Of a DNA stretch of 27,298 nucleotides, positions 1 through 27,298 are shown one piece after another. Positions within the stretch are counted from its first letter, which is position 1. Every line of letters begins with the position of its first letter. The notes beneath the pieces were generated by a model, which was given only the letters and a program-made list of their open reading frames with translations, had not been told where the DNA came from and searched no databases. The stretch lies in assembly GCA_050178385.1 (NCBI GenBank), contig JBFXGD010000034.1:1-27298 (forward strand), written 5' to 3'. This stretch comes from Calditrichaceae bacterium (lineage in GTDB: Bacteria; Calditrichota; Calditrichia; Calditrichales; JBFXGD01). The translations under genes were made by a program, and so were the position numbers.

Positions 1-14
1 ATTAAGAGGAAATT

Positions 15-2996
<2,982 letters not shown>

Positions 2997-3012
2997 AAAA
3001 TACATAAATGAG

Positions 3013-3039
3013 AGGCGGCAAATATTGCCGCCTTTTTTT
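3013..3039 (+). terminator. Rho-independent terminator after secA
   Basis: AGGCGGCAA-ata-TTGCCGCCT stem followed by a T run. Confidence 0.9.
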
Positions 3040-3140
3040 AATTTCAAGAATTTCTAAAACAGTAATACATATTTAACAGAATCAACTCAAATTAATCGCC
3101 GGATAAAGTGTTCTATTAATTTTCGAATCTGATATTGAAT

Positions 3141-3905
3141 ATGAAACTTTTTTACAGAAAGTTTGGAAAAGGTAAACCGTTAATCATATTACACGGTTTG
3201 TTTGGAATGTCAGACAACTGGATGACGATCGGTAAAAAAATCGCCAAACGTCACACTGTTTATATTCCGGATCAACGTAATCATGGGCGTTCAGGCCATA
3301 GTGATGAATTTGATTATGATATACTGGTAAATGATCTGGCGGAATTCGCGGCTGAGCAGGACCTGAAGGAGATGCGCCTGATAGGGCACTCAATGGGCGG
3401 AAAGGTTGCTATGCAGTACGCCCTGATGTTTCCTCAAAAAGTGGAAAAACTGGTTGTGGTGGATATAGCTCCGAAGAATTATTATAACACATATTTTAAG
3501 ATGTTTCTGGAGACTTTATCAGCCATCAATCTTGATTCACTCAAGAGCAGGGACGAGGCTGATATGCAGCTTTCAAATAAAATCAAACAAAAGCCGATTC
3601 GCCAGTTCCTGCTCAAAAATCTGCGCAGAAACAGGGATGGTACATTTTCATGGAAAGCGAACCTGCAGAGCATCTATCGAAATATTGATAAGATACTGCA
3701 GGGCAGCAATGAAACATTCACCTTTGAAAATCCAACTTTGTTTATTAAAGGCGGACGTTCGGAATATATTGTTCCCGCAGATTATTCTTTGATAAAAAGA
3801 ATTTTCCCCAATTCAGAAATTGTAACAATTGAAAACGCCACGCATTGGGTACATTCTGATGAACCGGATGAGTTTTGCGATCATCTGCGGACATTCTTTG
3901 GATAA
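3141..3905 (+). CDS. Alpha/beta fold hydrolase, YbfF/ABHD11-like esterase
   Basis: ILHGLFG, DQRNHGRS, GHSMGGK nucleophile elbow, VDIAP, HWVH catalytic His. ATG 3141 preferred over TTG 3135. Confidence 0.92.
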   Translation: MKLFYRKFGKGKPLIILHGLFGMSDNWMTIGKKIAKRHTVYIPDQRNHGRSGHSDEFDYDILVNDLAEFAAEQDLKEMRLIGHSMGGKVAMQYALMFPQKVEKLVVVDIAPKNYYNTYFKMFLETLSAINLDSLKSRDEADMQLSNKIKQKPIRQFLLKNLRRNRDGTFSWKANLQSIYRNIDKILQGSNETFTFENPTLFIKGGRSEYIVPADYSLIKRIFPNSEIVTIENATHWVHSDEPDEFCDHLRTFFG

Positions 3906-4047
3906 TTTCAAAGCATAAATCGGGAAAAAGCAAAGATAAAATCTATGTTTTAAGAAATTTTACGGAATTAATCAGTTGTTTTAGAAATTATAATCGTATG
4001 AAAATTGTCTTAAAATCATTGTGCGCGAATTGACAAAAGGAGATGAA

Positions 4048-5835
4048 ATGAAAAAGGTCACCGGATTATTTCTGTTAATAATTTTTCTTTCACAGTCTGT
4101 CATTGCCGGGGATAAAACCCAAACCGCTATTACAATTTCCGACCTTAAATCAAGAATAGAATTTTTGGCATCTGATTCCCTTGCCGGAAGAAAACCCGGA
4201 ACACCGGGAGGAGATACGGCAGCGGAATATATCAGAAATCAGTTTGCCGGATTTGGCCTGACACTTTTCGGGGAAAACGGATTCCAATATTTTGATGTTG
4301 TTAAATCTGTCGACGCGGATGATAGAAACCGATTGTCATTCGGAGATTTTGATGGAAAATTAGGGGAGGATTTCACACCGCTCGCGTTTTCTGAAAACGC
4401 AACGGTTTCCGCTGGTGTTGTTTTTGCGGGTTACGGAATAGATTTTGACGCGGATTCAGTGAGCTGGCACGATTACGCTAATGTCGATGTTTCCGGCAAG
4501 TGGGTAATGATATTAAGAGAAGATCCGGATGTTAAGAATCCTCATAGCGAATTCATTCGCTACAGTTCACTAAGAAATAAAACCATGGTCGCCAGAGATA
4601 AGGGGGCTTCCGGTGTACTGGTGGTATCAGGGAAAGAAGTTGATGAGAAAGATGAACTAATGCCTCTTGAGTATGATCAGAGCCAGTCAGACGCCGGGCT
4701 TCCGATTTTTAACGTCAAACGAACGGTTGCGGACAAGATGCTGAGTAAGACCGGAAAGACAATCATCGCTCTTGAAAAGGAGATGGTTGACAGTATGACA
4801 CCCGTCGCTTTTCCATTAGATGTTGAACTCTCAGCGACTTCATCGACAGTACAGGATAAATCCAGAACTCAAAATATTGTCGCGCTTTTACCTGGGAATG
4901 ACCCTTCCTTAAAAAATGAATTTATTATCATCGGAGCCCATTACGATCACCTTGGAATGGGAGGCTCGGGATCAGGTTCCAGAACACCCGATACTTCCGC
5001 CATCCATAACGGCGCCGATGATAACGCATCCGGAGTGGCCGCGATACTTGAATTGGCTGAAAAAATGAGCGCGGAAAGAAAAAAGATCAAACGCAGTGTC
5101 CTGTTTATGGCATTTGGGGCAGAAGAAATGGGCACTTTAGGCTCAAAATTCTTTACAAAAAATCCTCTGGTTGATCTCAAAAATGTAAATATTATGTTCA
5201 ATCTCGATATGGTGGGCCGGCTGGATACCGAGACAAGATCTCTGACTTTGGGAGGGACGGGAACCGCGACAGGTCTTGACAAACTGGTCGAGGATGCGGC
5301 AAAGGGCAAGAAATTTGAATTAAAGATGTCTCCTGAAGGGTATGGACCATCTGATCATGCTTCATTTTATATCGAAAATATACCGGTGCTATTCTTTTTT
5401 ACGGGGGTGCATGAAGACTATCATACGCCGGCAGATGACCCGGAGAAAATAAATTATGCCGGTGAAAAAGATATTACTGAATTCGCGTATATTCTCGCTG
5501 AGAAAACGGCAAATCTCGAAACTCATCTGGTTTACCAGGAAGCTGGACCAAAATCCACGCCTTCAATGGGCCGAAGGTTTAAGGTGACGCTTGGGATTGT
5601 ACCTGATTATGCATCCACGGAAGAGAACGGACTCCGGATTGACGGCGTCAGAAAAGGCGGACCCGCCGAACAGGCCGGTATGGAAAAGGGCGATGTAATT
5701 GTGGCGATGGAAGGGAAAAAAGTTAAAAATATATATGATTATATGTATCGTTTAGCTGAATTTAAATCCGGTCAAAGGGTCAGTGTAGATATTATACGGA
5801 ATGGCAAACCGCTCATTCTGATAGCGGAACTATAG
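4048..5835 (+). CDS. Secreted M28 family metallopeptidase with PA domain and C-terminal PDZ domain
   Basis: Signal peptide MKKVTGLFLLIIFLSQSVIA; motifs GAHYDHLG, GADDNASG, AEEMG, NLDMVGR, SDH; VFAGYGI PA insert; C-terminal LGIVPDY...GPAEQAGM..GDVI PDZ; SD AAGGAG before ATG 4048. Confidence 0.93.
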   Translation: MKKVTGLFLLIIFLSQSVIAGDKTQTAITISDLKSRIEFLASDSLAGRKPGTPGGDTAAEYIRNQFAGFGLTLFGENGFQYFDVVKSVDADDRNRLSFGDFDGKLGEDFTPLAFSENATVSAGVVFAGYGIDFDADSVSWHDYANVDVSGKWVMILREDPDVKNPHSEFIRYSSLRNKTMVARDKGASGVLVVSGKEVDEKDELMPLEYDQSQSDAGLPIFNVKRTVADKMLSKTGKTIIALEKEMVDSMTPVAFPLDVELSATSSTVQDKSRTQNIVALLPGNDPSLKNEFIIIGAHYDHLGMGGSGSGSRTPDTSAIHNGADDNASGVAAILELAEKMSAERKKIKRSVLFMAFGAEEMGTLGSKFFTKNPLVDLKNVNIMFNLDMVGRLDTETRSLTLGGTGTATGLDKLVEDAAKGKKFELKMSPEGYGPSDHASFYIENIPVLFFFTGVHEDYHTPADDPEKINYAGEKDITEFAYILAEKTANLETHLVYQEAGPKSTPSMGRRFKVTLGIVPDYASTEENGLRIDGVRKGGPAEQAGMEKGDVIVAMEGKKVKNIYDYMYRLAEFKSGQRVSVDIIRNGKPLILIAEL

Positions 5836-5842
5836 GAATAGT

Positions 5843-5874
5843 TTTAAAAAGTCCTGCCCGCAGGACTTTTTAAA
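5843..5874. terminator. Rho-independent terminator, symmetric and potentially bidirectional
   Basis: Perfect inverted repeat TTTAAAAAGTCCTG-cccg-CAGGACTTTTTAAA just after the peptidase stop. Confidence 0.88.
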
Positions 5875-5912
5875 TTTCAGTAGTTGGATCCAAAATGAGC
5901 AATTGTCCGGAA

Positions 5913-5926
5913 TTGATATTTATAAA
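5913..5926. promoter_or_regulatory. Possible FNR/DNR-type (Crp-Fnr family) box
   Basis: TTGAT-ATTT-ATAAA, one mismatch from TTGAT-N4-ATCAA, 27 nt upstream of the preferred YwiC-like start. Confidence 0.35.
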
Positions 5927-5953
5927 GGTCGAGTGGCAGAGAGTCGCGTTGGG

Positions 5954-6754
5954 ATGACAACAGCAAAACGAGAAATAAATTTAAAGAAAATCGCCCTGCC
6001 GCAGGAGCACGGAAGCTGGGGTTATACACTTGAGCCCGTTTTTCTGGGACTTTTAACCGTTTTTTCGTTTGACGGACTGATCCTCGGTATCGCCGCCATG
6101 GCGGCATTCATGTCGAGAAACCCTCTTAAGATATGGTTTAAAGAAAGAAAATCCACCAAAAATAGAATAAAAGCCCGATATGCGGGTAATTTTTCAATTT
6201 TTTATCTGATATTAAGTTCTATCGGGTTTGGATATGTTCTGCTGTTCGTTGGCCAGATGATGCTGGTACCAATGGTGATGGTTTTCCCGTTTATTATCGT
6301 TTACGTCATATTTGATGCATCCAATCAGGCAAAAAGCCTGTTACCTGAATTGTCGGGCGCGGCCGCTTTCGCTATGATGGGCTCGCTTATTGCGATGGCC
6401 GGAGGGTGGATCATATTTGACGCCTTGTTTTTGTGGGTCATCAGTATGGGGCGTTCAGTGACCACCACTTTGTACGTCAGAACCCGTTTAAATCTCAGAC
6501 GAAATGAAGAAACTCAAATTGGATTCCAGCGGATGACGCATTCCGCTGTGATTATGATATTTTTTGTCTTATATCTAATAAAAAAAATTCCGTTATTAGC
6601 TGTCATTGGAGTCATCATTCTTACAGTGCGTTCAGAGACGGGTATCTTACCCGTATTTCGGCAGCAGCTGCCGAAATCGATTGGAGTTCAGGAATTTATT
6701 TTTGGAGCTGTATATGTCTCGTTGGTAGCCGCGGGGTATCATTTTTCTATATGA
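5954..6754 (+). CDS. YwiC-like polytopic membrane protein
   Basis: N-terminal LPQEHGSWG signature, multiple hydrophobic helices, C-terminal KSIGVQE. ATG 5954 preferred over TTG 5903; start uncertain. Confidence 0.82.
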   Translation: MTTAKREINLKKIALPQEHGSWGYTLEPVFLGLLTVFSFDGLILGIAAMAAFMSRNPLKIWFKERKSTKNRIKARYAGNFSIFYLILSSIGFGYVLLFVGQMMLVPMVMVFPFIIVYVIFDASNQAKSLLPELSGAAAFAMMGSLIAMAGGWIIFDALFLWVISMGRSVTTTLYVRTRLNLRRNEETQIGFQRMTHSAVIMIFFVLYLIKKIPLLAVIGVIILTVRSETGILPVFRQQLPKSIGVQEFIFGAVYVSLVAAGYHFSI

Positions 6755-6922
6755 TTCTATTTTCCCTGAAATTAAATAATGTATTCTGTTTTATGAAAAA
6801 AAGGCAGAATTGCTTTTATAGACCTGATTGAGATTATCGGGTTTTAAGAGTCGGGAAGGTTAAAAACCAGCTGGATTATAGCTTATAAATAGTTGCATGG
6901 AATGCATATTGTGGCTAACTTT

Positions 6923-7534
6923 ATGACCGTGTTTTTAAGAATAATTTTATTAATATCAATTTTGCTGTTTCCCTGTTTCGGAGGGACCGGCGAACCGGAA
7001 TCAAATCGCGATGTAGTTGGAAGACTGATCAAACAGTATTTTGACTCAGTGGATATGACATTACCCGAAAACGGCGGGGAGATTTCCATTCAGGCCGACG
7101 GCATTGAATTGATGAAAAAATTATTTATTAAGAACCAGATGATACAGTATTTTTCCATGAAAGGAATAAGTTTAAGCGCCGATTCGGCTGAGGTTACTCT
7201 TTTCATTGAACAATTAAGTATAAATATCGTTTACATCCAGAATACAAAACAGTTTCTTGGCATCAGTGATTCTGTTCGAAGAATATGCAGCGTAGAGATG
7301 GAGGGCTGGACTGAGTCAAAGAAGGATGATACCCGGGTGAAAGCAATCAAATTCAATAATTCTTTCACTGATTTAATAGAGCGTGATCAGCTAATTTTAG
7401 TAGAAGACGAGACATATCCCTTTTTAAAGGGGAAACTGGCATCCGCATCGGGATGGACGAAACTATTTGAGCCGATAATCGTTGTTTTATCAGTTTCGAC
7501 TGTAATCTATTTGTTTTTTGCCGTGCGGAGCTAA
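6923..7534 (+). CDS. Hypothetical exported protein with C-terminal membrane anchor
   Basis: N-terminal hydrophobic signal (MTVFLRIILLISILLFPCFG) and C-terminal TM segment EPIIVVLSVSTVIYLFFAVRS; directly upstream of bamD; start uncertain (6893-6923). Confidence 0.75.
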   Translation: MTVFLRIILLISILLFPCFGGTGEPESNRDVVGRLIKQYFDSVDMTLPENGGEISIQADGIELMKKLFIKNQMIQYFSMKGISLSADSAEVTLFIEQLSINIVYIQNTKQFLGISDSVRRICSVEMEGWTESKKDDTRVKAIKFNNSFTDLIERDQLILVEDETYPFLKGKLASASGWTKLFEPIIVVLSVSTVIYLFFAVRS

Positions 7535-7616
7535 CAGGATGTAGCCTGAATCTTGAGGTGAATATTTTCATTTCAGGAAGAAAAATAAATGCAGGATCTA
7601 AACAGGAGTATGGAAT

Positions 7617-8372
7617 TTGCGAAAAATAATCATCTTATCAATTCTTGCGGCACTTCTATTCAGTTGCGCGCCTAAAAAAAACCGTATGGACTGGACAGCG
7701 ACTGAATATTTTAAATACGCCATGAAAAAATATCAGGATAAAGACTATTATGACGCGGTGAACGAATTTACGGTTGTGGTATTAAGATTTGCCGGCAGCG
7801 TGGTCGCCGACAGCGCGCAATTCTATCTTGCGGATTCACACTATAAGATGGGTGAATATCTGGTTTCCGCCGTGGAATTTGAAAAACTTGTCAGCGATAT
7901 GAGTAAAAGTCCGCTGGTGGCGGAGGCGCAATATAAAATAGGTGAGTGCTATAATGAAATGTCACCCAGGGCATCTCTTGATCAAAAATATTCATTTAAG
8001 GCTATCCGAGAGTATCAAATATTCATAGAAGATTTTCCTACACACAAACTCAAAGAAGATGCCGAAAAAAAGATTACGGTATTGCGTTCAAAATTAGCAA
8101 AAAAGGATCTTTACAATGCGGCGATATACAGAAAAATGCACCGGTATACAGCGGCATTAATCTATTATGATCTGATTCTGGAAAAATATTATGATACTGA
8201 ATGGGCCGATGACGCGTTGAACGGAAAGATAGAAACCTATCTTGAATTGAAGGATAAACAATCCGCAAAAAAGGAGATAGAGAAGTTCAAAATTCAATTT
8301 CCTTCGAGCACACTGACGCCGGCTGGCGCTGCCATTGTTGACAATGTGGTGAGAGCCGAAGAAAATGAGTGA
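7617..8372 (+). CDS. bamD: Outer membrane protein assembly factor BamD (TPR lipoprotein)
   Basis: Lipobox LLFS-C, TPR repeats, LDQ..AIREYQIFIEDFP and LAKK..A..Y pattern of BamD/ComL; TTG start with SD AGGAG. Confidence 0.9.
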   Translation: MRKIIILSILAALLFSCAPKKNRMDWTATEYFKYAMKKYQDKDYYDAVNEFTVVVLRFAGSVVADSAQFYLADSHYKMGEYLVSAVEFEKLVSDMSKSPLVAEAQYKIGECYNEMSPRASLDQKYSFKAIREYQIFIEDFPTHKLKEDAEKKITVLRSKLAKKDLYNAAIYRKMHRYTAALIYYDLILEKYYDTEWADDALNGKIETYLELKDKQSAKKEIEKFKIQFPSSTLTPAGAAIVDNVVRAEENE

Positions 8373-8964
8373 CAAGACAGAAGCGAAGGGGCTTGGTCTC
8401 TTCGGCGGAACATTTGACCCGGTTCATCTGGGACATCTTGTTGTTGCTGAATGGCTGACCGATTCTCTCGGTCTTCAAAAGACTATTTTTATTCCTAATC
8501 ACAAACATCCATTTGGCAAGCGTCAGGATATTACTCCCGGTGAATTAAGACTGGAAATGCTCCGGCTCGCGCTAAAAAATTATCCGCAGTTTGAGATAAG
8601 TTCCATTGAGCTGGATAGAAAAGGAATTTCATATGCGGTCGATACAGTTCAATACTTCAAAGAAAAATACCCTGACCAGGAGCTGTATTATTTCATAGGC
8701 GCGGATAATCTGAAGGAATTCCTTTCATGGAAAGAACCGCATCAGATACTCCGCCTTGCTTACCTTGTTGTGTTTAACCGTTCAGCATCTTCGTTTACAG
8801 AACCCTTCCAGCATAAAAATCTTCTATATGTTGACAGCCCGATCATAGATATTTCATCGACGCATATCAGGCATCGCATCAGGAAAAAATGTTCCTTCCG
8901 CAGCCTTGTACCGGACACTGTTCATGATTTTATTATTCATAATAGTCTTTATCTAAGTCAGTAA
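8365..8964 (+). CDS. nadD: Nicotinate-nucleotide adenylyltransferase
   Basis: GLFGGTFDPVHLGH, SYAVDT, IGADN, ISSTHIR; overlaps the end of bamD by 8 nt. Confidence 0.96.
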   Translation: MSDKTEAKGLGLFGGTFDPVHLGHLVVAEWLTDSLGLQKTIFIPNHKHPFGKRQDITPGELRLEMLRLALKNYPQFEISSIELDRKGISYAVDTVQYFKEKYPDQELYYFIGADNLKEFLSWKEPHQILRLAYLVVFNRSASSFTEPFQHKNLLYVDSPIIDISSTHIRHRIRKKCSFRSLVPDTVHDFIIHNSLYLSQ

Positions 8965-9005
8965 ATTTAATAAACTTATGTTCCGGATCGCTTTAGAGAT
9001 AAGGG

Positions 9006-9034
9006 TTGCGAATAAATGTAAAATACATTAGATT
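9006..9034 (+). promoter_or_regulatory. Putative sigma70 promoter of the eutN-to-gcvH operon, with a palindrome in the spacer
   Basis: TTGCGA-17 nt-TAGATT; AATGTA-aaa-TACATT inverted repeat at 9015-9029. Confidence 0.55.
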
Positions 9035-9110
9035 CCTTTAATATTCCTGATTTTTTCAAGATTTCAGAGATGGCACAGAGTTGCGAAATCATTATGGGAA
9101 GGGACACAAG

Positions 9111-9437
9111 TTGTTTTTAGGAAAAGTAGTCGGTTCGGTTTGGGCGACAAAGAAAACAGATAACTTAAAAAACCTGCGTTTTTTGATTGTTAATCCGTTA
9201 AATCTGAAAAAAGCGCCTTTAACAGATGTGGTAGTTGTGGCGGATTTATTGGGAGCGGGAGTCGGCGAAGTGGTGATTTGCGCTTACGGCCACGCGGCGC
9301 GGCAGGCGATTTACCCGGATGATCCTTCATCTGTTAGTATTGAAGCGGCTGTGGTGGCTATTGTTGACCGGGTTGATCTGGATTCGGCATTAATGGATCC
9401 AAAACTGAGATCTCTCGATGATTCAAAAAGTAAATAA
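9111..9437 (+). CDS. EutN/CcmL family bacterial microcompartment vertex (BMC-P) protein
   Basis: MFLGKVVGSVWATKK...L..LRFLIV...VVADLLGAGVGEVV...G.AAR...EAAVVAIVD matches the EutN/CcmL pattern; TTG start at 9111 preceded by GGGAAGGGA. Confidence 0.93.
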   Translation: MFLGKVVGSVWATKKTDNLKNLRFLIVNPLNLKKAPLTDVVVVADLLGAGVGEVVICAYGHAARQAIYPDDPSSVSIEAAVVAIVDRVDLDSALMDPKLRSLDDSKSK

Positions 9438-9478
9438 CAAATCTAAAAATACTTTAACAAACTGTCTGGAAATTAATT

Positions 9479-9934
9479 ATGGCAAATATAACTGAAAGCG
9501 ATATCCGTAAACTTGCTGAAGAAGCGCTTAGACAGCTGGGCAAATCCGCAAATCCGGAAGTCATTGAAACGGTTGTTAAAAATGCTGTTAGTAAGATCGA
9601 TAAAGAGAGTAATGTAACTCAGGATTTGAAAACTCTGCAGAAAGAAAGCGTCAAAAGATCAAAAAACCGGATAATCATTACCGCGTTCGGTAAAGACCGG
9701 CCCGGAATTCTTGCAGGATTGACAGGCATTTTAGCGAAGCATACCTGTAATATTGTTGATTTATCACAAAAAATTCTACAGGAATTTTTTACGGTAATGC
9801 TTCTGGTGGATATCTCTGAGTGTGATGCTGATTTTGAGTTTATAAAATCAGAGATGATCCGTACAGGAGAAGAGTTTGATCTAAAAGTAATCGTCCAGCA
9901 CGAAGAAATTTTTAATGCAATGCACAGGGTATAG
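9479..9934 (+). CDS. ACT domain protein (UPF0237/GcvR-like ACT) with ~60 aa N-terminal extension
   Basis: IIITAFGKDRPGILA...NIVDLSQKILQEFFTV...VQHEEIFNAMHRV is typical of the ACT partner of DUF711 proteins; extra N-terminal amphipathic helices. Confidence 0.9.
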   Translation: MANITESDIRKLAEEALRQLGKSANPEVIETVVKNAVSKIDKESNVTQDLKTLQKESVKRSKNRIIITAFGKDRPGILAGLTGILAKHTCNIVDLSQKILQEFFTVMLLVDISECDADFEFIKSEMIRTGEEFDLKVIVQHEEIFNAMHRV

Positions 9935-9937
9935 ATT

Positions 9938-11299
9938 ATGCCGATAGCAATGGAAGAAATATTAGAAACCATACGAATGACAGAGGTTGAGCATTTTGAT
10001 ATCCGTACGGTGACAATGGGTATAAATTTAAAAGATTGTACCAGCGATAATCTCGGTCAGTTGAAAAGTAATATCTATGAAAAATTAATGCGGGTCGCGG
10101 CGGAGCATGTAAAAACAGCCCAAAAAATTGAATCTGAATATGGAATTTCTATCGCCAACAAAAGAATATCTGTCACACCGGTGGCTATTGTCGCTGACGG
10201 ATATTTTATGGAGGATTTCATAGAGATCGCGGAAGTACTTGATAAAGCCGCCGATGAACTGGGGGTTGATTATCTGGGGGGATTCTCCGCATTGGTTCAG
10301 AAAGGATTTTCGAAAGGCGATCTGAATCTGATCCACGCCATTCCCGAAGCGCTTTCGCGGACAAAACATGTCTGCTCCTCGGTGAATGTGGCGACAACAA
10401 AAGCCGGTATCAATATGGATGCCGTGAGCCTGATGGGAAAGATTATAAAACAAACGGCTGAAAATACCGCTGACCGTCAGGGCATTGGCTGCGCAAAGCT
10501 TGTCGTGTTTGCAAACGCGCCTGAAGATAACCCTTTTATTGCGGGGGCTTTTCACGGAGTGAGCGAGCCTGATGTGGTTGTAAATGTCGGCATCAGCGGT
10601 CCGGGCGTTATTTTGAGAGCGGTCAAAGAAGCGCCGGATCTGGATTTTGCTTCACTCGGAGAGCGGATTCGCAGAATGGCATTCAAGATTACGCGGGCCG
10701 GTGAGTTTGTGGGCAGAAAAGTAGCGTCGATGCAGAATATTCCATTTGGTATCGTTGATATCTCTCTCGCGCCGACACCCATGCCGGGCGACAGTGTCGC
10801 GGATATTTTAAAAGCGATGGGGCTCGAAGATGTGGGTGCCACGGGAACAACTGCTGCTCTCGCGCTGCTGAATGACTCAGTCAAGCGCGGTGGATTGATG
10901 GCATCTTCTTATGTGGGAGGAATGAGCGGAGCTTTTATCCCTGTCTCCGAAGACGAAGGTATGATCAAAGCCGCACAAAAGGGTCATATTACTATCGAAA
11001 AGCTGGAGGCAATGACAAGCGTATGCAGTGTCGGCATCGATATGGTAGCTATTCCCGGAAATACTTCCGCGGCGACGATTGCCGGAATTATCGCGGATGA
11101 ATGCGCTATCGGAATGGTAAATAACAAGACGACGGCTGTCAGGGTAATTCCTGTTCCCGGTATGGATGTGGGGCAGGCCGCCGATTATGGAGGCCTTCTC
11201 GGAATCGCTCCGATTATGCCGGTCTCCAAACTCGATAATTCGAAATTTATTGGCCGCGGCGGACGTATTCCAGCGCCTTCAAAAGGTATCAATAATTAA
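9938..11299 (+). CDS. DUF711 / UPF0210 'PFL family' protein
   Basis: [73 protein letters not shown]; usual pairing with the upstream ACT gene. Confidence 0.93.
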
Positions 11300-11313
11300 G
11301 AATAAACACTGGT

Positions 11314-12183
11314 ATGAAATTCTATAAACAGAAAATACACATCGCCATGACGCAAATAAACACCGTGCTTGGCGATATAGATAAAAATCTCGAAAAGCAC
11401 TATTTCGCCATTAATCAGGCAATTGAAGGGAAAAATGATATCATTGTCTTCCCGGAATTGTCTTTAACGGGTTACTCCCTGAAGGATGCTGTTTACGATG
11501 TGGCGGTTACGGCAGATGACACGAAATTTAACGAACTTAAGAAACTCAGTAAGCATATATCAATCATGGCCGGGATGGTTGAATTAAATGACCGCTATGA
11601 AATCTACAATACGGCGCTGTTTTTTGAAAACGGAGAACTGCTGACACGGCACCGAAAAGTGTATCTCCCCACATACGGTGTTTTTGAGGAAGAAAGATAT
11701 TTCAGTTCGGGAAACCGTTTTAGGGCTTTTAATTCAAAATTTGGCCGGTTTGGTCTGATGATTTGTGAGGATATCTGGCACCCGACATCGGGAGTTATCC
11801 TCGCGCAGGACGGGGCATCGGTGTTACTGGTAAGTTCCGCCGCGCTCACGCGGGGAATAGATGAAGACCCCAAACCTGAGAATGTAAGAACCTGGGAGAC
11901 GCTACTGCAGGCGCTCGCGATAACGAGTACATCTTATGTTGTGTTCGCCAACAGGGTCGGGGTGGAAGACGGCCTTGTGTTTTGGGGCGGTTCAGCGGTT
12001 ATCGCGCCGGATGGTAATATGATCACCCGCGCGCCATTCTTTAAAGAAGAAATGATAACGACGGAACTCAATCTGCTAAAACTTAAACACGCGCGATTGA
12101 ATACTACTCTTCTGAGTGATGAGAAATTACCGGTACTGATTGATGAATTTTCCAGGATTTATGAAAAAAATAAAGAATATTGA
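11314..12183 (+). CDS. Carbon-nitrogen hydrolase (nitrilase superfamily), resembling the NAD synthetase glutaminase domain
   Basis: Glu-Lys-Cys triad in FPELSLTGY, HRKVYLPTYGVFEEERYF and ICEDIW; NRVG.EDG..FWGGS. Confidence 0.88.
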   Translation: MKFYKQKIHIAMTQINTVLGDIDKNLEKHYFAINQAIEGKNDIIVFPELSLTGYSLKDAVYDVAVTADDTKFNELKKLSKHISIMAGMVELNDRYEIYNTALFFENGELLTRHRKVYLPTYGVFEEERYFSSGNRFRAFNSKFGRFGLMICEDIWHPTSGVILAQDGASVLLVSSAALTRGIDEDPKPENVRTWETLLQALAITSTSYVVFANRVGVEDGLVFWGGSAVIAPDGNMITRAPFFKEEMITTELNLLKLKHARLNTTLLSDEKLPVLIDEFSRIYEKNKEY

Positions 12184-13271
12184 AAAAAATGAAAAAAATT
12201 CATGTATTGGCAGGTCCAAATAAGGACATTGAAAATCTGTTAGTCAAGTTGAAAGATTTCGGTTTCGATTGTTCGCAGGTTACAAGTTTGTTCGAACTAA
12301 AAAAAAAGTGCGCTCAGTCTAAACCGGCAGCGGTTATCATCGCGGATAATTTGAAAGAAAAAGTTCTGAAACATCTTGTGCCGGCGGTGCTTGCCCTTCA
12401 GGAACTGAGCGGGGCGCCCGTCATCGGAATTACAACAGAACCGGATATCCTGAAATCGGCGGAAGATTTTTTTAGTCAGGGAGCATCTGATGTGATTTAC
12501 CTGCCCGCAATCGCGCAAGAAGTCTCCATGAGAATCAACCTGAGAATACATGAAGCCGGTCTTCAGAATACGCTTACAACAATCGATTTTTTCTTTTCCG
12601 AGGCTCAGGAAAAAGAACAGGGCCGTCGCAGCGGGATATTCCATTTCTATAACTCACACCGGATAAGGGTCGGAGAAGTGATTATCGCGTCGGGGAAAGT
12701 AGTGGGAGCAGCCTACGGCAGTATTATAAAAGAAGACGCTTTTCTGCAGCTGGCATGCAGTTCGTCCCTCTCCTTTCGTTTTGAAGACCGGGAAGATATC
12801 GGAAAAGGCAAATTTATTGCGAATATCACGAATCTCCTGCTGGACGCTTCAAAACTGAAAGATGAAATAAAAAAACAGGAAAGCTGCAGAGATGAACAGT
12901 TAAAGGCGCTTATATTGGACCCCAACCGGATCGCGCGGCTCATGACGAACCGGTTTTTAAAAAATATGGGGATTGATTCCAAGGTAACTTCGCCCGACGA
13001 ATTCACCATCCGCTTTCTTGCTAAATCAGCGCCAGATTTTCTAATTCTGGATTATGCTTCCGCTGAAAAGATTCTGGACATGATCTGGCCGGATGAGCGA
13101 ACAAATTCGGATATTCCCGTAATAATTTATTGCGATGATGTGATAAAAAACCTAAATTTTAACTTTGTTGGTAAACACGAGATCAATGGCTGTGTTTATA
13201 AAAAGCGCCTTCATGTGGAGATAAAAGGACTTCTGGACAAATTATTCAATCTTTCTTCTGAAAATAAATAG
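12180..13271 (+). CDS. Degenerate receiver - DUF4388 (PATAN-like) - receiver-like signalling protein
   Basis: N-terminal CheY-like fold (PVIGIT, GASDVIYLP) lacking the acidic pocket and KP; central RSG.F...GEVII.SG.VV.A..G....EDAF..L...SF.F...ITNLLLDA DUF4388 pattern; C-terminal ALILD...PDFLILD...IPVII. Start is TTG 12180 or ATG 12189. Confidence 0.68.
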   Translation: MKKMKKIHVLAGPNKDIENLLVKLKDFGFDCSQVTSLFELKKKCAQSKPAAVIIADNLKEKVLKHLVPAVLALQELSGAPVIGITTEPDILKSAEDFFSQGASDVIYLPAIAQEVSMRINLRIHEAGLQNTLTTIDFFFSEAQEKEQGRRSGIFHFYNSHRIRVGEVIIASGKVVGAAYGSIIKEDAFLQLACSSSLSFRFEDREDIGKGKFIANITNLLLDASKLKDEIKKQESCRDEQLKALILDPNRIARLMTNRFLKNMGIDSKVTSPDEFTIRFLAKSAPDFLILDYASAEKILDMIWPDERTNSDIPVIIYCDDVIKNLNFNFVGKHEINGCVYKKRLHVEIKGLLDKLFNLSSENK

Positions 13272-13279
13272 GAGGAGCA

Positions 13280-13780
13280 ATGGATCTGAAAGAAATACGT
13301 CAACTTATAAAGGTTGTGGAAAACTCGAATATCGGGGAGCTGGAAATTGAAGAAGACGGTAAAAAGGTTCGGATTACAAAAAGCGTGTCTTCAAATACCG
13401 GAATGATTTATACCCCCGATGTGCCGATGTTCCATTCCCCGGCTCCTCAGAATCCACCGGTTTTACAGCACACTGTAATGTCAGGATCCGCCTCACAGGG
13501 AGAAACGGTTGTCCAGGCGGCTGAGGCGGTAAATACAAATACCTATGAGGTGCGGTCACCTATGGTGGGTACATTTTACGGCGCGCCTTCACCGGATGCG
13601 GAACCTTATGTCTCCGTCGGTAAACAGATATCTGTCGGTCAGGTTTTATGTATTGTTGAAGCAATGAAATTAATGAATGAGATTGAATCGGAAGTTTCCG
13701 GTAAATTAGTAAAAATTTTAATCGAAAATGCCCAGCCTGTTGAGTACAACCAGGTCTTATTCATCATTGAAAAATCATGA
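13280..13780 (+). CDS. accB: Acetyl-CoA carboxylase biotin carboxyl carrier protein
   Basis: MDLKEIRQLI N-terminus, Pro/Ala-rich linker, SPMVGTFY, EAMKLMNEI biotinylation site; SD GGAGG. Confidence 0.98.
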   Translation: MDLKEIRQLIKVVENSNIGELEIEEDGKKVRITKSVSSNTGMIYTPDVPMFHSPAPQNPPVLQHTVMSGSASQGETVVQAAEAVNTNTYEVRSPMVGTFYGAPSPDAEPYVSVGKQISVGQVLCIVEAMKLMNEIESEVSGKLVKILIENAQPVEYNQVLFIIEKS

Positions 13781-13786
13781 TTAATC

Positions 13787-13815
13787 GAATCTGATTATTT
13801 GTCATAATCAGATTC
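13787..13815. repeat. Perfect 12-bp inverted repeat between accB and the kinase gene
   Basis: GAATCTGATTAT-ttgtc-ATAATCAGATTC. Confidence 0.85.
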
Positions 13816-13832
13816 AATGATTATTTTATTAA

Positions 13833-15407
13833 ATGAAATTAAAGACTAAATTATTCTCCAGTTATTTTTTATTAATTGTCCTGTTCACTTTTTCTCTACT
13901 GTGGTTGATAATTGAAATCAGAGAATTAACCACATCCCTCCGCGGACATGTGCAGCAGGATGTGCACAGCATAATTCAGGTATCCCGGCAATTGCAAAGC
14001 CTCGAAGATTTGTACTCGGATTATGTCCTTCTGTTTATCCCCGGAAAATCATCAGATTACCGGATCAGAAATTTAGAAAATTCACGCACAGAGTTCGAAA
14101 CGAACTGGTCTAAATTACGCGTAAGGATGCTTACGCCTTACGAAAAAGCATGGTATGACCAGATGCTGAGCGGTATTTATACATTTTTATACAACATTGT
14201 CGGTGACGAGAAGAAAACGGATTATTCCGCTCAGATAAGTAATCTCGGTGAGAGTGTGGATAAAAGATGGGCGCGTGTGAATGACGCTATTTTGCAGTCA
14301 ATCGGTTTTGTAAAAAAAGACAGGCTGAGTGATGCAAGATATTTAAGGGATACGCGTGTCATAAAGGATGTTCAGAATCTTCGCGCCTCACTCGCGGAAT
14401 TAAACAAAGTGATTGGCGAGCGGGGTATCAGTAAATCTACTCAAATGTCACTGATAGCGCAGAAGACCCAATGGGTTATCATCATCGCCGAAATTTTTAT
14501 TTTTCTGGTCACCATCCTTGTCGCGGTGATTTGGGCGCGTCGCTTGACTAAGCCGATCGATTCGCTCAGGAACGCAATTGAGCAAATGGCGGTCTCTGAT
14601 TTTAATCTTCAAATTAAGGATAAGCCTGATGATGAAATCGGCGAACTTGGAGGGGCGTTTGAACAGCTCGCCGGGAGGCTTAAGGAATCTCAGGGCTATA
14701 AAGCGGCTATGTTGTCTCAGTTTACGCACGAGATGAAAAGTCCTATCGGATCGATAAAACAAGCCACCTATTTACTGGAATCGTCTCTCGGCGATAAGGT
14801 CACTACCGAGGAAAAAAGATTTCTCGCTCTGATCAAAGTGAATAACGAGAATCTTCAGAAGTTGATCACAAATATCCTTAACAGCGCCACATACGAAAGA
14901 AGTAAGATAAAACTGAATTATACAGTGGTAAAAATTGTCAAGTTAATGACAGAGGAACTCATCATTCTCTCGCCGATTATAAGTGAAAAATCACTATTCA
15001 TTAAAATAAACTATTCTTCAAAAACGATCACCCTGGACGCGGATGAAGAAAAAATAAAAGATGTATTCCATAATCTGATCGGTAACGCGATTAAATTTTC
15101 GCATCAGGGAAAGACCATCTCAGTCACCATCAAAGAATCTGTTTCATCCATTCGTATTATTATCGCTGATGAAGGGATCGGGATACCAAAGGAAGAAATT
15201 CCCTATATCTTTGAAAAACTCTACCGCGCGTCAAATTCAAAAAAAATATCAGTGAAAGGCACCGGGCTGGGTTTGTTTATCGCCTCTCAGATAGTAAAAG
15301 CTCATGGCGGCAAAATTACTGTTTCCAGTGAGTTGAATAAAGGTACGGAATTTTTAATTGAACTGCCCCGAACCAGACGCATCGCCGAAGAGGGAGGCTG
15401 GTTATGA
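13833..15407 (+). CDS. Membrane HAMP-domain sensor histidine kinase
   Basis: Two TM helices flanking a helical periplasmic domain; HAMP (LTKPI...DEIGELG.AF); H-box FTHEMKSPI; N-box NLIGNAIKFS; DEGIGI; GTGLGL. Confidence 0.95.
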   Translation: MKLKTKLFSSYFLLIVLFTFSLLWLIIEIRELTTSLRGHVQQDVHSIIQVSRQLQSLEDLYSDYVLLFIPGKSSDYRIRNLENSRTEFETNWSKLRVRMLTPYEKAWYDQMLSGIYTFLYNIVGDEKKTDYSAQISNLGESVDKRWARVNDAILQSIGFVKKDRLSDARYLRDTRVIKDVQNLRASLAELNKVIGERGISKSTQMSLIAQKTQWVIIIAEIFIFLVTILVAVIWARRLTKPIDSLRNAIEQMAVSDFNLQIKDKPDDEIGELGGAFEQLAGRLKESQGYKAAMLSQFTHEMKSPIGSIKQATYLLESSLGDKVTTEEKRFLALIKVNNENLQKLITNILNSATYERSKIKLNYTVVKIVKLMTEELIILSPIISEKSLFIKINYSSKTITLDADEEKIKDVFHNLIGNAIKFSHQGKTISVTIKESVSSIRIIIADEGIGIPKEEIPYIFEKLYRASNSKKISVKGTGLGLFIASQIVKAHGGKITVSSELNKGTEFLIELPRTRRIAEEGGWL

Positions 15408-16342
15408 AAAATGAGTATATAAAGGTTTTTCTTGCAGATGATTGGAGTGACGACAGATTCTTGTGGGAGAGTATCATCAAACGGTTTGGATACAGAGTGG
15501 AAGTGGGAATAGGCGGGCAGGATGTCCTTGACAGAATTGATGAGGTAAATCCTCAGCTTCTCATGCTGGATCTGAACATGCCGGAACCAAATGGACATGA
15601 GGTCTGCAAACGTCTGCGGCAGATTCCCAAATATATGAATTTGCCGATCATTATGCTGACATCATCGCATGACCTGAATGATAAGCTGACCAGCTTTGAA
15701 GAAGGTGTCGATGAATATCTGGCAAAGGATATGGATCATCAGGAAATTGAGAAACGTATCGAAGCGGTTCTGCGCAGATATCAGCAGAATCTCGACAGCA
15801 ATCCGCTGACGTATCTGCCGGGTAATAACGCGATACAGACGATGCTCCAGAAAAAGATTGACAGCGGAAAATTATTCGCCGTGGCATATGCCGATCTTGA
15901 TAATTTTAAAGCATATAATGATAAGTACGGTTTTGTCGCCGGTGATAAAATGCTTTTGTTTACCGGTCGTTTGATCACGGAGGCGATAAACAGATTCGGG
16001 AATCCTGATGATTTTGTAGGACATGTGGGCGGAGATGATTTTGTTCTGGTCTCAACACCGGAGATGGTTGAATCGGTTTGTCTTTTTATCACTGATATTA
16101 TGGGGCGTGAAATCCATAATTTTTACAGGGAAGATGATAAAAAATCAGGATTTATCATCTCAAAAAACCGGCAGGGTAGAATACAGAAGTTCCCGTTTGT
16201 CACCATATCGATTGCCATCGTAACAAATGAAAATAGAATAATCAACTCGATCGCCGAGGTTTCGACCATCGCCACGGAATTAAAAAAGCTGGCCAAAAAG
16301 AAGACGGGCAACACTTATGTTTTTGATAAAAGGAATAACTAA
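15404..16342 (+). CDS. Response regulator with GGDEF domain (GGDDF variant), putative diguanylate cyclase
   Basis: REC (LADD, MLDLNMP, IMLTS); NPLTYLPGN, DLDNFKAYNDKYGF..GD, GHVGGDDF; ATGA overlap with the kinase stop. Confidence 0.92.
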   Translation: MKNEYIKVFLADDWSDDRFLWESIIKRFGYRVEVGIGGQDVLDRIDEVNPQLLMLDLNMPEPNGHEVCKRLRQIPKYMNLPIIMLTSSHDLNDKLTSFEEGVDEYLAKDMDHQEIEKRIEAVLRRYQQNLDSNPLTYLPGNNAIQTMLQKKIDSGKLFAVAYADLDNFKAYNDKYGFVAGDKMLLFTGRLITEAINRFGNPDDFVGHVGGDDFVLVSTPEMVESVCLFITDIMGREIHNFYREDDKKSGFIISKNRQGRIQKFPFVTISIAIVTNENRIINSIAEVSTIATELKKLAKKKTGNTYVFDKRNN

Positions 16343-16856
16343 GCACATTTGGATTTTTAGCATTTGTGGCTTAATTTTCGTAAACTGTTCACCAGTTTCC
16401 AGGGAATCATCCGGACGGGATCAGCAGTTGCAGGCGATGCTGATTGAAAAAGCTGATAATTTGATCGCCGGCAAAAAGTATTCAGAAGCGGAAATATTAT
16501 TGCAAAAATATCTGCATAAGTATCCGCATGAACCTTACAGTGACGACGCGGCTTTCAGAATAGCGCGGCTGAGGGTTAATTCAGAATCTGAAAACCCTTT
16601 TTTTAATTTTCAGGACGCCCGGGAAAGATTTGATGATTTTAAAAAAAAATTCCCGAACAGCAGTTATATTTCTGCTTGTAATGATTGGTTAAAGATTCTA
16701 AATTTATATAATGCCGGTACAAAAGATATTCAGTATGATGAGCGAAAAACGAATTCCGGTATTTCTGAGCTGGAAAGGCAAATTGCACAATTAAAAACCG
16801 AAAATGAACAATTGCGCAAAATCCTGAGTGAATTGGAGCAGGCGCTGGAACGTTGA
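16317..16856 (+). CDS. Putative TPR lipoprotein with C-terminal coiled coil
   Basis: Hydrophobic N-terminus with IFVN-C lipobox-like site; YP..PYSDDA and FPNS TPR-like motifs; heptad tail [31 protein letters not shown]; start uncertain. Confidence 0.72.
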
Positions 16857-16870
16857 GAAAGGGAGGCCCG

Positions 16871-18217
16871 TTGTTCAAGAAGATTCTTATAGCGAATCGT
16901 GGCGAAATTGCATTAAGGGTAATTCGTGCATGTAAGGAATTGGGGGTTCATACAGTTGCCGTGCATTCCGAAGCAGACGAAGATTCCCTGCATGTTCGGT
17001 TTGCTGACGAAGCCATTTGTATCGGACCCGCTCAAAGCGCACAGAGTTATCTGAATCCGGTAAGAATCATTTCAGCGGCTGAGATAACAGGCGCTGAGGC
17101 AATACACCCGGGATACGGTTTTCTCGCCGAAAACGCGGAATTCGCGGATATGTGCAATTCCAGTAATATTAAATTTATCGGCCCTAGCGCGGATGTTATC
17201 CGTAAAATGGGAAATAAATCTGAAGCAAAAGCCCTGATGATAAAGGCCGGTGTTCCTGTGGTCCCCGGTAGCGAAGGCGTTCTAAAAAGCATTGAATCCG
17301 GCAGGAAACTGGTTGCCGAGATAGGGTTCCCGGTGATTCTGAAAGCGGTTGCCGGTGGCGGCGGACGCGGAATGCGGATTGTAAAAAATATGAACGAATT
17401 CGAGATGAATTATCAGATGGCTCAGGCCGAGGCCCAGGGTGCATTTGGCAATCCCGAACTTTATCTTGAAAAGTATATTCAAAATCCCAGACATATTGAA
17501 ATTCAGATTATGGCGGACCAGTATGGCAATGTTGTCCATCTTGGTGAACGCGAATGCAGTATTCAGCGCCGGCACCAGAAACTGATTGAAGAAGCTCCTT
17601 CGGTAGTTGTCACGGATGATCTGCGGAAGCGCATGGGCGAAGTGGCTGTAAATGGCGCTAAAAAAGTCAAATATGAAGGCGCCGGTACAATAGAATTTCT
17701 TCTTGACAGCGATTCTAATTTCTATTTTATGGAAATGAATACCCGTATTCAGGTTGAACACCCGGTTACGGAAATGGTTTACGGCAAGGATCTTTTGAAA
17801 GATCAGATCCTGGTCGCCGCCGGTGAAAAACTGGGATATTCTCAAAAAAATATTAAAATTTCGGGACACGCCATCGAGTGCCGTATAAACGCGGAGGATT
17901 TTGAAAAAAATTTCATGCCGAGTCCCGGCGAAATCAAGAGCTTTCATATTCCGGGCGGACCGGGTGTAAGGGTTGACTCTCATGCCTATCAAAGATATAT
18001 GATTCCCCCGTATTATGATTCGCTGGTGGCCAAACTAATTGTTCATGGCAGAGACCGCGCAGAGGCTATTAGCAGATTGGGAAGAGCATTGGACGAATTT
18101 ATCATAGAAGGCGTTAAAACGACCATTCCATTCCATCAAAAGTTAATTAAAAGACCGGAATTTATTGAAGGAAAATTTGATACAGGATTTTTAGAACGAA
18201 TCAACTTATTAGAATAG
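16871..18217 (+). CDS. accC: Acetyl-CoA carboxylase biotin carboxylase subunit
   Basis: [55 protein letters not shown] 16871 with SD GGAGG. Confidence 0.98.
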
Positions 18218-18230
18218 CTTGGAGGTTTAT

Positions 18231-18608
18231 ATGAGTATCCCGGGTGAATTGAAGTACACCAAAGACCATGAATGGACAAAAACAGATGGTGACATCGTTG
18301 TTGTTGGAATTACAGATTACGCACAGGGTGAATTAGGCGATGTTGTATTTGTTGAACTGCCCGAAGTCGGTGATAAAGTTAATATGGGTGACAGCTTTGG
18401 CACTATTGAAGCTGTAAAAGCCGTTGCAGATCTGTTTAGTCCGGTTTCAGGGGAAATCGTTGAAATAAATGGCGCCCTGGAAGATGAGCCGGAGACTGTA
18501 AATAAAGATCCTTATGGTGAAGGCTGGATGGTCAAAATTAAAATATCAGATATTTCTGAACTAAAAAATCTGATGGATGCGGCAGCTTATGCGGAGCATA
18601 TTGGCTGA
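18231..18608 (+). CDS. gcvH: Glycine cleavage system H protein
   Basis: YTKDHEW, GITDYAQGELGD, EAVKAV lipoyl Lys, N.DPYGEGW; SD GGAGG before ATG 18231. Confidence 0.98.
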   Translation: MSIPGELKYTKDHEWTKTDGDIVVVGITDYAQGELGDVVFVELPEVGDKVNMGDSFGTIEAVKAVADLFSPVSGEIVEINGALEDEPETVNKDPYGEGWMVKIKISDISELKNLMDAAAYAEHIG

Positions 18609-18617
18609 TATCTTTAT

Positions 18618-18655
18618 AAAAAGCCCGTGGATAAATCAATCACGGGTTTTTTTTT
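18618..18655 (+). terminator. Rho-independent terminator after gcvH
   Basis: AAAAAGCCCGTG...CACGGGTTTTTTTTT. Confidence 0.88.
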
Positions 18656-18718
18656 CTTTTCTTTCCTGATGTTAACAATTCTTTAAATGTCCCACCGCTC
18701 AATCTTTGGTAAAATCCT

Positions 18719-18747
18719 TTGTTAATTGATGCTTAATATATTAAATT
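18719..18747 (+). promoter_or_regulatory. Putative sigma70 promoter of the gcvPA operon
   Basis: TTGTTA-17 nt-TAAATT in an AT-rich intergenic region; same -10 as the pdxS candidate promoter. Confidence 0.4.
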
Positions 18748-18866
18748 AAGGATTAAACCAGAATGCAATCATAAATTCAAAATTGATTCATAATCTGGGG
18801 GATATTCAGAGATTTTGAATCAGTTTTTATATATTCACTTTCTTAAATTAAATAAAGGTAACACGC

Positions 18867-20195
18867 ATGGCATATCTTTCTAATTCTGAAGCCGATATCA
18901 GGGAGATGCTTGAAGTGATCGGTCTTGATAATATCGAGGAGTTATTATCGAATATTCCCGAAGATCTGCGCTTCAAAGGCACTTTTCAGATGCCGGAAGC
19001 TGAATCTGAACTCGGTATCAGCAGAATTGTACAGCAGTTAGCGGAAAAGAACAAGACTTATGTCTCTTTTCTTGGCGGTGGCGCTTATGACCATTATATA
19101 CCGTCAATCATTGATGCTCTCACATCAAGATCAGAATTTTATACATCTTATACTCCATATCAGCCTGAAGTCAGCCAGGGGAATCTACAGGCCATGTATG
19201 AGTTTCAGTCAATGATCTGCGAACTGACTGAAATGGATGTAACAAACGCGTCCATGTATGAAGCGGGTTCCGCTCTAGCGGAAGCTGTCCTGGTTGCTGC
19301 CGGTCATACCGGCAAAAATAAAATACTTGTACCAGCCACTCTCAACAGCAGATATAAACGCATTATTGAAACCTATATCAATAACACTGAGATCGAACTG
19401 ACGGAGATACCGGAAAAGGATCTGGCAATAGACCATTCCGCCTTGAAAACTCTGATCGACGACCAAACTGCCGCTGTCATTGTCCAGCATCCTAATTATT
19501 TCGGATTTTTTGAGGATGTTGCCGCGGTAAAAAATGCTGCGGCCGGCAGGGATTGCCTGGTTATTCAGGTCTATGACCCCATTTCTTTGGGATTATTAAA
19601 AACACCCGGGGCGTTTGGGGTCGATATCGCCATCGCCGAAGGGCAGTCACTGGGGAACGGGCAGAACTATGGCGGACCTTATCTGGGTTTGTTCTCTGTT
19701 AATAAAAGCCTGATTCGTAAAATTCCGGGAAGATTGTCCGGCGTTACGAAAGATGAGGACGGGAAAAGGGGCTTTGTGCTTACCTTACAAACACGGGAGC
19801 AGCACATCCGCAGAGAAAAAGCCACATCGAATATCTGTACCAATTCAGGATTAATGGCGCTTACGGCAGGGATTTATATGGCAACTCTCGGGAAAAAGGG
19901 AATAAAAGATGTAGCCGGCTTGTGTTTACAAAAAGCGCATTATCTGGCGGATAAATTGACGGCTATCCCGGGAATATCCATGGCTTCGAAGTCTCCGTTC
20001 TTCAAAGAATTTACTCTCAATTTGCCGGTCAAGGCTGAAGATGTGATTCAGGCAGCGATGAAGGAAGGTATTTTTGCGGGAATTGATTTGAAAAAGACGG
20101 GTCACACGAACAAAATATTAATCGCGGTTACGGAGCAGCGAACCAGAGATGAACTGGATAAATACATTCAATTTTATAAAAAATATTTGATGTAA
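18867..20195 (+). CDS. gcvPA: Glycine dehydrogenase (decarboxylating) subunit 1
   Basis: FLGGGAYDH, SYTPYQPEVSQG, NASMYE, GGPYLG, LQTREQHIRREKATSNICTN. Confidence 0.98.
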   Translation: MAYLSNSEADIREMLEVIGLDNIEELLSNIPEDLRFKGTFQMPEAESELGISRIVQQLAEKNKTYVSFLGGGAYDHYIPSIIDALTSRSEFYTSYTPYQPEVSQGNLQAMYEFQSMICELTEMDVTNASMYEAGSALAEAVLVAAGHTGKNKILVPATLNSRYKRIIETYINNTEIELTEIPEKDLAIDHSALKTLIDDQTAAVIVQHPNYFGFFEDVAAVKNAAAGRDCLVIQVYDPISLGLLKTPGAFGVDIAIAEGQSLGNGQNYGGPYLGLFSVNKSLIRKIPGRLSGVTKDEDGKRGFVLTLQTREQHIRREKATSNICTNSGLMALTAGIYMATLGKKGIKDVAGLCLQKAHYLADKLTAIPGISMASKSPFFKEFTLNLPVKAEDVIQAAMKEGIFAGIDLKKTGHTNKILIAVTEQRTRDELDKYIQFYKKYLM

Positions 20196-20207
20196 GGGAT
20201 CACTTTT

Positions 20208-21242
20208 ATGCCCAGAGTTCTTGTCGCTGACGATAACGAGGATATGCTTGATACCCTTGAGCGGATCTTCAAATTTTACCAATTTGATGTGGAAAAGGCA
20301 TCCAACGGTGTTGAAGCGATAGAAATCGCGCAAAACAGCAGGCCGGATCTGATTCTGCTCGATGGAATGATGCCGGTAATGGACGGGTTCGAGGCCTGTA
20401 AAGTGTTAAAAAGCAGTATGAATACAAAGGATATTCCCATAGTATTCCTTACCGCGAATTATACCGATGTTAAAGATCGGATTACCGGTTTTGAACTGGG
20501 CGCGGACGATTATTTACTGAAACCGTTTAACTCCAAGGAACTTGTGGCACGGGTAAACGCGATCCTGAACCGGAATAAAATGTTGTATGTGCTGAGAAGC
20601 GAGAACGAACAACTGACTTACAATAATAAAATTATGCAGAAAGAACTTGAGTCGTTTCTTAGCCGGTCAAAACAGATAGATAAACACACATTGATTGATC
20701 CACTGACAGGGCTTTATACTTTTTCATTTTTTGAAAGGCGCCTGAAAGAAGAATTTTTAAGGGCCATCCGTTATAAAACTGCCATTTCCCTGGTTATAGT
20801 GAGTATTAACAATGTAAAGAAAATGAATGAAACGCTCGGCTATCAGGTGAGCAATTATATCAGAATAAAAATGGCAAATCTGATCTTAAACAAAACCAGG
20901 GCGGTAGATATACTTTCACAAAATACAGAGGAATATTTTTATATCATACTTCCTCAAACCGATGATCAGGGAGGCTTTTTGGAAGCCGAACGGCTTCGGG
21001 AGACTCTTGCCGGAGCCTGTTATTTTGATGACGAGTTTATCGCTACCGTGTCCAATTCTAAAAAGAAGATTGTGGAGCAAAGTAAGATAACAGTGAATCT
21101 CGGGGTCGCCTCATTTCCGATGAACAATATAGAAGTCGCGGATGAGAACGATCTGCTAAACAAAGCAAAAGAAGCATTAGGGGCATCTAAAGAGATTGGT
21201 TTAAATAAGACGGTTTCTTATTGGGAGCTAATTCAGGCTTAG
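20208..21242 (+). CDS. Response regulator with degenerate GGDEF domain retaining the RxxD I-site
   Basis: Intact REC (VADDNED, LLDGMMP, FLTA, LKPF); coiled coil; DPLTGLY; IVSINNVK in place of DIDxFK; RAVDILSQNTEEYF in place of RxxDxxxRxGGEEF. Confidence 0.9.
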   Translation: MPRVLVADDNEDMLDTLERIFKFYQFDVEKASNGVEAIEIAQNSRPDLILLDGMMPVMDGFEACKVLKSSMNTKDIPIVFLTANYTDVKDRITGFELGADDYLLKPFNSKELVARVNAILNRNKMLYVLRSENEQLTYNNKIMQKELESFLSRSKQIDKHTLIDPLTGLYTFSFFERRLKEEFLRAIRYKTAISLVIVSINNVKKMNETLGYQVSNYIRIKMANLILNKTRAVDILSQNTEEYFYIILPQTDDQGGFLEAERLRETLAGACYFDDEFIATVSNSKKKIVEQSKITVNLGVASFPMNNIEVADENDLLNKAKEALGASKEIGLNKTVSYWELIQA

Positions 21243-21263
21243 ATGCCTTCAGGGAGATAAAGT

Positions 21264-22715
21264 ATGTATACAAAATTGATTTTTGAGATGAGTAAAGAAG
21301 GTCGGGTAGGGCACGTATTGCCGAAAGTGGATGTTCCCGAAACGAAAACCGATGATCTTATACCAAAGAATTATTTACGCGAAAAACCGGCCGAATTGCC
21401 CCAGGTTGCGGAAAATGAGATTGTCAGGCACTATATTGGTCTTTCAAATTTAAATCACCATGTGGATAAGGCTTTTTATCCTCTTGGTTCATGCACGATG
21501 AAATACAACCCTAAAATCAACGAAAAATTAGCGGGTCTCTCCGGATTCAGAAACTTACACCCGGATCAGCCGAATGAAGCGGTTCAGGGCGGCCTGAAGC
21601 TGCTCTTTGAACTTCAGGAATATTTGATGGAATTGACCGGGTTCAGCGGGATTACGCTGCAGCCGGCTGCCGGTGCGCAAGGTGAATTGGTCGGTCTTCT
21701 TCTGATGAAGAAATATCATCAAATGAAAAAAAGAAACCGGAAGACAATTCTTGTACCGGATTCCGCTCACGGAACAAATCCCGCGAGCGCGAGAATTGCG
21801 GGATTCAAAATTAAAACGATACGCTCCACCGCGCAGGGTGTGGTGGATCTTGCCGATCTGAAAGCCAACCTGAATGATGATGTGGCCGGTATAATGCTGA
21901 CAAATCCGAGCACCCTTGGTATTTTTGAACATCAAATTCGCGAGATCAGGGAAATGCTTGATTCAATTGACGCCCTTATGTATATGGATGGGGCCAATAT
22001 GAACGCGTTGTTCGGAATTGTCAGACCTGCCGACCTTGGTTTTGATGTTATGCATCTTAATTTGCATAAAAGTTTTTCGACCCCTCACGGCGGAGGAGGC
22101 CCTGGAACCGGTCCCGTAGCCGTTAACGAGAAATTGAAGGCTTTTCTGCCTGTTCCTGTTGTGGATAAAAAAGGTGAAACCTACTTTCTTAATGAAGAAC
22201 TGCCGGATTCAATAGGCAGCGTACACAGTTATTTTGGAAATTTTGCGCTTCTGGTTCGCGCTTATGTTTATATCCGGATGATTGGAAGGCATGGATTCAG
22301 AAAAGTATCGGATCACGCGATAGTGAATGCAAATTATCTCCGAAAAAGACTCTCGGGGAATTTTGAGCTTGGGTACTCCGCGCCGACTATGCATGAATTT
22401 GTACTCTCCGCGGAAAAACAGAAGAAAAGAGGGGCAAAAGCTCTTGATATCGCGAAGAGGCTTCTGGATTATGGGATACATCCACCGACAGTATATTTTC
22501 CCCTGATTGTTAAAGAAGCGCTGATGATTGAACCAACCGAAACAGAGAGCAAGGAGATGCTCGATCATTTTGTTGATGTTATGCTGACCATTGATAAGGA
22601 AATTGATGAAACGCCGGAATTACTTTTAGATGCGCCGCATATTACGCCGGTCAGGAGACTTGATGAAGCCGGCGCCGCGCGTAATTTAGATATTAATTAC
22701 TTTAAAAAGAGCTAA
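21264..22715 (+). CDS. gcvPB: Glycine dehydrogenase (decarboxylating) subunit 2
   Basis: PLGSCTMKYNP, QPAAGAQGE, SAHGTNPAS, HLNLHKSFSTPHGGGGPG (PLP Lys), MIEPTETES. Confidence 0.98.
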   Translation: MYTKLIFEMSKEGRVGHVLPKVDVPETKTDDLIPKNYLREKPAELPQVAENEIVRHYIGLSNLNHHVDKAFYPLGSCTMKYNPKINEKLAGLSGFRNLHPDQPNEAVQGGLKLLFELQEYLMELTGFSGITLQPAAGAQGELVGLLLMKKYHQMKKRNRKTILVPDSAHGTNPASARIAGFKIKTIRSTAQGVVDLADLKANLNDDVAGIMLTNPSTLGIFEHQIREIREMLDSIDALMYMDGANMNALFGIVRPADLGFDVMHLNLHKSFSTPHGGGGPGTGPVAVNEKLKAFLPVPVVDKKGETYFLNEELPDSIGSVHSYFGNFALLVRAYVYIRMIGRHGFRKVSDHAIVNANYLRKRLSGNFELGYSAPTMHEFVLSAEKQKKRGAKALDIAKRLLDYGIHPPTVYFPLIVKEALMIEPTETESKEMLDHFVDVMLTIDKEIDETPELLLDAPHITPVRRLDEAGAARNLDINYFKKS

Positions 22716-22736
22716 ATATCCCAGCATGGAGTAGCC

Positions 22737-23468
22737 ATGGCGTTTAGAATATTGATTGTTGATGATAATCCAAATGTGTTAAAATTGCTGAACATCAGTC
22801 TTTCCAAAGCAGGTTATGAAATAATTGAAGCCGAAAACGGTGAAATGGCTTTCGAATCCGCAAACAAGCATAAGCCGGACCTGATTATATCTGATATTAT
22901 GATGCCTCAAATGGATGGTATTGAGTTATGCTGGATGATACGGGAAAACTCTGAAATTCCCCTGGTACCATTTATATTTTTGACTTCATTTGATGACGCG
23001 GAAACCGAAATCCGCGGATTTAGAGCAGGAGCGGATGAATTTCTGAATAAGCCGATTGACCGCAAGGACCTGTTGGAGCGTGTGGAAGAATTGTTGAACA
23101 GGACTCAAAAATTAAAAAGTATTGAAAACATCAGTGAGGAACGCAAGGGATTTTCCGGAGATTTGCGTGATCTTTCGATTGTAGAGCTCGTTCAAATGCT
23201 CAATCTGAATAAAAAATCCGGTGTTTTGAATATTGAAGGTGATATTCAGGGACAGATTTATCTTAAAGACGGGCATTTGCATGCTGCTCAGACAGAAACT
23301 AAAAAAGGTGAAGATGCATTTTATGATCTGGTTTCACTGATGTCCGGAGCCTTTAGCTTTGATATACATGATATCAAACTAGAACAGAATATAAGTAATT
23401 CAACTATGAATGTGATTATGGAAGCTTGCCGTATTATGGATGAACGCAGGCAGGATGGTAAAGAATAA
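22737..23468 (+). CDS. Response regulator with DUF4388 (PATAN-like) domain
   Basis: Intact REC (IVDD, ISDIMMP, FLTS, NKP); FSGDLRDLSIVELVQML....KSG.L...GQIYLKDG...GEDAFY.L....GAFSF. Confidence 0.88.
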   Translation: MAFRILIVDDNPNVLKLLNISLSKAGYEIIEAENGEMAFESANKHKPDLIISDIMMPQMDGIELCWMIRENSEIPLVPFIFLTSFDDAETEIRGFRAGADEFLNKPIDRKDLLERVEELLNRTQKLKSIENISEERKGFSGDLRDLSIVELVQMLNLNKKSGVLNIEGDIQGQIYLKDGHLHAAQTETKKGEDAFYDLVSLMSGAFSFDIHDIKLEQNISNSTMNVIMEACRIMDERRQDGKE

Positions 23469-23492
23469 TTAATAAGATGGAATAACAGGGAA

Positions 23493-24428
23493 ATGTATAA
23501 AATATTGATTTGTGATCCTCTGGATGAAACAGCCATGGCGAATCTTGCAGAGGCAAAAGACATAATTTATGATGCCATTTACGGGCAGTCGGAAGCTGAT
23601 CTGATTAAGAATATTCCTAAATACAACGCGGTTATTGTACGCAGCGCGACAACTATTACGGGGAAGGTGATTGATGCGGGAGAAAATCTGCGCGCGATCG
23701 GCCGGGCGGGTTCGGGGCTGGATAATATTGATACGGTCCAGGCGGCAAAAAAAGGAATAAAAGTATTTAACACACCCGGGACAAATGCTGCCGCTGTGGC
23801 AGAACTTACCGTCGGTTTACTTTTTTCTCTCGCCAGAAAAATTACTGAAGCTGATGTGAGTATGAAAAACGGGCAATGGGCGAAGAAAGAATTTACGGGT
23901 TTTGAGATAGACGGTAAAATACTGGGAATCATCGGCGGGGGTACCATCGGTAAAATGGTTGCCGTTAAAGCTTTCCGCCTTGGTATGAAAATTGTTGTTT
24001 ATAACCGGTCTGAAGTAAAAATCCCGGAAATCGAATTTGAACAGGTTTCTCTTGAAAAACTCTTAAAGCGTTCGGATTTTGTCTCTGTACATCTGCCTAA
24101 AAATCCTGAAACAGCATATTTGATAGGTGAACAGGAATTTGAAAAGATAAAGCAGGGCTCTTATCTGATTAATACATCGCGGGGTGGAATAGTGTCTGAA
24201 GCCGCCTTATTGAAAGCGCTGGATTCAGGCATACTTGCCGGAGCGGCACTGGATGTCTTTGAAAATGAACCGGGTTATGATAAAAATCTGGCCGCTCATA
24301 AGAGGGTAATTGCCTCACCGCATATCGGCGCGTCAACAACAGAAGCCCAGGAAAGAGTGGGTTTACAGATTGTGGACAAAATTTTAGGGCATTTGCGATC
24401 AAATTATATATTTATATCAGGACAATAA
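23493..24428 (+). CDS. D-2-hydroxyacid dehydrogenase, short D-3-phosphoglycerate dehydrogenase-like
   Basis: IVRSAT, GRAGSGLDNID, NTPG.N..AVAE, GIIGGGTIG, INTSRGG, ALDVFENEP, SPHIGAST.EAQ.RVG; no C-terminal ACT/ASB domains. Confidence 0.88.
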   Translation: MYKILICDPLDETAMANLAEAKDIIYDAIYGQSEADLIKNIPKYNAVIVRSATTITGKVIDAGENLRAIGRAGSGLDNIDTVQAAKKGIKVFNTPGTNAAAVAELTVGLLFSLARKITEADVSMKNGQWAKKEFTGFEIDGKILGIIGGGTIGKMVAVKAFRLGMKIVVYNRSEVKIPEIEFEQVSLEKLLKRSDFVSVHLPKNPETAYLIGEQEFEKIKQGSYLINTSRGGIVSEAALLKALDSGILAGAALDVFENEPGYDKNLAAHKRVIASPHIGASTTEAQERVGLQIVDKILGHLRSNYIFISGQ

Positions 24429-24432
24429 TCAG

Positions 24433-25464
24433 ATGGAGCGTACTTTTTCAAAAGAATTAATCATCATCGGTGGAGGCCCCGCGGGCTTAAAAGCGGCTGA
24501 GGAAGCCGGACATCATAATATTGATTACATAGCTTTTGAAAAAGGAAATGTCGGGCAAGCTTGGCGGGAAGTTCGTCCGGAGATGTTTCTTTTGTCTCCT
24601 TGTCATCCCCAGCGTGACTGGACCAGTTTTTCTGAGAAATTCCCAATCTGGAAGATGGGGGTCCAACGCCCATATTGTAAGGCTTCTGAGTTTGTAAATT
24701 ACATGGATGCGTACACCGATCACTTTAAACTGAACGTCGCAGTGAATACATCCGTGACAAATATAAACTTTAATCATGACAGCCTGCAGTACGAAGTCAA
24801 AGTTGATGACAAAACTTACACCGCGCCGGTTATAACAGTCGCTACAGGGATATTCGGAAATCCGTATATTCCGGAAATACCGGGGGTGGAGAACAACCCC
24901 GTTGTCATGCACTCACATCACTACCGCTCTGCTGAAGAGTTTAAGAAAAAACGTGTGATGATTGTGGGAACCGGAAACAGCGCCGCGGAAATAGCGATCG
25001 ATTTATGCGGATATTCCATGGTCTATCTGATTTCGAGAGAGGATCTGAAGTTTTTTTCAGATACAAAAAAACTGTACCACATCCGAGGAATCTCAGAGAG
25101 TTATCTGAAAGAACTGATCGCTATGGAAATTATCCGATATCGCGCCTACCAGGATATTCAGAGAATCGAAGGGAACAGGGTTTATTTTAGGGATTGGGAT
25201 CTCGAAGTGGATAAAATAATATTCGCCACGGGTTACATGCCACATATAAAGGTCGCGAAGAACTTTAAATTGCGTTTCAATCGCAAGAATTTTCCGGAAG
25301 TAGCATATTCGGGAGAGAGTATTCAGCAGCCGGATCTGTTTTTTGCCGGTCCATTGGCTTATCAATCATCAGCGAGCATTGTGGTGCACGGTTTTGTAAA
25401 ATTAATTCCGTACACGGTCAATCAGATTGCAGAAAGGCTGAAAACCTTCTCAACCCGCCGCTAA
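24433..25464 (+). CDS. FAD/NAD(P)-dependent oxidoreductase (flavin monooxygenase / Pyr_redox_3-like)
   Basis: IIGGGPAG, ATG, HSHHY, IVGTGNSAAE, FATGY. Confidence 0.85.
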   Translation: MERTFSKELIIIGGGPAGLKAAEEAGHHNIDYIAFEKGNVGQAWREVRPEMFLLSPCHPQRDWTSFSEKFPIWKMGVQRPYCKASEFVNYMDAYTDHFKLNVAVNTSVTNINFNHDSLQYEVKVDDKTYTAPVITVATGIFGNPYIPEIPGVENNPVVMHSHHYRSAEEFKKKRVMIVGTGNSAAEIAIDLCGYSMVYLISREDLKFFSDTKKLYHIRGISESYLKELIAMEIIRYRAYQDIQRIEGNRVYFRDWDLEVDKIIFATGYMPHIKVAKNFKLRFNRKNFPEVAYSGESIQQPDLFFAGPLAYQSSASIVVHGFVKLIPYTVNQIAERLKTFSTRR

Positions 25465-25468
25465 TCCC

Positions 25469-25497
25469 TTGACATTTAATAATGAGCTCAATAAATT
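25469..25497 (+). promoter_or_regulatory. Putative sigma70 promoter of pdxS-pdxT
   Basis: TTGACA-17 nt-TAAATT; TGAGCTCA palindrome at 25483-25490 in the spacer. Confidence 0.7.
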
Positions 25498-25542
25498 AAA
25501 AATTGTATTTAAAAATTGTCGAAAATTTAGGAGAAAAGATAG

Positions 25543-26424
25543 ATGTTTGAAAAAGAATTTTTGGTCAAGGTGGGCTTGGCCGAGATGCTTAAAGGCGGCG
25601 TGATCATGGATGTAACAACACCAGATCAGGCAAAAATCGCTGAAGATGCAGGCGCTGTGGCGGTTATGGCATTGGAACGCATTCCGGCTGATATCCGCGC
25701 GGATGGCGGCGTTGCCAGAATGTCAAATCCGAAAATGATAAAAGAAATACAGAAACTGGTATCTATCCCGGTCATGGCAAAATGCCGTATCGGTCATTTT
25801 GCGGAGGCACAGGTGTTGCAGTCATTGGGAGTAGATTTCGTTGATGAAAGTGAAGTTCTGACTCCCGCGGATGATGCCAACCATATCTGGAAGCATGATT
25901 TTAAGGTGCCGTTTGTCTGTGGATGCCGCAATCTGGGAGAAGCGCTTCGCCGTATATCTGAAGGCGCGGCAATGATCCGGACAAAGGGTGAAGCGGGTTC
26001 GGGTAATATCGTTGAAGCGGTCCGGCATATGAGAATGGTTCAGAGTGAAATCAAAAGAATTACTCAGCTTGATGATTCTGAGCTGGTGGCTTTCGCCAAG
26101 AATTTAGGCGCTTCGATTGAACTGATCCGTTATATAAAAGAAAACGGCAAATTACCGGTACCAAACTTTGCGGCAGGCGGTGTGGCAACACCTGCAGATG
26201 CCTCATTGATGATGCAGCTTGGTGCGGAAACCGTATTTGTCGGATCGGGTATTTTTAAATCAAACGATCCGGAAGCGCGGGCAAAAGCGATTGTTTTGGC
26301 TACAACACACTATAATGATCCTGATGTGGTCGCAAAAGCAAGCGAAGGACTCGGCGATGCGATGCCTGGTCTGGAAATAGGTTCAATTCCCGAAAACGAG
26401 ATGTTACAGAACAGAGGCTGGTAG
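25543..26424 (+). CDS. pdxS: Pyridoxal 5'-phosphate synthase lyase subunit
   Basis: [63 protein letters not shown]. Confidence 0.99.
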
Positions 26425-26994
26425 TTGAAAAGGATCGGAATTTTTGCCTTACAGGGTGACTTTCATAAACATTCGCTTGCGGTTGAGTCTTTAGGTTTTG
26501 AAGCAGTACATGTCAAGGATGCAAAAAACCTGGCAAAGTGTGATAAGCTCATTATTCCCGGCGGTGAATCGACGACCTTCATGAATCTGATAAACCGGCT
26601 TGAACTTTATGATGTTCTTGTGGAATACGGTAAATCGCATCCTGTTATGGGTACCTGCGCGGGTTTGATCATTCTGGCAAATCATGTTGATTCAATACCC
26701 TTCAAGACACTTGGATTGATTGATATCCATGTCGAGAGAAACGCCTATGGCCGTCAGATTAATTCATTTATCGATACGGTCAGGCTGACACTGGGAGAAG
26801 AGACGATCGATTTCGAAGGTGTATTTATCCGGGCGCCAAAAATCACGGTTCCGGGTAATGGGGTCAAAAAATTGGGCTTCCATAATGATGATCTTGTGAT
26901 GGCCGCAAGCGGTAATATTCTTGTTGCCACATTTCACCCCGAACTTACGAATGATTTAAGAGTCCACCGATATTTTATCGAAAATTTTGGATAA
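26425..26994 (+). CDS. pdxT: Pyridoxal 5'-phosphate synthase glutaminase subunit
   Basis: ALQGDF, IPGGEST, GTCAGLI, RNAYGRQ, FIRAP, FHPEL; TTG immediately after the pdxS stop. Confidence 0.98.
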   Translation: MKRIGIFALQGDFHKHSLAVESLGFEAVHVKDAKNLAKCDKLIIPGGESTTFMNLINRLELYDVLVEYGKSHPVMGTCAGLIILANHVDSIPFKTLGLIDIHVERNAYGRQINSFIDTVRLTLGEETIDFEGVFIRAPKITVPGNGVKKLGFHNDDLVMAASGNILVATFHPELTNDLRVHRYFIENFG

Positions 26995-27006
26995 AAACAG
27001 TTTAAT

Positions 27007-27045
27007 AAAAAAAGAGGCTTACCCGAAGATAAGCCTCTTTTTTTT
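27007..27045. terminator. Bidirectional Rho-independent terminator between pdxT and the RND gene
   Basis: AAAAAAAGAGGCTTA-cccgaaga-TAAGCCTCTTTTTTT between convergent genes. Confidence 0.93.
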
Positions 27046-27064
27046 GAAAAATAAACACAATCCG

Positions 27065-27298
27065 TCACTCTTTGTATTTATCACCCCATAGCCTTACTTT
27101 AATTTTATCACCCATTTGTTCAAATATAATATAAACAATCGGAATAATCAGCAGTGTCAGCAGTGTACTGGTTGTCAGGCCGCCGATGACCGCTCTGGCC
27201 AGCGGTGCCCAGCTTTCAGAACCGGAACCAATCTCAAGGGCGAGAGGTACCATACCGAGAATCGTTGTCAACGCCGTCATTAAGACAGGCCGTAACCG
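27065..27298 (-). CDS. RND efflux transporter permease subunit (AcrB/CzcA family), C-terminal part; gene continues beyond the window
   Basis: [45 protein letters not shown] is the AcrB-family TM11-12 signature. Confidence 0.92.

Follow-up and report, generated by a model that had tools for sequence, protein, structure and literature searches.

The window, by which we mean the whole stretch of 27,298 nucleotides analysed here, lies on contig C34 of a Calditrichaceae MAG. Between positions 9111 and 12183 it carries four genes, all on the + strand and separated by gaps of 41, 3 and 14 nt. ORF calls and Pfam matches place each of them where the first-pass annotation, made from the sequence alone, had predicted it, and reproduce the spacing that it gave. 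The ACT and DUF711 genes are referred to below as glyXS and glyXL. The features are as follows.

8365..8964, + strand: nadD (nicotinate-nucleotide adenylyltransferase; NF000840, 184.5 bits, cut-off 150), upstream flank of the cassette
9111..9437, + strand: BMC-P (EutN/CcmL pentamer family; EutN_CcmL, PF03319), 108 aa, TTG start
9479..9934, + strand: GlyXS, whole gene (ACT_6, PF13740, 61.3 bits, domain at residues 64-139)
9479..9607, + strand: GlyXS residues 1-43, two-helix amphipathic N-terminal tag (putative microcompartment-targeting module)
9608..9667, + strand: GlyXS residues 44-63, disordered linker of poor conservation
9668..9934, + strand: GlyXS ACT domain, residues 64-151 and the stop codon; regulatory/small partner of GlyXL
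9938..11299, + strand: GlyXL (DUF711/UPF0210), 453 aa (PF05167, 608.8 bits); catalytic partner, untagged
11314..12183, + strand: CN-hydrolase, 289 aa (CN_hydrolase, PF00795, 154.3 bits); flanking backbone gene

The BMC-P reading frame is open from 9081, and the TTG at 9111 is an alternative, shorter start. All 33 BMC-P orthologs from related loci begin at the codon homologous to 9111 (23 TTG, 8 GTG and 2 ATG), so the start originally assigned is correct. By Pfam, none of 10 ORFs scanned between 6893 and 15407 encodes a BMC-H or BMC-T protein or an aldehyde dehydrogenase. All 15 PF00936 matches of the genome fall on other contigs, so that none lies in the 27-kb window, in agreement with the initial description of a window without BMC-H or BMC-T genes. 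The whole window gave 0 Rfam matches, to a glycine riboswitch or any other RNA element, and neither promoter-like sites (10 versus 9.1) nor terminator-like sites (5 versus 5.2) are commoner in it than in shuffled sequence.

The unit is three genes, BMC-P, ACT and DUF711, inserted between nadD and the CN-hydrolase gene. The first-pass annotation had included the CN-hydrolase as a fourth member, and a module in which this enzyme acts with the ACT and DUF711 proteins in a microcompartment pathway would fit its position, only 14 nt downstream of DUF711 on the same strand, and its presence after DUF711 in all Calditrichota loci long enough to show it. However, the protein is closest to the glutaminase domain of NAD+ synthase: its best NCBIfam match, at 167.6 bits, is to NF010588 and covers only positions 3-247 of 546, in the N-terminal half of that model; the cut-off for the full length, 479, is not reached. 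In four genomes of other orders the CN-hydrolase is fused to the synthetase in frames of about 597 aa, whereas here the NAD_synthase domain occupies a separate, stand-alone frame of 278 aa on C66. BamD-NadD precede the cassette in related loci, and in one genome (G043) the CN-hydrolase still follows nadD although BMC-P, ACT and DUF711 are all absent; the nadD/NAD-synthetase backbone thus exists without the cassette. Outside Calditrichota, the CN-hydrolase adjoins glyXL in 0 of the 28 loci having glyXL. A four-gene module is highly improbable. The CN-hydrolase was rejected as a member because of its likeness to NAD synthase, the fusions elsewhere and the G043 gene order; judged by sequence, it is probably the glutaminase partner of a split NAD synthetase.

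Where are the shell proteins encoded? The surmise that the shell lies elsewhere in the genome was borne out. The 15 PF00936 (BMC-domain) matches are distributed over C95, C161, C206 and C263, and four further BMC-P genes on other contigs bring the PF03319 matches of the genome to five. As read from the translations, C95 looks like an ethanolamine-utilisation locus, and C161 and C206 hold aldehyde-dehydrogenase-, phosphotransacylase- and PduS-like genes beside a tandem-BMC-domain protein. On C87, BMC-P adjoins a DeoC aldolase whose Pfam domain begins only at residue 71, after an amphipathic N-terminus, and other scattered BMC-P genes also adjoin enzymes. The BMC catalogue describes a satellite locus as one distal from the main locus, with shell genes alone or with enzymes (Sutter 2021, PMC8217296). 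The cassette answers to this description: it combines a shell gene with enzymes and is remote from every locus in which BMC-H and BMC-P occur together.

The arrangement of BMC-P, ACT and DUF711 recurs far above chance. A BMC-P ortholog is found less than 900 nt upstream of DUF711, on the same strand, in 35 of the 39 DUF711-positive Calditrichota genomes. A MAG labelled C. abyssi (L104) has the same gene order as the window. The four genomes outside the 35 comprise two with loci cut by contig ends, one with a 2.6-kb insert and one without a BMC-P ortholog; the last (G031, the same DNA as locus L122) retains the tagged glyXS-glyXL pair. At locus L118, BMC-P is followed by a PduS-like flavoprotein (Complex1_51K+Fer4+RnfC_N), a BMC-T with two BMC domains, tagged glyXS and glyXL, in that order. 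Placement of a PduS-like gene and a BMC-T gene between BMC-P and glyXS was seen in one lineage. In genome G051 a BMC-domain match occupies a relative place equivalent to that at L118. Among 46 non-Calditrichota loci with a tagged ACT protein, none has a BMC-P within 4 kb. The adjacency, whose conservation in relatives had been put forward as a check, therefore holds in one Calditrichota order and not elsewhere; because it is confined to that order, it may count as a single evolutionary event.

The adjacent BMC-P is itself unusual. It represents a fourth or fifth paralog, beyond the usual triplet, and is restricted to the Calditrichales-type order. Of 86 Calditrichota genomes, 37 have an ortholog (69-94% identity), and all 37 are DUF711-positive; the other Calditrichota orders keep the BMC-P triplet with neither this ortholog nor DUF711. 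In its own genome the nearest paralog, C3a, is 44% identical. In five genomes with tagged GlyXS from outside Calditrichota no ortholog was found, only triplet BMC-Ps of at most 47% identity. This distribution, which strictly matches that of glyXS-glyXL, together with a 3-residue loop insertion and a variable charged C-terminal tail that are both absent from the paralogs, might suggest that an EutN/CcmL protein present as an extra copy has ceased to be a shell vertex in the Calditrichales-type order and has been co-opted to serve GlyXS-GlyXL as a free pentameric partner, scaffold or regulator. Its PF03319 score of 81.4-81.6 bits (cut-off 25), below those of all four paralogs (92-100 bits), points the same way. 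Yet the protein aligns over its full length with the solved BMC-P pentamer chains 4I7A and 5V74, its closest PDB chains, and the invariance of 50 alignment columns across 25 orthologs suggests that the family fold is under strong constraint. In addition, many genomes have tagged GlyXS without this paralog, and at L118 it lies in a cluster of shell genes. We regard such a co-option as unlikely.

The ACT and DUF711 proteins were described in the first-pass annotation as a pair of unknown function from an uncharacterised enzyme family. This description does not hold. Price et al. (PLoS Genet 2026, PMC13759103) named the pair GlyXS-GlyXL and linked it by genetics to the synthesis of glycine, with glyoxylate as the probable route. 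The genetic evidence, which concerns growth without glycine and complementation of glyA, was published in November 2026 and comes from B. breve, M. maripaludis and S. pneumoniae only (PMC13759103). In section 6 of the same paper GlyXL-GlyXS is predicted to make glyoxylate. Among the publications retrieved under the names DUF711, PF05167 and UPF0210/UPF0237, none appeared to be a functional study of the pair. The proteins of the window belong clearly to these families. GlyXS matches NCBIfam NF001220 over residues 63-151 (103.3 bits, cut-off 74) and PDB entry 1ZPV (60.3 bits), and GlyXL matches NF003700 (701.3 bits, cut-off 440) and PDB entry 2HA9 (519.7 bits). R23, R76, E338 and R402 of GlyXL are invariant in 29 sequences and, matched by numbering with B. 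breve outside the alignment, lie within one position of B. breve R22, R75, E339 and R403, the charged pocket residues proposed to bind glyoxylate (PMC13759103).

In the PDB, 2HA9 and 1ZPV exist only as separate entries. A predicted complex of GlyXL with the GlyXS ACT domain scored 0.68 (runs 0.68, 0.46 and 0.70), the best of three controls scoring 0.00. Of solved complexes, 116 of 157 attain this mark, as do 2 of 215 mismatched pairs. At least 80% of contacts are common to the runs, with a partner pLDDT of at least 81. The binding model is supported, and its predicted contact to GlyXL is the invariant C-terminal QHE..F..MHR helix of GlyXS.

What sets the GlyXS of this genome apart is its N-terminus. 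The protein has 151 aa, compared with about 89 aa in Firmicutes and others, which lack the tag, and the difference is due to the two-helix tag and linker. The tag motif is conserved in 43 sequences from Calditrichota, Ignavibacteria, Chlorobi-like, Rhodothermaceae and Marinimicrobia-type MAGs. An AF2 model of GlyXS shows helices at residues 6-20 and 26-53, with a tag pLDDT of 71-80; linker residues 44-59 fall below 50, and the linker columns of the alignment vary in length and sequence. Hydrophobic moments of the tag helices are 0.62 and 0.45; among 5000 shuffles, 107 and 153, respectively, attain these values. The extension is present in 11 of 80 loci (8 Calditrichota-type and 3 FCB-group), most others having the form of roughly 89 aa, and none of 29 Ignavibacteria matches was of the short form.

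A 44-residue tag HMM, run against all 40,585 six-frame ORFs of the genome, gave GlyXS itself as the sole significant match, its match to the aldehyde dehydrogenase N-terminus (E=18) being noise; a single-sequence search found no longer protein carrying the tag among 58 candidates; and the tag profile recovered 51 proteins among 8000 scored candidates, all of them ACT proteins of 140-154 aa. Where glyXS and glyXL are unlinked, GlyXL was the plain 453-aa form in 5 of 5 cases once the start codon had been placed. As the tag is found only on GlyXS-sized ACT proteins, it is not, by sequence, a shared address label, and genome HMM, single-sequence and profile searches gave no evidence of its reuse on other cargo.

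The distribution of the tag connects it with shells. Genomes with tagged GlyXS are BMC-H-positive in 29 of 29 cases in the class Ignavibacteria (background 56/151) and in 9 of 9 cases in the phylum Marinimicrobia (background 41/151), as are further tagged-GlyXS genomes (45/45 and 3/3). In Calditrichota, 37 of the 39 DUF711-positive genomes are BMC-H-positive, against a background of 61/86. One-sided Fisher tests give p = 7e-16 for Ignavibacteria and 4e-6 for each of Marinimicrobia and Calditrichota, values that ignore kinship and rest on counts that are not phylogenetically independent. The two exceptions, with no BMC-H at E<=1e-8, are G014, which is 64% complete, and G018, which is 98% complete but has four BMC-P matches. 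Outside these two, tagged GlyXS is nested within the BMC-H-positive genomes sampled. The reverse is not the case: 24 Calditrichota, 27 Ignavibacteria and 32 Marinimicrobia genomes are BMC-H-positive without the pair, so shells do not need GlyXS-GlyXL.

This asymmetry bears on an alternative view, in which the N-terminal module of GlyXS is unrelated to microcompartments and serves oligomerisation, enzyme or membrane docking or regulatory input, BMC-P having been inserted by chance in one ancestor and the link with shells reflecting shared FCB-group ancestry with FRAG-type loci. Most BMC-positive genomes of the three clades do without the pair, and for the tag, borne by GlyXS only, no similar sequence was detected at other N-termini of the genome. 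BMC-P adjacency is likewise restricted to one order and dispensable in G031. The published function of the pair is, moreover, biosynthetic; because glycine biosynthesis is anabolic and glyA is also present in the genome, this role fits a catabolic metabolosome poorly. Against this view, the nesting has no exception in two clades that were sampled separately and whose backgrounds are 37% and 27%, L118 provides a second shell-gene context in which BMC-P, PduS-like and BMC-T genes directly precede glyXS, and the succession of tag, linker and domain is the anatomy of known targeting peptides. The authors of the catalogue, too, independently judged the N-terminal domain of an ACT protein to be BMC-specific (PMC8217296). 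We give this alternative a minor but appreciable chance.

Based on these observations, we propose that the locus is, with fair probability, a satellite BMC locus with GlyXS-GlyXL as its cargo, docked by a tag and accompanied by an extra vertex protein. Since BMC-P lies directly in front and the tag was seen only with shell genes, the pair has probably been recruited to the organelle. The earlier suggestion that the ACT/DUF711 complex is cargo or regulator of a microcompartment thus gains from the shell genes in the genome, the conserved adjacency and the BMC-restricted tag, although the adjacency to BMC-P is not general. According to our model, BMC-P, glyXS and glyXL would form a three-gene satellite of a fragmented (FRAG3/SPU-like) metabolosome. 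GlyXS would have gained a module of two amphipathic helices on a disordered tether that works like an encapsulation peptide and may bind shell proteins, thereby docking GlyXS to them. Untagged GlyXL, attached to the ACT domain, would be carried along in the manner of the untagged subunits of known metabolosomes, and the pair would be encapsulated, presumably inside the shell instead of on its surface. In the Calditrichales-type order the BMC-P paralog may provide an additional vertex protein, expressed together with this cargo. Glyoxylate, which the enzyme is proposed to make, is an aldehyde, and aldehydes are the kind of intermediate confined by metabolosomes.

What might such an organelle do? 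Hundreds of loci (ACI, FRAG1-7, HO, MIC2-7 and MUF2-3) are catalogued with an aldehyde dehydrogenase but no known aldehyde-making enzyme (PMC8217296). We speculate, as a doubtful extension of the satellite-locus model, that GlyXL is the missing aldehyde-generating signature enzyme of FRAG-type metabolosomes in Calditrichota, Ignavibacteria, Chlorobi-like bacteria and Marinimicrobia. Tagged GlyXS would bring GlyXL into the shell; glyoxylate would be made (or consumed) inside and passed to an encapsulated aldehyde dehydrogenase; the PduS-like/BMC-T pair, tracking with tagged GlyXS, would carry electrons across the shell; and the ACT domain would gate organelle flux in response to an amino acid. 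The literature retrieved on microcompartments with glyoxylate and encapsulation peptides, or with ACT domains and FRAG loci, contained nothing on such an association. It would, if true, be the first microcompartment for glyoxylate and provide the first case of a regulatory ACT protein acting as a cargo adaptor. A conserved, shell-restricted tag on the partner of a putative glyoxylate-forming enzyme makes the pair a concrete candidate cargo for those organelles. For work on GlyXS-GlyXL, the implication is that the pair probably acts at an organelle in a whole branch of bacteria, a setting relevant to its substrate and to the question why a reactive product might have to be confined. A bench test is feasible, as Caldithrix abyssi has been cultured and the MAG labelled C. 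abyssi has the gene order of the window.

How does the cassette compare with known systems? Small subunits of metabolosome enzymes such as PduD and EutC, which bear N-terminal encapsulation peptides, carry untagged partner subunits in, and the peptide is typically a single helix of roughly 18 residues. The terminal extension of GlyXS resembles these peptides in that it is missing from non-BMC homologs, contains amphipathic helix, is followed by a poorly conserved linker and sits on the small subunit, to which GlyXL is predicted to bind. It differs in having two helices, about 43 residues and cross-phylum conservation, whereas theirs are short and weakly conserved, and in being attached to a regulatory ACT protein, for which targeting is putative.

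With the published GlyXS-GlyXL (PMC13759103; 1ZPV, 2HA9) the cassette shares both families and the gene order, the two genes lying 3 nt apart here. Unlike in that system, GlyXS has a two-helix tag and linker, BMC-P stands in front, shell genes are present in the genome and no glycine riboswitch was found in the window; the word 'microcompartment' does not occur in PMC13759103.

Among catalogued loci, FRAG3 is similar in its Calditrichaeota affiliation and in a DeoC aldolase adjoining BMC-P, as on C87 (Sutter et al. 2021, PMC8217296, supplement file 4). FRAG4 has BMC-Ps from four clades and is the only type for which supplement file 4 notes an ACT protein, one whose N-terminal domain 'seems specific to this BMC' (PMC8217296). 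In the waterBlue2 group a satellite BMC-P of Caldithrix, Cabys_2141 (97 aa), appears beside a FRAG4 satellite BMC-P of 107 aa (PMC8217296). A difference is that the catalogue treats the ACT protein as an amino-acid-binding regulator; encapsulation-peptide HMMs are reported there to have found nothing in FRAG genomes (PMC8217296). The association whose novelty had been left in doubt is consequently catalogued in part: the ACT protein with a BMC-specific N-terminal domain appears under FRAG4, but DUF711/PF05167 has 0 occurrences in the text of seven supplement files, locus pictures aside (PMC8217296).

We propose that this region probably represents a three-gene satellite microcompartment locus, a cassette of BMC-P (EutN/CcmL, PF03319), the ACT protein GlyXS (PF13740) and the DUF711 protein GlyXL (UPF0210, PF05167), in which the GlyXS-GlyXL pair would be a cargo or docked partner addressed by an N-terminal tag on GlyXS. 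The window makes up contig C34 in a genome of 3.9 Mb (320 contigs, 94% complete) whose closest named relatives are Calditrichaceae MAGs. ORF calls and Pfam bear out the four-gene run described in the first-pass annotation, with spacings of 41, 3 and 14 nt and with Pfam scores far exceeding the family cut-offs for all four ORFs.

Genes of the run in the window (ORF calls and Pfam)
9081 or 9111 to 9437, forward strand: EutN/CcmL protein (BMC-P)
9479-9934, forward strand: ACT protein (GlyXS), 151 aa
9938-11299, forward strand: DUF711 protein (GlyXL), 453 aa
11314-12183, forward strand: CN-hydrolase, 289 aa

The true start of BMC-P is the TTG at 9111, because 33/33 orthologs from related loci begin at the homologous codon (23 TTG, 8 GTG, 2 ATG). 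The use of TTG or GTG rather than ATG in 31 of these 33 (loci L094-L128, from named records) would fit a low copy need per shell, and a variable charged C-terminal tail follows the conserved VDRMDVD end in all 33. The four-gene run is flanked 5' by bamD and nadD, and 3' by a DUF4388-like gene and accB. The DUF4388-like gene is a 363-aa ORF (window 12180-13271) with a weak match of 18.3 bits, under the cut-off; its first 4 nt overlap the end of the CN-hydrolase ORF, stop codon included, and several of the related loci, as well as G043, a sampled Calditrichota genome, keep it in this position ahead of accB.

Does the CN-hydrolase belong to the module? It matches NAD+ synthase best, over the glutaminase half at the N-terminus (positions 3-247 of 546), and in four genomes from other orders of Calditrichota its nearest homolog is the N-terminus of a ~597-aa frame. 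In G043, which lacks DUF711, the gene keeps its place in the order BamD, NadD, a 540-nt stretch lacking any convincing ORF, CN-hydrolase, DUF4388-like, AccB. Given the likeness to NAD+ synthase and this gene order, we regard the cassette as three genes inserted in a housekeeping block to which the CN-hydrolase belongs. The four-gene module of the first-pass annotation, suggested by the close run of ORFs, is rejected on the NAD+ synthase match, the ~597-aa fusions and the G043 order, and we hold it to be very improbable. The genome carries NAD_synthase as a frame of its own, 278 aa long, on contig C66 (4883-5593), so that the glutaminase-like and synthetase parts, fused in the four genomes above, are on separate contigs; from sequence, NAD synthetase appears to be split in the window's lineage. 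Two-subunit NadE exists.

A shell encoded elsewhere had been presumed, and the genome does hold 15 BMC-domain (PF00936) matches, on contigs C95, C161, C206 and C263, and four further BMC-P genes. Judging from translations read by eye, C95 looks like an ethanolamine-utilisation locus, and on C161/C206 aldehyde-dehydrogenase-, phosphotransacylase- and PduS-like genes adjoin a tandem-BMC-domain protein. The rest of the BMC-P genes adjoin nucleoside and deoxyribose genes: on C3 (40292-42337) two BMC-Ps stand behind a metalloenzyme-superfamily protein resembling phosphopentomutase, and on C87 (8257-9467) a BMC-P adjoins a DeoC aldolase whose Pfam domain runs from residue 71 on, after an amphipathic N-terminus. 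This 70-residue extension continues from its amphipathic start into a Cys-rich stretch. A 106-aa coiled-coil-like ORF follows the C3 pair, and a pyrimidine-nucleoside-phosphorylase-like gene is among the neighbours of the scattered BMC-Ps (C87/C3).

DUF711 occurs in 39/86 Calditrichota genomes, nearly all from the window's own order, and PF03319 in 64/86, typically in 4-5 copies in that order and 3 elsewhere. Orthologs of the window BMC-P (69-94% identity) are found in 37 of the 86, all 37 DUF711-positive. In 35 of the 39 DUF711-positive genomes the ortholog lies <900 nt upstream and is read in the same direction (coordinates compared by eye); the eutN-ACT-DUF711 adjacency, whose conservation the first-pass annotation had set as a test, is thus conserved among relatives. 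Contig ends interrupt the region in G008 and G021. G031 has no ortholog, and its tagged GlyXS directly follows NadD (locus L122 is the same DNA); in G051, of another order, 2.6 kb separate BMC-P from DUF711, and a BMC-domain match falls within that interval. Locus L118 (1617-4923), from a Calditrichota MAG, has the order BMC-P, PduS-like flavoprotein, two-domain BMC-T, tagged glyXS, glyXL. The L118 cassette follows bamD-nadD, its PduS-like protein being 436 aa (Complex1_51K+Fer4+RnfC_N) and its BMC-T 181 aa, and G051:C192:38856-42162 is a variant cassette of the same type. BMC-P is present in 8/8 Calditrichota-type loci among 80 DUF711 loci kept, and directly upstream in 32/34 among 80 ACT loci kept, loci which are not independent data. 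No BMC-P was nearby in the non-Calditrichota loci (0/72 in the DUF711 set, 0/46 in the ACT set), and a search for the window ortholog in five non-Calditrichota genomes with tagged GlyXS returned triplet BMC-Ps only, at most 47% identical. The adjacency is therefore deep but confined to one lineage, and may be a single evolutionary event, lost in one genome (G031).

GlyXS is ~89 aa in most phyla and 137-155 aa in Calditrichota, Ignavibacteria, Melioribacteraceae, Chlorobi-like, Rhodothermaceae and Marinimicrobia-type MAGs. The tag of the long forms has the consensus M..L.E..IR.I..EAI.QLG..ATPE.V..VV, followed by a stretch of varying length and sequence. AlphaFold2 (43-sequence alignment; mean pLDDT 82.9) places helices, both amphipathic, at residues 6-20 and 26-53, with pLDDT <50 over residues 44-59 and >90 in the ACT domain. 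GlyXL carries no extension, also where glyXL is unlinked from glyXS, and no relatives of the tag on other proteins were detected, either among six-frame ORFs of the genome itself (tag HMM) or in single-sequence and profile searches of wider candidate sets. Tagged glyXS is not adjacent to glyXL in 18/46 non-Calditrichota loci (L126, L129-L135, L137, L140, L141, L143, L146, L149, L153, L160, L162, L167), and in 5/5 such genomes tested glyXL is elsewhere and untagged. In a Bacillota MAG (L027:4639-4989), a 116-aa ACT ORF upstream of DUF711 has a ~27-residue N-terminal extension, again helical and amphipathic by its look, which may be either an independent Firmicute tag or an ORF-calling artefact.

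Tagged GlyXS and BMC-H shell genes by genome set
Ignavibacteria class: tagged GlyXS 29/151; BMC-H-positive 29/29; BMC-H background 56/151
Marinimicrobia phylum: tagged GlyXS 9/151 (16 further weak matches, ACT domains within larger frames, left out); BMC-H-positive 9/9; BMC-H background 41/151
Other genomes reached via loci: tagged GlyXS 45 (including four shared with the Ignavibacteria/Marinimicrobia samples); BMC-H-positive 45/45
Genomes of loci L021-L023: tagged GlyXS 3; BMC-H-positive 3/3
Calditrichota, scored by DUF711: 39/86; BMC-H-positive 37/39; BMC-H background 61/86

All 29 Ignavibacteria GlyXS matches are full length, with no short forms. One-sided Fisher p values are 7e-16 for Ignavibacteria and 4e-6 each for Marinimicrobia and Calditrichota, and overstate the association because related genomes are not independent; the co-occurrence is confounded by ancestry. 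The main rival explanation, that the tag serves another function and the BMC-P adjacency was fixed by descent, draws on this confounding and on the single-lineage adjacency, and has to be set beside the BMC-H genes present in every genome with tagged GlyXS in the Ignavibacteria and Marinimicrobia samples; we give it a real but minor chance. A co-opted, non-shell BMC-P we consider quite unlikely. The two BMC-H-negative, DUF711-positive Calditrichota genomes are G014 (64% complete) and G018 (98% complete, 4 BMC-P matches). G018 has a full cassette and no BMC-H match at E<=1e-8, which could reflect binning loss or a shell-less state. Shell-positive genomes without the pair number 27 in Ignavibacteria, 32 in Marinimicrobia and 24 in Calditrichota. 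By table count, at least four BMC-domain matches occur in 27/29 tagged versus 10/27 untagged BMC-positive Ignavibacteria, and at least three in 8/9 versus 4/32 Marinimicrobia, which suggests that tagged GlyXS accompanies a shell type with tandem-domain BMC-T, possibly part of a PduS/PduT-like pair. The first-pass proposal that ACT/DUF711 is a microcompartment cargo or regulator keeps its footing in the shell genes and the conserved adjacency, and loses the CN-hydrolase to the NAD block.

What would the pair do in a microcompartment? The enzyme family, earlier described as uncharacterised, now has published genetics: the ACT protein is named GlyXS and the 2HA9-family protein GlyXL, Bifidobacterium breve and Methanococcus maripaludis depend on both to grow when glycine is not supplied, an E. 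coli glyA mutant is rescued by the pair from B. breve under aerobic conditions, and the authors predict as product glyoxylate, which a transaminase converts to glycine (Price et al., PLoS Genet 2026, PMC13759103). The word 'microcompartment' is absent from that paper. Both window proteins exceed NCBIfam equivalog cut-offs and match PDB entries 2HA9 (GlyXL) and 1ZPV (GlyXS); GlyXL R23, R76, E338 and R402 are invariant (n=29 sequences) and, by numbering, at most one position from the pocket residues given in that paper. glyA is present in the genome as well, and a biosynthetic role beside glyA fits a catabolic organelle awkwardly. The boldest reading, in which GlyXL would supply the aldehyde-forming signature enzyme that FRAG-type (fragmented-locus) metabolosomes lack, making a glyoxylate organelle, strikes us as unlikely.

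Modelling GlyXL in complex with the ACT domain of GlyXS gave a score of 0.68 (runs 0.68, 0.46, 0.70; controls, best of 3, 0.00), a score reached by 116/157 solved complexes and 2/215 mismatched pairs, counts that are only rough here because our own alignments were used. At least 80% of contacts agree between runs, partner pLDDT is at least 81, and on the GlyXS side the model places the contacts in the invariant C-terminal QHE..F..MHR helix. Each family is in the PDB, but never together with the other in one entry, so a remembered complex is unlikely, and the model supports predicted binding of GlyXL to the ACT domain.

The GlyXS tag has the anatomy of the encapsulation peptides borne by small subunits, yet it is longer and far better conserved than is usual for such peptides. 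PF05167 is unmentioned in the seven text supplements of the BMC catalogue, whose locus diagrams are pictures, and the catalogue text notes an ACT protein for FRAG4 only, as a likely amino-acid-binding regulator (Sutter 2021, PMC8217296). The BMC-P and DeoC arrangement on C87 matches the FRAG3 pattern described there, 'a DeoC/LacD aldolase next to a BMC-P', which the catalogue text gives as most common in Calditrichaeota (PMC8217296).

Follow-up and report, generated by a model that had tools for sequence, protein, structure and literature searches.

Encapsulation peptides (EPs) of bacterial microcompartments (BMCs) are terminal amphipathic helices of 15–20 residues joined to a polar linker, as defined in excerpts of PMC4594438. 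A module that receives such peptides is found in Salmonella EutQ, where, in the relevant passages of PMC12487888, helices H1/H2 bind the shell and helices H3/H4 (residues 62–99) bind the EPs of EutC and EutE, with a Kd of 6–8 µM for H3/H4 and EutC 1–20. According to the same passages, the substitutions L89A and V93A abolish EP binding, and Q75A weakens it.

FRAG-type microcompartments have been catalogued with almost no identifiable cargo. In the portions of Sutter 2021 (PMC8217296) covered here, FRAG3 is reported for Calditrichaeota and places DeoC next to the shell vertex protein BMC-P, and FRAG4 includes an ACT protein whose N-terminal domain is BMC-specific; these portions do not call that domain an EP, nor do they tie it to EutQ or DUF711. 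They also list an HMM for ACT that carries the labels ACI and MIC3 and catalogue the Caldithrix BMC-P Cabys_2141 as a fragmented satellite, while supplement 4, in the part covered, reports that EP-HMM searches in FRAG genomes found nothing. DUF711 (05167) had no match in seven supplements of PMC8217296; two larger supplements may bear on novelty. The term was likewise not met in the passages of PMC10690189 that were covered, and our literature search gave no paper that connects ACT or DUF711 with EPs or microcompartments.

The DUF711 family has been named GlyXL and its ACT partner GlyXS, with PDB 2HA9 named as a GlyXL (GapMind 2026, PMC13759103). From the sections of that paper considered here, the pair supports glycine synthesis, as indicated by genetics and complementation, its predicted product is glyoxylate, and no compartment is needed for its function in most organisms or when it complements E. 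coli. ACT domains are noted there as often binding amino acids. The word "microcompartment" occurs zero times in the paper.

Gene content of the window and of its genome

The window is the whole stretch of DNA that was analysed, 27,298 nucleotides from a Calditrichaceae bacterium (genome G000). The genes of the locus run in the order BMC-P, ACT, DUF711 and carbon–nitrogen hydrolase, and the features considered are as follows.

9081..9437, + strand: BMC-P (EutN/CcmL) shell vertex gene (PF03319, 81 bits)
9479..9604, + strand: two-helix N-terminal module of the ACT protein, residues 1–42 (conservation, model, hydrophobic pattern)
within 9479..9604, + strand: parts of this module, helix 1 (about residues 6–20), turn, helix 2 (about residues 26–42)
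9605..9664, + strand: linker, polar and unconserved, residues 43–62 (13% identity; pLDDT below 50)
9665..9934, + strand: ACT domain, UPF0237 type (GlyXS-like), residues 63–151 and stop (PF13740, NF001220, PDB 1ZPV)
9938..11299, + strand: DUF711/UPF0210 protein, GlyXL family (PF05167, 609 bits; NF003700, 701 bits)
11314..12183, + strand: carbon–nitrogen hydrolase (PF00795), a conserved neighbour

The Pfam match of BMC-P starts at 9114, and the true start of this gene may be near there. The DUF711 gene begins 3 bases past the ACT stop, and its product matches PDB 2HA9 over the whole length (E 6e-155). Thus, the two families and their order, ACT (PF13740) beside DUF711, are those of GlyXS/GlyXL. 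Compared by numbering alone, R23, R76, E338/E340 and R402 of the DUF711 protein are near the predicted GlyXL pocket residues R22, R75, E339 and R403 (B. breve numbering). The characterised GlyXS proteins come from organisms without a described compartment, and the activity of the present copy is a prediction from its sequence. The nearest named relatives are from Calditrichaceae, and Cabys_2140 is the source name of one homologue (P0116).

Downstream, 7–13 kb from DUF711, the window contains genes that we take to encode glycine-cleavage-like H, P1 and P2 proteins and a 2-hydroxyacid dehydrogenase-like protein (18219–22715 and 23493–24428), which may connect the locus with glycine or glyoxylate metabolism. 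Between 12180 and 23468, what are presumably response-regulator-like, kinase-like and GGDEF-like genes are interleaved with biotin carboxyl carrier, biotin carboxylase and glycine cleavage genes, and a similar order is seen in many Calditrichales loci. G000 also has a GlyA motif match. The window gave no Rfam match, and promoter and terminator scans of it were at chance level.

G000 contains 15 shell matches to PF00936 and five to PF03319; one BMC-P lies in the window and all others are on other contigs. Because it holds this single BMC-P and the main loci are elsewhere, the window locus is a satellite BMC locus in the sense of Sutter 2021. The main BMC loci of G000 are on contigs C95 and C161. 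Between them they presumably contain aldehyde dehydrogenases, a EutQ and a small EutQ-N-type protein, and C95 adds what we take to be ethanolamine ammonia-lyase-like genes. In each of the two, a ParA/MinD-like ATPase is encoded next to a BMC-H whose C-terminal tail is long. Further satellites combine BMC-P with genes that we assume to encode a nucleoside phosphorylase-like protein, a DeoC with an EP-like N-terminus and a phosphomutase-like protein (C87:6835–10833), or two BMC-P genes with a presumed phosphopentomutase-like gene (C3:40292–42020); there are satellite genes that we take to be PduS-like as well. DeoC beside BMC-P, as on C87, is the arrangement of FRAG3, and the C87 and C3 satellites point to deoxyribose catabolism, as in SPU/FRAG3.

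The N-terminal helix pair of the ACT protein

The open reading frame at 9479–9934 (+ strand) encodes the ACT protein, 151 residues long. Residues 63–151 match NF001220 (UPF0237 type, 90 positions; 103 bits against a cut-off of 74), and a profile scan places ACT_6 at residues 64–139. An earlier, sequence-only reading of this DNA had put about 60 residues ahead of the ACT domain in a 151-residue protein and had taken stand-alone UPF0237 ACT proteins to be about 90 residues long. Both estimates hold, with the ACT domain starting at residue 63–64 and short homologues of 91 (PDB 1ZPV) and 89 residues (Listeria). A comparable architecture is described for FRAG4, with a C-terminal ACT domain of about 90 residues behind an N-terminal domain found only with BMCs.

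The same reading had seen two helices at residues 4–20 and 25–40 with hydrophobic residues at i, i+3, i+4, i+7, i+8 and i+11, within the first 40 residues encoded by 9479–9598. Exactly this spacing is present at I9/L12/A13/A16/L17/L20 in helix 1 and at I29/V32/V33/A36/V37/I40 in helix 2. Among 3,195 likely genes of G000, one such helix in a strict form (polar residues only between the hydrophobic ones) is encoded by 133, and two in tandem by one, this ACT gene; the pattern was derived from the ACT protein itself, and the count measures rarity, not function. The hydrophobic moments of helix 1 (0.59) and helix 2 (0.55), which are reached by 3% and 6% of the gene N-termini of G000, respectively, compare with a mean of 0.53 for 16 reference EPs.

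The helices are conserved far better than the segment that follows them. Mean pairwise identity in 48 homologues is 62% for helix 1, 44% for helix 2, 13% for the linker (43–62) and 70% for the ACT domain, and the turn residues L20, G21 and A24 are conserved at a level of at least 90%. The tag (residues 1–42) is present in 120 of 120 homologues among the matches listed (177 found). Homologues begin at the same methionine, and a wrong start codon was considered and rejected. Residues 1–46, modelled by AlphaFold2 from 73 alignment rows, form helices at 6–20 and 26–45 (pLDDT 88.9, pTM 0.64); in the full-length model, pLDDT is about 57–66 for the tag helices and below 50 for the linker. The pTM value and the conserved turn suggest that the two helices pack as a hairpin. 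The two amphipathic helices ahead of a linker and an ACT domain are a real feature of this protein.

General searches assigned the tag to no described family. No Pfam family matched more than four of 39 N-terminal segments, a PDB sequence search with the hairpin profile gave a best E of 0.016 with none of the matches BMC-related, the best match in a structure search with the hairpin model was generic (Z 5.5), and the ESM Atlas returned no usable match for the tag. We compared the tag with the two kinds of targeting module outlined above; a tag of this sort is partly anticipated in print.

For the comparison with EPs we built our own profile from 21 Eut, Pdu and GRM peptides (enterobacterial, Listeria and Ilyobacter). 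In profile–profile alignment each tag helix scores about 22 (probability 91–92), while the controls reach at most 15.6 when shuffled and 15.1 when reversed. Like the EPs of PduD, PduE, PduP, PduL, EutC and EutE, the tag is a terminal amphipathic segment of about 15–20 residues per helix (two helices here) with a polar, poorly conserved linker, and homologues from BMC genomes carry it, whereas the short homologues met here do not. These likenesses could mean that the tag is simply two ordinary EPs in tandem, each of which would bind shell grooves or co-condense with other EPs, with avidity gained from the pair and DUF711 piggy-backing on the ACT protein. The tag fits the definition published in the excerpts of PMC4594438 by its length, its place at the terminus, its polar linker and its hydrophobic moment, helix 1 aligns, weakly, with the Salmonella PduD N-terminus (score 18.6), and a weak hit of the hairpin profile elsewhere in the phylum, described below, is an aldehyde dehydrogenase N-terminus. 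However, L20, G21, A24 and the helix spacing are conserved, unlike EP linkers; the tag sits on an ACT protein rather than on a known core enzyme; and single-sequence scores against the EP profile are weak and not significant, with helix 2 ranking 15th and helix 1 only 1,599th among 7,201 domain hits in G000. Moreover, swapping the two helices leaves the EP score at about 22, whereas it lowers the match to EutQ-type segments from 39.6 to 26.2. We therefore regard tandem EPs as an unlikely explanation, though one of appreciable weight. The profile–profile matches support the EP-like character of each helix claimed in the sequence-only reading, but in view of the conserved turn and the EutQ-type match there is probably a better description of the pair than two EPs in tandem.

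The EutQ-type set consists of 19 segments: 17 from small Calditrichales proteins, found through their N-terminal domain, and one each from the EutQ proteins of G000 and E. coli; a search for further EutQ homologues yielded two. Against this set the tag scores 39.6 (probability 96.3) over 40 columns with one gap, and 39.95 when the E. coli row is left out. Controls reach 14.4 (shuffled, maximum of 60), 16.0 (reversed) and the 26.2 of the swapped helices. Thus, the tag has two amphipathic helices in the same order and with nearly the same spacing as EutQ H3/H4. The two kinds of module are look-alikes, with a score of 20.9 between the EutQ-type and EP sets. The link to EutQ is transitive, through the Calditrichales proteins, whose profile scores 24.5 against E. 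coli H3/H4 and 23.4 against an ordinary PduD peptide; the ACT profile compared directly with E. coli EutQ gave no match (score 11.4, probability 0.3). EutQ of G000 is 38% identical to that of E. coli, without gaps across H3/H4.

Along this chain of alignments, the Salmonella residues Q75, L89 and V93 fall on Q19, V32 and A36 of the ACT protein. Q19 is glutamine in 47 of 48 homologues, and the position of V32 is always aliphatic. Position 36 is alanine in 36 of 48 and threonine in 12 of 48, and valine in 30 of 30 rows of the alignment of the short proteins; alanine or threonine where V93A abolishes binding in Salmonella counts against identical binding. The ACT protein further differs from EutQ in lacking the shell-binding H1/H2 domain (except in homologue P0230) and in having an ACT domain instead of the C-terminal cupin. 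Membership of the EutQ family was considered for the ACT protein and rejected, as it begins with the hairpin and ends in ACT.

When the hairpin profile (residues 1–44) was run over 86 genomes of the phylum, eight weak hits (E up to 0.01) ranked below the orthologues. Four lie in BMC main loci, three being the C-terminal helix pair of small EutQ-N-type proteins and one the aldehyde dehydrogenase N-terminus. The other four are non-BMC proteins, presumably one YqeY-like protein and three of a single unrelated ATPase-like family. A complex prediction of the hairpin (A2) with an aldehyde dehydrogenase N-terminus (A5) gave 0.09 against a mark of 0.32 with controls that did not fold, and carries no weight here.

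By analogy with Salmonella EutQ, we tentatively read residues 1–42 as a EutQ-H3/H4-like docking hairpin that would recruit GlyXS/GlyXL to a dispersed FRAG/SPU-like microcompartment. We prefer an EP-binding hairpin to two independent EPs, and give it a chance that approaches, and stays below, even.

The small proteins of the EutQ-type set are noteworthy in themselves. A conserved protein of about 100 residues, composed of the EutQ N-terminal domain and a helix pair without cupin, occurs in Calditrichales BMC main loci (G000:C161:6308–6610, L140, L141, L148, L221, L223, L224, L226 and L246–L254). It is likely a minimal shell–cargo linker.

Synteny and reuse of the hairpin

We collected 54 related loci, 35 grouped as Calditrichota (one of these is labelled Caldisericaceae, 57% identical and syntenic) and 19 others. 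In the 35 loci, BMC-P adjoins ACT in 33, DUF711 adjoins it in 34, and the carbon–nitrogen hydrolase is present in 30. The BMC-P and ACT genes of G048 are separated by a PduS-like gene and a BMC-domain gene. Among the 19 other loci, BMC-P adjoins ACT in one (L097) and DUF711 in three. In 19 genomes outside the phylum that have the extended ACT, the genes are present in scattered positions: BMC-P in all 19, BMC-H in 17 and DUF711 in 18.

A search of the hairpin profile against 1.84 billion representatives gave 119 hits. By a rough sorting on length and profile, 34 are fusions to ACT or degenerate ACT, 55 are short proteins and one (P0217) has the hairpin fused directly onto DUF711; the remaining 29 are long, mostly short-repeat proteins and were set aside as chance. 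In P0230, a domain that by eye resembles EutQ-N precedes the hairpin and ACT in one chain. Some of the 55 short hits are ACT fragments at contig ends, so that we counted as stand-alone the 14 genes with a stop codon in the DNA. These complete hairpin genes, of 52–84 residues, are from 14 metagenome loci (L229–L242). Thirteen lie directly upstream of the carbon–nitrogen hydrolase gene known from the window, and shell, ACT and DUF711 genes are missing from the fetched flanks of all 14. These hairpin genes look like the remnant of an operon such as the one in the window that retained the hairpin, which suggests that the hairpin has a function of its own. The stand-alone proteins include P0131, P0133 and P0143, and 19 of the 55 short hits end in tyrosine after a disordered tail.

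The hairpin is also kept on a shortened ACT protein of 133 residues (L180:3671–4072) in the single-contig genome G112, which has no DUF711 match. A hairpin found alone, on a degenerate ACT and without DUF711 points to a role that needs neither partner, such as that of a sensor. A BMC-related hairpin on a cytosolic or surface ACT protein would then sense an amino acid, as ACT domains often bind these, and tune core assembly by occupying EPs or EutQ-type hairpins, without importing an active enzyme. This explanation is improbable in our estimation: ACT and DUF711 adjoin in nearly all of the Calditrichota-labelled loci, P0217 joins the hairpin straight to DUF711, and DUF711 tracks the extended ACT, being absent from all 20 genomes tested of other orders in the phylum and present in 18 of the 19 genomes outside it.

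If the docking hairpin we favour is real, its occurrence on DUF711 and as a separate mini-protein would mark it as an adaptor of general, transferable use that binds EPs.

Co-occurrence with shell genes and a possible host compartment

Shell genes are present in every genome in which we found the tag (38 of 38 in this phylum, 16 of 16 in another phylum and 8 of 8 in Chlorobiia), although these sets overlap and the genomes are kin, which leaves few independent contrasts. Within the phylum, extended ACT is present in 38 of 86 genomes and BMC-H in 61 of 86. BMC-H accompanies the extended ACT in 36 of the 38; the other two, G011 (64% complete) and G015 (98% complete), have one and four BMC-P genes, respectively, and neither has a match to BMC-H or to a BMC-type aldehyde dehydrogenase. 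G015 is either a partial counter-example or a binning gap. Conversely, 25 of the 61 BMC-H-positive genomes have no match to the ACT alignment. In 121 Chlorobiia genomes, extended ACT is found in eight and BMC-P above the cut-off in the same eight and one more, and the tag occurs in none of the 112 shell-less genomes. In the phylum of G092 (20 genomes), BMC-P is present in all 20 and ACT in 16; each of the 16 ACT proteins has the hairpin, one of them truncated at a contig end. A record labelled Prosthecochloris (L096) differs from most of the Chlorobiia sampled in having ACT–DUF711 and three BMC-P genes without a BMC-H match; its label or bin may be off.

Thus, the expectation of the sequence-only reading that the extension would be confined to BMC genomes agrees with the survey, in which no genome was found with the extension and without shell genes. 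The reverse does not hold. Listeria NCTC7974 contains pdu and eut genes yet has an 89-residue ACT protein, so having a BMC is not sufficient for the tag. In a plasmid collection, 30 records match the protein, none of them before query residue 52, and none of the 30 covers 80% of the query. The tag probably arose once; the ACT-domain tree, with 4 of 23 branches starred and one short outgroup, is uninformative on its origin. That reading had also taken the tag as independent support for the link to the adjacent EutN gene; the two are not independent, as both are co-inherited in one clade.

Such co-inheritance would by itself account for the pattern if the hairpin were unrelated to microcompartments, for example a lineage-specific dimerisation or GlyXL-binding arm. 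Independent gains or losses are few, pairs of amphipathic helices are frequent (the best structural match is unspecific), no shell gene is near 18 of the 19 non-Calditrichota loci or the 14 stand-alone genes, and G015 has neither hexamer nor dehydrogenase matches. Against this, BMC-P adjacency is conserved in two lineages, PduS-like and BMC-domain genes lie inside the G048 locus, P0230 is a fusion with EutQ-N, the match to EutQ-type segments depends on helix order, and tag and shell genes are jointly absent from the 112 Chlorobiia genomes. We give an arm of this kind only a small probability. A link of the tag to BMCs, taken jointly over the docking hairpin, the tandem EPs and the sensor, is likely, and we hold it with considerable confidence. 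A targeting function specific to the ethanolamine locus was tried and rejected: a EutC-like match is found in G000 alone among 27 fetched BMC regions, and the tag is order-wide.

In the docking-hairpin reading, the conserved amphipathic helix pair on its flexible tether would, by analogy with Salmonella EutQ, bundle with the EPs of microcompartment core enzymes and would draw the GlyXS-like ACT protein into the enzyme core. The GlyXL-like DUF711 protein may then piggy-back on ACT in a putative ACT–DUF711 complex. Without an H1/H2 domain, the ACT protein would be expected to attach to the core and not to link the core with the shell. The host organelle is likely of the dispersed FRAG/SPU-like type that these lineages have in common, with several vertex genes and with an acylating aldehyde dehydrogenase and a DeoC whose ends are EP-like. 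We do not favour the ethanolamine locus as host; it seems to have been added in this genus. Recruitment would serve to confine glyoxylate, which is a reactive aldehyde and the product predicted for GlyXL; an aldehyde is the usual reason for encapsulation, and enclosing an aldehyde-forming step would fit metabolosome logic.

The tag thus names GlyXS/GlyXL as concrete candidate cargo. In its broadest form, the proposal would be that GlyXL/GlyXS are unrecognised aldehyde-producing cargo of "fragmented" microcompartments in Calditrichota, Chlorobi and lineages related to them, and that a mobile hairpin derived from EutQ, a receptor for EPs, recruits them. We put this forward as a speculative and, at present, rather unlikely generalisation. 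If it were true, FRAG compartments would handle glyoxylate in addition to the acetaldehyde that arises from DeoC. Should the tag be an EP receptor, the EutQ linker mechanism would extend beyond Eut, and its 42 residues could serve as an adaptor for engineered compartments.

EP-like helices differ in placement among the aldehyde dehydrogenases. They are N-terminal on those of Calditrichales, and a C-terminal EP-like helix was recognised by eye in 5 of 5 dispersed-locus genomes examined; these enzymes are candidate partners of the hairpin. Genomes with "shell-only" dispersed loci (L263–L272; G088, G092, G094, G100 and G112) contain a lone EutE-like dehydrogenase with such a C-terminal helix. The same genomes contain DeoC, in several with an N-terminal extension, and these proteins are overlooked cargo candidates.
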